64,000 nt of DNA from positions 608,001-672,000 of the forward strand of contig CBDDCA010000006.1 in the NCBI GenBank assembly GCA_965226055.1, written 5' to 3'. Shown here one piece after another: positions 1 to 64,000 of the stretch. The stretch's first letter is position 1, and each line of letters opens with the position of its first letter. This DNA comes from Spirochaetia bacterium (GTDB lineage: Bacteria; Spirochaetota; Spirochaetia; WTKD01; G963693115). The notes beneath the pieces are model-generated. The model did not search any database. It was not told where the DNA came from and saw nothing but the letters and a program-made list of their open reading frames with translations. A program made the position numbers and the translations under genes.

Positions 1-1
1 T

Positions 2-619
2 CACCATACAAACATACAGCTAAAAAAACAGCTTAACATACCTAGCAATACAGATGAAGTAATGCTTGGTTGTATCGCCAGAGTGACTCCCACAAAAAAA
101 CAAGAGACTCTTATTCGTCTTTTTCCACATATATTAAAAGAACATCCTAACACATATTTACTATTTTTTGGAGCAATAGATACACATTATCATGAAACAT
201 TAATATCTCTTTGTACTTCTCTCTCTGTTCATCATAGAGTACATTTTTTAGGATTTCAGCCCGAACTATGGAAATACATATCAATAATTGATGTTCACTG
301 TTTTTCATCAATACACGAAGGGCTACCGCTCGTATTAGTACAAAGCTCAGCTGCAGGAATTCCTTCAGTATGTTTTCGTTGTTCAGGAGTAGAAGAAATT
401 ATACAACATGGCAAAAGCGGTTTCATATTTGAACACGGGCAAACGACACAGTTTGTACAAGCACTGCTCTCTCTTATAAAAGACAGAAAAAAAAGACAGG
501 CTTTTAGTAAACAAGCACAAATTTGTTCACAAGGTAATGAGTTTTCTAGCTGGAACATGCAACAGTATGCACAGTCAACATATACGCTCTATACTCAACT
601 TATACAACAATCTTTATAA
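2..619 (+). CDS. Glycosyltransferase family 4, 5'-partial (frame is open to the window edge)
   Basis: GT-B C-terminal motif SSIHEGLPLVLVQSSAAGIP; the frame has no stop back to base 2. Confidence 0.85.
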   Translation, partial: HHTNIQLKKQLNIPSNTDEVMLGCIARVTPTKKQETLIRLFPHILKEHPNTYLLFFGAIDTHYHETLISLCTSLSVHHRVHFLGFQPELWKYISIIDVHCFSSIHEGLPLVLVQSSAAGIPSVCFRCSGVEEIIQHGKSGFIFEHGQTTQFVQALLSLIKDRKKRQAFSKQAQICSQGNEFSSWNMQQYAQSTYTLYTQLIQQSL

Positions 620-1710
620 AAAGAAATATATTGATCAAATATATTTCTGGAAACAAACAGTTTTTTATATTGTTCTCCTTCCTTTCTCGCTTGCTCTTGA
701 ATATCAGTATAATGCTGTGCAAAGTAGTATATTTTCTCTTGTACCTCAGCTGCATTAGAAAAATTAACAAACCATATGGAATGTTCCCCTACTATCTCCT
801 TAAATACAGCAAGTGGATTCACCAGTACAGGAACCCCTGCAATCAATGCTTCATATAACACTAAGCCAAACCCTTCGTTAATAGTAGGATACACAATAAG
901 CTGTGATTGCCGTATAAGAGCACTAATATCTCTCCGATACCCCAAAAAAGCAACATGAGATATGTTGTTTTGTGCCACTTTTTCCTTAAACTCCTGTTCT
1001 AAAACACCAGTCCCTGCAGTCCAAAAAGCAGGAGAAACTACTGTTTTTTGAAAAAACATAGTCCCTTGCAAAGACATCTTTTTTACCAACTCAAACCACA
1101 GATCATATCCCTTGCCTTTCACAAATCGATTTATAGTACCAATAGTAAAAACATGATGCTGAAACAGATGTTGTGATGAAGCATATTCATTATTACCTGT
1201 TTTATGAGTAGTAAACACAGGATTATATATTGTACGAACAGGACGAGTACGATACATTGACTGATTAAAACGATAACTTGCTAAAGCAGTACTTGAGACG
1301 GCAGTAATTCCATCAAATTTTTTATGAAATAGCCCAATAAATAATCGTGTTACAAAATTCAAATAATTTTTTAGATTATGAAATGTAGCAAGTAACTTCA
1401 TACGCTTGTGTTTACTGAGAATACCAATAATATATGCTCTTCCTAAGTGACAATGTACAATATCTGCTTTACACTGTTTCTGAAGGGTTCGAAATGCAGA
1501 CACTCCTTTACATATCTGCCAACGATGACACAATAAGCTTGTTATCATAAAAGGAAATTTTTGATATTCACGTTGTGCCTCTTCTGATATATATTCATGA
1601 CAGACTACTGCAACAGAGTGATTTTTTTGATACAAATACTCTGCAAACTTTAATAACTGCGTTGTTACCGCACTGTCCTCTAAAGAAGTAGTAAAGAGTA
1701 TAACATTCAT
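595..1710 (-). CDS. Glycosyltransferase family 4
   Basis: DIVHCH, KGKG and NEGFGLVLYEALIAGVP motifs. Confidence 0.9.
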   Translation of the reverse strand: MNVILFTTSLEDSAVTTQLLKFAEYLYQKNHSVAVVCHEYISEEAQREYQKFPFMITSLLCHRWQICKGVSAFRTLQKQCKADIVHCHLGRAYIIGILSKHKRMKLLATFHNLKNYLNFVTRLFIGLFHKKFDGITAVSSTALASYRFNQSMYRTRPVRTIYNPVFTTHKTGNNEYASSQHLFQHHVFTIGTINRFVKGKGYDLWFELVKKMSLQGTMFFQKTVVSPAFWTAGTGVLEQEFKEKVAQNNISHVAFLGYRRDISALIRQSQLIVYPTINEGFGLVLYEALIAGVPVLVNPLAVFKEIVGEHSIWFVNFSNAAEVQEKIYYFAQHYTDIQEQARKEGEQYKKLFVSRNIFDQYISFYKDCCIS

Positions 1711-2552
1711 ACTGATTTTTTTTTGTTTCGGAACATATTATTACGAAAATACATATACATTTTTTCGGGCATGAACGAGCGCAGTATCTTTCTGCTATAT
1801 ACCTGAACAATATACCACATCATTTTTACAGTATACAAGGATGATGTATAATATGTTTGTTGAATTCTGTGCCGTTCTCTTAACGCCTGTTTCCATTGCA
1901 TATTTGATACTCCAACACCATCTATAATAGCCACCAATGTATCAAAAAAACAAACAGTATGTCCATCATGCAATAGCCGTGCAAACAAATCAGTGTCTCC
2001 ACAAATTTTGTAACTGGTATCAAACATATATCTTTTTATCACCTCTCGTTTCATAAAAATACCCTGATGGCCTGCAGGCATAGCAAAAGGCATCTTTTTC
2101 TCACTTACTGTGTTTCTTACTATAGTACTTCCTTTATAAGACTCAATAATAGGAGCACAAATAATAGAGTGATGCATATTTTTTTGATGACACGCATTAC
2201 AGGAGACAAAGGCACTCAGTATGGTAGTATTGAAAAATATATCTCCTCCATTCAGAAAATATATCCATTTGCCTTTACTATAAAGAATTCCCTTATTCAT
2301 AGCATCATATATTCCCGTATCTTGTTCAGAAACATACACATCTGGCGTATACTGTACTATAACATCTTCAGTAGAGTCAGTGGAGGCTGCATCAACTACT
2401 ACTACTTCAAATATCTCTTTTTCACAATTTTGTGCATAGATAGAGTGCAATGTTTTCTCTAACCCTACTGCATTATTTTTTACCACACAGACTATGCTAA
2501 TCAATGGTGTAGTATCTTTTATTACACCATTGCTTTTTCTCTCATCATTCAT
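1707..2552 (-). CDS. Glycosyltransferase family 2 (WcaE/PGL-like)
   Basis: VVVDAASTDST, DTGIYDAMNKG, FLNGGD and YKICGD motifs. Confidence 0.9.
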   Translation of the reverse strand: MNDERKSNGVIKDTTPLISIVCVVKNNAVGLEKTLHSIYAQNCEKEIFEVVVVDAASTDSTEDVIVQYTPDVYVSEQDTGIYDAMNKGILYSKGKWIYFLNGGDIFFNTTILSAFVSCNACHQKNMHHSIICAPIIESYKGSTIVRNTVSEKKMPFAMPAGHQGIFMKREVIKRYMFDTSYKICGDTDLFARLLHDGHTVCFFDTLVAIIDGVGVSNMQWKQALRERHRIQQTYYTSSLYTVKMMWYIVQVYSRKILRSFMPEKMYMYFRNNMFRNKKKSV

Positions 2553-3640
2553 ATAACTTCTTTTAAGACAGCCTCAAGTGTATCTACATCAACATAAAAA
2601 TTACTTTTATGCGTATCGGCTCTGTCCCCTTTCGCAAATAAGTAATAATAATCAAGAGACATTGCACTAGCAAGAGAAAAATAACAGTTATTACGCGAAT
2701 CATTTTCTTTTCGAATTTCAATTACCTTACTTCCCTCATTCATCCATATCATATTGGTAAGCGCTGCTCCATGTAATCCAACTATAACATTCGCTTTGTT
2801 ACATAATAACGCTTGTTCCCATACACTATATTTTCCTGCTTCCACATATAAAAACCCATATTTCTTAAGCAAAGGAAGCACTTCTTTTTCATTTTTAAGA
2901 TACCGATATTTAGCGTCCTTTCGAGAAAAATAAATACGTAAGGGACTATCTCCTTGAATAGCACTCCCTACCTTATTTTGTAACTGTCGAATATATGTGC
3001 CATTTTCAGCAAGATGCTGTAACATTTTTTCACGAATTGCATACATAACAGCAGGTCGATAATTTCCCGAACCAGAAGGCTGTGCAACACTCGGTATAGA
3101 ATAGAGTGTTTTAACCCTTACTTTACGCCAATAAGGAACAATAATCATCTCATTATCCTTAAGAAATAACCCTAATGTCTCAAATGCATATGATTTCAGA
3201 GCTTTTTCAGGAAAAATAATAGGCAATTTCTTAAAAGCAGTGTCAGAAGAATCAAAAAGAACAATAATTTTAGGTAACACATCTGCAATCCAATGAAAAT
3301 ATGCATGAGAATCTAAATCAGTCAAAAGTATTGCTGCTTTATACACTTTATTGGTAGAAAACAAAGAATGAAGAAATGATCGTATTTTCCAATACATCTT
3401 TGATATACCAAACTGTGATCTATTATTAAACAGTAATCGCTTTCTTTTTTTTGAATCTCTATAAAACGCTAGGCCATGCCCATCAACACTTACATTCTGG
3501 TACTGTAATACAAATACTTCATCAATACCACATTCCCATACATTATTATTTGTAAAAATAGCACTATCAGAATCTTTCAAATTCTTTGGTTTTGATAGAG
3601 GAACATGTACTTTCTGTAATAATAATTGAATTTTTTTCAT
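2549..3640 (-). CDS. Glycosyltransferase family 61 (DUF563)
   Basis: YFHWIAD, IYFSRKDA..R.LKNE and VGLHGAALTNMIWM motifs. Confidence 0.85.
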   Translation of the reverse strand: MKKIQLLLQKVHVPLSKPKNLKDSDSAIFTNNNVWECGIDEVFVLQYQNVSVDGHGLAFYRDSKKRKRLLFNNRSQFGISKMYWKIRSFLHSLFSTNKVYKAAILLTDLDSHAYFHWIADVLPKIIVLFDSSDTAFKKLPIIFPEKALKSYAFETLGLFLKDNEMIIVPYWRKVRVKTLYSIPSVAQPSGSGNYRPAVMYAIREKMLQHLAENGTYIRQLQNKVGSAIQGDSPLRIYFSRKDAKYRYLKNEKEVLPLLKKYGFLYVEAGKYSVWEQALLCNKANVIVGLHGAALTNMIWMNEGSKVIEIRKENDSRNNCYFSLASAMSLDYYYLFAKGDRADTHKSNFYVDVDTLEAVLKEVI

Positions 3641-3651
3641 ACTATTATCCG

Positions 3652-5538
3652 TTATTTCTGAAAAGACAAGAGCTGCGTATAGTTTCCTTCAAAATCTACA
3701 TTTCCTTTCGAAAGAGAATATATACGATCACATTTTGATAGGGTATTAACACGATGAGCAATAATAATAATAGTTTTATCCCGTCCTATTCTATCAATAG
3801 CAGACTGCACTTCTTCCTCAGTCTTTGTATCCAAATTAGAAGTAGCCTCATCAAATACAAGAACACTGGGATCCCTATACAAAGCTCTTGCTATACTCAT
3901 CCTTTGTTTCTGTCCACCACTAAGATTTTTACCAAAATCACCTATGGGAGTATCCATCCCTTGAGGAAGATCTTGCACTGTTCCCCATAACAACAGCTTT
4001 TTCAAAATCATCTCTACTTTTTTTCTATCAATAGTATCTGGCTCTTCACCATATGCAATATTATTCACAATGGAATCATCAGATAATAATGCTTCTTGTG
4101 GCACATATCCAATATGTTTCTGCCATCCTCTTTTATTATCAAATATATTTTTTCCATCCACAAAAATATTTCCTTTTTGCGGACATAAAAAACCCATAAT
4201 AATATTACACAATGTAGTTTTTCCTCCCCCAGATTCTCCTACAAACCCTATTCTTTCCCCTTTATGTATTGTAAGACATATTCCCCGTAATACTTTACTT
4301 TGCTTTATAGTATGTTCGCTTTTATCTTTCTGCTCTTGAACATTCTGAGATTGCACAGGATAACTATAATGCACTTTATGTACTTTTATTGATTCATTAA
4401 AAGAAAATGGCTCATATGTACCTGCATGTACCTCCTCCTTTTCCTCATGCTCCATTATATGGACATACTCATTATATATCACAGTAAAATTTACTTCCTG
4501 AGCACGTACAGAGGCAAGATATCCTAGTATACGTATCCATGCAGGAACAATCCGTACAAGTGCAGCAGCAAGCAAAATAAATGTAGTTATTGCTTCTTTC
4601 ACTAAAGCAGAATCACTTGCAATATAGCTTAAGTACACCACAACAACGACCACTGTTACAAACTCTATGATAACTTTATACAGAGCTTTGTATACTTCCA
4701 ACATTGAAGTTGATTTCATTATGTCATTCTGTATACTATCAATATTACGAATAAGATGTTTCTCTAAATGATACAATTTGTTAAACATAAATTGAAAAAA
4801 ACCTCTAAACACCACCCTATTTTTAGCAAGCAACGATTTTTCAAGTACCCTCGAAGCATGTGTAATATATTTTTTAATAAAGACATTGACTACCATTCCA
4901 AGAACAATAACCCCTAAAATACCTCCCATAAGCACAGGCGACCATATAAATAAACTTACTCCTATAAAACATAAGAAAATTACATCATTACAAATAAGAA
5001 GCACTGCCCTTAAAGTACTTGAGATCTCATGTGTAAGCCCAAGCACATGAGTATAGAGCGAAACATTTTTTCCTAAAAATTGCGCATACGGCATAGTCAA
5101 GTATGAGAGAAAAAATTTTTTATACACATAATTCTGTGCACTGTAAGCAAAGATATTTATTCTATATTCTAAAAAGAGGCCAAGTAATAACCGTAAAAAA
5201 TAAAAACAAACAAACACAGCTCCCAATAATATAACCAGCTGAATAGGGGAACTTAAATGTAAGTATGCATATACCTCCCGAGAAGTAGTAATAATAAATT
5301 GCTGTAATACACTAAAAGAAGATATATCTTGAGATACATCAAAATACGAAATATTGAGTACCAACGAACCAAGAGGAACAATTAAACCAAGCCCTATCAG
5401 AGAAATAAGAGATTGAATAAACATAAACAAAAACATCCATAGAATATTTTTTTTATAATCTCCAATCAAAAATAATAAAACCTGTATTACATAAAAACGC
5501 TTAGGGATACTGTTCTTCTTGTTTTCTTGAAATTCCAT
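3652..5538 (-). CDS. ABC exporter with fused TMD-NBD, PglK/HetA-like glycan flippase
   Basis: N-terminal TM helices; Walker A GESGGGKTT, LSGGQKQR, DEATSNLD; lies in a glycosyltransferase operon. Confidence 0.85.
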   Translation of the reverse strand: MEFQENKKNSIPKRFYVIQVLLFLIGDYKKNILWMFLFMFIQSLISLIGLGLIVPLGSLVLNISYFDVSQDISSFSVLQQFIITTSREVYAYLHLSSPIQLVILLGAVFVCFYFLRLLLGLFLEYRINIFAYSAQNYVYKKFFLSYLTMPYAQFLGKNVSLYTHVLGLTHEISSTLRAVLLICNDVIFLCFIGVSLFIWSPVLMGGILGVIVLGMVVNVFIKKYITHASRVLEKSLLAKNRVVFRGFFQFMFNKLYHLEKHLIRNIDSIQNDIMKSTSMLEVYKALYKVIIEFVTVVVVVVYLSYIASDSALVKEAITTFILLAAALVRIVPAWIRILGYLASVRAQEVNFTVIYNEYVHIMEHEEKEEVHAGTYEPFSFNESIKVHKVHYSYPVQSQNVQEQKDKSEHTIKQSKVLRGICLTIHKGERIGFVGESGGGKTTLCNIIMGFLCPQKGNIFVDGKNIFDNKRGWQKHIGYVPQEALLSDDSIVNNIAYGEEPDTIDRKKVEMILKKLLLWGTVQDLPQGMDTPIGDFGKNLSGGQKQRMSIARALYRDPSVLVFDEATSNLDTKTEEEVQSAIDRIGRDKTIIIIAHRVNTLSKCDRIYSLSKGNVDFEGNYTQLLSFQK

Positions 5539-5560
5539 ATTTACTAAATGTAACTGTACC

Positions 5561-6511
5561 TCATGTATAAAATTTTGAAAACCATTCTATAGTCCTATCC
5601 AGCCCTTCTTGTAAAGAAATCTTTGGCGACCAATCTAGTATTGATCGAGCAACACTAATATCTGGCTTTCTCACTTTAGGATCATTTTCCATAATTTTTT
5701 TATATACACTCTCTAGTGTCGGATACCGTTTTTGCATAATACTTGCTAGTTCTTTAATACATATTTCTTCTGTATTTCCTAAATTTATAGGACCAGTTAT
5801 CTGTGTATCTTTTAAAAATAAAAATTTCACGATACCGTCCACAAGATCATCAATAAAGCAAAAACTACGGGTTTGAGAACCATCTCCATAAATAGTAAGA
5901 GGTTTTTTTTGTATAGCAGCATCAATAAAATTACTTATTACTCTCCCATCATCTCTTTCCATAAAAGGGCCATAAGTATTAAAGATTCTAATTATTTTTA
6001 TGGGTGTATTATATGTACGCCTAAAATCAAAACAAAGACTCTCAGCTACTCTTTTTCCTTCATCGTAGCAAGAACGTATTCCAATAGAATTTACATTTCC
6101 ATAGTAGGTTTCTTTCTGAGGATGTTCAAGAGGATCTCCGTACACTTCACTTGTAGAGGCATGTAACAAAGGAATGGTATGCTCTGTAGCATACTCAAGG
6201 GCATGGAGCGTTCCCAAAACACTCACTTTTGTAGTATATACAGGATCTCTCAGATACACAGGAGGGCTTGCAGGACATGCAAAATTACACACTGCATCGC
6301 AGTTTCCTATGTCAGAAACAAACGTATCCCATGATTCAATGATATCTTTTTTGATAAAAGAAAATTGTTTATATTGTAACAAATGCTCTATTTTTTTATT
6401 ATCACTAGAATAAAAATTATCTATACCAACAACAAAGTGGCCTTCATCTAATAAACGCTTGCACAGATTTACTCCAATAAAACCTGCAGCACCAGTAACG
6501 AGAACACGCAT
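5561..6511 (-). CDS. uxs: UDP-glucuronate decarboxylase (UDP-xylose synthase)
   Basis: GAAGFIG, ACPASP, STSEVYGDP, RSCYDEGKR and DDGRVISNF motifs. Confidence 0.9.
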   Translation of the reverse strand: MRVLVTGAAGFIGVNLCKRLLDEGHFVVGIDNFYSSDNKKIEHLLQYKQFSFIKKDIIESWDTFVSDIGNCDAVCNFACPASPPVYLRDPVYTTKVSVLGTLHALEYATEHTIPLLHASTSEVYGDPLEHPQKETYYGNVNSIGIRSCYDEGKRVAESLCFDFRRTYNTPIKIIRIFNTYGPFMERDDGRVISNFIDAAIQKKPLTIYGDGSQTRSFCFIDDLVDGIVKFLFLKDTQITGPINLGNTEEICIKELASIMQKRYPTLESVYKKIMENDPKVRKPDISVARSILDWSPKISLQEGLDRTIEWFSKFYT

Positions 6512-6574
6512 TTCTTTATTTTACTATAATTAGTAAGAATTTTGAATATGGTATAATCAAAATAACTACCTTTT

Positions 6575-8083
6575 ATGAATTTGACAGCAAAATACCGCAT
6601 TATATTTCTACTAATAAGCATATGTGTTACTTCTAATGTTCTTGCACAACAAAATCTTGATCAAGAATACACACATACATACTATATTAAAGATATTACC
6701 TATGTCATTACAGGATCAGTGACAGAAGCAGCACTTACATTAAAGCTATCTTTGAAAAAAGATATAGCATTTGATTCTCAAAAAATGTTATTAGACTATA
6801 TCTACGATAAACGATCGCGATTAAAAAATTTAAGACAGCTAACATCTTCCTCTACTATGGTATTTAATTCTCTTTGGAATGAACAAGAAAATCGCTTTGA
6901 TGTAGTACTCACCATTCATGCTATTGCAGACTGGACTATATTTGCACTCCCTTATTTTAAGTACTCAGATAACTCTGGACTACTGTTGAGTGGACGAGGA
7001 AGAGATTATAATTTTTTAGGATCACTTGAAACATTACGTATAGACTTAAACTACACTCTTAATGATACCCTTGCTGAATACGAATTATCTACCAGTTTTA
7101 AGTACCCCATAAAAATAAATGAACATATCATTACTCCTGGAATAGAAGAAACTCTTTCATGGCAAAATGATGATTTATTTGAAAACAAAACAAAATTTAT
7201 CTTAGATTATTCATACCCCATAACAAGCTACCTCACTTTCCTTTCTGGAGCATCACAAAGATTTATTTCAAGAGGAGGAAACACAGAGCAACCAGAGATT
7301 TACTCGTATGCTAATAGTGTCTTCTATTTTGGATCAAGCATCTCCCTTAATAAATCAATACTTCCTATAGTAAATATATTTGTGTACTCTCCTAAAATAA
7401 CAGCAGAACTTCGTTACCCATTGAACGATCTTACTCCTATAGAAAATAATACTTATAGCGATCTACTGTCTACATTTTCACATGATATATCGTTTGGAAG
7501 AATAGACTGGATACAGAATTTACGACAAGGTATTTCTGTTTCTCTTGGAAACGAAATTCAGTATCAAAAAAGTTATACAGGATTTAACATTGATATAGAT
7601 CTTGAATCACAAGGGCATCTTGCTATAAATGATAGCATCGGTTTGAGTACTCGTGCATATTTTGTACAAAATTTTTATCATAGACCACACCACGAAGACA
7701 GCCTCTTTAGTACAGGCACTAACTTAGCTACCCGAGTACGGGGAGTGCTTGATGATAAATTTGGAGATGCAATAAGTGGTATGGCATTTAATATGGACAT
7801 ACTATTTAATCTATTTTCTTTACGTCCTTTATTAGTTGACGAGGTACAGCTAGGGATATTTTCTGATGTTGCATTACGAAAACAATATGAAACAGAATTT
7901 AACGCAGACAAAGACATAAAAGTTACTGCAGGAATCACAGTAATCATATTTTCAATCTATCGCAGTTTACATTTACGTGCATCCTTAGGATCCGATATAC
8001 TGCAAGCAAAAGAAGAACAACTTTCACTCTCATCTTTATTAAGAAACAGAGAGTTGTTTATCGGTCTTAATCTATTTTATTAA
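6575..8083 (+). CDS. Outer-membrane beta-barrel protein, possibly Omp85/POTRA-like
   Basis: Cleavable signal peptide (VLA/QQ), alternating amphipathic strands, C-terminal beta-signal LFIGLNLFY. Confidence 0.6.
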   Translation: MNLTAKYRIIFLLISICVTSNVLAQQNLDQEYTHTYYIKDITYVITGSVTEAALTLKLSLKKDIAFDSQKMLLDYIYDKRSRLKNLRQLTSSSTMVFNSLWNEQENRFDVVLTIHAIADWTIFALPYFKYSDNSGLLLSGRGRDYNFLGSLETLRIDLNYTLNDTLAEYELSTSFKYPIKINEHIITPGIEETLSWQNDDLFENKTKFILDYSYPITSYLTFLSGASQRFISRGGNTEQPEIYSYANSVFYFGSSISLNKSILPIVNIFVYSPKITAELRYPLNDLTPIENNTYSDLLSTFSHDISFGRIDWIQNLRQGISVSLGNEIQYQKSYTGFNIDIDLESQGHLAINDSIGLSTRAYFVQNFYHRPHHEDSLFSTGTNLATRVRGVLDDKFGDAISGMAFNMDILFNLFSLRPLLVDEVQLGIFSDVALRKQYETEFNADKDIKVTAGITVIIFSIYRSLHLRASLGSDILQAKEEQLSLSSLLRNRELFIGLNLFY

Positions 8084-8084
8084 A

Positions 8085-8972
8085 TTATACTACTGTTTCA
8101 TTTCTTTGAGCAGAATGAATAATAGAATCAAACGGAGATAGCTCATTAAAAATATAAAAATGTAATTGTGGTGTATACTTTTTTTGCAACAACTCTTTAC
8201 TTTGTTGTTTACACCAATCTTTTCCTAAGATCAGAGCTTCATGTTCATTATTGTGATATACATCACGCATAAGCTGGTAAGGAATAGTAGTACCTAATGA
8301 TAATGAGCTCATTTTTTCTATATGCTGCTTATTTTTAAGATAGGTAATGCCTGGAATAATAGGAATATCTATACCAAACAGAGAACAACACTGAACAAAA
8401 TTATCGTAGTGTCTATTATCAAAAAATAATTGTGTAATAATATAATCTGCTCCTGCATCCACTTTTTGCTTTAAGTGTTGCATAGCTACAATAAAGTTAG
8501 GCTCTTCATGATGCTGCTCAGGATATGCAGCTACCCCAACACTGAGATCCTTACAATACTCTTTTACATATGCTACCAACACATGAGCATGTGTTGCTTG
8601 CACTTCATGTTTATATTCGGAGTCAGGGAGATCTCCACGTATAAGAAATACATTACGAATGCCTAATGATATATACTCCTTAAGGAGCGTATCTAAACTT
8701 CCATCAATAAGAGAAAATACTGCAATATGAGGAATAAGCACAACTGAAGGAATTTCCCTACGCATTCTATGAACTAACTCTAAAGTAGGAGCACTATCGC
8801 CTGGCTTGCATGTAACATTAACGGTATGTATTCCCAACGTAACAAATGTATTGACTATATTCAATAATTGTTTTGTTTTCTCTTCAGTTTTTGGAGGAAA
8901 CACTTCAATAGAGAAACGATGCTGCAGTGAACTAATATATTCTAACGCTGATGTATCAATAGTATATTGCAA
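8085..8972 (-). CDS. metF: 5,10-methylenetetrahydrofolate reductase
   Basis: FSIEVFPPKT, IRGD, AAYPEQH and KVDAGADYIITQLFFD motifs. Confidence 0.92.
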   Translation of the reverse strand: MQYTIDTSALEYISSLQHRFSIEVFPPKTEEKTKQLLNIVNTFVTLGIHTVNVTCKPGDSAPTLELVHRMRREIPSVVLIPHIAVFSLIDGSLDTLLKEYISLGIRNVFLIRGDLPDSEYKHEVQATHAHVLVAYVKEYCKDLSVGVAAYPEQHHEEPNFIVAMQHLKQKVDAGADYIITQLFFDNRHYDNFVQCCSLFGIDIPIIPGITYLKNKQHIEKMSSLSLGTTIPYQLMRDVYHNNEHEALILGKDWCKQQSKELLQKKYTPQLHFYIFNELSPFDSIIHSAQRNETVV

Positions 8973-8975
8973 AAC

Positions 8976-10151
8976 TTATACCTGTGAGAGTAATTTTTCT
9001 ACTAAATCTATTTTTTCCCATAAAAAATCCTTCTCATTTCTCCCAAAATGACCAAATACTGCCGTCTTTCTGTAAATAGGACGCAATAAATCCAATGTTT
9101 CAATAATACCTGCTGGAGTTGTATCGACTATCTTAGTGATAATACGTGATAATGTACTGTCAGGCAACTTACCAGTACCATAGGTATCAATGTATACACT
9201 AACAGGAGTATCAACTCCTATTGCATAGGCAAACTGAATAACACATTTATCAGCAAGTTTTGCAGCAACAATATTTTTTGCTAAATAACGTGCCATATAC
9301 GAAGCACTTCTGTCAACTTTTGAGGGATCTTTTCCACTAAATGCACCTCCTCCATGCCCACACATCCCCCCATAACTATCAACTGCAGTTTTTCGTCCCG
9401 TAAGACCAGTATCAGCATATGGCCCTCCCAGAACAAACCTCCCAGTAGGGTTTATATGAAACTTTGTCTTTTTATCTAAATATCCTGTAGGAGCAAGCAC
9501 TGGCTTAATGATTCTCTCAATCAAAATATTCTTTATATAAGAATAGAGTAACTTTTTCCCATCTTTCTCATCATCATGCTGATGACTGAGCACTACTGTT
9601 TCTACACGTTTAGGAACATTATTCTCATAACGCATGGTAACTTGACATTTTGCATCTGGACGTAACCAGTACAATTCTGTATCTCTTTGTGCCAATGTAT
9701 TTGCATACCGCAATATATTGTGACTTAACATGATTGGTGCAGGCATTAACTCTTTTGTTTCATTACATGCATACCCAAACATAGTGCCTTGATCACCAGC
9801 ACCGAGCTTAACATTGCCATGCGCATTTACTCCCTTTGCTATATCTTTACTTTGTTGCCCAATACTCACAAGCACCGCCATACTTTTCGCATCAATACCG
9901 TATTGAGAAGAAGTATATCCAATATCATATACTACTTTTCTTGCTACCTCTTCAAAATTAACCCATGCATCTGTGGATATTTCTCCTCCAATCACAAGGT
10001 ATCCACGCGATATAAACACTTCACAGGCTACTCTACTATATTTATCTTTTGCTAAACACGCATCAAGTATAGTATCCGATATTTGATCTGCTATTTTATC
10101 AGGGTGACCAGCACTTACTGATTCTGATGTAAATAAATGTTGCATACTCAC
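8976..10151 (-). CDS. metK: S-adenosylmethionine synthetase
   Basis: FTSESVSAGHPDK, GAGDQG and GGGAFSGKDPSKVDRS motifs. Confidence 0.98.
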   Translation of the reverse strand: MSMQHLFTSESVSAGHPDKIADQISDTILDACLAKDKYSRVACEVFISRGYLVIGGEISTDAWVNFEEVARKVVYDIGYTSSQYGIDAKSMAVLVSIGQQSKDIAKGVNAHGNVKLGAGDQGTMFGYACNETKELMPAPIMLSHNILRYANTLAQRDTELYWLRPDAKCQVTMRYENNVPKRVETVVLSHQHDDEKDGKKLLYSYIKNILIERIIKPVLAPTGYLDKKTKFHINPTGRFVLGGPYADTGLTGRKTAVDSYGGMCGHGGGAFSGKDPSKVDRSASYMARYLAKNIVAAKLADKCVIQFAYAIGVDTPVSVYIDTYGTGKLPDSTLSRIITKIVDTTPAGIIETLDLLRPIYRKTAVFGHFGRNEKDFLWEKIDLVEKLLSQV

Positions 10152-10155
10152 TTTC

Positions 10156-11622
10156 CTAATATCTATAAAAATCAGATTTCATCTGTTGTTTTTTTGTAAG
10201 TCCAATATATGATAATTGTTCTTTGCTTGCTTTACTGAGCATAACACCAAGATGATCAAGATGAAGCCGTGCTACTTCTTCATCAAGTATCTTAGGTAAT
10301 ACATATACCTTTTTATCTAACGATTTTCGGTGTTCCCATAAATACAGTTGAGCCATTACTTGATTTGTAAAACTCATACTCATCACAAAGCTTGAATGTC
10401 CTGTTGCACACCCTAAATTAGCAAGACGTCCTGCAGCTAACAGAATAATACTATGCCCATCCTTAAACTCATACTTATCCACTTGTGGCTTTATGGTATG
10501 CTTGATAATTGAAGAATCATCATTCAACGCTTTTACCTGTATTTCATTATCAAAATGTCCCATATTACACACTATTGCATGATCTTTCATTTTTTTCATA
10601 TGAGAAAGAGTAATTATGTCTTTATTCCCAGTTGCAGTAACATATATATCGGCTTCTTTCAATGCATGTTCTATTGGACGAACAAAAAAACCATCCATAG
10701 AAGCCTGTAACGCACAAATAGGATCAATTTCAGTAACAATAACCCTTGCTCCTTGAGACTTAAATGCACGAGCACAGCCCTTTCCTACATCGCCAAACCC
10801 ACATACAACTACACATTTCCCTGCAATCATACTATCTGTTGCTCGTTTAATTCCATCTATAACGCTTTCTTTACATCCATAGAGATTGTCAAACTTACTT
10901 TTTGTTACAGAATCATTTACATTTATTGCAGGAAAAAGTAGCTTCTTATGTGTTTCCATATGATATAAACGATTCACTCCTGTTGTCGTTTCTTCACTTA
11001 CTCCTTCTAAATGCTCTAAACATCGTGTCCAAAATGTAGCATCTTGTGTATACCGCTGTAATAATACTCTTTTCAGCTCTTTCTCATCATCACTATAAGA
11101 AGGAGTATGCACCCACTCATCCCCTTGCTCAAGAGAATATCCCTTATGAATCATAAGAGTAGCATCACCACCATCATCAACAACAAGCTGAGGTCCGTAC
11201 AAAGCTCCATTGTTGCCAGAAAATGTAAGAGCTTGTAATGTTTGTTCCCAATACTCACTTAACGTTTCTCCTTTCCAGGCAAAGACAGCACTCCCTTTTG
11301 GTTGCTGTATCGTCCCTTTCATACCTACCACAACTGCAGCTGCAGCCTCATCTTGAGTAGAAAAAATATTACAACTCGCCCAACGAACCTTTGCTCCTAA
11401 TACACTCAGTGTTTCTATAAGAACCGCAGTCTGCACTGTCATATGGAGACTCCCTGTAACGCGAATATTGTATAAAGGGCGTATAGTAGCATATTTCTTT
11501 CGAGTGTTCATAAGCCCAGGCATTTCTTTTTCTGCAGACTGTATTTCTTTGCGTCCCCAACCTGCCAACGATATATCTGCTATACAAAACTCTAATGATT
11601 GTTTCTTTGTATTTTTATCCAT
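10156..11622 (-). CDS. ahcY: S-adenosylhomocysteine hydrolase (form with the ~40-aa insertion)
   Basis: [26 protein letters not shown] and NLGCATGH motifs. Confidence 0.98.
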
Positions 11623-11830
11623 TTTTATTGCTTCTTTCTTACTATATTACTATTGATTATTATTATTGATGCTATAATCATATAAACCAAACAATATATA
11701 TTTGTATTATACATTATACCATAGTTTACTATGTATTGTACAAATGCTACCATTATATAGATACATAGTGTAGTAAATCACAGTAACTAGACATTAAATA
11801 ACATACTTCCTATACTTACAATAGGATACC

Positions 11831-12664
11831 ATGCATCACTCATATGTCACACACCCAATTACTATAGTAACTGCGTATTACAGGCTAAAAACAAAAAAGC
11901 ACACACACAACGAATACAAAAAATACATGAAATATTTTCTCTCAAACATCTCTGTTCCACTTATTATATTTACAGAAAAAAAATGCCTCAATGATATTAT
12001 ATCTATGAGAAAAAATTTTATGCATATTACCATTATTATTGTAAAAGACTTTACTCTCTTAAATGAATATTCACGATATGAAATGTGGAAACAAGAGCGT
12101 AGTAAAGATCCAGAAAAAAAAATACATACTCCTGCTCTTTATATTATTTGGAACGAAAAGCTACACTTTATAAAAGAAGCACATACACTTAATCCCTTTC
12201 AATCAGAATGCTTTATATGGATGGATATAGGGGCATTTCGTAATGAACACAAAAATCAAGATCTCACTCTATCAGAAATACGTCAGTGGCCATCACTACA
12301 AAGAATACATACACTGCCGAAAAACAAGATGATAATAACAAAAACAGAGCCTGCATTTGATATTTCCCACTATGCTGCCAGTAAAAACAATCTTGCAACA
12401 TTACAATTAAAAACCCATAATCATGTAGGGGCTATATTTATCATTCCTGCATCAATTATTCCTACAATCCATACTATATATTACCAGCTTGTCAACGAAC
12501 GACAAAAACATGGGCTATTTGTTGGAAAAGAACAAAATACATATGCGTGTATGTCCATTGGTTACCCTCAATATATACATCTGTTGCATCCACCAAAAGA
12601 TATATTTCCTTGGTATTATATGCACCATTACCTAAGCGATACACGTGATATAGCAGACAGATAG
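11831..12664 (+). CDS. HtrL/YibB (WlaTC)-like glycosyltransferase
   Basis: TIVTAYY, IWNEKLHFI, NPFQSECFIWMDIG and VGKEQ motifs. Confidence 0.7.
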   Translation: MHHSYVTHPITIVTAYYRLKTKKHTHNEYKKYMKYFLSNISVPLIIFTEKKCLNDIISMRKNFMHITIIIVKDFTLLNEYSRYEMWKQERSKDPEKKIHTPALYIIWNEKLHFIKEAHTLNPFQSECFIWMDIGAFRNEHKNQDLTLSEIRQWPSLQRIHTLPKNKMIITKTEPAFDISHYAASKNNLATLQLKTHNHVGAIFIIPASIIPTIHTIYYQLVNERQKHGLFVGKEQNTYACMSIGYPQYIHLLHPPKDIFPWYYMHHYLSDTRDIADR

Positions 12665-12739
12665 GAATTGAAATTTCAATTAAATAGCTCTATAAAAAAA
12701 TAAGTAACATGTTATTATAAATATAGTGGGATATTAGAA

Positions 12740-13768
12740 ATGAAAATTGAAGCTATTGACTTATTTTGTGGTATTGGAGGACTCTCATATGGTTTAAAAA
12801 AGGCAGGAATAGATATAATTGCTGGTCTTGATAACGATGAATCTTGTAAAAAAGCCTATGAAAAAAATAATAAAGCTCAATTTATACATGCTGATATAGC
12901 AGATTATAATCCAAAAAAACTAAAAGCTCTTTATTCAAAACATAGTACCCAAGTACTAGTTGGGTGTGCACCTTGTCAACCATTTTCTACAATGACAAAA
13001 AAACAAAAAAAAGATAATAGATGGAATTTAGTAAAATATTTTACAGAAGCAGTCAAGTGCATAAAACCCCATGTAGTATCTATGGAAAATGTAGTTGGCT
13101 TTACCAAGACTGATGTCTTTGCCACTTTTATCAAAGCATTAGAAGAACAAGGATATCTCATCCGCTATAAAATCGTATTTTGTCCTAACTTTGGTATATC
13201 ACAAAAAAGGAAAAGGTTGGTATTACTTGCTTCGAAACTAAACCCTATTTCTCTCCCTAACCCAACACATGATAAAAATAACTATATCACTCTAAAGGAT
13301 GTAATAAAAAAACTTCCTGCTCTTAATCCAGGTGAAACTCATGCAAAAGATACACTGCACCATGCTTCCTCACTATCAGAAATAAACATAAAAAGATTAC
13401 AGCAATCTAGTCCTAATGGAACATGGGATGATTGGGATACCGCATTACTACCTCAATGCTATAAAAATGTAACTAATAAAAATTTTTATAAAAATGTATA
13501 TGGAAGAATGAGCTGGGATGATATGGCCCCCACCCTTACTACACAATTTATAAGATTAAGTTCAGGTCGTTTTGGTCATCCTGAACAAAATAGAGCCTTA
13601 TCTTTAAGAGAGGGTGCACTTATACAAACATTTCCTAAAGATTACTATTTTGATACATCCATCTCCAACACATCTATAGCAAGGCATATTGGTAATGCTG
13701 TGCCTCCAAAACTAGGCGAAGCAATAGGCAAAGCAATAAAAAAACATCTAAGAGGAATGCATGAGTAA
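12740..13768 (+). CDS. dcm: DNA (cytosine-5)-methyltransferase
   Basis: Motif I DLFCGIGG, motif IV GCAPCQPFS, motif VI ENV, QKRKR, motif X IGNAVPP. Confidence 0.96.
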   Translation: MKIEAIDLFCGIGGLSYGLKKAGIDIIAGLDNDESCKKAYEKNNKAQFIHADIADYNPKKLKALYSKHSTQVLVGCAPCQPFSTMTKKQKKDNRWNLVKYFTEAVKCIKPHVVSMENVVGFTKTDVFATFIKALEEQGYLIRYKIVFCPNFGISQKRKRLVLLASKLNPISLPNPTHDKNNYITLKDVIKKLPALNPGETHAKDTLHHASSLSEINIKRLQQSSPNGTWDDWDTALLPQCYKNVTNKNFYKNVYGRMSWDDMAPTLTTQFIRLSSGRFGHPEQNRALSLREGALIQTFPKDYYFDTSISNTSIARHIGNAVPPKLGEAIGKAIKKHLRGMHE

Positions 13769-15716
13769 AGAAAAATATACTTTAGAAGTATCGTTATATA
13801 CTATTGAACATTTAGGTATTAACCTATATAGCTCCACTCCTGCCGTATTATCAGAAGTAATAGCAAATGCCTATGATGCAGATGCTACTACAGTCAATAT
13901 TCTAAAAGAATCAAATACCATTACTATCACAGATAATGGCATTGGTATGAATGATACCGATATTAATGAGAAATACCTTACAGTAGGGTATAAGAGACGA
14001 GAAATAGAAGATACTGCAACTAGCCCTAAAGGAAGAAAGGTAATGGGAAGAAAAGGAGTAGGAAAACTATCGCTCTTTGCAATAGCACATACTATAACAA
14101 TTATTACAAAAAAAACAAAAGAGAAACCTTTAGGATTTGTACTAAAATTAGAGGATATACAAAAATGTGCAAAAAATAAAGCATCATACCACCCAAAAGA
14201 ATTATCTATTGATGAAATAAGCAGTTACTTAGACAACATTAAAGATAGTGGTACTATTATTATACTCAATAATCTGCAAAAAAAGAGAACTATAGACAAA
14301 CAAATAAAACAATCTATAGCAAGGAGATTTGCATGTATAGAAGAGGATTTTGCTATTACATACAATAAGGAAGACATTACTTATGAAGACAGAAATTACT
14401 TTAAGGAATTAGAATTTTATTGGATCATAAATGAACAAGAGATACCTAAAGGCATTAGACAACAAATTCCTCAAAAAACATTCAACAGCACAGATGAAAA
14501 AATTCATTGGTCAGGATGGATAGGCTCTTTTAAAAAACATAATAGAGATGATAATAAAATAGCGTTAATAGTACGTAAAAAAATAGCAATAGAAAATATA
14601 CTAGATTTCCTTGATATAAATTATATAGGAGCAGACTACTTAATAGGTGAAATATATGCTGATTATCTTGACGATGATGTTGATTATGATAGAGCAACCA
14701 CTAGCAGACAAGGAATTATCGAAGATGATGAAAATTTTAAGGAAATAAAAGAGCAATTAAAAAAAATTGTGACTAATATTACAACAGAATGGGTATCTCA
14801 AAGAAGAAAAAAGGGAGCAGAAAATATATTCTCTTTATTACCTCCAGTAAAAGAATGGCATGAAAATCTTAAAAGCAAAGATCAAACATATGCAAAAAAG
14901 CTGCTAGGAATAATTCATACTTTTAGAATAAACGATGAAGAAAAAAAAGATTTGGTAAAATCAGTAGTATTAGCTGTTGAAAAAAATAAAATTTTAAATA
15001 TTTTAGATAATGTATGGGATAATTTTGATACTCTTACACCAGAAAAAATACAGGCTATAGGTGGCATGTTCACTCAACACAACGAATGGGAAGCTGCAAC
15101 ATACTATGAAATTACACAAGAAAGATTAAAAATAATAGATAAACTAAAAGACATAACAAATGATAATGAACTAGAAAAAGTAATACAAACCCTTATATTT
15201 GAAAATTTATGGTTATTAGATCCAGGATGGGAAAGACCTACCGAAAACGAAGAAATGGAACAAGCATTAGAAAAAAATGAAAGTTTTTTATTAACAGACG
15301 AAGAAATGAAAGGGCGTATAGATATTAAATATAAAGTATCTGGAGCAGAACATGTAATCGTAGAATTAAAAAGACCAAATATATCATATAATCATTATGA
15401 AATATTAAAGCAAATTGATAAATATCGTCATAATATAAAAGAACAGTTACATATTCGCAAAAAAGACAATGAATCCATTAAAACAGTGGTATTAATTGGC
15501 GATAAAGCATACAGCAAACATACAGAAAAGAAAGAATATATAAAAGATATGAAGGAAAGAAAAACAATAGTCCAATCATATTCATTTATTATCAACAACT
15601 CAAGGGAAAGATACAAAGAATATCTCAACAGCAAAAAATATAAAGTAACGCCTATTATAGAACTTATAGAAAAAATAGAAAGCTGTGATATATCACCAAA
15701 AGCATCCAAAAAATAA
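13761..15716 (+). CDS. GHKL (MORC-like) ATPase fused to a C-terminal PD-(D/E)XK nuclease; probable restriction endonuclease of HgiDII/BbrUII-like architecture
   Basis: EVIANAYDADA, DNGIGM and GRKGVGKLS Bergerat-fold motifs; C-terminal ID...VELKRP...QIDKY; overlaps the methyltransferase stop codon. Confidence 0.8.
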   Translation: MSKEKYTLEVSLYTIEHLGINLYSSTPAVLSEVIANAYDADATTVNILKESNTITITDNGIGMNDTDINEKYLTVGYKRREIEDTATSPKGRKVMGRKGVGKLSLFAIAHTITIITKKTKEKPLGFVLKLEDIQKCAKNKASYHPKELSIDEISSYLDNIKDSGTIIILNNLQKKRTIDKQIKQSIARRFACIEEDFAITYNKEDITYEDRNYFKELEFYWIINEQEIPKGIRQQIPQKTFNSTDEKIHWSGWIGSFKKHNRDDNKIALIVRKKIAIENILDFLDINYIGADYLIGEIYADYLDDDVDYDRATTSRQGIIEDDENFKEIKEQLKKIVTNITTEWVSQRRKKGAENIFSLLPPVKEWHENLKSKDQTYAKKLLGIIHTFRINDEEKKDLVKSVVLAVEKNKILNILDNVWDNFDTLTPEKIQAIGGMFTQHNEWEAATYYEITQERLKIIDKLKDITNDNELEKVIQTLIFENLWLLDPGWERPTENEEMEQALEKNESFLLTDEEMKGRIDIKYKVSGAEHVIVELKRPNISYNHYEILKQIDKYRHNIKEQLHIRKKDNESIKTVVLIGDKAYSKHTEKKEYIKDMKERKTIVQSYSFIINNSRERYKEYLNSKKYKVTPIIELIEKIESCDISPKASKK

Positions 15717-15773
15717 AAACTAAACTGTAGATTCATAAAACATCCATCTCTATTTTTTAGTATACTGATAGAT

Positions 15774-16745
15774 ATGAAAAGTGCTATAGCAGTTATTGGA
15801 TACCAACGAATAGATCATCTTGCTGAAACACTTCGCTGTTTATCATATAACTACGATGTACAAAAATGTCCTCTCTATATTTTCATAGATGGACCAAAAG
15901 ATACCGCTAAAACATCTCAAGCATATAAAACACATAAAGCTATTTGCTCTTTTGCTCGATCTTTTCAGTGGGGTACAAAAAAAAACATCATAGCATCCGA
16001 TTTTAACAGAGGACTTCGTAAAGCAGTGTGTTATTCTATAGACACTGTTCTAAGCGATTATCAATCTGTTATAATAGTTGAAGATGATATTGTATGCTCC
16101 CCCTACTTTTATCGATATATGAAGCATATGCTCACACAATACCATGACGATAATAGACTAGGGGCTGTGTGTGGACATTGTTATCATTACAACAGAAACG
16201 AATTTAACCCTCACGAACCTTATTTTCTAAACCATTTTGCCTGTTGGGGATGGGGAACATGGCGCAGAGCATGGGAACAAACAGAGTGGAGTACTGATGT
16301 ACTTGTAAACAATATTAAACATATTCAGGTGAGAAAAAAACTTGATATTGGACTAGGGGCTGCAGTATCAGGGCATCTCTATGCTCAACATCATGGCTAC
16401 ACAGATTCTTGGGATGCTATTTTTGGAGTCAATCTTTTCTTACATAATCAACTATGTGTATACCCCACACAATCTCTCACTACTAATATTGGATGGCGAG
16501 GAGAAGGAAGCACCCATGTATCTATGGAATATGATCCCAACGCACCTATGGCATTTTATGAAATACCTATACCAAAACATCTTGAAGTACAAGAAAGCCA
16601 ACATGCAAGAAAAGCATATGCAAATTATTTTTATCCAAATAAGCTAAAAATGTATGCTGGATTCTTAAAACGAACACTAGAATATTATGCACGAAAAATA
16701 TTGAATCGCCCCGTAAAACCAGGAAAATACAAACAAGCAATATAA
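15774..16745 (+). CDS. GT-A fold glycosyltransferase (GT2-like sugar transferase)
   Basis: IFIDGPK, NRGL, IIVEDD, CWGWGTWRRAW and TNIG motifs. Confidence 0.8.
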   Translation: MKSAIAVIGYQRIDHLAETLRCLSYNYDVQKCPLYIFIDGPKDTAKTSQAYKTHKAICSFARSFQWGTKKNIIASDFNRGLRKAVCYSIDTVLSDYQSVIIVEDDIVCSPYFYRYMKHMLTQYHDDNRLGAVCGHCYHYNRNEFNPHEPYFLNHFACWGWGTWRRAWEQTEWSTDVLVNNIKHIQVRKKLDIGLGAAVSGHLYAQHHGYTDSWDAIFGVNLFLHNQLCVYPTQSLTTNIGWRGEGSTHVSMEYDPNAPMAFYEIPIPKHLEVQESQHARKAYANYFYPNKLKMYAGFLKRTLEYYARKILNRPVKPGKYKQAI

Positions 16746-16776
16746 TGACACTCTCACCAATGCCGCTACTACACAA

Positions 16777-18297
16777 TCACTTTCCAACACAGAAATGAGA
16801 AAAAACAGTATCTAGTACATCTTCACTTGTTACTTCCCCTGTGATACTTCCTAATGCTTTCATTGCCATATCCAAATCTAAACTTATCATATCCAATGGT
16901 ATATTATCCTTAAGTCCCGATAGTACTTGCTGTAAAGACTCTTTACTTTCCTCTAATGCTATCTTTTGACGCAAAGAAGAAAGAGGTGGTACATCATTTT
17001 GAGGAAGTACTACACCAGAGGTAAAGCTCTTATAAAGAGCTTTTTGCACTCCCGAAATAGTATTGTATTGCTTTGTGCTTACAGACACAATATCAGCATA
17101 TACCTTACTATGCTGTAAAATATGTAAAGGCACTGAGGTAATTGCATGTGCATCTTTATCATGTGGACATATATCAATTTTATTTTTGACAAGAATCAAT
17201 ATTGCTTCTGGTTGAGACAAATCAACCATAGCAGCGTTTACACTGTATCCTAAATGCTCCAATAATTCTGTATCATATGCAGTCCACCCTTCATTACCAT
17301 CATATACATACACAATAACATGTGCATGCATTAAAAGCTCTTTACTTCGCCGTATTCCCTCTTGCTCTACTGTAACTTCAGAAGATACAGTATCATGATT
17401 CATATCACACATCACAATTTCTCTTATCCCAGCTGTATCGTATAATGTAAGAAACATATCGTTTAGCATAAGCTCATGCTCTAAAAAATCTCTTGTTGTT
17501 CCATGCACATCACTGACAATGGCTCTCTCTTGCTTTAGTAAAGCATTAAAGAGAGAGCTTTTACCAGCATTTGTTCTTCCTGCTAACACCACACGAAAAT
17601 TTATTTTCTTTAGCTGTGCAAAATCATATCCTTGCAGCACCTCATCAATCATAGTGATAGCTTGTACTATATCTTCTGTATTTATATCAACAGATTCTTG
17701 TACTTCATCTTCAGGGTAATCAAGGGTTACACTACAAGTAGCAACAAGATGTAACAATTTTTTCTTAATGGTATCAATATAAGAAAAAATTGATCCTCCT
17801 AGCTTTTCTAAGGCTTCAATATGATTACTTTCATTTTGTGCTTGTATAACTTCATGTATTGCCTCAGCCTGAGTAAGATCTAATTTTCCGTTCAAAAAAG
17901 CTCTCTTTGTAAATTCTCCTGGCGAAGCTTGCTCAAACCCCTGTTTATGAAGGGCATGACATAGACGTTGAATGCCAGCAAGACTCCCATGAATACAAAT
18001 ATCAGCCCCCTCTTGCCCTGTGTACGAACGAGGAGCATAATACGGGGTTATCATAGCAGTATCAAGCGGTATATATTCTATGCTTCCATCAATATGTACT
18101 TTTGTATCCACTAATTCATAAGGAGCACTCATATTTGCCTTTGAAGACAAAAGGCACGCTGCATTTTTACACAATTTCGATAATAACTGTATACTATGGA
18201 CGCCTGTCACTCGAATTATTGCAAGAGCACTTGTAGCATAAGGGCTTGCTAAGGCATATACTGGGTATTCTGATACAATATCATCACTGCTATTCAT
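16777..18297 (-). CDS. mnmE: tRNA modification GTPase MnmE
   Basis: PGEFTKRAFLNGKLDLTQAE, GRTNAGKSS, GTTRD and C-terminal FCVGK. Confidence 0.97.
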   Translation of the reverse strand: MNSSDDIVSEYPVYALASPYATSALAIIRVTGVHSIQLLSKLCKNAACLLSSKANMSAPYELVDTKVHIDGSIEYIPLDTAMITPYYAPRSYTGQEGADICIHGSLAGIQRLCHALHKQGFEQASPGEFTKRAFLNGKLDLTQAEAIHEVIQAQNESNHIEALEKLGGSIFSYIDTIKKKLLHLVATCSVTLDYPEDEVQESVDINTEDIVQAITMIDEVLQGYDFAQLKKINFRVVLAGRTNAGKSSLFNALLKQERAIVSDVHGTTRDFLEHELMLNDMFLTLYDTAGIREIVMCDMNHDTVSSEVTVEQEGIRRSKELLMHAHVIVYVYDGNEGWTAYDTELLEHLGYSVNAAMVDLSQPEAILILVKNKIDICPHDKDAHAITSVPLHILQHSKVYADIVSVSTKQYNTISGVQKALYKSFTSGVVLPQNDVPPLSSLRQKIALEESKESLQQVLSGLKDNIPLDMISLDLDMAMKALGSITGEVTSEDVLDTVFSHFCVGK

Positions 18298-18339
18298 TAT
18301 TGTAGTGGTATATTGGCATGGAGTATATTGCTACTACAC

Positions 18340-19542
18340 TCATATATTATTTATATCCATTCCTTGAATATCACTATCTTCAGGAAGAGTATTTTGAGAA
18401 ACTCCCATATCCTGTATTCTACGCAGTTGAGGTAGTACCCTCCGTTGAAAAGAAGAAGTCGCATTATTATAACTTGCAACCGTATTTTTTAGCTGATTCC
18501 CAATTTTTGTATAGTGATCAAAAAATACAGAAAATCTTTGAAATAACTCTTGGCTCGCTTGAGATATTTCTTGAGCATTTTTCGTAAGTTCAATCTGCAT
18601 CCACCCATAAGAGATAACCTTCAATAGTGCATATAATGACGATGGACCAACAACTATCACCTTATGCTGTAAGGCCTTATCCAATAAATCAGGGTATAAA
18701 GAAAAAGAAGCCTCTAGCCCTGATTCATAAGGGACAAACATGATCACTAATTGCGGTGTATGAGGAAACTGTCCCCAGTACTCTTTTTTACTTAAATCAA
18801 TAATATGTTTTTGTAATGATTTTTTATGTTTATCAAGTGCCAGCTTCTTCTCTTCTTCTGTCTTTGCTTGACATGCATCAAGATATGCACTCATAGGAGT
18901 TTTTGCATCCACAGGAATAATACCTTCTTTCGGTAATTTTATAATCATATCAGGGCGAACACCATCACTTGTGTGTGCCTGCTCGGCAAAATCTATATAT
19001 TCTACCATACCAGATATTTCAGCAATTCTACGTAACTGTAATTCTCCCCAGCTCCCTCGTGTTTTTATATCAGAGCGTAACGCTTGATTCAAAGCAAGAG
19101 TGCTATTTGATAAAAATTTATTTGTATCTTGTAAATGCACAATATCTTTACTTAAATTCTGTATAACCACATCTAAAGACTTAAAAGCTCCCTCTCGCTG
19201 TTTTTCAATGCTTGCAATACTTGCATCTAAACGTTGCATATCTTTTAATAATGGAGAAACAATGCCCGATAACTGTTCTTTTGTTTGTGATAGATACATC
19301 TGAGAATTATTTTGCATTGCACGAACAGAAATATTTTCTATAATATTTTTAAGTCGCTCCTCATTCTGCTGTTCTTGCTGCCTTATTTGTTGTAAGGCCT
19401 GTAACTGTGCATCAAGGTTGATAACATGCTGTTTTTCATTCGTAAGGCGTTTAGAGTACCATGTCATAGTTATAAGCCATACAAAAAAAGCTGTTATCCC
19501 TATTGTTCCTACAATAACAAAAATAAATAAAGAACTTTCCAT
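18340..19542 (-). CDS. rmuC: DNA recombination protein RmuC
   Basis: N-terminal TM plus coiled coil; RGSWGELQL, RPDMII, VDAK and MFVP motifs. Confidence 0.93.
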   Translation of the reverse strand: MESSLFIFVIVGTIGITAFFVWLITMTWYSKRLTNEKQHVINLDAQLQALQQIRQQEQQNEERLKNIIENISVRAMQNNSQMYLSQTKEQLSGIVSPLLKDMQRLDASIASIEKQREGAFKSLDVVIQNLSKDIVHLQDTNKFLSNSTLALNQALRSDIKTRGSWGELQLRRIAEISGMVEYIDFAEQAHTSDGVRPDMIIKLPKEGIIPVDAKTPMSAYLDACQAKTEEEKKLALDKHKKSLQKHIIDLSKKEYWGQFPHTPQLVIMFVPYESGLEASFSLYPDLLDKALQHKVIVVGPSSLYALLKVISYGWMQIELTKNAQEISQASQELFQRFSVFFDHYTKIGNQLKNTVASYNNATSSFQRRVLPQLRRIQDMGVSQNTLPEDSDIQGMDINNI

Positions 19543-19644
19543 ATATTATAGTATACTCATAGTAAGCCTTTAAAGTCAGAAAAAACAGAAATTATATACA
19601 GTTTTTACTCTCTGTAATAATGCTATGTATAGGAAACTATTTAC

Positions 19645-19678
19645 AAAAAAAGAGAGTATCTCCCTACTCTCTTTTTTT
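19645..19678. terminator. Intrinsic terminator downstream of the large lipoprotein gene
   Basis: Perfect hairpin A7-GAGAGTA-tctccc-TACTCTC-T7. Confidence 0.8.
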
Positions 19679-19687
19679 ACGCTTTTT

Positions 19688-22600
19688 CTACGATGAAGGA
19701 CATGCTGTTTTATCAAATCTATCCTTTGGGTACCATGCTGTTTTGCTAAACATAGGCGAAGCAACAAAGTAAAAAGAATGTATTTGTGTCTTACAAGCTT
19801 TCCATGATGATAAATCTTGATAAAAAGCAGCAGCACCACCAAATATATTACCTATTTCAGTAACATTCCCTACATTCCAAGCACTGATATCTTGATTAAA
19901 AACACTTGCTAGAGCAAACATGCTTCTCATAACAGTAACATTACTTACATTCCAACTTCCTATGTTTTTATTAAACGCTTTTACTCCATAAAACATATTT
20001 TGCATATTAGTAACATTTCCTACATCCCAGTTTCCTATATCTTGATTAAATACACTTGCTTGCTCGAACATATATGCCATATTCCTTACCTTACTGGTAT
20101 TCCACTGTGTTATATCTCCATTAAAAGTACTATCTCCCTGAAATAACCTACTCATATCAGTAATTGCACTGGTATCTACCATGTTGAGATTGGGACTAGG
20201 GTTACTACTCTTCCCTCCTGTAGCTTGCCTTGTCTTTTCTTCGCTGATAATGGTTTGTAGTGCTGATTTTGTTGTTGGTCTGTAATAGGTAGCTGCTTTT
20301 CCTGATGGTGCTGCTCTTAGCTCTGTCTGTATCACGATGGTGGCTGGCACTTTTTTCTTTGAAGCGGTTATTGTACACTGCGCTACAGCATAGCTATACT
20401 CAGTAATAGCTGTGTCTCGTATATTGGACTTATTTGCTATGCCTGTTATAGTAACTGTTTTACTACTCTGATCAAACGATACTGCTAGCCCTGTCTCTTT
20501 TTTGATTTTCTCTGCATCTGCCTCCAGTATGTTTGCATCACAGGTAAAGGCAGAGTTACTAGTAAGTACTCTTGTAGTATTTGATGCTAGTGCTGTGCCT
20601 ACTTCTGCTGAGACTATGCTAGTGTTTCCTATAGCTATTCCTCTTGCTTCAAACTCGTGGCGTAGTCCAGTGGATGCTTTTGTGTCATCGGTGCTGTTTA
20701 CTGCTTGTACTACTATTTCGTAAGTTGTTCCGTTTGTCAATCCTGTCAGGGTAGTGTTTGTTGTTCCTGCTGCTACTGTTGTGGGGCTTGAGTCTGCTTG
20801 TTTTATTGCTGTTACGCTTCTTGCACTGCCACTTTTGGCTACTTTGTATACTTTGTACGATACTTGTGCTGTTGTTAGGGTAGCTCCTGTATTTGCTTTG
20901 TGGCTTGCATTGAGACTGGGAGCTGTCCACGATACTCTCATATCTGTTTGGGCTACTCTTGTTTGTATGCTTGATACTTCTGCGGGGGCTGTCGCCTGCG
21001 ATGCGGTTGTTACGCTTGCCACTGACGATACTACTTTCTTGCTAGGGTCTGTTTTTATTGCTACTTCTACCACAAAGTAATACTTTGTCGCTCCTTTTAT
21101 TGCTACTACTGGTGCTGTGTCTGATGACAAGCCTAAACTGGCAAGGGCTGGTACTGTGTACACTCCGCTACTTACACTGCCTAGGTTTATCTTTCTGCCT
21201 ACAAGTACTTCTGCTACTGTAGGGTTAGTGTCTTTCTGTAAGCCATACACTGTGTATACTAGCTTGTCATTTGCTATTATGTTTGTGCCATCGTAGTCTT
21301 TCGCTCCTGTAAATGTGCTTAACTCGGTAAGTACCAGCTTTATTGTTCCTGTAGTATTTGTTGACTGTGATACTACCAACTTTCCTGTGAGTAATGACTG
21401 ATTTGGTGCTACTGCTTTGGAAGTATACACTTCTTTTATTTCTGTTACATCGGTGTAAAAGCCTGCAGGAAAGAGCTTGTCGCTATTTGTTGCATCGTAA
21501 TTGGGAGATGTTGTGTTTACTATCCTCACTCCTATGTAGTAGTCCTTTGCTGTTTCTATGGGTGTTGCTCCTGCATTGCTTCCACTGGTACTATCTACTA
21601 TTGCTATGGATATGGTTGCTTGGTTTGCCACTCCTGTTGCCTTTACATACTTTGCTACTTTTACACTACTTTTTTCCACTGCCCATAAAGCCGATACGCT
21701 GGCAGGCTTTCCAGTAGTGTCTTCTTTCTTGAGGTATAGCACATAGTAGGCAAGGTCTGTTGCTGCAAGGGCATTGCCATTTGCTTTGCTCACTCCTGCT
21801 ATGTCTGAGGCATTTACTTGCACTGTTATTACTTTTTTCCCTCTGTTGCTTCCTGTTGTAGGCACTGCAAATACTACTGCATTACTGTTAGTGTAGGTGG
21901 TGCTTTTTGGGGCATTTGGTGGAGCAGTAAGCGTTGCTTTCTTTATTGTTACTGATGCTCCTATACTATAGGCGGGATTGAGGCTGTTTATCGCTTCTAC
22001 TCCTGCGGTATAGTCTGCTCCTTTCGTTCCTATAAATGTTGCTTTTAATGGAGTGCTATCTCCTGCTAGCTCCCGTGTTTGTACTCCTGCAAGGGCTTTT
22101 ATTTCGTCTAGTGTCTTTGTGCTATGGTCTCCTGCTACTATGTATACTTTGTACTGTATTTGTGCCTGTGTGAGTTTTGCTCCACTGGGTGCTTTGTTAG
22201 TATCAGTAATGTCTCCTGCACTAAATGTATAGACTGCTGTTGCGGTTGTTTGGGTTACTGACTCTACGGAGAGCTTTGCATCTTTGGGAGCGGGCGGTGC
22301 TGTCGAGGTGCTATCGTATACTGCTACTGCATCACTCAGTGCGGTTACTGGGCTTACTCTGTTATTTGCTATTTGCAGAAAATCAAAGCGATAATTCTTG
22401 GCATTTGCTTGGCTCTTGGGTACTTCTACGCCATCTGCTATCCCAAAGCTAATGGTGGTTGCTGTGTTTGTTATGCTTTTTTCTGCTACCAGTGTAGCTC
22501 CATCTTTCATACGCAGGGTGTAGTATCGCCCTATGCCAGGAGCATTCTTAAAAGTTGCTTTTATCTGTATAGCTCCTGTTGTGTCTAAGCTAGGCTTGCT

Positions 22601-24455
22601 TTGAAAGAGATCCTCTGAGGGAGCTGTGAGTGAGTTGGGTGTGGTTATGTCTTTTGTTGCTTGGCTACTTTTGTTTTCTGAGTAATCAAGCGTGAGTATT
22701 GTTATGGTATATGTTTTTCCTTGCGTGAGTTCTTCGACAGAGAGTGCTGTCGTTGGATAGGGTATTTTCTTCTCGCTCAGTACTGATGTGCTTGTGCCTT
22801 TCTCTGCTATGCTTATGCTGTATTCTTTTATGTCTTTGTTATTGGCTTTTGTTACATCGGGTGCTGTCCATGTTATCTGTGTGCCTATCTTTGCTGCTGA
22901 TACAAAAGGATAGCTTGCTTGTATGCTTGTTACTGCATCGGGGGCGGTGCTATCTGCTTCTGTGCTGACTGTGGCGGTTACTTCTGTTCCTTTGTTGCCT
23001 GCACTGTCCATTGATACGACTGCCACTGTATACTCGGTGGTAGCTTTGAGGCCTGGTATCTGCGTGTTGCGTACTGTTCTCTCTGTTATTGTCACTGTCT
23101 TTGCTGGAGAGCTACTGTCTTTTTCTGTTGCTGTTATAGTCACTCCTGCATAGTCTCTTACATCGGGGGCTTGCCAGCCTACTACTAGGCTTGTTGCTCC
23201 TCCTGTGGCACTCACATTGCTTACAGGCTCTGTGCTTTTGTCTGTTGTTGCTTGTTCTTTTGACACTGCAGTGGAGTACTTTCCGTTTTGAGAAACATAC
23301 ACTTCTACTTTGTAAGTAAGTGTGCCATAGAGTTTTGTGAGTGCTATGCCATCCTTTGCTACATACACAGTGGCGTACTCTCGATTGTCTGCACTTGCTC
23401 CGCTGACATTGGTTGCACTTGTATCTTTATCTATTGTCTCTTCTGCTACTATTGTGTTTGTTGCAGTTGCTATCACTCGTACTTGGAGGCTTTTTTCTGT
23501 ACTTCCTGTTCCAAAGTCAAAACTCCCCCACTTAATAAGCAGGCTTTCATCGGCTGGGCTATTGCTTTTATCGTTTGCTGTTACTGTAAGGTCTGATGCG
23601 GAAAGTGGCGTTACTGTTTGCGAGAGTGCTGATGGCACTATGCCTCTGAGTGCTTGCTTTGCCGTACTTTTGTTACCGTTGCTATCTTTGTATACTACCA
23701 CTATATCATAGCTTATGCCGTCTATGGTGGGGACAGCAATGCTCACCTCTCCTTGTGTTACATCTTGTACTGTTACTTCTGTCTTTACATTAGTAGTTTT
23801 TTCTATCACCTGTATTGTGGCTTCGGCTATGTCTGTTTTGCCTGATGAAAGCAGTGCTTTGTCCCATGTTAGTTTTATACTATCGTTTTGTGCTTTCTCT
23901 ACTGCTACCCGTGTAAAAGTGTCCTGTGGTGCAGTTTCATCGGTAAGTGTTGTCACAGAACGGGTTGTTTTTGGTGATACTTCTGTGTCTGAGCCTGAGT
24001 CTGATTTTTGGGCTTCTATCTCTACTGTATAATCGGTAGTAGCATGTAAGCCTCTGAGTGTGTAGGGTCTGTCTTGTTGAAACAATGCACGATATTCTAT
24101 TGCAGGAACACGAACCTGTATGGACTGTGCTGGTGCGGTAGATGTAGCTTTTACGACTACATGCGTAGCTTCGCTAGGAGCTTGCCAGCGTAACGAGAGC
24201 GTCCCATCATTGCCTGCTGCTTGTATCTGCACATTGGACACTGATGCGAGTGTCGGGGTTACTGGTGTTCCCCCTCCACCTGATGAGGAACTGCTACTGC
24301 CCTCCGAACATCCTACGAGTACGAGGGTAGTTATTGCTAGCACTACTAGTATAGCTAGGTTTTGCTTATATCGAGAGTGTACCCCCCCCCCCCCCGATTT
24401 TTTTCACGCTGTATAGCTCCTTGCTTTTGTAGCTATCATTCATCCATACTTTCAT
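19688..24455 (-). CDS. Large surface lipoprotein (FN3 repeats plus C-terminal DUF285/BspA-like repeats); true ATG at 24455, frameshifted at a G14 tract
   Basis: Lipobox LVGC; FN3 motifs (W.AP...Y.V.V); repeats FNQDI.NW(D/N)V.NVTNM; RBS AGGAGATTTTT-ATG at 24455 matches the paralogs but is out of frame with ORF 19688..24343 by one base. Confidence 0.85.
24382..24395 (-). repeat. G14 homopolymer (C14 on +) in the signal-peptide coding region
   Basis: Counted directly; 13 or 16 G restore the frame. Confidence 0.9.
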
Positions 24456-24500
24456 AAAAATCTCCTTTTTATGTATTTGTTATTATTTTACTTTTCTGTA

Positions 24501-24540
24501 TACATTACCTCTTTATATGTTACCTCTTTATACATTACCA
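24501..24540. repeat. About 2.6 copies of a 15-bp direct repeat TA(C/T)(A/G)TTACCTCTTTA
   Basis: tacattacctcttta tatgttacctcttta tacattacca, in the divergent promoter region. Confidence 0.7.
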
Positions 24541-24621
24541 TTGTAGTATAGTAACATATACTATGTATATTATACACTATATAAAAATATGTAGTATACT
24601 AAAAATAAAAGGAGTAATACC

Positions 24622-25236
24622 ATGTTTAATGATTCATATAAAGCTGATTATAGCAATAGAGACACTTCTCTCCCAGTAGATTCTATGTTTACTAAACGTT
24701 GGTCACCACGAGCATTTAAGAAAACAAAATTAGATTCTGAGATAATTGAAACACTAGGAGAGGCAGCACGCTGGTCACCTTCTTCATATAATACACAACC
24801 TTGGAGAATAATTTTAGCAGAAAATGGAAGCGATGATTTTAATACATACTTATCTGTTCTTGTAGAGTTTAATCAAATGTGGGCAAAAAATGCGTCTCTT
24901 TTAGGGTTTTTTGTCACTAGCCTTAATTTTGAAGAAGGAAGATCAAACAACACCATAGCAGCATTTGACACAGGGTTTGCATGGGCAGCCTTTACATTTC
25001 AAGCAAGAAAACTAGGATTATATACTCATGGCATGTCAGGACTAGATTACGAAGCAGCGTACAAAGTTCTTAGCCTTGATAAAAAACACCATATCATTAT
25101 TAGTGCATTTGCAGTTGGAGTACTAGATGAAAAAACTATATTACCAGAAGAATTACAAAAGAGAGAAATTCCAAGTGGCGAAAGATTACCATTGAGTAAA
25201 ATACTATTCAATGGTATCCCTAACAACATAGAATAA
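24622..25236 (+). CDS. Nitroreductase family protein
   Basis: KRWSPRAF, AARWSPSSYNTQPWR, FDTG and HGMSG motifs; RBS AAGGAG. Confidence 0.92.
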   Translation: MFNDSYKADYSNRDTSLPVDSMFTKRWSPRAFKKTKLDSEIIETLGEAARWSPSSYNTQPWRIILAENGSDDFNTYLSVLVEFNQMWAKNASLLGFFVTSLNFEEGRSNNTIAAFDTGFAWAAFTFQARKLGLYTHGMSGLDYEAAYKVLSLDKKHHIIISAFAVGVLDEKTILPEELQKREIPSGERLPLSKILFNGIPNNIE

Positions 25237-25278
25237 TCTTTTTAGTACTACCATATATTTTCATAGCTCTCATAAAAA

Positions 25279-25298
25279 GCCCTTATGAAAATAAGGGC
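25279..25298. terminator. Hairpin terminator between convergent nitroreductase and dapL
   Basis: GCCCTTAT-GAAA-ATAAGGGC preceded by an A-run. Confidence 0.7.
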
Positions 25299-25302
25299 AA
25301 GA

Positions 25303-26523
25303 TTAAAATATATGGAGCATACATTGCATTGCATGCTCTACTTTTTCTCTTTCATTAAAAGCACTAATACGTATAAACCCTTCACCATTTTTTCCAAACC
25401 CCGATCCAGGAGTAACTACTACCCCTGTTTTTTGTAATATTTCACGAAACATATCCCAGCTTGGTTTTTTTGCAGCTACCCATACATAGGGAGCATTCTC
25501 TCCTCCGTAACAATCTAAATGTAATTTTTTCATCGTATCAATAATGAGCTTTGCATTTTCCATATAATAATGTATACGGCTTTGTGTTTCTTTTTTCCCT
25601 TGTTCACTATATATAGCAGCAGCAGCTTTCTGCACAGGATATGATACACCATTAAATTTTGTAGTATGTCTTCGTAGCCATATATCCCTTACCTTTACAG
25701 AATCTCCCTCTTCATTCCATATATGACATTCCTCAGGAATAACAGTAAATGCACAACGCGTTCCTGTAAACCCTGCAGTTTTAGAAAAACTTCTAAACTC
25801 TACTGCACATTCTTTTGCACGCGGTATTTCAAATATAGATTTAGGAACAGTAGTATCTTGAATAAAAGCACAATACGCTGCATCATACAAAATAAGCGCT
25901 TTATTAGCTATTGCATAATCTACAAAATTCTTCAGTTGCTCATGAGTAGCACATTGACCTGTAGGATTATTAGGATAACAAAGATACAGTATATCAACTT
26001 CTTGCGTAGGAACAGAAGGGATAAAATTATTCATCTCATTTCCTTCTAAATAATATACTCCCTGATATCGACCATCTTGAAACCCTGCAGTCCTTCCTGC
26101 CATTACATTAGAATCAATATATACTGGATACACAGGATCAGGAACTGCAATTTTGGTACTGAGATCAAAAATTTCTTGAAAATTAGCAGAATCACATTTT
26201 GAGCCATCACTAACAATAATTTCTGTTGCATCTATAGATATGCCATGTGCTTGATAGTCATGGACGGCTATTGCTTCACGTAAAAAATCATAGCCTTGTT
26301 CTGGACCATATCCACGAAATCCCTTATCAGATCCCATTTCTTCTACTCCACTGTGAAATGCCTGAATTACCGATGCACTCAACGGAAAAGTAACATCTCC
26401 AATACCGAGTTTGATAATATCAATATCTGGCTGTTTCTTCTTTTCTTCTTGTATAATCTGTGAAATACGCGAAAATAAATAACTTCCTTGCAACTTACTA
26501 TAATGAGGATTTATCTTAATCAT
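25303..26523 (-). CDS. dapL: LL-diaminopimelate aminotransferase
   Basis: YLF, LGIGD, GYGPEQGY, SDGSKCD, CYPNNPTG and SFSKTAGFTGTR motifs. Confidence 0.96.
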   Translation of the reverse strand: MIKINPHYSKLQGSYLFSRISQIIQEEKKKQPDIDIIKLGIGDVTFPLSASVIQAFHSGVEEMGSDKGFRGYGPEQGYDFLREAIAVHDYQAHGISIDATEIIVSDGSKCDSANFQEIFDLSTKIAVPDPVYPVYIDSNVMAGRTAGFQDGRYQGVYYLEGNEMNNFIPSVPTQEVDILYLCYPNNPTGQCATHEQLKNFVDYAIANKALILYDAAYCAFIQDTTVPKSIFEIPRAKECAVEFRSFSKTAGFTGTRCAFTVIPEECHIWNEEGDSVKVRDIWLRRHTTKFNGVSYPVQKAAAAIYSEQGKKETQSRIHYYMENAKLIIDTMKKLHLDCYGGENAPYVWVAAKKPSWDMFREILQKTGVVVTPGSGFGKNGEGFIRISAFNEREKVEHAMQCMLHIF

Positions 26524-26606
26524 ATTTCTTATTCTACTATATTTTTAGCAATTCAATATATTTGCAACTTCATTTTTTCAATAGTATTACTTATGAACAA
26601 ACATTA

Positions 26607-27749
26607 CTACCCTCTTTTCTCCACTAACGATAGTATTTTATTCATAAGCTCTGCAGCACTCAACCCTTCATTCATCACCATTTTTGGAAACATACTTATA
26701 TCAGTAAAACCAGGTATAGTATTTATCTCATTTACTACCACTGAGTTTGGTACACTCTCATTATTTATTTTTTTAGTATAGAGAAAAAAATCAATACGAG
26801 CAAAGCCTCTACACCCTAAGGCAAGATACGATTGCTCTGCGTACTTACATATAGTATGCCTAACAGTATCTTCAATATCTGCAGGAATACACAAAGAAAC
26901 TTGAGATTCACTTGAATGATACTTCAAAGAATAATCATAAAAAGAGCCTTTATGTAACACTATTTCACCAGGAGCAAAACTTTCAATAGTGCCATCATCA
27001 TTTCCCATTACTGATACCTCTATTTCACGCTTCTTTTTCAAAAATGGCTCTAACAATATATATTTACCGTACTTTGCACAATCCACTAAAGCAGATGTTA
27101 ACTCTTCAGCACTTTTCGTACACGATATCCCAAATGAAGACCCGTTATCATTTGGTTTTACCATAATAGCAGTAGAACCAAGCATCTCCATACTTTTATG
27201 TGCTATATTACTCACTATACTATCATCTGCGCCAAGCACTGTATCACTTGACACTACAATATCAGAAAGCACTGGAATACCATGCTTACGCAATATTTCC
27301 TTTGCAAGATACTTGTTCATACAACACATACTTGCTATTGCATCACACCCAACATAGGGAACATTTGCTACATCAAGGAGATGCTGTAATGTACCATCTT
27401 CTCCAAAATGTCCATGTATAAGAGGAAATACTACATCTATAGGAAGTTGTGTCGGAGCTTGTATATTTTGCCATATACCTAAAGAAGGAACAGTAAATAA
27501 ACGCAATGTATCTGCTTCTTGTACATCCTGCGGAGTATGTAACGCAAGTGCAGATCCATCAAACAATGCACTCTTTTCTAGAGTTTCAGATACTATAGGA
27601 AGCTGTAAAAACCATTGTCCCTGCTTATTTACTCCACAAAGATACACAGTATGACCAGCATCAAGTAAACTTGTACATACAAATTTCGCAGATAATTTTG
27701 AAATTTCATGTTCATTTGATGTCCCACCATATACTAAAAGCACATTCAT
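26607..27749 (-). CDS. ddl: D-alanine--D-alanine ligase
   Basis: GGTSNEHEIS, HGHFGEDG, GSSFG, FYDY..KY and NEINTIPGFT motifs. Confidence 0.96.
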   Translation of the reverse strand: MNVLLVYGGTSNEHEISKLSAKFVCTSLLDAGHTVYLCGVNKQGQWFLQLPIVSETLEKSALFDGSALALHTPQDVQEADTLRLFTVPSLGIWQNIQAPTQLPIDVVFPLIHGHFGEDGTLQHLLDVANVPYVGCDAIASMCCMNKYLAKEILRKHGIPVLSDIVVSSDTVLGADDSIVSNIAHKSMEMLGSTAIMVKPNDNGSSFGISCTKSAEELTSALVDCAKYGKYILLEPFLKKKREIEVSVMGNDDGTIESFAPGEIVLHKGSFYDYSLKYHSSESQVSLCIPADIEDTVRHTICKYAEQSYLALGCRGFARIDFFLYTKKINNESVPNSVVVNEINTIPGFTDISMFPKMVMNEGLSAAELMNKILSLVEKRG

Positions 27750-27770
27750 TCTATATTTATTGTAATATAT

Positions 27771-29387
27771 TTACGATAGATACTTTTTTACTATGGTAGC
27801 TTCGTCCCACGCTATTTTTTTTTGCATACTGTACTCTATACTCTTTTCATGCCCCTTGCCAAGTAAGAGAACACTATCGCCTTCCTCTGCAAGCGATAGA
27901 GCAAAAGCAATAGCTTTCTCTCTATCAGGAATTAAAAAAAGAGTACTATTATACTCATGGTGTACACAGCTCTCTGCTATTTGTTGTAATATATCCATTG
28001 GAGTTTCTCCTCTCGGATCTTCATCTGTGAGTACAATAATATCTGCATACTTATCAGCTATAGATCCTTGTTCTTTTCGTTTTTGAACATCTCGTTCTCC
28101 TGCAGAACCAAATACAACAATAAGCCTTCCCTCTGTTTTCTGTGCAACAATAGGAAACAAAGACATAAAACTTTGTGGGGTATGAGCATAATCTATTATA
28201 ACGGAAAATGGTTTTGTATGAGCTATTGTTTGCATACGACCAGCAGGAGCCTGTAACAAAGACACCGAATGACAAACACGATAAAACGCATGCTCACTCT
28301 CTTCATTGCAATAGGCACAACAATAGGCATGCAACAAAGCAATAGCTAGCAGGGCGTTTTCCATGTTAAATCTGCCAAAACAATGTAAACATATTTCAGA
28401 GGAGTATGACACTTCAGTATGTCCATTATGTTCAGAATGAGCTGCACTACGATACCAAACAATCCCTTTCAAATATGACAATGACTCCTTTGTTATATCA
28501 ACATAATACTCCGCATTATTGTCTACTATAGAATAGGTAGCTACTTTTGCCTTTACACTGTTTGCTCTATCAATACATTTCTGTTTATATGTTTCTTCAT
28601 AGCGCACAAAACCAACAGCCTGTTCTTTTTGAGCATGAAGCTGTGAAAATAAATTACTCTTATCTTTCACATATTGTTCTATAGAACCATGAAAATCAAG
28701 ATGCTCGCTCCCAATATTAGTAAGACCTGCAAAATTAAAAGATACATCAATCATCCGTAAAGTTTTATGGCTTAACCCATGACTTGTCGATTCTAATACT
28801 ACTAACTCACACCCTTGCTTTGCCATCATAGCCACACAGCGAAAAATGTCAGGAGATTCAGGCGTTGACTGTCGATACCTATTTTCATGCACTTTCTTGC
28901 CATCATGATATTCTATGGTAGACCAATATCCAGCTTTTATTCCTAATGCAGTAGCAAGCTGATGTACAAAGTGTACTGACGTTGTTTTTCCATCAGTACC
29001 TGTGATGCCTATCATAACAGGTATCATACTATCGCATAAAAAAAATGCCTTTGCCAGCAAAGACATTACACGCCTAACAGTAGTGTCAGAAACTACCACT
29101 ACCCCTACTGAAAGAGGAATCTGCTGTCTAATAGTTACAAACACCGATTCTTCAACAAGAATGGCAGCAGCTCCCTGTTGTATTGCCGAATCAATATACA
29201 ATTTACCATGTGAATGAATACCACTCAAAACACAAAATAAATCCCCTTTTTCGACTCTTCGAGAATCGTATTGTATATTGTGTATCTCTACAGAAGCTCC
29301 CTGTACAAGAGTAGCATTAAAAACAATCGTTTCATAGCTTTTTTGTGCAATACCATTAGCTCTTTCTAATAGTTCCGAAAGAAACAA
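27771..29387 (-). CDS. murE: UDP-MurNAc-tripeptide synthetase MurE (EDPR specificity motif)
   Basis: GITGTDGKTT, STPES, ESTSH, DYAHTP, TDEDPR and GKGHE motifs; TTG start. Confidence 0.95.
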   Translation of the reverse strand: MFLSELLERANGIAQKSYETIVFNATLVQGASVEIHNIQYDSRRVEKGDLFCVLSGIHSHGKLYIDSAIQQGAAAILVEESVFVTIRQQIPLSVGVVVVSDTTVRRVMSLLAKAFFLCDSMIPVMIGITGTDGKTTSVHFVHQLATALGIKAGYWSTIEYHDGKKVHENRYRQSTPESPDIFRCVAMMAKQGCELVVLESTSHGLSHKTLRMIDVSFNFAGLTNIGSEHLDFHGSIEQYVKDKSNLFSQLHAQKEQAVGFVRYEETYKQKCIDRANSVKAKVATYSIVDNNAEYYVDITKESLSYLKGIVWYRSAAHSEHNGHTEVSYSSEICLHCFGRFNMENALLAIALLHAYCCAYCNEESEHAFYRVCHSVSLLQAPAGRMQTIAHTKPFSVIIDYAHTPQSFMSLFPIVAQKTEGRLIVVFGSAGERDVQKRKEQGSIADKYADIIVLTDEDPRGETPMDILQQIAESCVHHEYNSTLFLIPDREKAIAFALSLAEEGDSVLLLGKGHEKSIEYSMQKKIAWDEATIVKKYLS

Positions 29388-29422
29388 AGTGCTTACCTAC
29401 ATAAAAAATTAAGAAAAATTAA

Positions 29423-30436
29423 TTATCGCTGTCCTGTTGTATTATACAAATACCTAAAATAATCATAATCAGTAGATAGTATTTTATTTAATTGAGGAAG
29501 AGTTTTTTTGTACGATTCTATTGCAACCCAAAAAGAGAAAAACTGCGGTGATTGCTGATATGCTTCGGTATATATTTGAGTCGCTTCGGCATCTGCCTCC
29601 CCTTTTATTACCTCAGCTTTTGCATATGCATCGGAAAGAATAACTTTTTGTTCATTTTGCAATTCTCCCAATATTTTTTGCTTTCTTCCTTCTCCCCAAG
29701 CACGAGATGCCTGTGCTATTTGTTTTCGTTCTGATATCATACGATTATATACACTCTCTGTCAAATCTTCAGAATACTGAATCTGCCGAATAACAACATC
29801 AATAACCTCAATACCAAATTCTGGAGTAATAACTTTCACCACTTCTAGCATTTTTTGACTTAACGCACGACGCCCTTTCTCTATAGGAGACTGAGCTTCA
29901 CGCTGTGTTGCAAGATCAGTGATATCTACATCCTCTTGCCCTTCTTCTATAGTAAAAGTACTGGTTGTGGTTTGAAACTGAGTTTCAATAATTGCATTGG
30001 TATTACGAACAGCTTCCACTAAACGATTTTGAGAGATGGTAGTTCTTACTGCACTTTCTATTATATCATCTAAACGAGAATATGCTTGTGTCATAGTGTT
30101 GATAGAAGAATAAAACAGCTTTGGATCAAAAATACGCCACCGTGCTGTAGTGTCTACCCAAATAAACTGTTGTTCTAATGTTGGCACTCTTCGAGGCTCA
30201 CCATCCCAAGAAAGAATTTTTCTTGAATATGTCGTTACTCTATCAACAATAGGGAGCTTAAATTTTATCCCTGCTTCTATCTCGACACCAATAATTTCAC
30301 CAAAACGAGTAATAACCTTTTGCTCTCCTTCTTTTACAAAATATATTGAACCAGAAGCAATAACAATAACACATACTATAATAAAAATAAAGAAAAATAT
30401 AAGTATATTATTCATCTTTGAGGTATTTTTTGCCAT
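29423..30436 (-). CDS. hflC: FtsH modulator HflC
   Basis: SPFH domain; VYNRMISER; GEADAEA. Confidence 0.93.
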   Translation of the reverse strand: MAKNTSKMNNILIFFFIFIIVCVIVIASGSIYFVKEGEQKVITRFGEIIGVEIEAGIKFKLPIVDRVTTYSRKILSWDGEPRRVPTLEQQFIWVDTTARWRIFDPKLFYSSINTMTQAYSRLDDIIESAVRTTISQNRLVEAVRNTNAIIETQFQTTTSTFTIEEGQEDVDITDLATQREAQSPIEKGRRALSQKMLEVVKVITPEFGIEVIDVVIRQIQYSEDLTESVYNRMISERKQIAQASRAWGEGRKQKILGELQNEQKVILSDAYAKAEVIKGEADAEATQIYTEAYQQSPQFFSFWVAIESYKKTLPQLNKILSTDYDYFRYLYNTTGQR

Positions 30437-30438
30437 AA

Positions 30439-31485
30439 TTACTCCTGTCCCTCAGTTTTATTTAACTGTAATAAAGGTAAAAGATTATCAAATGTACTAT
30501 CAATAAAGCGTGTATCAGCAGAAACATCCTTATTTGTAAGTATTTCTTCCATTGTTTCAAAATAGAGACGCTCTCGTGTAATGGCTGGGTTTACACGATA
30601 TTCCTCTAATACAGAATTAAATCGTGCTGTATCTCCCGTTGCCCTATTGATTCTTTCGGCTGCATATCCTCTCGCTTCTTGTATAATACCTTCAGCTTGT
30701 CCCTTTGCTTTAGGAATTACCTTGTTATACTCCTCGCGTCCCTCATTTATAAGCCTATTCATATCCTGTATTGCCTTATTCACGTCCTCAAAAGCATCTT
30801 GTACAGGCCCTTCTGGTGGCACAATATTCTGAAGCTGCACCGCTATAACATTAATCCCTAAATTATATGCTTCAAAAATATCATTAAGATTTACCAACGC
30901 TGTTTCTTCTATGACTGTTCGTGCATTTCCTAACACATCAGTAATATAATAGTCTCCTACCAATTCGTTCATTACTGAAATAGATATATCACGGATAGTA
31001 TCATTTTGTCGTTCCACATTGAAAAGCCATTGTCTTGGATCCGCTATACGATACTGTATTACCCATTCTACACTTACTATATTTAAGTCTCCTGTGAGCA
31101 TAGTAGATTCATTACTATAATCTCCTCTTGCTCTAAGAGACACAATATCAGCACGCTGTGTCCGAAATCCAAAGGTCATATTTTTAACTATCTTTGTTTG
31201 AACTTTATTGCTTTCTTCTATCCCAAAAGGAAGTATGAAACTTAATCCAGGTTCTAATGTTCGGTTATATTTTCCAAAGCGTAGCACTACTGATTGTTCA
31301 GTTTCATCTACCACTACAACACTTGTAACGATAGCAGCTATAAGAAGTAATAATAGAATAATACCTATTATCAGGCGTACCGAAACACGAAAAGAAATAG
31401 GCTGCCTATTTTGAGAGCTTTGTTCTGTACTCCCGTTCTGATTACTAGCAAAAAATTGCTCTTTAAGAGAATCAAATAATCCCAT
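30439..31485 (-). CDS. hflK: FtsH modulator HflK
   Basis: SPFH domain; MLTGDLNIV, VQDAFEDV, IPKAKG and TRERLY motifs. Confidence 0.93.
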   Translation of the reverse strand: MGLFDSLKEQFFASNQNGSTEQSSQNRQPISFRVSVRLIIGIILLLLLIAAIVTSVVVVDETEQSVVLRFGKYNRTLEPGLSFILPFGIEESNKVQTKIVKNMTFGFRTQRADIVSLRARGDYSNESTMLTGDLNIVSVEWVIQYRIADPRQWLFNVERQNDTIRDISISVMNELVGDYYITDVLGNARTVIEETALVNLNDIFEAYNLGINVIAVQLQNIVPPEGPVQDAFEDVNKAIQDMNRLINEGREEYNKVIPKAKGQAEGIIQEARGYAAERINRATGDTARFNSVLEEYRVNPAITRERLYFETMEEILTNKDVSADTRFIDSTFDNLLPLLQLNKTEGQE

Positions 31486-31560
31486 ACTTATATATTACAC
31501 CATTTATGTATTATTGTGTGGTATTTTTTATGTTTTAATAGAAAAAATAATGAGAAATAA

Positions 31561-31590
31561 AAAAGAAGGTCAATATTGACCCTCTTTTTT
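31561..31590. terminator. Intrinsic terminator of lipoprotein paralog 1
   Basis: AAAAGAAGGTCAATATTGACCCTCTTTTTT; near-identical copies at 35441 and 37707. Confidence 0.8.
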
Positions 31591-31597
31591 ATAATTA

Positions 31598-34500
31598 TTA
31601 TTGTATTCTTGGTAATTTACCATGATTAGGATTATTTACCTTTATTGCACCTTTGAACATATTATCAGATAAGAAACTGCTTTTTGATGTTCCAGCGGGC
31701 AATACTTTTCTACTTAATACCCAAGAAGATAAATTTTTATCAAAAGCCCCTGCATATCTAAACATATGTTCTGTATTTGTAACTTTACTTACATTCCATC
31801 CAGATATATCTTGATTAAACTTTAGTGCATTATCAAACATATAACCCATGCTAACAACATTGCTCGTATCCCAATTAGTTATATCTCCATTAAATGCCTT
31901 AGCATGGCTAAACATACCAGCCATATTCCATACATTACTAGTATTCCAGTGTGATACATCTCCATTAAAAGTACTTTTGCGAAAAAAGATCGTGCTCATA
32001 TCATAAATAGCAGATACATCTATCATATTGAGATTAGGGCTATTAGTATTTTGTCTACTAGAACTCATTTCTCTCTCTATAACATCTATCAGCTGAGATT
32101 TAGTTGTGGGTCTATAATACCTTCCATTGTTTACACTTGGAGATTTTCTTAATCCAGTTCGTATTTGTAATTCAGCATTTTTTGCTATATTTAATACTGG
32201 TACTGAGAATTCTATTGTTGCATATCGGTATGATCTTATTTTACTATCCCAAATATTAGATTTGTTTACTACCCCTTTTATGGTAAATGTATTGCTTGCT
32301 TTATCAAATGTTACTGTTAACCCTGTTTCTTTTTTAATCTTTTGAGAAATAGCACTGGAAAGTGTAAATGTTGTGGTTGGTATTACATCAGGATCATTGG
32401 TGCCTATTTTTATTTGTTCATCAACAGTTTCCCCAACAATATATTCCAATGAATATTCAAGTGAAGTATCAATTACAATATTTGGCATTTTAAAATCAAT
32501 TCGTTTTCCTACAGAAATTTTTGTTTTATCGGTAGAATTAACCGTTTGAATAAGGACTGCATAATATACATTATCCTCAACATTCGTAAATACATGTCTT
32601 CTAGTGTTAGCTGCTAGAGATACTGGGGTAGTTGCAGCTATTATATCTGATTCGTCTGGTAATTGTCCAAAACCACTCATTTTAGCAAGATAAATTTTAT
32701 ATTCTATTTGATCTTGAGTGAGTTGATCACCATCTGTATCTACATGTTCAGATGTTATTTGAGGAGATTGCCAAGTTATTTTAAGCCCTTGAGTTATCAT
32801 ATTATAGCGAATTGTACTTACTTCTGGTGGAATGAGCGTGGTGTTAGGGATGGAACATGCAGCCGTCCCTTTTTTTGATGTTGGCTGTTTATTTCTATTA
32901 TTCGCAATTCCAGAATTCATAAAATCAAAACTTAGAGAAATTGCAGTGTCAAGACTACATAATTCCCATGATGATACATCTTGATCAAATGCAGTAGCTT
33001 CAAAAAAGATCTTTGCTATACTGGTAACTCTACGAACATCCCAATTTGATATATCTTGATTAAAAGCTGATGCTTCTTTAAACATATTACTCATATTAGT
33101 AACATTACTGGTATTCCAATTTGATATATCTTGATTAAAGGCTGTTGCTCTTCCAAACATATTATTCATCGTAGAAACATTGCTGGTATCCCACTTAGAT
33201 ACATTTCCATTAAACTTTGATTCATCATATCCTAAGCCATCATTGAAAAATACACCATCCATCTTTCTTACAGCACTTGTATCTATTATATTGAGATCAG
33301 CCCTATGGTTGTATGTATCAGATCTTTGAGCCTGTGCCCTCAATTCTGCAGTTATAGCATTTATTAATGCTGTTTTATCAGCAGGAGCATATTTATATCC
33401 AATAGTAATATCAATAGAATTTTCCAATTCTCTTCCATCGCTAGCAGTAAATTTTATTGTATATGTAGTTGTACTTGCTACATATTTTGCTACTCCAGAT
33501 ATTGTTCCATCATCGGTATTAAACGATAATCCAGTTGATCTAGTCAAACTATCGGGATTTATAGAAAATGATCCTCCTGATACGATACTATCAGGAGTTA
33601 CTTCTGAAACAATAGATGCTATTGTAGTTTTGCCATATTCTCCTTGTGCTTGCGTAGTAAAAGAAGTAATGGCATTACTACTGCCTCGTTTCTTAAATAC
33701 TAAGCGAGGTCCCTGGAGTGTTGTTGCTTCTACTCTTAGTCCTGTAGAAACTCTTGTCGTATCTGTTGAGTTAACTGCTAATACTACTATCTCATAAGTA
33801 GTATTAGTAGTAATATCGCTTATACTTGCGTTAAGTGTGTTTTTTGGGATAGTTATTGGTGTTTTATCTGTAGCAATAATAGTATCTATTGTACGAACAT
33901 TTGATCCATCTTTTCTTACACGATATATCTTATACGATACATCTGATGTTGTGAGATTAGTCCCATCTCTTTTTTTGTGATCACTGGTAAGAGAAGGGGC
34001 TGTCCATGATATTGATATGCTATTATCAGTAGTACTTGTTCTAATATTGCTTACGTTAGATGGGGCAGTAGCTTCTGATCCTACTGTTGCCTCTATTCTT
34101 AGTCCTGTAGAAACTCTTGTTGTATCTGTTGAGTTAACAGCTTGTACCACTATCTCATAAATAGTATTAGCAGTGAGATCACTTATACTTGCGTTATATG
34201 TATTTTTTGGTACAGTTATTGGATTTTCATCTATAGCAATAATAGCATTTATTGTACGGACATTTGATTCATCTTTTTTTACTCGATACACTTTATACGA
34301 TACATCCGATGCTGTGAGATTAGTCCCATCTTTTTTCTTGTTATCACTGGTAAAAGAAGGAGCTGTCCATGATATTGATATGCTATTATCAGTAGTACTT
34401 GTTTTAATATTTCTTACATTAGATGGAGCAGTGGCTTTTGATCCTACTATTATACTACTTACTTGACTGTATGTTTTCTTTGTCGGATCATTTTTTATTG

Positions 34501-34975
34501 CTACTTCTACTACAAAATGATACCGTTTATCTTCTTCTATATTTTCTTGTGACTCATCATCTGTAGTAAGTCCTAACTTATCAAAATCAGAAATAGTATA
34601 CTTATTGCCAACAGGGGAAGGAAGCTCTACTTTTTTTCCACTACTTACTATTTCTTGTCTAGATGGAGCAGTATCTTTTTGCAATCCATATACAGTATAC
34701 ACAAGTTGATCATTGCTTGTTATTGCTTTGCCATCTTTATCTTTCATTCCTGTAAAGGTGTCTAATTGTTCAATTGTTAAACTTAGTTTCCCTTCAACTG
34801 ATGATTGGGCAGCTACAAATTTATCCTCTAATAAAGATTCTTTTGGCGGAACAGCTAAAGATGTAGTTCCTCCAGATGAGCTTAATTCATTTTCTTCACA
34901 ACTAAAAAAAAGTGAGCTAACCATAAATAGTAACAACATTAAAAATATTGGAATAACATTTTTTATCTTTTTCAT
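31598..34975 (-). CDS. Surface lipoprotein paralog 1: two 121-aa FN3-like repeats, Ig-like domains and two DUF285 regions
   Basis: Signal MKKIK...LFFSC; RBS AGGAG; DUF285 repeats FNQDISNWNTSNVTNM. Confidence 0.88.
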   Translation of the reverse strand: MKKIKNVIPIFLMLLLFMVSSLFFSCEENELSSSGGTTSLAVPPKESLLEDKFVAAQSSVEGKLSLTIEQLDTFTGMKDKDGKAITSNDQLVYTVYGLQKDTAPSRQEIVSSGKKVELPSPVGNKYTISDFDKLGLTTDDESQENIEEDKRYHFVVEVAIKNDPTKKTYSQVSSIIVGSKATAPSNVRNIKTSTTDNSISISWTAPSFTSDNKKKDGTNLTASDVSYKVYRVKKDESNVRTINAIIAIDENPITVPKNTYNASISDLTANTIYEIVVQAVNSTDTTRVSTGLRIEATVGSEATAPSNVSNIRTSTTDNSISISWTAPSLTSDHKKRDGTNLTTSDVSYKIYRVRKDGSNVRTIDTIIATDKTPITIPKNTLNASISDITTNTTYEIVVLAVNSTDTTRVSTGLRVEATTLQGPRLVFKKRGSSNAITSFTTQAQGEYGKTTIASIVSEVTPDSIVSGGSFSINPDSLTRSTGLSFNTDDGTISGVAKYVASTTTYTIKFTASDGRELENSIDITIGYKYAPADKTALINAITAELRAQAQRSDTYNHRADLNIIDTSAVRKMDGVFFNDGLGYDESKFNGNVSKWDTSNVSTMNNMFGRATAFNQDISNWNTSNVTNMSNMFKEASAFNQDISNWDVRRVTSIAKIFFEATAFDQDVSSWELCSLDTAISLSFDFMNSGIANNRNKQPTSKKGTAACSIPNTTLIPPEVSTIRYNMITQGLKITWQSPQITSEHVDTDGDQLTQDQIEYKIYLAKMSGFGQLPDESDIIAATTPVSLAANTRRHVFTNVEDNVYYAVLIQTVNSTDKTKISVGKRIDFKMPNIVIDTSLEYSLEYIVGETVDEQIKIGTNDPDVIPTTTFTLSSAISQKIKKETGLTVTFDKASNTFTIKGVVNKSNIWDSKIRSYRYATIEFSVPVLNIAKNAELQIRTGLRKSPSVNNGRYYRPTTKSQLIDVIEREMSSSRQNTNSPNLNMIDVSAIYDMSTIFFRKSTFNGDVSHWNTSNVWNMAGMFSHAKAFNGDITNWDTSNVVSMGYMFDNALKFNQDISGWNVSKVTNTEHMFRYAGAFDKNLSSWVLSRKVLPAGTSKSSFLSDNMFKGAIKVNNPNHGKLPRIQ

Positions 34976-35201
34976 AAAAATCTCCTTAGATATTACTGTA
35001 TCATGTATAATATTGTATTACTTTAGCCTAAAATATGTAATATAAATATTGCAAATTCAAGTGTTAAATGCAAAAAAAGAGCAAAAAAAACAGAAAAGAA
35101 CAATAAAACAAAAAAATGTGTCTTATAATTTTTAAAAGATATCCATTGTGAGTATACAAAAAATAACTTCATCATCTGATAGAAATAAATACTATTGAAA
35201 A

Positions 35202-35467
35202 AAGAAATATCCTATATCAATTCTCTTTATTGTAAGACATGCAAAGCAATCTTTTCAGTTTCAATTTTATCTTCCTCTGCTTGATAATTAAGATCAATCA
35301 TAGTCTGTTCATCAATGCTTTCTACATCTGATTACTAGCAAAAAATTGCTCTTTAAGAGAATCAAATAATCATATATTTCACCATTTATATTATTGTGTG
35401 GTATTTTTTATGTTTTAATATAAAAAATAATGAGAAATAAAAAAGAGGGTCAATACTGACCCTCTTT
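35202..35467. repeat. Tandem-duplication junction: copy of the 3' end of the osmoprotectant SBP gene (41941-42062) fused to a copy of the hflK 5' end, upstream region and terminator (31437-31587)
   Basis: 35202-35323 aligns ungapped to 41941-42062 (10 mismatches in 122 nt); 35327-35371 is identical to 31437-31481. Confidence 0.92.
35441..35467. terminator. Intrinsic terminator of lipoprotein paralog 2
   Basis: AAAAGAGGGTCA-atac-TGACCCTCTTT. Confidence 0.8.
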
Positions 35468-35496
35468 AATAGCAGTTATATCTATCGTATTAAGGT

Positions 35497-37644
35497 TTAT
35501 GGTATCTTAAAATCAATTCGCTTTCCTACGGAAACTTTTGTTTTATCGGTAGAATTAACCGTTTGAATAAGAACCGCATAATATGCATTATCCTCAACAT
35601 TCGTAAATACATATCTTTTAGTGTTAGCTACTAGAGATACTGGGGTAGTTGCGGCTATTATATCTGATTCGTCTGGTAATTGTCCAAAACCACTCATTTT
35701 AGCAAGATAAATTTTATATTCTATTTGATTTTGAGTGCGTGGATAACCATCTGGACCTACATATTCAGATGTTACTTGAGGAGATTGCCAAGTTATTTCA
35801 AGCCCCTGAGCTATCATATTATAGCGAATTGCACTTACTTCTGGTGGAATGAGCGTGGTGTTAGGAGTAGAACATACATCTGTCCCTTTTTTTGATGTTG
35901 GTTGTTTATTTTTATTATTCGCAATTCCAGAATTCATAAAATCAAAACTTGGAGAAATTGCAGTGTCAAGCCTACACAGTTTCCATGATGATATATCTTG
36001 ATCAAATGCAGTAGCTTCAAAAAAGATCATTGATATACGGGCAACTCTACGAACGTCCCAATTTGATATATCTTGATTAAAGGCTGATGCTTCTTTAAAC
36101 ATATTACCCATATTAGTAACATTACTGGTATTCCAATTTGATATATCTTGATTAAAGGCTGATGCTCCCCCAAACATATTATTCATTGTAGAAACATTGC
36201 TGGTATCCCACTTAGACACATTTCCATTAAACCTTGCTTCATCATATCCTAAGCCATCATTAAAAAATACACCATCCATCTTTCTTACAGCACTGGTATC
36301 TATTATATTGAGATCAGCTCTATGGTTGTATGTATCAGCTCCTTGTGCCTGTGCCCTCAATTCTGCAGTTATAGCATTTCTTAATGCTGTTTTACCAGCA
36401 GGAGCATACTTATATCCAATAGTAATATCAATAGAATTTTCCAATTCTCTTCCATCGCTAGCAGTAAATTTTATTGTATATGTAGTTGTACTTGCTACAT
36501 ACTTCGCTACTCCAGATATTGTTCCATCATCGGTATTAAACGATAATCCAGTTGAGCTAGTTAAGCTAGCAGGGCTAATAGCAAATGATCCTTCTGATAC
36601 GATACTATCAGGAGTTACTTCTGAAACAATAGGTGCTATTGTAGTTTTGCCATATTCTCCTTGTGCTTTCGTAGTAAAAGAAGTAATAGCATTGCTACTG
36701 CCTCGTGTTTTAAATACTAAGTGAGCTGCCCCTAGGATAGGGAGTGTTTTTGCCTGCACTCTTAGTCCTGTAGAAACTCTTGTTGTATCTGTTGAGTTAA
36801 CAGCTTGTACCACTATCTCATAAGTAGTATTAGCAGTGAGATCACTTATACTTACGTTAAGTGTATTTTTTGGTACAGTTATTGGGTTTTCATCTATAGC
36901 AATAATAGCATTTATTGTACGGACATTAGATACATCTTTTTTTACACGATATATCTTGTACGATACATCTAATGCTGTGAGATTAGTCCCATCTTTTTTC
37001 TTGTTATCACTGGTAAAAGAAGGAGCTGTCCATGATATTGATATGCTATTATCAGTAGTACTTGTTTTAATATTACTTACATTAGATGGAGCAGTAGCTT
37101 TTGATCCTACTATTATACTACTTACTTGACTGTATGTTTTCTTTGTCAGATCGCTTTTCATTGCTACTTCTACTACAAAATGATACCGTTTATCTTCTTC
37201 TATATTTTCTTGTGACTCATCATCTGTAGTGAGTCCTAATTTATCAAAATCAGAAATAGTATATTTATTGCCAGTAGGGGCAGGAAGCTCTACTTTTTTT
37301 CCACTACTTACTATTTCTTGTTTAGATGGAGTAGCATCTTCATCTTTTTGCAATCCGTATACAGTATACACCAGTTGATCATTGCTTGTTATTGCTTTGC
37401 CATCTTTATCTTTCATTCCTGTAAAGGTGTCTAATTGTTCAACTGTTAAACTTAGTTTCCCTTCAACTGATGATTGGGCAACTACAAATTTATCCTCTAA
37501 TAAAGATTCTTGTGGCAGAACAGCTAAAGATGAAGTTCCTCCAGATGAGCTTAATTTATTTTCTTCACAGCTTAAAAAAAGTGAGCTAACCATAAATAGT
37601 ACCAATGTTAAAAATATCGGTATAACATTTTTTATCTTTTTCAT
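35497..37644 (-). CDS. Surface lipoprotein paralog 2: one FN3-like repeat, one DUF285 region, no distal tip domain
   Basis: Near-identical to paralogs 1 and 3 up to RIDFKIP, then stop. Confidence 0.85.
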   Translation of the reverse strand: MKKIKNVIPIFLTLVLFMVSSLFLSCEENKLSSSGGTSSLAVLPQESLLEDKFVVAQSSVEGKLSLTVEQLDTFTGMKDKDGKAITSNDQLVYTVYGLQKDEDATPSKQEIVSSGKKVELPAPTGNKYTISDFDKLGLTTDDESQENIEEDKRYHFVVEVAMKSDLTKKTYSQVSSIIVGSKATAPSNVSNIKTSTTDNSISISWTAPSFTSDNKKKDGTNLTALDVSYKIYRVKKDVSNVRTINAIIAIDENPITVPKNTLNVSISDLTANTTYEIVVQAVNSTDTTRVSTGLRVQAKTLPILGAAHLVFKTRGSSNAITSFTTKAQGEYGKTTIAPIVSEVTPDSIVSEGSFAISPASLTSSTGLSFNTDDGTISGVAKYVASTTTYTIKFTASDGRELENSIDITIGYKYAPAGKTALRNAITAELRAQAQGADTYNHRADLNIIDTSAVRKMDGVFFNDGLGYDEARFNGNVSKWDTSNVSTMNNMFGGASAFNQDISNWNTSNVTNMGNMFKEASAFNQDISNWDVRRVARISMIFFEATAFDQDISSWKLCRLDTAISPSFDFMNSGIANNKNKQPTSKKGTDVCSTPNTTLIPPEVSAIRYNMIAQGLEITWQSPQVTSEYVGPDGYPRTQNQIEYKIYLAKMSGFGQLPDESDIIAATTPVSLVANTKRYVFTNVEDNAYYAVLIQTVNSTDKTKVSVGKRIDFKIP

Positions 37645-37706
37645 AAAAATCTCCTTAGTTCTTGTATAATATTTTACTACTTTTAGCCTAAAATATGTGA
37701 AATAAT

Positions 37707-37737
37707 AAAGAGGGTCAATATTGACCCTCTTTTTTTA
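37707..37737. terminator. Intrinsic terminator of lipoprotein paralog 3
   Basis: AAAGAGGGTCAATATTGACCCTCTTTTTTT. Confidence 0.8.
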
Positions 37738-37744
37738 ATACACC

Positions 37745-40700
37745 CTAATTTAATCTAGGCCATTTGCTTGGTTTATTTTCCAATGGACTACCCTTGAAAT
37801 CGGATTTTGTAACAGGACTACCAGGGCTTAGTGATTTTAATACCCAACCAGATAAATCTTGATTAAAATTATTTGCTTCTACAAACATATAGACCATTTT
37901 TTTAACTTTACCTACATCCCAATTAGAAATATCACCATTAAAATTTCTAGCTTGGTGAAACATACTATAAAAAGATGTTACATTAGAGGTATTCCAATTA
38001 CTAATATCTCCCTCAAATCTATGAATTCTAGTAGGTTGAAAATCTTTTTTATCATATTCAAACCTATATCCTACAACGGCACTAAATAAATAATCCATAT
38101 TAGTAATAGCACTTGTATCTATATGATTAAGATCTGGTTTATTATAACTATTATCTCGTCTTGCTTTTTGTTCTACTTCAGTTATATCTTTTATAAGATG
38201 ATATAATTCAGTGCTATTTTTAGGTCTAAGATAATCACTTTTTTGTCGTGTTTGTATAAAACCATTACTATTTACAAATTTAGCTCTTTTCAATCCTGTT
38301 CTTATGCGTAATTGAGAATTTTTTGTTATATTTAATGCTGGTACTGAGAATTCTATTGTTGCATATTGGTATGATCTTATGCTAGGATCCCAAATATTGG
38401 ATTTGTTTGCTCTCCCTTTTATGGTAAATGTATTGCTTGCTTTATCAAATGTTACTGTTAACCCTGTTTCTTTTTTAATCTTTTGAGAAATAGCACTGGA
38501 AAGTGTAAATGTTGTGGTTGGTATTATACCAACATTGGTACCTACTGTTATAGTTTTATTAACAGTTTCCCCAACAGTATATTCCAGTGTAGATGCAAGT
38601 GAGTTATCAATTACAATATTTGGTATCTTAAAATCAATTCGTTCTCCTATAGAAACTTTTGTTTTATCGGTAGAATTAACCGTTTGAATAAGAACTGCAT
38701 AATATGCATTTTCCTCAACATTGGCAAATACATATCTTTTAGTGTTAGCAGCTAGAGATATTGGTGTAGTTGCAGCTATTATATCTGATTCATCTGGTAA
38801 TTGCCCAAAACCACTCATTTTAGCAAGATAAATTTTATATTCTATTTGATCTTGAGTAAGTTGATCACCATCTGTATCTACATGTTCAGATGTTATTTGA
38901 GGAGATTGCCAAGTTATTTTAAGCCCTTGAGCCATCATATTTTGTCTAATTACACTGACTTCTGGTGGAATGAGCGTGGTGTTAGAGATGGAACATACAT
39001 CTGTCCCTTTTTTTGATGTTGGCTGTTTATTTCTATTATTCGCAATTCCAGAATTCATAAAATCAAAACTTGGAGCAATTGCAGTATCAAGACTACATAA
39101 TTCCCATGATGATACATCTTTATCAAATGCAGTAGCTTCAAAAAAGATCATTGCTATACTGGTAACTCTACGAACATCCCAATTTGATATATCTTGATTA
39201 AAAGCTGATGCTTCTTTAAACATATTACCCATATTAGTAACATTACTGGTATTCCAATTTGATATATCTTGATTAAAGGCTGTTGCTCTTCCAAACATAT
39301 TATTCATCGTAGAAACATTGCTGGTATCCCATTTAGATACATTTCCATTAAATTTTGATTCATCATACCCTAAGCCATCATTAAAAAATACACCATCCAT
39401 CTTTCTTACAGCGCTGGTATCTATTATATTGAGATCAGCCCTATGGTTGTATGTATCAGATCCTTGTGCCTGTGCCCTCAATTCTGCAGTTATAGCATTG
39501 ATTAATGCTGTTTTATTAGCAGGAGCATATTTATATCCAATAGTAATATCAATAGAATTTTCCAATTCTCTTCCATCGCTAGCAGTAAATTTTATTGTAT
39601 ATGTAGTTGTACTTACTACATATTTTGCTACTCCAAATATTGTTCCATCAGCGGTATTAAACGATAATCCAGTTGATCTAGTCAAACTATCGGGACTTAT
39701 AGAAAATGATCCTCCTGATACGATACTATCAGGAGTTACTTCTGAAAAAATAGGTGCTATTGTAGTTTTGCCATATTCTCCGTGTGCTTCCGTAGTAAAA
39801 GAAGTAATAGCATCGCTATTGCCTCGTTTCTTAAATACTAAGCGAGGTCCCTGGAGTGTTGTTGCCTCTACTCTTAGTCCTGTAGAAACTTTTGTTGTAT
39901 CTGTTGAGTTAACAGCTTGTACTACTATCTCATAAGTAGTATTAGCAGTGAGATCACTTATACTTGCGTTAAGTGTACTTGCGTTAAGTGTGTTTTTTTG
40001 TATAGTTATTGGGTTTTTATCTATAGCAATAATAGTATCTATTATACGGACATTTGATCCATTTTTTCTTACACGATATATCTTGTACGATACATCCGAT
40101 GTTGTGAGATTAGTCCCATCTCTTTTTTTGTGATCACTGGTAAGAGAAGGGGCTGTCCATGATATTGATATGCTATTATCAGTAGTACTTGTTCTAATAT
40201 TGCTTACGTTAGATGGGGCAGTAGCTTCTGATCCTATTGTTGCCTCTACTCTTAGTCCTGTAGAAACTCTTGTCGTGTCTGTTGAGTTAACAGCTTGTAC
40301 TACTATCTCATAAGTGGTATTAGCAGTGAGATCACTTATACTTGCTTTATATGTATTTTTTGGTACAGTTATTGGGTTTTCATCTATAGCAATGATAGTA
40401 TCTATTGTACGAACATTTGATCCATCTTTTCTTACACGATATATCTTATACGATACATCCGATGTTGTGAGATTAGTCCCATCTTTTTTCTTGTGATCAC
40501 TGGTAAGAGAGGGGGCTGTCCATGATATTGATATACTATTATCAATAATAGTTGTTTCAATATTACTTACGTTAGATGGGGCAGTAGCTTCTGATCCTAC
40601 CGTTGCCTCTACTCTTAGTCCTGTAGAAACTCTTGTTGTATCTGTTGAGTTAACAGCTTGTACCACTATCTCATAAATAGTATTAGCAGTGAGATCACTT

Positions 40701-41524
40701 ATACTTGCGTTAAGTGTATTTTTTGGTACAGTTATTGGGTTTTCATCTATAGCAATAATAGCATTTATTGTGCGGACATTAGATACATCTTTTTTTACAC
40801 GATATATCTTGTACGATACATCCGATGCTGTGAGATTAGTCCCATCTTTTTTCTTATGATCACTGGTAAGAGAAGGAGCTGTCCATGATATTGATATGCT
40901 ATTATCAGCAGAAGTTGTTTTAATATTTCTTACATTAGATGGGGCAGTAGCTTTTGATCCTACTATTATACTACTTACTTGACCGTATGTTTTCTTTGTT
41001 GGATCATTTTTTATTGCTACTTCTACCACAAAATGATACCGTTTATCTTCTTCTATATTTACTTGTGACTCATCATCTGTAGTGAGTCCTAATTTATCAA
41101 AATCAGAAATAGTATATTTATTGCCAGTAGGGGCAGGAAGCTCTACTTTTTTTCCACTACTTACTATTTCTTGTTTAGATGGAGTAGCATCTTTATCTTT
41201 TTGCAATCCGTATACAGTATACACAAGTTGATCATTGCTTGTTATTGCTTTGCCATCTTTATCTTTCATTCCTGCAAAGGTGTCTAATTGTTTAACTGTT
41301 AAACTTAGTTTCCCTTTAACTGATGATTGGGCAGCTACAAATTTATCCTCTAATAAAGATTCTTTTGGCGGAACAGCTAAAGATGAAGTTCCTCCAGGTG
41401 CTGTTGGCTTGTCATCACCAGACGATGAGCTTAATTTATTTTCTTCACAGCTTAAAAAAAGTGAGCTAACCATAAATAGTACCAATGTTAAAAATATCGG
41501 TATAACGTTTTTTATCTTTTTCAT
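37745..41524 (-). CDS. Surface lipoprotein paralog 3: three FN3-like repeats and two DUF285 regions
   Basis: Signal ...LFLSC; RBS AGGAGG; 363-bp units anchored at 40211, 40574 and 40937. Confidence 0.88.
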   Translation of the reverse strand: MKKIKNVIPIFLTLVLFMVSSLFLSCEENKLSSSSGDDKPTAPGGTSSLAVPPKESLLEDKFVAAQSSVKGKLSLTVKQLDTFAGMKDKDGKAITSNDQLVYTVYGLQKDKDATPSKQEIVSSGKKVELPAPTGNKYTISDFDKLGLTTDDESQVNIEEDKRYHFVVEVAIKNDPTKKTYGQVSSIIVGSKATAPSNVRNIKTTSADNSISISWTAPSLTSDHKKKDGTNLTASDVSYKIYRVKKDVSNVRTINAIIAIDENPITVPKNTLNASISDLTANTIYEIVVQAVNSTDTTRVSTGLRVEATVGSEATAPSNVSNIETTIIDNSISISWTAPSLTSDHKKKDGTNLTTSDVSYKIYRVRKDGSNVRTIDTIIAIDENPITVPKNTYKASISDLTANTTYEIVVQAVNSTDTTRVSTGLRVEATIGSEATAPSNVSNIRTSTTDNSISISWTAPSLTSDHKKRDGTNLTTSDVSYKIYRVRKNGSNVRIIDTIIAIDKNPITIQKNTLNASTLNASISDLTANTTYEIVVQAVNSTDTTKVSTGLRVEATTLQGPRLVFKKRGNSDAITSFTTEAHGEYGKTTIAPIFSEVTPDSIVSGGSFSISPDSLTRSTGLSFNTADGTIFGVAKYVVSTTTYTIKFTASDGRELENSIDITIGYKYAPANKTALINAITAELRAQAQGSDTYNHRADLNIIDTSAVRKMDGVFFNDGLGYDESKFNGNVSKWDTSNVSTMNNMFGRATAFNQDISNWNTSNVTNMGNMFKEASAFNQDISNWDVRRVTSIAMIFFEATAFDKDVSSWELCSLDTAIAPSFDFMNSGIANNRNKQPTSKKGTDVCSISNTTLIPPEVSVIRQNMMAQGLKITWQSPQITSEHVDTDGDQLTQDQIEYKIYLAKMSGFGQLPDESDIIAATTPISLAANTKRYVFANVEENAYYAVLIQTVNSTDKTKVSIGERIDFKIPNIVIDNSLASTLEYTVGETVNKTITVGTNVGIIPTTTFTLSSAISQKIKKETGLTVTFDKASNTFTIKGRANKSNIWDPSIRSYQYATIEFSVPALNITKNSQLRIRTGLKRAKFVNSNGFIQTRQKSDYLRPKNSTELYHLIKDITEVEQKARRDNSYNKPDLNHIDTSAITNMDYLFSAVVGYRFEYDKKDFQPTRIHRFEGDISNWNTSNVTSFYSMFHQARNFNGDISNWDVGKVKKMVYMFVEANNFNQDLSGWVLKSLSPGSPVTKSDFKGSPLENKPSKWPRLN
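39961..39990. repeat. Perfect 15-bp tandem duplication (TLNAS x2) specific to paralog 3
   Basis: tacttgcgttaagtg repeated twice. Confidence 0.9.
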
Positions 41525-41950
41525 AAAAACCTCCTTAGGATTTACTGTTCATGTATAATATTTTATTACTTTACCCTAAAATATGTAATATAAATATTGC
41601 AGATTCAAGCATTAATTGCAAAAAACGATCAAAAAAAAGCAAGAAAGCACAATAAAAATAGAAATAAAAATAATGTGTCTTATATTTTTTAAAAGATATC
41701 TATGGTGAATATACAAAAAACAATCACATCACCTGACAAAAAAAGTACTAATAGAAAGTATGAGAAACATCAGTCATTTTCTTACCATATCTACTATTTA
41801 ATGAGAATAAGGTCAATACATTAGTACATAATTTTGCAGTGTCCTATGGTAGTACAAATTTTTATTTCTATAAAGTATTCATCAAGTTGCTTTTTGAGTT
41901 TCTGTGCTTACATATTGGCTTATCCAGAATCATAGTATTTAAGGAATATT

Positions 41951-42862
41951 CTATATCAATGCTTTTTGTTGTAAGAAATCCAATGCAATTTTTTCAGTTT
42001 CAATTTTATCTTCCTCTGCTTGATAATTAAGATCAATCATAGTCTGTTCATCAATACTTTCTGCAAGCAACGAAAGTACCGAAATAAGCTCTGGATACTG
42101 TTCTATTATTTCTTTTCTTGCAACAGGAATAGCATAATACTGAGAGAAAAAATTTCTATCATCTTCTAGTAGCGTCATATTAAATCGTTTCAGTTTGCTA
42201 TCTGTCGAAAATACATCAGTATAATCTGCTTTTTTCTCTATTATTGCTTGGTATCGCAACCCAATTTCTAATGAAACAATATCACTATGAGAAATACCAT
42301 AATAATCAAACATTGCTATGCCTCCGTCTGCTCGTGCCATAAATTCACTATCAAACCCCGGTATTAGTTCGGGATATCTTTGCAAGTCAGATATTTTCTG
42401 TAACCCAAGCTCATCAGCACGTTCTTTTAACATACCTATCGCATAGGTATTATTAAATCCAAACGTTTCAAACACTACCCAACCAAACTCATCGTATAAT
42501 TCTTTTTTAACAATATGAAACGATTCCTCTGCTGATACACGTTCTGTATGCTTTAATTTTGCCTGATAGAGAGTTCCTGTATAATCGGGATATATATCAA
42601 TATCTCCTGATTCTAGTGCTTGATGTACCACAAACGTTGAGCCAAGATTGTTTTTGACTTCCACGGTAAGATCCGTTTTTGCTCGTATCAAAGCTGCCAT
42701 TATGTCAGCAAGAATTATATTTTCAGTAAAATTTTTTGATGCAATAACAATATCTGATTTTTTTCCACAAGACAAAAATAGTCCCATGCTTATCAGTACT
42801 ATCATTATCATACATATTTTTTTTAAGGTACAAAACCTATTATTTTGTTTTTTCATTTTCAC
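41951..42862 (-). CDS. Glycine betaine/choline ABC transporter substrate-binding lipoprotein (OpuCC/OsmF-like)
   Basis: Lipobox FLSC; SKNFTEN, DIYPDYTGT, FGFNNTYA and LEDDRNFF motifs. Confidence 0.92.
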   Translation of the reverse strand: MKMKKQNNRFCTLKKICMIMIVLISMGLFLSCGKKSDIVIASKNFTENIILADIMAALIRAKTDLTVEVKNNLGSTFVVHQALESGDIDIYPDYTGTLYQAKLKHTERVSAEESFHIVKKELYDEFGWVVFETFGFNNTYAIGMLKERADELGLQKISDLQRYPELIPGFDSEFMARADGGIAMFDYYGISHSDIVSLEIGLRYQAIIEKKADYTDVFSTDSKLKRFNMTLLEDDRNFFSQYYAIPVARKEIIEQYPELISVLSLLAESIDEQTMIDLNYQAEEDKIETEKIALDFLQQKALI

Positions 42863-42874
42863 TTCCTTTTTATA

Positions 42875-43495
42875 TTAATTTTTTAGTTTTTTTTCTATAA
42901 ACACAAGTGCTGAATCCAGAATTATTGCAAGAAAAGCAGCTGGAATAGCTCCTGCAAAAATAATATTATTATCTAGTATATTTATACCACGAAAAATAAA
43001 TGTACCTAATCCTCCTGCTCCTACTGCTGCAACAAGAGTCGTAATTCCAACACAGGTTACTGTCGATACTCGTATCCCAGCAATAATCACAGGAAGCGCT
43101 AAGGGTATTTGTACTTTCAATAGTGTTTGCAACGAAGACATTCCTACTCCACGCGCGCTTTCTAAAATAGCTGCATCTATTTGTTGGAGTCCTACTAATG
43201 TATTTTGTACTATTACTAACAAAGAATAAATTACCAATACCACAATACTAGGACGAGCCCCAATACCAAGAAAAGGGATGAGAAACCCTAATAACGCTAA
43301 ACTAGGAACAGTCTGCATAATGCCTAAGAAATATTGCACAACAGGGGCAAGTGTAGGTAATCGCATAAGAATTATCCCTAAAGGCACTCCAATCAACACT
43401 GCAATAAGAACAGAAATAGAAGTTAATTGTAAATGCTCTAATGTTCTCGCTATAACTTCTTCCATATTTTCATACATGTAAGTAAAAAAATTCAT
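42875..43495 (-). CDS. Osmoprotectant ABC transporter permease (OpuCB-like)
   Basis: QTVPSLALLG, ESARGVGMS and GAGGLG motifs. Confidence 0.92.
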   Translation of the reverse strand: MNFFTYMYENMEEVIARTLEHLQLTSISVLIAVLIGVPLGIILMRLPTLAPVVQYFLGIMQTVPSLALLGFLIPFLGIGARPSIVVLVIYSLLVIVQNTLVGLQQIDAAILESARGVGMSSLQTLLKVQIPLALPVIIAGIRVSTVTCVGITTLVAAVGAGGLGTFIFRGINILDNNIIFAGAIPAAFLAIILDSALVFIEKKLKN

Positions 43496-43516
43496 AGTAT
43501 TCTCTTTATTTATATA

Positions 43517-44266
43517 TTACTCTTTATCTAACTCACTTAAAAGAGATTTTCTGTGTCGTGCCACAAAACGTTCTACAAACTCGTTTGCTGGTGAACGAAT
43601 AATATTATAGGGAGTATCCAGCTGTGCTATAAACCCATCCTCCAGCAAACAAATTCTATCAGCGAAAGAAAAAGCTTCATGAATATCATGAGTTACAAAA
43701 ACAATGGTTTTGTGTATCATCTGTTTTACTGATAAAAACTCATCTTGTACCTCTTCGCGTGTTATTGGATCAAGTGCACCAAAAGGTTCATCCATAAGAA
43801 CAATTTCTGGATTAGCCATTAAAGCACGTCCAACTCCTACTCGTTGAAGTTGCCCTCCTGAAAGCTGACGAGGTTTACGCTTTAATAAAGCACTGTCAAT
43901 TTGTAATGTCTCTTGAATAGTGGTAAGCTGTTTTTGAATTACGCTTTCTTCCCATGCTAGTAATTTAGGCACTATAATTAAATTATCATAAATAGTCATA
44001 TGAGGAAAAAGACCAATATTTTGAAATACATATCCGATATTTCTTCGCAACTGCACAGGATCATGATTCATAATAGAAAGCCCATCAATATAAATAGATC
44101 CTGAGCTAAAATGAATAAGTCGATTTATCATTTTTAAGATAGTTGTTTTTCCACAACCACTTTTTCCTAACAAAACAAGAGTTTCCCCTTTTTTGACTTT
44201 AAATGAGATATCCTTGACAACTTGTAATTTGCCATACGCTTTATTTACTTTTTCAAGCACAATCAT
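43517..44266 (-). CDS. Osmoprotectant ABC transporter ATPase (OpuCA-like, no CBS domains)
   Basis: GKSGCGKTT, LRRNIGYV, LSGGQ and MDEPFGALDPITR motifs. Confidence 0.93.
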   Translation of the reverse strand: MIVLEKVNKAYGKLQVVKDISFKVKKGETLVLLGKSGCGKTTILKMINRLIHFSSGSIYIDGLSIMNHDPVQLRRNIGYVFQNIGLFPHMTIYDNLIIVPKLLAWEESVIQKQLTTIQETLQIDSALLKRKPRQLSGGQLQRVGVGRALMANPEIVLMDEPFGALDPITREEVQDEFLSVKQMIHKTIVFVTHDIHEAFSFADRICLLEDGFIAQLDTPYNIIRSPANEFVERFVARHRKSLLSELDKE

Positions 44267-44465
44267 AATATTTTTTCTATAGCCTTGCTATAACTTTATA
44301 GTAGAAATGCTCCACCTTAGAATGTATAATTACTATACTAAATTAGACAAAGCAATAGATAAAACTGATACAATATACCGTTGTCAGCTCTATACTACCC
44401 TTTAAGTACTATCATACAACACATATTTTATGCATTATATGAGCAACAAAATTATTTACTCCTTA

Positions 44466-44494
44466 ATTATAGTAAAAATACTTCCTTTATGCAA
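44466..44494 (-). promoter_or_regulatory. Sigma70 promoter of the osmoprotectant operon
   Basis: TTGCAT-17 nt-TATAAT on the minus strand, about 200 nt upstream of the ATPase start. Confidence 0.6.
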
Positions 44495-44526
44495 GTATAC
44501 TGTATACATTAAAAATAAGCATATCA

Positions 44527-45258
44527 TTACTGTTGCATATATAATTGAATTTTCTCGTTTAATGTTGTTTCTTTCATTGTAAGTACATATTCTATGTGTT
44601 TACACACAATGGCATATGCTTGAGGAACATTGATATCAATTCCAACATCAGCAAGAGATATAGGGGAAATTCCCGATATAGATATACGAGACCATTGGTA
44701 TTGTTTTATATTCATGCCAATACCAATCAAATTCCATGTAAGATAGGGTTTAATTAAGATGCCTGCAATTTTTTTATTTTCTAACAACACATCATTTGGT
44801 TCCTTAATCACAAGAGCATCATCTTTCAAAGATATATCAGCCAGAGTATAGCAATGTTGAATGCTTTGCACTATCGCAAGTGCTATGGCTTTTACTAAAT
44901 TATTATATAGTAATTGACTGTGTGCGTTCCATTTATTTGCTTGTACCTCTCTTGATTGAGCAAGCAACAATACCATTAACAACGATTTTTTCTTTTCACT
45001 TATCCATACACGATCAAACTTTCCTTGTCCTTTCGTTTGCTGATCTGTAAGAAACACTGTGCCTGAACAAAGAGAGGGTTCTTTGAGAGTATGCATAGCA
45101 GTATTGTGCTGAATAGCTTGAATATAATGACGAGCTACATCAAACAATGTAGTACACTCTTCAATAAATATACATGGAGCATTAAAGCATCCCTGCTGTT
45201 TTTGTACAGAACATCGCTTTACTGTTTCTGATGTTATACTATTCCTGCTCTTTTTCAT
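44527..45258 (-). CDS. birA: Biotin--protein ligase, divergent
   Basis: QTKGQGKFDRVWIS, KEPND.LL..KKIAGIL and GIGMN motifs. Confidence 0.75.
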   Translation of the reverse strand: MKKSRNSITSETVKRCSVQKQQGCFNAPCIFIEECTTLFDVARHYIQAIQHNTAMHTLKEPSLCSGTVFLTDQQTKGQGKFDRVWISEKKKSLLMVLLLAQSREVQANKWNAHSQLLYNNLVKAIALAIVQSIQHCYTLADISLKDDALVIKEPNDVLLENKKIAGILIKPYLTWNLIGIGMNIKQYQWSRISISGISPISLADVGIDINVPQAYAIVCKHIEYVLTMKETTLNEKIQLYMQQ

Positions 45259-45261
45259 AAT

Positions 45262-48200
45262 TTAAGCATCCTTAACCGTGTCTTCAAGCCGAATAGAGCT
45301 TCGCAATTCGTTATACCATTTTTGTATACGCCCTTTTACTTTATAGAGTGAACGAACTAACAAATCAATGTCCTGTTCTCCTATAAGAAGCCATGTGAGT
45401 CTTTTTTTAAAATTTTTATCGTTCTGAGGAATTTTATGTAATTGCTTATTATCATATACCTGCAAAAAATGCTCAATACGTCGTAAGTAACAATAATCAT
45501 ACACAAGCATCTCATATTGTTCTACAGAAATACGCCCTTGTTCTTTTAGTTGTAACAAAGCCCCCAATGTATCGGCTTTAGGCAGCATTGTATGATATTG
45601 CACAAGCTGTAAGCCTTGTACCAAAAATTCTATATCACGCAATCCTCCCCAACTATGCTTTACTTCCAACACTTCGTCTTGTGTATTTTGTTCATGATGT
45701 TCCACTGATACTACTCGCAAAGAATGTATTTCCTGAACTATAGTGCTAGGAGCTACTTTTTGTAACCTATCATGTATAACATGCTGTATGCTCTGTAAAA
45801 TAATATCTCCTGCTACACTATCGCCTGCTACACACGATAATTTTATACAGGCTTGCAATTCCCATAATTTTGCATGTTGACGAAGATATGTTTCAAACTG
45901 CATAAGTGAAGATACTTCATGATTTTCTCCATACGGCTGTAATCGTAAATCTATTCTGTAAGCTCTCCCTGATGAAGTATATTCAAATAAATAATATATC
46001 GTTTTCTTAAACAACTCTAACACTGATTGCTTTTCAATGAGACAATGCTCTGTGTATACACATAACAAATCTAAATCAGAGCTATAATTTAATTCTCCTG
46101 CTCCAAATTTTCCAAAAGCAAATATAGCTATCCCTGTGCCATCATATTTCAAATGCTTGCATGCATATTCAAACGCAGCTTGCACGATAGCTTTTGCCAG
46201 GTTTGAAAGCTGATTAAAAATAACTTGTATCGGAAACCCAAGGCATATATCTTGAGTGATAATTTTTAGAGTGTGTTTCTTTTTATACTCACGTAATTCA
46301 TATAAAAATTGTTCTTCACTGGATACCATTTGCAGTTTCTTTTTAAGAGCTTGTGTATACTCTTGAAAGTTTGTGCTTTTTTGTGAAGTTTCTTCTTTAC
46401 AAATTTCTTCAATATATGATGGATGCTTCAGTATTTCTTCTGCCAAATACCTGCTCCCTGAAATAATATCAAGTAAAATAAACAAACGTCTCGGCTGATA
46501 CAACAATGATATATAAAAATCTTTTAATGCTTTTGCAGTAAACATATCAGATAAACGCGATAAAAACACAATAATACCATCAGCGTTTCCACTACGAGTA
46601 ATGTGTTGCCACGACAAAAGCAGTATTTTTGCAAATTCATTTTGAAGTTTTTTTTGTTTTGTACAGTTTTGTATTGCTGAAAGAGCTGTTGTAGGAGACT
46701 TAAACACTGTAAGAAGGGGTATTTTTTCAATATCCTCTTGTTCAACATATACTAAAGCTGCTGGACTTAAATCTTTCATGCGTATAGCTTCTTTTCCTAT
46801 GTAGTTTTTGACAAAATGCAATACATTTGCAGAATGAGTGTCAAAATCAAGGCAAAGCTGTTCTTTTGTGCTCAATAAATTTCTTTTATATCCCATACGT
46901 CTTGCAAGGTGAGTGAGTTCCCAATCATCATCAGGAGGAAGAGAAACATCAGTGGCGTTTCCTCTTCTTAAGCGTAATGCATTGATAAGAGCCCTAAAAA
47001 ATTTATACGCTTCAAATAGTTGTTTTGCTTCTTCGTCTATAATGCTATCAATGTGTAATATATTTTGTAAAATAAAATACATATTTGGATGACGCAGCTG
47101 CGGATACTGTTTCCCGTACCTTAGTTGTAATAGCTGTACATTTATTTCAACATCCAATAAAGCTCCTGCTCCAAATTTTGCATTTCGTCTCCCTTTTTTT
47201 ACTTCCTGTTCTATCTGTTTTTGTCGCATATCAATAACTTCTTTTGGATCTATACTGGAAGAAAAATAAATAAACTCATCACGCAACTGTAGTATACGTT
47301 CTGCCAGATGAGTATCACCCACTATAGGACGCATACGCGTTAATACAATACGTTCAACACTATGGGCTTTTCCACCAGCACGATAATATTCAATAAAATT
47401 ATCAAGCTGAATAGCAAGTGGACCTTCTTGGCCATGAGGACGTAAACGAAAATCTAGCTCAAAAATTCCCTTTTTTTGACTAACAATAACCTTATTTAAC
47501 TCTTTCAACATCATATTAAAATACTCACTATTAGTAATAATAGTAGTACCGTTTGTATGTCCATAATCAGTATAAATAAGCTGAATTTCCAAATCCGATG
47601 CAAACCCAAGTGCTTCTCCTCCAAATTTTCCTAAGCCAAACAATATCCATTTTGATTCAATGCCTGCAGCAGAACAAGGAGCTCCGTACTGCTCTTGCAG
47701 ATGTGATTCCACAAGATATAAAGCGTGTCTAATTACCACTTTAGCAAGTTCTGAAAGGTGCTTACTAAGATATAAAAACCCTGATTCTTTCATCATCAAC
47801 GCATCAATATCAACTTTATACCGTTGTTCATCCTTAAAAGTATTTATAACCTGTATTTTTTCTGCATATGTATGTGCTTTTTGCAGTAACTGAGTAAGCA
47901 TTGTTTCGTATGCAAAATGCTGTAACCCTTTCCGTTCATATTGTACATTTGAAAAAATTTTAGTAATCTCACCTGCATTTGTTTTAATAAAATCTTTCCA
48001 TACATAGTCACCTGACCCAAGCACTTGAGCAAACTTTTTTGTAAGCTGTGACTCTACATCCAGTAGAGAGTGAATATCTATAGAATCATCATCAACTACT
48101 TGCTGTATAATATGCTGAAGCCGTTGAATAGCTTGATACGGATCTGGGGCACTTTGAATCAAATAAGCAAACCTGATGTACAGTAATATACTGACATGTA

Positions 48201-48873
48201 GTTTTTTAAGATCTATCGTCTGTGTATTAGCGTGCTTTTGTTGTACTAAAAAAGTATCGTGTATATTATCCTGATATGTTTGAATGTGTAACTCTAGTAC
48301 AGATAAGTTATATAATGCAAGTGCATCACATATCATATACAAGAGAAACGGATGATCTTTCCCTTCTACATCTATAGATATACATGATTCCTGTTTATAA
48401 AAGGAAGGCTGTATTTCAATTTGAACAATAGGAATGAGAGGGGTACTATCTATATTTTTATCCACTTCTTCAGCAATTTGTTCTACAATATATTTTTTAG
48501 CATACACTTTCTGATGATTAAATAAGAGCTTTCCTTGTGTTTCTACCAGCTTTTTTATTTCTATACTTCTGCGAATATTGATATGCTGATCACAATAAAA
48601 CTGATTATAAAAACATAGCTCTCCTTTCTGTTGCCATTCATATGAAATTGCTCCTTTAATGGAAACTCCATACAAAGAAATAGCTCCTACTATATGAGGT
48701 AGCACTCCTTGAGTATTGAAACCATAACATACAACACAATTAGTCCCTGCAACTATTTCACAACACACAGGAATATCCTTTGTCAATTTTTTTCCCTGCT
48801 GTTGTTCTAACTGTTCCTTACGGTACATCAGAGAAGGAGTAGTATTATCAGTTTTATTCTCTCGGGACATCAT
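45262..48873 (-). CDS. glnE: Glutamine synthetase adenylyltransferase GlnE with N-terminal ACT-like domains
   Basis: Two NT domains: GKFGGEALGFASDLE with DFRLRPHG, and GKFGAGELNYSSDLD with DLRLQPYG; GGLRDIEF. Confidence 0.88.
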   Translation of the reverse strand: MMSRENKTDNTTPSLMYRKEQLEQQQGKKLTKDIPVCCEIVAGTNCVVCYGFNTQGVLPHIVGAISLYGVSIKGAISYEWQQKGELCFYNQFYCDQHINIRRSIEIKKLVETQGKLLFNHQKVYAKKYIVEQIAEEVDKNIDSTPLIPIVQIEIQPSFYKQESCISIDVEGKDHPFLLYMICDALALYNLSVLELHIQTYQDNIHDTFLVQQKHANTQTIDLKKLHVSILLYIRFAYLIQSAPDPYQAIQRLQHIIQQVVDDDSIDIHSLLDVESQLTKKFAQVLGSGDYVWKDFIKTNAGEITKIFSNVQYERKGLQHFAYETMLTQLLQKAHTYAEKIQVINTFKDEQRYKVDIDALMMKESGFLYLSKHLSELAKVVIRHALYLVESHLQEQYGAPCSAAGIESKWILFGLGKFGGEALGFASDLEIQLIYTDYGHTNGTTIITNSEYFNMMLKELNKVIVSQKKGIFELDFRLRPHGQEGPLAIQLDNFIEYYRAGGKAHSVERIVLTRMRPIVGDTHLAERILQLRDEFIYFSSSIDPKEVIDMRQKQIEQEVKKGRRNAKFGAGALLDVEINVQLLQLRYGKQYPQLRHPNMYFILQNILHIDSIIDEEAKQLFEAYKFFRALINALRLRRGNATDVSLPPDDDWELTHLARRMGYKRNLLSTKEQLCLDFDTHSANVLHFVKNYIGKEAIRMKDLSPAALVYVEQEDIEKIPLLTVFKSPTTALSAIQNCTKQKKLQNEFAKILLLSWQHITRSGNADGIIVFLSRLSDMFTAKALKDFYISLLYQPRRLFILLDIISGSRYLAEEILKHPSYIEEICKEETSQKSTNFQEYTQALKKKLQMVSSEEQFLYELREYKKKHTLKIITQDICLGFPIQVIFNQLSNLAKAIVQAAFEYACKHLKYDGTGIAIFAFGKFGAGELNYSSDLDLLCVYTEHCLIEKQSVLELFKKTIYYLFEYTSSGRAYRIDLRLQPYGENHEVSSLMQFETYLRQHAKLWELQACIKLSCVAGDSVAGDIILQSIQHVIHDRLQKVAPSTIVQEIHSLRVVSVEHHEQNTQDEVLEVKHSWGGLRDIEFLVQGLQLVQYHTMLPKADTLGALLQLKEQGRISVEQYEMLVYDYCYLRRIEHFLQVYDNKQLHKIPQNDKNFKKRLTWLLIGEQDIDLLVRSLYKVKGRIQKWYNELRSSIRLEDTVKDA

Positions 48874-49849
48874 ATATTGGAAACACGCGATATTTTTTAA
48901 GGAGCATAACAGGGCGATATGTTTGTTTTGCTTTTCTTAACCCTTCTTCTCCTAAGTCTTGTTCTCGATTTATCAGATAGCAGCGAGGGGATAACTGAGC
49001 TGCAAAATCTTGATTTATATATTGATATACTCCTTTATAATTCATATCTGCTTTTTCAAAATGAACAATTACCGCTTTTTGATTATTTCGATACTCAGCA
49101 ATAACAAACGCTACTGGGGTATTTTGTATATATGTTATACGTCCAAATAAAGGAAGATCAAAGAAATGTGAAATAGCTGTTGTAATAGCTTCGTAATCAA
49201 CATTTGATTGCTGTTGTTTCCATATATTTAAAATATGGTATACATCATTAAGAGTATCTTTTTCTATTATTTTGGTAGTATACTGATAATGTTCCTTAAA
49301 ATAGTTTACATGATTTCTTTTTTTATGAAATTTGCTCCCTTGAAGCTCTGCCAAATCATACGTACGATATAAATAATCAAAATCTCCTCTCTCTTCAACT
49401 ATTTTAGCGTGTGCACCACTGTCCTTTAATAACAACAAAGCACGATTCATAGAACGAAAAAGTGATAATGGCACTATTTTGATATACCTGTTTTGAGAAA
49501 AAAAATCATACAAAAAACTGACTGGAGGAATCTTTGCTATGATATGGAGAAACTGCATAGCACGCTTTGTGTCTTTTCCTACAATATACAGATGATTATC
49601 CACACGTGTCAATGAATAATGATACTGTTGCTTAAATAAAAAAAGACCACTAAAGCTAAACTCACTTACAAGAGAAGGATAATAGGAAAAATAATCATGA
49701 AGTAATGCTTGATGATCATGCTCCAATACTTTTGTGTTAGGCCATGCTGGTACAATTTCCTGTATTCTTTGTACTATTTCGCTAGAGATCATATCTTCAT
49801 TATAAAAAAATCCATTAAATACCACATACCATACTGATTTAGCATACAA
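48854..49849 (-). CDS. DUF2156 / LPG-synthase C-terminal-like protein
   Basis: SEFSF..LF, DYLY...[18 protein letters not shown] and [16 protein letters not shown] motifs. Confidence 0.88.
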
Positions 49850-52271
49850 TATTCACTAATTTATTAGGAACAACAATAATTTTTTTAGGATTTTTGTTCT
49901 TTAATATCGCTTGAATAGCATCAATTGATAAAGCAATAGTTTGTAATTGCTCTTTTACTGTGTCTGCTTTTACTTTTGTTTTAGCACGAGTTTTACCGTT
50001 TACCTGTACTACCAACTCTATCTCTGCTTCCTTTGTGAGATTCTCCTGATATTGAGGCCATGGCTCATATGCAAGTGTTTTCTGATACCCTAATTCTTCC
50101 CAAAATTCTTCTGCTAAATGAGGGGCGTACGGAGCAAGCAAAAGAACAAAGGGCTGCCATATTTCCTTATATCGAACACTGTGGATATTCATCTCATTAC
50201 TGAGTATCATCATTTGAGAAATAGCAGTATTAAACAAAAAATTGCTGGTATCCTCACTCACCTTTTTAATTGATTGATGCAATGTCTTGATAAGTTCTGT
50301 AGGAGGAGCATCGGTACTGAGAGGTTTATCAGCAATACCACATAGCTTAAGTAAAAAACGATGTATGCCTTTGAGTCCATTAGTTGACCAAGGTTTTTCT
50401 TGTCGTAAAGGACCCATAAACATTTCATATAATCGCAAACTATCAGCACCATAGGTATCCACAATATCATCAGGGTTGATAACATTGCCTAAAGATTTTG
50501 ACATTTTATTTCCATCTTCTCCTAAAATCATTCCTTGATTTACGAGCTTATGAAAAGGCTCTTTTGTATTAACTGCCCCTATATCATACAGCACTTTATG
50601 CCAAAATCGTGCATACAATAAGTGAAGAACAGCATGTTCTGCTCCTCCTATGTATAAATCCACAGGCAACCAGTACTCTATATTTTTTTTCGAAGCAAAT
50701 TCAGTTACATTACTCGGATCAGTAAACCGTAAATAATACCAACACGATCCTGCCCATTGTGGCATAGTATGAGTCTCACGTTGCACTGTTTTACCATTCT
50801 CTAAGGTTACTGTACACCATTCTTTTATTGCTGCAAGAGGGGACTCTCCTGTACCCATCGGAGAATAACTTTCTACTTGTGGAAGGGTAAGGGGCAACTC
50901 TTCTTCAGCAAGAGGAATAATTTCATCAATATGCGTCTTAAGAACAGGAATAGGTTCTCCCCAATATCGTTGTCGACTAAAAATCCAGTCACGTAACTTA
51001 TACTGAGTTTTCGCAGCCCCTAACGATTCCTGTTCTAACCAAGCTATAACTTTTGCCTTTGCTTCTTGTGTAGAAACACCATTGAAAGGATCACTGTTTA
51101 TAAGAAAGCCATCTCCGATATATGCTTCTTCTAAACTGTCATTTGAAATACCCCGCTGTTTAGAAACTACTTGTATAATAGGAATATTAAACTTTTTTGC
51201 AAAATCCCAGTCTCTCTCATCATGTGCAGGAACAGCCATAATTGCCCCTGTTCCATATCCCATCAATACATAATCCGAAATCCAAATAGGAATCTGTTTT
51301 TTTGTAACTGGATTAAGTGCGTACGCACCAGAAAAAACTCCTGTTTTCTCTTTGTTAAGTTCAGAACGCTCAAAATCTGATTTTTGAGAAGACTGTACTC
51401 TATACTGCTGTACTTCTCTCATATGAGATTGAGGAACAATGCTATCAAGTATAGGATGCTCAGGAGAAACTACCATATATGTAGCTCCCCACAAAGTATC
51501 AGGTCGTGTCGAAAATATCACAAGGGATGAATCAAAGCTAACAATAGAAAATGAAATTTCTGCACCTACACTTTTCCCTATCCAATTTTTCTGCATTATT
51601 TTTATTGATTCAGGCCAATCAAGTAACTCTAAATCATCTAGTAATCTATCAGCGTACTGAGTAATTTTTAGCATCCATTGCATTAAATGACGTCTTTCTA
51701 CAGGATGGTTTCCTCTTTCACTCCTTGGACCGTCATCGGTATTTAACACTTCTTCATTTGCTAGCACCGTACCTAATGCAGGGCAGAACCATACAGGCAT
51801 TTTTTTCTGATATGCCAATCCTTTTTTATACAGCTGCAAAAATATCCACTGTGTCCAACGGTAATATTCTGGAGAATGTGTTGATACTTCTCTACTCCAA
51901 TCATACGAAAATCCTAGCCGTTTTATCTGTTTCCGAAACCGTTCTATGTTTTTTTCAGTTGTTATCTGAGGATGCGTTTTTGTTTTTATTGCATAATTTT
52001 CCGCAGGTAATCCAAAGCTATCAAACCCCATTGGATGCAGTATATGATACCCGTTCATACGTAAAAATCGAGCATAAATATCAGAAGCAGTATATCCTTC
52101 AGGATGTCCTACATGAAGCCCTGCTGCAGAAGGATACGGAAACATATCCAATATATATTTTCTTTTCTCTTTTGGAATAGAAGTATCTTCACATACTTCA
52201 AATGTTTTATTCTTTTCCCAGTAGCGTTGCCACTTTTCTTCTATATACGAAAAATTATAGCTTTTTCTCAT
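49839..52271 (-). CDS. leuS: Leucine--tRNA ligase
   Basis: [26 protein letters not shown] and KMSKS motifs. Confidence 0.98.
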
Positions 52272-52411
52272 ATTTTAATAATACACTGGTATAGTAGTAA
52301 TTACAAGAAGCCTCTGTGATAGAACTATATATAATGGTAACCTAAAAGGAAAAATTCTAAAATTTTACTTATGTTTATTTGACAAAATGTAAAACAATTT
52401 AAAATACTATT

Positions 52412-52533
52412 AAGGTGATACTCTACAATTTTACTTTCAAAAGATGTACTTATGCCTCCTGACTAATGTCTACCTACAGGTAAAAAAGTGTAGAGTACTA
52501 CAACAAATACATCTATTCTGTAGGTATTTTTTT
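52412..52533 (+). ncRNA. Candidate structured small RNA (unassigned)
   Basis: TTGACA at 52379; long imperfect stem 52419-52434/52480-52497; 9-bp complement 52471-52479/52518-52526; T-tract after 52527. Confidence 0.35.
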
Positions 52534-52552
52534 ATTTTTTCTTGCTCTTTTT

Positions 52553-53461
52553 TTACTCCTTTGTCGCATTTATTCCTTGATCCTGTGTCTTTTTTGTTAC
52601 TTGAGCTGGTGATTTAATTTCAAAAATTCTATTAATAGCATAATCTAATTCATATATATATATATTTCCTTTACCTTTTATATTTATTTCTTTTCTTGTA
52701 AAAGAACAATCTATTTTAGATTTATTCTTATGAGTTATACTATGAAAAGCTGTTGTGTTAAAATAAGTTTTATATGCAGGAGCAGAGGAAAGACGACAAG
52801 AATAATTAACACTCTCACCTATAACAAATAACTGTTTGTTAATTACTTTAAAGAATATTTCTCCATAATCAATTCCTACTCCTATCCCAGTATCTGCTAA
52901 TTCTAACTTAAAATATCTTCTATGTTGACTATACATCTCTCTAAACATATTATGTAACTCAATAGAACATTTCATACAATCTAAATGAGCATCTTCATTT
53001 ATCTCTTCTATAAAATGGCATAAAATACCATCTCCTGTAAATTTATCATAAACAGCATTATGTTTTTTTATTACTTTAGATAACTCTGTGATTAAATTGC
53101 TCAAAAAAAGAGGATAAAATTGTATGCTTTCACAAACAGACATTAAATCAGAGCTTTTTCTAATATCTAAACATAATGTGTAACATTTTAAAGTTTTTTC
53201 ATGAACTTTTACATAACCTTCAGGGTTTTTGACATAAAAAAGAGGGTAGATCGCATTTAAGTCTTTTAATTTTTCTAATATTACAGGATTTACAATATCT
53301 TTAAAAAATCCTTCTATTTGTCCTCTTGCTTTTGTTTCTTTTCCTTCATTATCATTTTCTAATGACTTTCTAATTTGTTCTTTTTCAACTTCTATTTGTT
53401 CTTTTGCTTTTGTTTCTTCTTCATTATCATTTTCTAATGACTTTTCATTTTCAGCTGTCAT
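52553..53461 (-). CDS. Standalone class III nucleotide (adenylate/guanylate-type) cyclase
   Basis: Metal-binding Asp in LDIRKSS, DKFTGDG, GIGVGIDYGE and transition-state N/R in GESVNYSCRL. Confidence 0.88.
   Translation of the reverse strand: MTAENEKSLENDNEEETKAKEQIEVEKEQIRKSLENDNEGKETKARGQIEGFFKDIVNPVILEKLKDLNAIYPLFYVKNPEGYVKVHEKTLKCYTLCLDIRKSSDLMSVCESIQFYPLFLSNLITELSKVIKKHNAVYDKFTGDGILCHFIEEINEDAHLDCMKCSIELHNMFREMYSQHRRYFKLELADTGIGVGIDYGEIFFKVINKQLFVIGESVNYSCRLSSAPAYKTYFNTTAFHSITHKNKSKIDCSFTRKEINIKGKGNIYIYELDYAINRIFEIKSPAQVTKKTQDQGINATKE
53311..53444. repeat. Imperfect direct repeat (about 57 bp x2) encoding KSLENDNE.(K)ETKA..QIE in the cyclase N-terminus
   Basis: 53311-53369 matches 53389-53444. 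Confidence 0.85.
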
Positions 53462-53469
53462 TGTTGAAA

Positions 53470-53982
53470 TTAATTTTTATTTACAATAGATTTATAATAA
53501 TCAAAAATGGTTTCTTTAGGTATTACTACACCAGGTAATCCAGTATAATATTTATCCCAAGGGGACCCTTCTAAGTGAGTAAGATTTATTAATTGTGTAG
53601 CAGTCCAATCTGAGTATACTTCACAAACTACTTCTATTAAAGATTGTATTTCTTCTTCCACAAATCCTTTATTATCCAGTTGGTATGATTTTTTTGTATT
53701 TCGTGCGTATTGATTAATACTTTTACGAAGTGGATAATATATTTTCGGTACAACAGGACCTAAAGTCCATGCTTGTATTTCTTCTGCAAATAGATATTGA
53801 TTTTTTACAACACTGATAGATCCAAAACAAATATAAATTAGTTTTAATGTTTTTAATAAATCACTATCTTTTTTCTTATCTATAAAATATTTAACAATTG
53901 TATTACTCACAGCAAATGCATTAGTAATTGGTTTTTCAATTACCAATGCATTTTTTGTATTATGTGTGTCACCCATAAACAC
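53470..53982 (-). CDS. Panacea domain (DUF4065 / SocA / GepA-like) antitoxin; likely start is the ATG at 53976
   Basis: LKTLKLIY, LFAEEIQAWTLGPVVP.IY and QLINLTH.EGSPW motifs; RBS AAGGA 8 nt before ATG 53976. Confidence 0.9.
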   Translation of the reverse strand: MFMGDTHNTKNALVIEKPITNAFAVSNTIVKYFIDKKKDSDLLKTLKLIYICFGSISVVKNQYLFAEEIQAWTLGPVVPKIYYPLRKSINQYARNTKKSYQLDNKGFVEEEIQSLIEVVCEVYSDWTATQLINLTHLEGSPWDKYYTGLPGVVIPKETIFDYYKSIVNKN

Positions 53983-54061
53983 AATCCTTCATAATGATGT
54001 ACCTAAAGAATAAATATATGCAAAAGACATAAATATTCATTGAGGCCACCCTCTATCAGAG

Positions 54062-54090
54062 ATTTTACCATTATTTTGATATTATGTCAA
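54062..54090 (-). promoter_or_regulatory. Near-consensus sigma70 promoter of the Panacea-cyclase operon
   Basis: TTGACA-17 nt-TAAAAT with an extended TG. Confidence 0.8.
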
Positions 54091-54368
54091 TATTTATTGC
54101 ATTATTTAAAATAAATGTAAAGTATTGTATACAATTATTTTAAATTCTCTATCTTTTCTAGCTATTTTAATTTAATTATATCTATATTTAGTATCGATTT
54201 TAATGGGATCTATCTTTAATATTTTTTAGTATCTCGCTATATTTCTTTAATTGTTTCTTTGAATAAATTTTAAAAAATTTTATTTTAAAAACTCAAGAAC
54301 CAAGTGCATCATGAAAGGCTTTCAAAAATAGGACTCACATAAGGGCTATATTGCTATACTACTATTAG

Positions 54369-55514
54369 ATGAGTAAACAAGACAAAAAATCAGCGTCTAC
54401 CCCCCCCCCCCCCCCCCCCATACGTTTCAAGCAGGATGATGGCTCTGATTTTCCTGATTGGCAAGAGAGGAGGCTGGGGGAGCTTTGTTGTATTAAGACT
54501 GGAAAACTTGATGCAAACGCTATGGTAAAAAATGGAAAATATCGTTTCTATACTTGTGCAAAAGATTTTTTCCAAATTGATACATATGAATTTGATACTG
54601 ATGCGTTAATTATTTCAGGAAATGGAGCAAATGTTGGGTATATTCATCACTTCAATGGAAAATTTAATGCTTACCAAAGAACTTATGTTTTAGATGGTTT
54701 TACTGATTCTATTTATTACATCAGACATTTCTTAGATAAATATTTATATAAAATAATCTACAAAGAAAAGAGAGAGGGGGTAACTCCATATATTGTTATG
54801 TCAACCTTAACAAGAATGAAAATAAAACTCCCTTCCTTGCCTGAACAACAAAAGATAGCATCTTTTCTGCAGAGTGTAGACACAAAGATACAGCTCCTTG
54901 AAAGAAAAGTAGTGCTGTTGCAGTCATACAAAAAAGGCGTCATGCAAAAACTCTTTTCACAGGAGCTACGCTTTAAGGACGAGCAAGGAAACGAGTACCC
55001 CGATTGGGAAGAGAAGCGATTGGGAGAGATTTTAGAATATGAACAACCTACAAAATATATTGTTGATTCTTCAAAATATAGCGATAATTATAGTATACCT
55101 GTTTTGACAGCTGGCAAAACTTTTATACTAGGATATACTAACGAAACTTATGGGGTGTTTACAAATCATCCAGTTATTATTTTTGATGATTTTACTACTG
55201 TGAGTAAGTTTGTAGATTTTGATTTTAAGGTTAAGTCATCTGCCATGAAAATATTGAAATTAAGAAAGAATGTACAAGCTAATATAAAGTTAATATATGA
55301 ATGTATGCAAAAAATAAATTTCTCATTAAAAGGGCATAAAAGATATTGGATTTCAGAATATCAACATATAACTATTTCTTTTCCTTCCTTCCTCGAACAA
55401 CAAAAGATAGCCTCTTTTCTGCAGAGCCTAGACACAAAAATATCGCTTACACAGAAACAAGTAGTCCTTACAAAGCTGTATAAGAAAGGCTTACTACAAA
55501 GGATGTTTGTGTAA
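54369..55514 (+). CDS. hsdS: Type I restriction-modification specificity subunit (orphan, two TRDs)
   Basis: Two conserved repeats PS..EQQKIASFLQS.DTKI; K.G.MQKLF; RFK...(F/Y)PDW. Confidence 0.95.
   Translation: MSKQDKKSASTPPPPPPIRFKQDDGSDFPDWQERRLGELCCIKTGKLDANAMVKNGKYRFYTCAKDFFQIDTYEFDTDALIISGNGANVGYIHHFNGKFNAYQRTYVLDGFTDSIYYIRHFLDKYLYKIIYKEKREGVTPYIVMSTLTRMKIKLPSLPEQQKIASFLQSVDTKIQLLERKVVLLQSYKKGVMQKLFSQELRFKDEQGNEYPDWEEKRLGEILEYEQPTKYIVDSSKYSDNYSIPVLTAGKTFILGYTNETYGVFTNHPVIIFDDFTTVSKFVDFDFKVKSSAMKILKLRKNVQANIKLIYECMQKINFSLKGHKRYWISEYQHITISFPSFLEQQKIASFLQSLDTKISLTQKQVVLTKLYKKGLLQRMFV
54400..54419 (+). repeat. C20 homopolymer inside the hsdS 5' end (in frame, encodes poly-Pro)
   Basis: Counted directly. 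Confidence 0.9.
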
Positions 55515-55520
55515 AAAGTA

Positions 55521-56282
55521 TTGGCACAGACAATCAATCAAAAAAATATTTTTCCTTGTATTATTGATATGAACGCACTCAACAAAAAGTACTCAACAGT
55601 ATATAAACACTCACCCTCAACACCATTACCTCGTGAAAAGCTATTAGAGGGGAGTGTGCAATCACTTTCAGATACAGAATTACTTGCTTTATTATTAGGA
55701 AGTGGCACAAAAAACTATTCTATTTTTTCTATTGCAAAACAACTTTTAGAAAAACTAGACTCTTATAGAGCATCCGATATCAGCATAAAACATTTATTGC
55801 GTATCAATGGCTTAGGAAAAGCAAAAGCAATGGCAGTACTCGCAGCCTTAGAAATAGGAAGAAGAAGATTTATTCCTAGAAAATGGAGAGTAAAATGTCC
55901 TTTAGAAATCTTGCCTTTACTTTCACATTACTCTGACAGAGATCAAGAACATTTTATTGTTATCACCCTAAATGGAGCAAACGAAGTACTGTCAAAGCAT
56001 GTAGTATCTGTTGGCTTACTCAACAAAACATTGGTACATCCTAGAGAAGTGTTTACATTTGCAGTACAAGATCATGCCGTATCGGTAATACTAGCACACA
56101 ATCATCCAAGTGGAAATGTAGAACCAAGCATTGAAGATATTGAAGTTACTCAAACCCTTGTAAAAGCAGGAAACATTCTCAATATTACAGTGCTTGATCA
56201 TATTATTTTTTACATAACCAATTATTACAGTTTCTATGGCGAAGGAAAATTGGAAGAAATAGAAAACAATGCGAATCTTTAG
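55521..56282 (+). CDS. radC: RadC/UPF0758 JAB-domain protein (true start may be the ATG at 55569)
   Basis: PREKL, LSDTELLALLLGSG, VHPREVF, HNHPSG...PS.ED and LDHII motifs. Confidence 0.95.
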   Translation: MAQTINQKNIFPCIIDMNALNKKYSTVYKHSPSTPLPREKLLEGSVQSLSDTELLALLLGSGTKNYSIFSIAKQLLEKLDSYRASDISIKHLLRINGLGKAKAMAVLAALEIGRRRFIPRKWRVKCPLEILPLLSHYSDRDQEHFIVITLNGANEVLSKHVVSVGLLNKTLVHPREVFTFAVQDHAVSVILAHNHPSGNVEPSIEDIEVTQTLVKAGNILNITVLDHIIFYITNYYSFYGEGKLEEIENNANL

Positions 56283-56395
56283 AAATTATTCCTTGTATAA
56301 AAAACAGTATAAAAATAACACCTTGTATCTATGAAAATAGTACAATATTTTTATCTATCAAACATAGTAAAAGTACAGTATAATAACACATAGAT

Positions 56396-57985
56396 ATGAA
56401 AATATTAATTGCAGACGCTATGAGCAACAAAGCCGAAGATATTTTTTCTTCATTTTCTTCATCCTCACATCCGTTACAAGTACTACGAAAAGAAGGACTT
56501 TCAGAATCAGAGCTTATACAAGAAATCGTACACTATGACGCCCTTGTGGTACGCTCATCAACAAAAGTAACAAAAGCAATCATAGAAGCAGGTTCCAAGC
56601 TAAAAGTAATAGGAAGAGCAGGAATAGGGATAGATAACATTGATGTAAAAGCAGCGACTTCACAAGGAGTAGTGGTTATGAACGCTCCATTTGGCAATTC
56701 TATCACTACCGCAGAACATGCACTTTCATTATTATTAAGTACTGCCCGCCATATTCCGTATGCAAATACTACTACCCATAAAGGCCATTGGGAAAAAAAT
56801 ACCATAAAAGGAGTGGAAATACAAGGAAAAACGCTTGGAATAATTGGGTGCGGAAACATTGGAAAAATTGTTGCAAAAAAAGCTATAGGCTTTGGTATGA
56901 AAGTCATAGCATATGATCCATTTCTTGCTGAAGAAAATGCCCAAAGGCTTGATATACAACTATTAGATTTTGAAACTGTTATGTCACATGCAGACTTCAT
57001 AACATGTCATTTACCCCTTAATGAAAAAACAAGACACATTATAAACAACGAAAGCCTTGCTTTGACAAAAAAAGGAGTGCGTATCATTAACTGTTCGCGC
57101 GGTGGCATTGTAGATGAAAAGGCACTTCTCTCACACTTACAAAACAATCATGTTGCAGGGGCAGCACTTGATGTATTTGAGCAAGAACCACTCCCAAAAG
57201 ACAGCCCTCTGTTTCACACAAAAAATCTTATCTTAACTCCTCATTTAGGAGGATCCACTGTCGAAGCACAGGAAAAAGTAGTAGAAGAAATAGCAAAACA
57301 AATAAGCAATTATTTAATCAATGGTGCTATCAAAAATGCAGTGAATACCATATCTCTTTCTGCTCAACAAAACAAAGAAATTGCTCCGTATCAACAACTA
57401 GCAAAACACTTATCTGCTTTTTTAGGACAGATTATTACTCAAGGTATTTCAAAAATCATTATTGAATATTATGGAGACATTCTTCGTTTACCAACAAGTA
57501 TACTATCACAAACAATTATATACGGTATTGTATCTCCTAATATTTCTGAAATACATGCCATGAATGCAATTACAAAAGCACAAGAGCGTGGTATACATAT
57601 AGAAAGTCATAATATAGAAGAATCACAAGAATATCACTCTCTTATCAATATTCGTGTATATACAGAATCGTCCTGTTATTCAATAGCAGGCACCTTATTT
57701 ACTGTGCTTCCACGTATTGTAAAAGTAAGAGATATTGCTATAGAAGCTCATTTAGGAAAGCATAATCTCTATGTTATCAATAAAGATGCCCCTGGATTTA
57801 TCACTACTATTACTCAAATTTTAGCAAAAAATAACATTAACATTGCATCGTTCCATTTAGGAAGAAAAAATAAAGGAGAAGAAGCCGCCTCTATCATTGT
57901 ATGCGATGAAGAAATTAGCTCAGAGCTATTAGAAGAAATACAACAGCTTCCTTTAGTATCCTTTTGTCGTTGCATTTACCTGTAA
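56396..57985 (+). CDS. serA: D-3-phosphoglycerate dehydrogenase (long form with ASB and ACT domains)
   Basis: GRAGIGIDNID, NSITTAEH, GCGNIG, NCSRGG and TPHLGGSTVEAQ motifs. Confidence 0.96.
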   Translation: MKILIADAMSNKAEDIFSSFSSSSHPLQVLRKEGLSESELIQEIVHYDALVVRSSTKVTKAIIEAGSKLKVIGRAGIGIDNIDVKAATSQGVVVMNAPFGNSITTAEHALSLLLSTARHIPYANTTTHKGHWEKNTIKGVEIQGKTLGIIGCGNIGKIVAKKAIGFGMKVIAYDPFLAEENAQRLDIQLLDFETVMSHADFITCHLPLNEKTRHIINNESLALTKKGVRIINCSRGGIVDEKALLSHLQNNHVAGAALDVFEQEPLPKDSPLFHTKNLILTPHLGGSTVEAQEKVVEEIAKQISNYLINGAIKNAVNTISLSAQQNKEIAPYQQLAKHLSAFLGQIITQGISKIIIEYYGDILRLPTSILSQTIIYGIVSPNISEIHAMNAITKAQERGIHIESHNIEESQEYHSLINIRVYTESSCYSIAGTLFTVLPRIVKVRDIAIEAHLGKHNLYVINKDAPGFITTITQILAKNNINIASFHLGRKNKGEEAASIIVCDEEISSELLEEIQQLPLVSFCRCIYL

Positions 57986-58005
57986 GATATATTACAATAA
58001 CAAAA

Positions 58006-58398
58006 CTAACGCTTTACATTGAAAGAAACTTCTTTTATTAAAAACTCCCCATCAGGTATATCAAAAGATTCTAAGCCAATACTTTTTCCCAGAGCAAGCC
58101 AATCTATTGTCTGTAACAATGTATTACATATGCTTTTAATTGTTTGTGTTTTCATTGATAGTACAAAAAGGTATTGTGGATCAACAACATCTATAAAAAG
58201 CACGGTATTCTTAACATTAGAAATTTCAATAGTATTACTTTTTTGATATATTTCATTTTCAATTATATGCTGTACTATCGTATGCCAATTTTTAAGTAAA
58301 GCAGTAAACAGAAGAAGATCATATATGTTTATACTATGCTTTACTGGTTTTATAAGATTTTTATAAAAAGATTGTAACAATGTGTCTTTGGTATTCAT
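58006..58398 (-). CDS. DciA / DUF721 family protein
   Basis: Position after recF; W..IV......VLFIDV.DP....L pattern. Confidence 0.6.
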   Translation of the reverse strand: MNTKDTLLQSFYKNLIKPVKHSINIYDLLLFTALLKNWHTIVQHIIENEIYQKSNTIEISNVKNTVLFIDVVDPQYLFVLSMKTQTIKSICNTLLQTIDWLALGKSIGLESFDIPDGEFLIKEVSFNVKR

Positions 58399-58399
58399 A

Positions 58400-59488
58400 C
58401 TATTTTTCTTTTACTGTACCATTTTTGATAAAAAAAGTACGCGAATCAGTAGAAATAACATTTGGTATTGTCTCATTTGGAAGAAAAGTAAAAAAAGCCT
58501 GATTTGTTTTAGGAAGCTCATCAAGAAACCGTAGTTGCTTTTTGCTATCAATTTCAAGAAGAACATCATCAAAAAGATATGTAGGTAACTTGTTTTTGTA
58601 CTGCACATAATATTCTGATTGAGCAATACGAAGAAGCAAACTGAGCAATCGTGTTTGGCCAGTAGAAGCAGTTTGTTTTAGAGGATAGCTATCTAAAAAA
58701 GATACAATTTTATCTCTATGAGGTCCAGAAAGACAGTATTTCGCTTTTATTTCCATATTCATATGATTGTTGATATATGTAAGCGTTTCTTGTTTATTTT
58801 CTGTTTTCCAAGTAGAAACATACTCCGTAGTAACATTTAGTTCTTCTCCTGATATTTTTTTGAATAATGGAACAATACGTTCGCTAATAAACTGAACAAA
58901 CTTTTTTCGATATTGTATAATAGTAGTTCCTACATCAGAAAGCACTGTATTATACGCATATAATACATTTCTATCTATATGAATTTGCTTTAATGCCATA
59001 TTCTTTTGCCGTAAACATCGGTTATACACTTTCAATAGCTCTAAATAAGAAAAAAAACACAACGATAATGTTTGATCAAGAAATTGACGTTGAATGTCAG
59101 TACTTCCAGTAAGAAGAGAAAAATCACCGTGCTTAAATATAATGCAAGGATAATTATCTATAATCTCTTGCCTGCTTTTTACTAAAGAATTATTATAATA
59201 TATTTTTTTCTTTGAATCAGTGTATTCTAGTGAAATAGTATAATCAATACCATGAGAATTTATAAAGGACCCTTTTAATGAATATGCTTTTTCTTTGTGC
59301 TTTATAAGATGATCATCCTTTTGTTTTCGAAACGAAGATCCGTAACTCAAACAATAGAGAGCCTCTAAAAAATTAGTCTTTCCATGTCCATTTTCTCCTA
59401 GCAAAAAAACAGTGCTTGCTTGTTGTATATTTACATCAACAAAGGAGAAGTTTCTAAAATTTATTAGTGTAATATTTTGTAACAACAC
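58400..59488 (-). CDS. recF: DNA replication and repair protein RecF
   Basis: NFRNF, GENGHGKTNFLEA, GPHRD, STGQ and FDDVLLEID motifs. Confidence 0.95.
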   Translation of the reverse strand: MLLQNITLINFRNFSFVDVNIQQASTVFLLGENGHGKTNFLEALYCLSYGSSFRKQKDDHLIKHKEKAYSLKGSFINSHGIDYTISLEYTDSKKKIYYNNSLVKSRQEIIDNYPCIIFKHGDFSLLTGSTDIQRQFLDQTLSLCFFSYLELLKVYNRCLRQKNMALKQIHIDRNVLYAYNTVLSDVGTTIIQYRKKFVQFISERIVPLFKKISGEELNVTTEYVSTWKTENKQETLTYINNHMNMEIKAKYCLSGPHRDKIVSFLDSYPLKQTASTGQTRLLSLLLRIAQSEYYVQYKNKLPTYLFDDVLLEIDSKKQLRFLDELPKTNQAFFTFLPNETIPNVISTDSRTFFIKNGTVKEK

Positions 59489-59497
59489 TCTCTATGC

Positions 59498-60673
59498 TTA
59501 TATTGCTGTAATAGGCACGGCAAGATGCATAGTATCTTTTTCAGAAGGAGATTGAATTCTGATTAAATCTCTATTTCCTTCACCATAATCAATAGAGATA
59601 TACTCTGATTCTATAACACGTAACGGTTCAATAAGAAAATGAGCTCTAACATTTAAATCTTTTTCTTTTCCTGTAAGTTCACCAGAAATTGTTTCTGTCC
59701 CGTATCCTTTTTCTTTTTCTTCTTTACTAATAATAACAGTATTACTCTGTATAGACAATTTTATCACTGTATCTTTTTTATCATCTGCTATGGAAGATAC
59801 TCGTTCTAAGGCTTGAGTAAACTCTTTTGTGTTCACTTTTACAGAACTGCGTTCTCCTGTAGGGTTTGTTTTTTCTGGAAGTATATTTTCATAGTTGTAA
59901 TATTTCCCAGAAATAATATTAACACTTACAAGAAATCCTTCAAGTAAAAAATATACTCTATTATCTTTTTGCCCTATTTCTACCTCCGTATTTTCTCTTA
60001 TAAGAAGAGATTTTATAAAATTGATTGAACGAGAAGGAATAATAAGATCTACATCATTTGATTTTGCAATTTGCAAATCTATTGGATGTTCTAATTTCAT
60101 TTTGGCTATTGATATTCTGTTTCTATCTGTTGCAACAGCAATAAGATGAGAATCCTTAAAATCAAAAAATATCCCTGTAAGAAATAATGTTGTTGCATTT
60201 GTGTCTGATGATGCAGCAAATACAGTACTTGTTATTATTCGTATTAGTTCTTGTTTATCAACTTTATATTTCTCTTCAGGCATTGGAAGATGAATAGCAG
60301 GATAATCCTCAGCATCTCTTGTTCGAACAGAGAATTCTATTTTATTTGTATCTTTTTCTGGAGTTATAACAACACTTTGTTCCACAAGAGAAAGAGTAAC
60401 AATGCCAGGGGGAAGCGAAGAAAAAACATTGTGTATTTTAGTACCAGGCAATAACATGCTTCCTTCCGATACTATATCCAACTGATTTTCCTTATTAGGA
60501 ACAATAGTAATTTCTAGTGTTGTAAACCTATCAGCAGATTTAATACAAAGTGCGTTTTTTGTCACTTCAAATATAAAATAGGAATAATATACATTGATGT
60601 GTCCATTTTCTGATATTTCCCTTGCATACTGAAAACGATTATAGAGAAAGTCTCTGTCTATCTTAAATACCAT
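59498..60673 (-). CDS. dnaN: DNA polymerase III beta clamp, divergent
   Basis: AEDYP, LTGIFF, VATDRNRI, GKYYNY and terminal AVPI; sits upstream of recF. Confidence 0.9.
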   Translation of the reverse strand: MVFKIDRDFLYNRFQYAREISENGHINVYYSYFIFEVTKNALCIKSADRFTTLEITIVPNKENQLDIVSEGSMLLPGTKIHNVFSSLPPGIVTLSLVEQSVVITPEKDTNKIEFSVRTRDAEDYPAIHLPMPEEKYKVDKQELIRIITSTVFAASSDTNATTLFLTGIFFDFKDSHLIAVATDRNRISIAKMKLEHPIDLQIAKSNDVDLIIPSRSINFIKSLLIRENTEVEIGQKDNRVYFLLEGFLVSVNIISGKYYNYENILPEKTNPTGERSSVKVNTKEFTQALERVSSIADDKKDTVIKLSIQSNTVIISKEEKEKGYGTETISGELTGKEKDLNVRAHFLIEPLRVIESEYISIDYGEGNRDLIRIQSPSEKDTMHLAVPITAI

Positions 60674-61006
60674 TTATTGCTCCTTATATAAAAATGATAG
60701 ATTCTAATTCTATGATTTATTATACACAAGAATACTTATTTTTGTTTACTAAAGTAATTAGATTTTTTTAGTAGATGCATGTTACAAATAGTATAGTTTA
60801 TACTAGTAACATATATATTTAAATATAGTAGTAGTAGTAGTAATTGTAAATTTTAAAGAAATGCTTAAATTTTTGTATAGTAATGAAATAGAATAATACA
60901 ATAATAAGAAAGATTGTTTTTTATTTGTAATATATACAATGAGAATAAAATTTTGTTTGTAAAACAACAAGATTGTTACAAAGAAGCTACAAAGTATTTT
61001 AAGAAA
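60674..61006. other. Probable chromosomal replication origin (oriC)
   Basis: AT-rich gap upstream of dnaN; (TAG)5 DnaA-trios at 60826-60840 next to ATATATATTTAAATA; DnaA box TTATACACA at 60720-60728; apparent GC-skew switch. Confidence 0.75.
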
Positions 61007-61939
61007 TTATGAGAGAGAAATATCTAGCTGATGTAAAAGTCTTTGTAAATCGTCTTTATTATAAAAATGTAAAGTAATTTTCCCTTCATTCATATTGCCT
61101 AAAAAGGATACTTTTGTTCCAAATTTTTCTATTAAAAGCTGCTCAATTTCTTTTGTAAAAGAAGAGCTGTGAGAATGAGAAGTATGTGATTTACTTTCCT
61201 TTTTTTTCTCTTTTTGTGTATCTAACGATGCTATTATTGTTTCTGTTTGACGAACATTAAGAGAATGAGAGAGAATTTCATTTAATACGTATAATTGATT
61301 ATTTTTTTCTAAGCCTGAAAGTAACCGAGCATGACTTTGACTTATCTGGCCTGAGTGTACGGCATCTTGAATTTGTGATGGAAGTGTAAGGAGGCGTAAG
61401 GCGTTTGTAATAGCAGGACGACTTTTTCCTAAAAGGCGTGCCGCTTCTTCATGAGTATGAGAGCTAATTTCTATATACGCATTAAGAGATTTTGCAAACT
61501 CTATAGGAGAAAGATCTTCTCTTTGTATATTTTCTGTAAGAGCTGCTTCCATGTTTTTTGTTACGTTAACATGTATAAGGAGGGCAGGGATTTGAGTAAG
61601 CCCTGCTTTTTTAGAAGCTCTCCATCTTCGTTCTCCTGCAATGATAATATACTCTGTTTTGTCTTTTTTTTGTGCTTCTTTTGGAGGAAACGCAATAATT
61701 ATTGGCTGTAGTATTCCATGCTGAGAAATAGAAGAGGCTAGTTCCTCTAGTCGTTCTTCATTAAATAGCGTTCTTGCTTGATACGGGTTAGGAGAAAGAG
61801 AATCTACAGAAACATGTAACAAAGTGTTTTCATGTATTTCTAATGATGAAATCTGTGTATTCTTTTTTTCTGTATCAATTGTTTCGCTTTCTATTAAAGC
61901 TTGTAATCCACGTCCTAATCCTTTTTTTCTTTTTTCCAT
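61007..61939 (-). CDS. parB: Chromosome partitioning protein ParB/Spo0J
   Basis: KKGLGRGL, PNPYQAR, IIAGERRWRA, ENIQREDL and HTH motifs. Confidence 0.96.
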   Translation of the reverse strand: MEKRKKGLGRGLQALIESETIDTEKKNTQISSLEIHENTLLHVSVDSLSPNPYQARTLFNEERLEELASSISQHGILQPIIIAFPPKEAQKKDKTEYIIIAGERRWRASKKAGLTQIPALLIHVNVTKNMEAALTENIQREDLSPIEFAKSLNAYIEISSHTHEEAARLLGKSRPAITNALRLLTLPSQIQDAVHSGQISQSHARLLSGLEKNNQLYVLNEILSHSLNVRQTETIIASLDTQKEKKKESKSHTSHSHSSSFTKEIEQLLIEKFGTKVSFLGNMNEGKITLHFYNKDDLQRLLHQLDISLS

Positions 61940-62682
61940 CGTAATAGTACCTCTTTTGATAATTGTAAATAACTTTTATACCCTGAACTTTGTGTATCAT
62001 ATAAAAAGATAGATTTGCCATGAGAAGGAGCTTCTGCTATTCGCACATTTCGAGGGATAATAGTTTCAAATACACTTTTTTGGAATACCTTTTTTATCTC
62101 TTTTACTACTTCTATTGACAGATTTGTTCTGCTATCAAACATAGTGAGGATAATTCCTAAAATTCCTAGTGTAGTGTTATATGTTTTCTTTACTAAATTG
62201 ATCGTTTGAACAAGTTTCACTACTCCTTCTAATGCATAAAATTCGCATTGCAATGGAATGATTACTTTCTGTGATGCACATAAGGCGTTAAGAGTAAGAA
62301 TTCCTAATGAAGGTGGACAGTCAAGAAAGATAAGATCAAAATCCTCTTTAAGAGGTGCTACAGTATTTTTTAAGACAGATTCTCTATTTGGCATATGTAT
62401 AAGCTCAACAGAGGCTCCGCTCAAATCTGAGTTAGCAGGAATAATGAAAAGATTCTTTTGTACGGTAGATTGTACTAAAGAGCTTATTTTATCAGATTGT
62501 ACTAATGCATCATATATGGTTTTTTTTTGAGATACAAACCCTAATCCGCTGCTAAGATTTCCTTGAGGATCAAAATCAATTAAAAGAATTTTAAGCCCTA
62601 GTTCTGAAAGGAAAGATCCGATATTTATAGCTGATGTAGTCTTACCTACCCCTCCTTTTTGATTCGAAAAGCAAACTATCAT
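61915..62682 (-). CDS. parA: Chromosome partitioning ATPase ParA/Soj
   Basis: NQKGGVGKTT, DFDPQGN, DCPPSLG and IPRNVRIAEAPSHG motifs. Confidence 0.97.
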   Translation of the reverse strand: MIVCFSNQKGGVGKTTSAINIGSFLSELGLKILLIDFDPQGNLSSGLGFVSQKKTIYDALVQSDKISSLVQSTVQKNLFIIPANSDLSGASVELIHMPNRESVLKNTVAPLKEDFDLIFLDCPPSLGILTLNALCASQKVIIPLQCEFYALEGVVKLVQTINLVKKTYNTTLGILGIILTMFDSRTNLSIEVVKEIKKVFQKSVFETIIPRNVRIAEAPSHGKSIFLYDTQSSGYKSYLQLSKEVLLRWKKEKKD

Positions 62683-62778
62683 ACATGATTATAGTACCAT
62701 GAAAGATACATACATGTCTAACAAATATTTGTCTTTTTTGTATAATAAGTAAATAAAGATAAGAATAAAGGAGATCTT

Positions 62779-63531
62779 ATGAAAAAATTAGTATTATTGA
62801 GTGTATTGTTTTCTGTATTATTTGCTGGCACTATTTTTGCTGGTGGTTCTGGAGAAAAAATATATGTATTTGCAACAGATTCAACATGGCCACCAATGGA
62901 ATTTATCAATGAAGATAAAGAGCTTGTTGGTTTTGATATTGATTTAATGGAAGCTATTGCAAAAGAAGAGAATTTTAAGATAGAGTTTATTTCTACGGGA
63001 TGGGATGGTATTTTTGCAGGACTGCAAAATGGTGAGTATGATGGAATTGCTTCCTCTGTTACCATAACAGAAGAAAGAAAAGATTCAATGGATTTTTCAG
63101 ATCCGTACTTCAATGCAGGGCAATTGTTAGCTATTCGAAAGCAAGATGCAAGTGTAGTAAACGGGCTTGATGATTTATCAGGTAAAATGGTTGGGGTACA
63201 AATTGGAACGTCTGGATCTTTTCTCATAGAAGAGGAATATCCTACTATTATCCTAAAAACATATGATGATTTAGGTCCTGCAGTAGAAGAGCTTGCCCAA
63301 GGAACTATCAACGGAATAGTGGCTGATGTTCCTCTAATAGTAGATTATTTACTCAATAATCAAAAATATGCTGGTGTATTTGTTGCTGTAGGGGATACTT
63401 TAACGTCTGAAGAGTATGGTATTGCTATTCAAAAAGACAATGATGAGTTACGAAATAAGATAAACTCAGGCTTAAAGAAGCTAAGGGATAATGGGGAATA
63501 TGACAAAATTTATGCAAAGTGGATTAAGTAA
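62779..63531 (+). CDS. Basic/polar amino-acid ABC transporter substrate-binding protein
   Basis: Signal peptide; WPPMEF, GFDIDL, ITEERK..MDFSDPY and EEYGIA motifs; RBS AAGGAG. Confidence 0.93.
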   Translation: MKKLVLLSVLFSVLFAGTIFAGGSGEKIYVFATDSTWPPMEFINEDKELVGFDIDLMEAIAKEENFKIEFISTGWDGIFAGLQNGEYDGIASSVTITEERKDSMDFSDPYFNAGQLLAIRKQDASVVNGLDDLSGKMVGVQIGTSGSFLIEEEYPTIILKTYDDLGPAVEELAQGTINGIVADVPLIVDYLLNNQKYAGVFVAVGDTLTSEEYGIAIQKDNDELRNKINSGLKKLRDNGEYDKIYAKWIK

Positions 63532-63534
63532 TTC

Positions 63535-64000
63535 ATGGAGATAGGATCATCAGATCACTTATCAAGTGATCGTTTTGCAAGAAGAACTGCTTTTTTTGGG
63601 GTAGTAGGATTACTTATCCTACTCCCTATTATCAACCCAGATACATATCTCGAAATTTATACGTTTGTTCCTGATGGTATTTTTGTGACGCTTCGTGTTG
63701 CTTTAGGATCAATTATATTATCAATAATAATTGGGATAGTTGCGGGAGTTGCGAGAGCATGGAATCCTATGCTCAATAAGATTGTATCTCTCTATGTTGA
63801 AATTATACGAGGGATTCCTCTCCTTGTGCAGTTAATATATGTGTATTTTGTGCTAGGAAAGCCTCTACGCTTTGTAGGTTTTGGTCGTGAAGGAATTGCT
63901 ATACTTGCTATGAGTTTTTGTTATGGGGCATATATGGCAGAAATAGTCCGAGCAGGGCTTATGTCTGTCTCTAAAGGTCAAATTGAGGCATCAATGGCGT
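63535..64000 (+). CDS. Polar amino-acid ABC transporter permease, 3'-partial (not in the ORF track)
   Basis: Translates MEIGSSDH...YVEIIRGIPLLVQL...AYMAEIVRAG; runs off the window. Confidence 0.9.
   Translation, partial: MEIGSSDHLSSDRFARRTAFFGVVGLLILLPIINPDTYLEIYTFVPDGIFVTLRVALGSIILSIIIGIVAGVARAWNPMLNKIVSLYVEIIRGIPLLVQLIYVYFVLGKPLRFVGFGREGIAILAMSFCYGAYMAEIVRAGLMSVSKGQIEASMA

Follow-up and report, generated by a model that had tools for sequence, protein, structure and literature searches.

A Panacea antitoxin and a soluble nucleotide cyclase, its putative toxin, form a probable toxin–antitoxin cassette in an uncultured spirochaete

The window analysed here is a stretch of 64,000 nucleotides from an uncultured spirochaete, and on its reverse strand lie two closely spaced genes. 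The first, panA (53470..53976), encodes a stand-alone Panacea (DUF4065/SocA) protein of 168 amino acids, and the second (52553..53461) encodes a class III nucleotidyl cyclase of 302 amino acids that is the putative PanT toxin. Both open reading frames, their order and the 8 bp between them are as claimed in an earlier note on this DNA. PanA passes the curated cut-off of the Pfam family SocA_Panacea (PF13274; E = 1.4e-12, 49.0 bits, cut-off 25.7), falls under the 190-bit cut-off of the NCBIfam model SocA_antitoxin (49.6 bits) and is 29% identical to the PanA of phage phi52237 (E = 6e-17). Its ATG at 53976 stands 8 nt past a GAAGGA motif, and an independent gene call likewise gives 168 amino acids (P0168); a GTG at 53982 is an alternative start, yielding an open reading frame of 170 amino acids (53470-53982). 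A sequence search found no solved structure of a PanA, its sole match being a designed repeat protein (E = 0.022). No additional helix-turn-helix or other DNA-binding domain was found in PanA, which makes autoregulation hard to explain and which we count against a toxin–antitoxin (TA) reading.

The two co-directional genes stand behind one strong promoter-like site. A candidate promoter (54062..54090, reverse strand; TTGACA, 17 nt, TAAAAT, with TG preceding the -10 hexamer) is located about 85 nt 5' of the panA start. This sigma70-type site, already picked out in the earlier note, is near-consensus, with 11 of 12 matches, and is the top site within 52000-54600, yet promoter-like sites are not in excess in the region (21 versus 17.4 +/- 3.8 in shuffles); the same scan returned no terminator-like site there. 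Immediately 5' of the -35 hexamer, an inverted repeat (54104..54145; 16 nt, 94% complementary, 10 nt apart) could be an operator. The spacer that runs from the TAA of panA to the ATG of the cyclase gene (53462..53469, reverse strand; TTTCAACA) holds no Shine-Dalgarno motif, which suggests that the two genes are translationally coupled. The one Rfam match within 52200-54450, to a snoRNA, is at the level of chance (E = 0.81).

The genes and the promoter-like site are carried by an AT-rich segment of 1,973 bp (52316..54288). At the same site, a genome of the same genus (G001) has 12 unrelated bp instead, and the flanks are 96-97% identical between the two species. The low GC content noted earlier is borne out (0.23-0.28 over 52250-54249 versus 0.36-0.40 in leuS), as is the position between leuS and an orphan hsdS: 281 non-coding bp downstream of the cyclase gene lead to the leucyl-tRNA synthetase gene, a two-TRD hsdS stands on the other side, and the nearest N6_Mtase match of the genome is ~198 kb off. 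The right edge of the segment coincides with the onset, at 54289, of a repeat common to the genome's dispersed hsdS genes; inspection of the indel junctions by eye revealed neither a target-site duplication nor inverted ends. At the other end, one copy of a dispersed repeat of ~50 nt (52527..52580, reverse strand; 35 blastn matches in the genome) contributes the final 9-11 codons and the stop of the cyclase reading frame and then continues for 26 nt more.

The product of the second gene is a true class III cyclase of the PF00211 family and is predicted to be active. It exceeds the curated cut-off of Guanylate_cyc (E = 1.1e-7, 32.1 bits, cut-off 21.9), and class III cyclases fill the top ranks when its AF2 model (pLDDT 85.1) is compared with the PDB by Foldseek (target-normalised TM-scores 0.73-0.85). 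All 68 aligned relatives keep the metal-binding Asp pair (D99, D144) and the transition-state Arg (R223), and N219 is retained in 6 of the 7 close relatives, the consensus of the wider family at that position being V. Conservation of the full set of metal-binding and transition-state residues is what an active cyclase should show. The adenine-type Lys is also retained, whereas a Phe (F212) stands where relatives carry Thr; the earlier note had called the catalytic residues intact and the Lys kept beside a Phe replacing Thr or Asp, and these calls were correct. In the AF2 model, a long N-terminal helix (residues 6-53 and 59-69) and the cyclase domain (91-273), followed by a poorly conserved C-terminal tail, leave no further domain, in keeping with the earlier claim that a sensor is lacking. 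The charged, duplicated N-terminus described from the sequence is present in the DNA as an internal tandem duplication (53311..53451, reverse strand) with a period of 75-78 nt, which encodes the repeated KSLENDNE...TKA..QIE of the helix; its copies, 53311-53376 and 53389-53451, are 83-87% identical at the DNA level. This tail is the least conserved part of the protein among close relatives.

By both sequence and fold, the best solved match is CyaB of Pseudomonas aeruginosa, a class IIIb adenylate cyclase (PDB 3r5g; 7.4e-12 in a sequence search of solved structures, against 1.1e-4 for the PycC structure 7r65), and both proteins carry the substrate Lys within a DKF(T/V)GD motif. Unlike CyaB, which has Thr there, the PanA-linked clade carries Phe at the second base-specifying position; the spirochaete cyclase also lacks a regulatory domain and belongs to a mobile cassette of two genes.

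The pairing itself recurs. Contig C4 of this genome carries a PanA of 185 amino acids followed after 6 bp by a cyclase of 254 amino acids, and this second pair is 52% identical to the first in PanA and 48% in the cyclase; at about 50% identity in both genes, PanA and cyclase have therefore diverged together. Near-identical copies of the C4 pair, which we do not count as mutually independent, are found at L010 and in G001, so PanA and cyclase are seen directly adjacent at 52553-53976, on C4 and at L010/G001, and the conservation that the earlier note had proposed to look for among gene neighbourhoods exists. Given the second pair and the indel relative to the same-genus genome, PanA and the cyclase move between genomes as one unit. 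Four metagenomic relatives of the cyclase (P0003-P0006) are 49-54% identical to it, two of which and a 50%-identical PanA relative come from contigs of equal size (P0003/P0172, 975,373 bp; P0005/P0169, 11,982 bp), from which we infer that each couple shares one contig; for P0004 and P0006, no PanA relative was paired among the 120 of 1,113 matches listed. The closest PanA relatives parallel the closest cyclase relatives among the matches listed. The same genome also encodes PanA next to small membrane proteins at two loci, L002 and L003.

Beyond this close clade, the cyclase family is large, with >1,000 cluster representatives, most of them stand-alone enzymes whose neighbours vary. This wider family is not linked to PanA, which counts against the TA reading: an HMM search placed a Panacea reading frame beside only 1 of 80 genome loci, L010, and by Pfam no more than 1 of 45 neighbours on the same strand is a Panacea protein. 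Blastp clustering of 57 same-strand neighbours, with a Pfam scan of 45, identified no common partner; the sole recurrent neighbour is Lipase_3, at 3 loci. In a phylum-wide sample, 8 of 401 genomes match at E <= 1e-35, and apart from G000 these belong to the wider family (125-149 bits, compared with 393-432 for the close clade) and add no further PanA-linked member, while a sample of relatives gave matches in 2 of 61 genomes, G000 and G001. The cyclase had no tblastn match in 50,697 phage records, a scan of IMG/VR with the close-clade alignment gave 0 relatives among 90 pattern matches, and a scan of JGI metagenomes returned 3 loci, all from a distant group of 34-36% identity and 0 from the close clade.

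A cyclase-like toxin under the control of a Panacea protein has a precedent, contrary to the earlier note, in which no characterised pair of this kind was known: Kurata et al. in 2022 validated PanA and PanT of the Burkholderia prophage phi52237 (PNAS, PMC8832971). According to the main text of that study, HHpred calls this PanT an adenylate/guanylate cyclase, described as a 'putative nucleotide cyclase', which is toxic in E. coli, and its PanA rescues growth and pulls down with the toxin (PMC8832971). The two cassettes are alike in having an upstream stand-alone Panacea protein, a gap of a few bp and a soluble protein of ~300 amino acids that is read as a cyclase, with matching order and sizes (in phi52237, gp9 of 157 amino acids, then gp8 of 314, with 2 bp between), but the spirochaete cassette is chromosomal and the phi52237 pair is prophage-borne. 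The toxins themselves show no likeness in sequence, profile or domain: BLASTP finds no similarity (E = 0.52), hhalign gives a probability of 0.1% with 14-row and 68-row profiles alike, and gp8 has no Pfam or PADLOC match, whereas the spirochaete cyclase passes PF00211. Likewise, the listed 50 fold matches in BFVD include no Burkholderia phage entry. The precedent is thus an analogy as far as sequence and profile comparison reach, homology being undetected by either. Other PanAT systems described in the main texts, with toxSAS, Fic/Doc, MazF-like or membrane toxins, share the principle of one promiscuous antitoxin domain with swappable toxins (PMC8832971, PMC10440598), and what differs in the spirochaete cassette is the toxin domain. 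These main texts name no PF00211 or PycC-like partner, and the 88 toxin clusters in the supplement may include one (PMC8832971, PMC10440598). We read the spirochaete cassette as a PanAT TA system with a new toxin variant.

Our preferred interpretation, which we hold to be somewhat better than an even bet, is a type II TA-like PanA-PanT cassette whose toxin is a predicted active, soluble class III nucleotidyl cyclase. The TA reading with a cyclase in the toxin slot, put forward in the earlier note, fits both the upstream position of PanA and the joint travel of the two genes. PanA would bind the cyclase directly and hold off its activity, as may be expected from five PanA:PanT pairs pulled down as complexes in the published work (main text of PMC8832971); one possible mode is that PanA blocks the homodimer needed to form class III active sites. 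Co-folding of PanA with the cyclase supported such a complex weakly, with a median ipSAE of 0.41 (runs 0.00, 0.52 and 0.41; best of 3 controls 0.00; partner pLDDT >= 76) and 0% contact agreement between runs. In the calibration of the method, 58 of its 80 solved complexes reached the mark, as did 2 of its 110 mismatched pairs; of these, 7 complexes and both mismatches reached it at scores <= 0.60. Loss or displacement of PanA, through loss of the cassette, stress proteolysis or phage infection, would then free the cyclase to convert an NTP, most likely ATP in view of the retained adenine-type Lys, into a cyclic nucleotide at an unregulated rate. Growth arrest could follow once the nucleotide acts on targets in the host, and such targets exist here, since the genome contains 5 matches to the cNMP_binding domain as well as 4 further class III cyclases. 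Arrest from NTP depletion is less likely because the published PanT left the ATP level unchanged and only slightly lowered GTP (main text of PMC8832971). The role of the cassette is probably abortive-infection defence or addiction to the cassette.

Pycsar systems, attributed to Tal et al. 2021, reportedly combine a PycC cyclase with a PycTM or PycTIR effector, and raise an alternative that we judge unlikely: the cyclase would be non-toxic and make a phage-triggered cyclic nucleotide that activates a distant effector or receptor, with PanA as sensor or brake. The spirochaete protein does resemble Pycsar in its class III-type cyclase domain, in its matches to five PADLOC PycC models (best E = 3.5e-13) and in a fold similar to that of the cUMP synthase 7r65 (Foldseek E = 1e-9), and the cNMP-binding proteins encoded in the genome, along with the location of the cassette beside hsdS and its variation between species, also speak for signalling. 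However, generic adenylate cyclases match it as well as PycC does or better (Foldseek E = 1.2e-11 for 3r5g), it retains the Lys that is Ala in PycC 7r65, and the cNMP-binding reading frames are on other contigs or >300 kb from the cassette. An effector gene with a cNMP-binding domain and a transmembrane or TIR domain is not adjacent, as the earlier note had stated; PanA, the sole operon partner, stands in its place, and the 281 bp downstream end at leuS. The link to Pycsar suggested there, for which the PADLOC PycC matches are the argument, finds no support in this arrangement. As a whole, that interpretation is partly supported: its toxin slot fits and its residue calls hold, the novelty of the pair fails, and the tie to Pycsar is unsupported.

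It is also improbable, in our estimate, that an ordinary regulatory cyclase has come to lie by chance beside a phage-associated Panacea gene in accessory DNA, with no interaction between the two. The many stand-alone cyclases of the wider family and the weak co-fold signal would fit such a chance association, but order and a spacing of 6-8 bp are kept across two pairs only ~50% identical, PanA and cyclase relatives probably co-occur on the equal-sized contigs, their closest relatives run parallel among the matches listed, and the modelled cyclase appears to have no sensor domain through which a signal could enter. A cyclase that is toxic by other means than cyclic nucleotide synthesis, either because its coiled-coil N-terminus sequesters a target or because its palm-domain chemistry has changed towards a linear product or the modification of a substrate, would agree with the clade-specific remodelling of its pocket (Phe for Thr, Asn219 for the family's Val) and with the published cyclase-like PanT, which chiefly affected transcription with no product identified (main text of PMC8832971), but is very unlikely given the fully conserved metal-binding and transition-state residues and the poor conservation of the N-terminal tail among close relatives.

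A bolder reading is conceivable, albeit a long shot. The PanA-linked clade may be a distinct lineage of class III cyclases with a remodelled base pocket, in which Lys is retained, Phe replaces Thr and Asn is back in place; its product would be a cyclic nucleotide, either non-canonical or unusually toxic, that arrests growth without a dedicated effector, with PanA as a phage-sensing brake. If true, the cassette would be a minimal abortive-infection system of two genes, the second messenger itself being the poison.

The published PanA-cyclase toxin poses a mechanistic puzzle, as transcription is struck first and the product is not known (main text of PMC8832971). The spirochaete cassette offers a cleaner handle on this puzzle, with an unmistakable class III cyclase and textbook catalytic residues that make it easy to design mutants of the active site, swaps of specificity (Phe to Thr) and the identification of the product. 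Additionally, PanA-cyclase pairs may be under-counted because the paralogous cyclase P0002 has no Pfam match at E <= 0.01, and members of this clade can evade domain-based surveys. Finally, if the cyclic nucleotide itself proves toxic, such cassettes would link TA biology to cyclic-nucleotide immune signalling.

The Panacea protein and a class III cyclase with a complete catalytic set are encoded as a closely spaced pair downstream of a single promoter-like site. Both genes run in the same direction on the minus strand: a stand-alone Panacea (DUF4065) open reading frame at 53470-53982 (PF13274 at E 1.4e-12, scoring 49.0 bits over a 25.7-bit cut-off) and, 8 bp past its stop, the cyclase at 52553-53461 (Pfam Guanylate_cyc at E 1.1e-7, with 32.1 bits over a cut-off of 21.9), which lacks a ribosome-binding motif of its own. 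The first protein, PanA, is a Panacea-domain protein rather than a SocA equivalog because its NCBIfam SocA match (49.6 bits) falls far under the model's 190-bit cut-off. Its start is likely the ATG at 53976, 8 nt past GAAGGA, giving 168 aa, and a gene call of the same size is present in the protein collection. Upstream, TTGACA-17-TAAAAT with an extended -10 TG (54090-54062) is an 11/12 match and the top-scoring site of the region, whose 21 promoter-like sites are no excess over shuffled sequence (17.4 +/- 3.8); no terminator-like site was found in the operon region. GC content is 0.23-0.28 over the operon against 0.36-0.40 in leuS, and the flanking genes encode LeuRS and a two-domain HsdS. The earlier note had described such an AT-rich operon between leuS and hsdS with a strong promoter, and its observation was correct in all the details that were checked. 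The host genome holds five Panacea genes in total. Two of them (L002:1414-2203 on contig C6 and L003:1414-2218 on contig C4) overlap at their ends with small downstream ORFs of 109 and 122 aa that contain hydrophobic stretches, and look like pairs of PanA with a putative membrane toxin; another (L001:1420-1875) has no obvious partner.

An AlphaFold2 model of the cyclase, built from 68 relatives (pLDDT 85.1, pTM 0.77), has two N-terminal helices, a long one at residues 6-53 and a short one at 59-69, followed by a compact alpha/beta core (91-273) and a low-confidence tail. All top ranks of a Foldseek comparison with the PDB were class III cyclases, including the 6fht chimera (E 7e-12), P. aeruginosa CyaB (3r5g; E 1.2e-11, TM 0.77), Cya2 (2w01), mammalian C2 domains and the cUMP synthase 7r65 (E 1e-9). 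The catalytic residues are intact, as had been claimed: D99 (LDIRK), D144 (GDG) and R223 are unchanged in 68 of 68 aligned sequences, and the canonical Asn219 is present in the PanA-linked clade, at a site where the wider family has Val. The adenine-selecting Lys of DKFTGDG is likewise kept; its counterpart in CyaB is the substrate Lys, and in the cUMP synthase an Ala. Its retention favours ATP as the predicted substrate. The Phe three residues ahead of G215, already remarked on as replacing the Thr/Asp of adenylate cyclases, is the state of the PanA-linked clade; CyaB and the wider-family consensus (LTVVG) have Thr, 7r65 has Val, and the substitution leaves a range of possible products. The charged, duplicated N-terminal tail is evident in the DNA (53311-53376 against 53389-53451, 83-87% identity) and lies inside the long helix.

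Five PADLOC PycC models match the cyclase (best E 3.5e-13), as a Pycsar-like signalling system, a PycC cyclase with its effector, would lead one to expect. However, PycC was matched no better than ordinary adenylate cyclases, which match equally well or better, and the cyclase is flanked only by PanA and 281 non-coding bp, with no adjacent effector. The case for such a system is weak, and the link to Pycsar-type defence drawn in the earlier note was not upheld.

In an exhaustive HMMER search at E <= 1e-3, the family of the cyclase comprised 1,149 cluster representatives, 17 of which also passed E <= 1e-30. Most span 330-420 aa and have an extended N-terminus that resembles a coiled coil. Identity to the window cyclase reaches 48-54% in just five proteins, P0002-P0006. 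A custom HMM built from six Panacea proteins found a Panacea ORF in one of 80 family-encoding genome loci (L010), and when 45 neighbours of the wider family on the same strand were scanned with Pfam, Lipase_3 alone matched more than one (three members). Linkage to PanA is therefore a trait of the close clade and not of the wider family. In the three lipase loci (L023:4240-6397, L028:171-2367 and L032:4578-6774, from Treponema and Desulfovibrionaceae), the gene for a wider-family cyclase overlaps a downstream class 3 lipase gene (Lipase_3, best E 5e-13) by 11-26 bp, a candidate two-gene module.

Within the close clade, the pairing recurs. Contig C4 of the host genome carries a second pair (L004:643-1971, about 58.3-59.6 kb), in which a 185-aa PanA is followed after 6 bp by P0002, a cyclase of 254 aa. 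The cyclases are 48% and the PanAs 52% identical to those of the window, having diverged in step, so the two pairs are not a recent duplication. P0002 has no Pfam match at E <= 0.01 and would therefore be missed by domain-based surveys. Near-identical copies of the C4 pair occur in L010 and in G001, a same-genus genome, and were not taken as mutually independent. Among the matches listed from a profile search with PanA relatives (120 of 1,113), P0172 (50% identical) lies on a 975,373-bp contig and P0169 (50%) on an 11,982-bp contig, exactly the contig sizes recorded for cyclases P0003 and P0005; the matching sizes indicate co-occurrence and do not prove adjacency. P0004 and P0006 had no PanA counterpart among those same listed matches. 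That a regulatory cyclase lies beside a Panacea gene by chance is unlikely, because two diverged pairs share the 6-8 bp spacing and co-occurrence is matched elsewhere. That the toxin has some activity other than cyclase is the less likely reading, one that the conserved catalytic set does not point to. With its pairing conserved in the close clade, the window pair is reasonably read, as proposed, as a toxin-antitoxin system with the cyclase as candidate toxin.

The pair has been inherited and has moved as one unit. Identity between G001 and the window is 96-97% through leuS to 52315 and resumes at 54289; the intervening 1,973 bp (52316-54288), containing the promoter, both genes and nothing else, are replaced in G001 by 12 unrelated bp. 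No target duplication is evident at the junctions, and the right edge is the start of a repeat common to the dispersed hsdS genes of the host. The cyclase ORF ends within another dispersed repeat of ~50 nt (52527-52580; core ...GTTCAAGGATTAAATGCGACAAAGGAGCAAAAAAA...), which provides its last codons and stop and has at least 35 copies in the genome (the window and 34 other places). About a dozen copies run on into identical sequence before a 275-aa ORF (L102:2251-3078) with a hydrophobic C-terminal half and no Pfam match. This repeat may be a leader, a terminator or a recombination site.

The hsdS of the window (54289-55514) is one of seven full-length two-TRD hsdS ORFs spread over five contigs (C1, C3, C4, C5 and C6), only one of which has a type I hsdM beside it (C6:359393-360433). 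Since the 5' region is conserved among these copies, as is the repeat upstream, and the G001 hsdS at the same site has another first target-recognition domain (window 54469-54815 unmatched), shuffling between dispersed copies is suggested. The 3' half (54831-55522, ~690 bp) recurs at two further places in G001 with 91-92% identity. A RadC-like JAB-domain gene (55521-56282, plus strand; PF04002, E 3e-39) begins 6 bp past this orphan hsdS.

The earlier note knew of no characterised pair of Panacea and cyclase, yet one had been published: among nine validated PanA-PanT pairs is that of Burkholderia prophage phi52237, whose toxin HHpred relates to adenylate/guanylate cyclases with 97% probability (Kurata et al. 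2022, PMC8832971). That report describes toxicity in E. coli, neutralisation by and pull-down with its own PanA, inhibition of transcription most and translation next, RelA-dependent ppGpp accumulation, and unchanged ATP with GTP only slightly down. In record DQ087285 the pair is gp9 (157 aa) followed by gp8 (314 aa). Although the phage PanA is a homologue of the window's PanA (29% identical, E 6e-17), gp8 has no detectable similarity to the window cyclase (BLASTP E 0.52; hhalign probability 0.1% for profiles of 14 and of 68 rows) and no Pfam or PADLOC match, whereas the window cyclase passes Pfam Guanylate_cyc. No Burkholderia phage protein was among the 50 matches listed in a BFVD fold comparison. 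Full-text literature searches, extended to terms within PMC10440598 and PMC13069673, turned up no account of PanA with a PF00211/PycC-type cyclase; supplementary toxin-cluster tables may hold one.

The validated PanAT pairs suggest, by analogy, that PanA would bind the cyclase and hold it inactive, and that free cyclase would cause unrestrained cyclic-nucleotide synthesis and a growth stop. Such a cassette may serve phage defence or merely its own upkeep. Because class III cyclases act as dimers, we infer that PanA could plausibly neutralise by blocking dimerisation. Co-folding, one of the checks proposed earlier, gave weak support: with partner pLDDT >= 76, the median ipSAE of 0.41 stood above the best of three controls (0.00), while the runs (0.00, 0.52 and 0.41) included one at zero and had no contacts in common, and passes at or below 0.60 are wrong more often than right unless the guess is already likely. 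In calibration, 58 of the 80 solved complexes reached the mark, as did 2 of the 110 mismatches. A cyclic-nucleotide flood would find targets in the host, since its genome has five matches to cNMP-binding domains and four large class III cyclases; simple ATP depletion is argued against because ATP was unchanged with the phi52237 toxin (PMC8832971). New here is the nature of the candidate toxin that PanA would neutralise: it belongs to a rare clade of genuine class III cyclases whose base pocket is remodelled.
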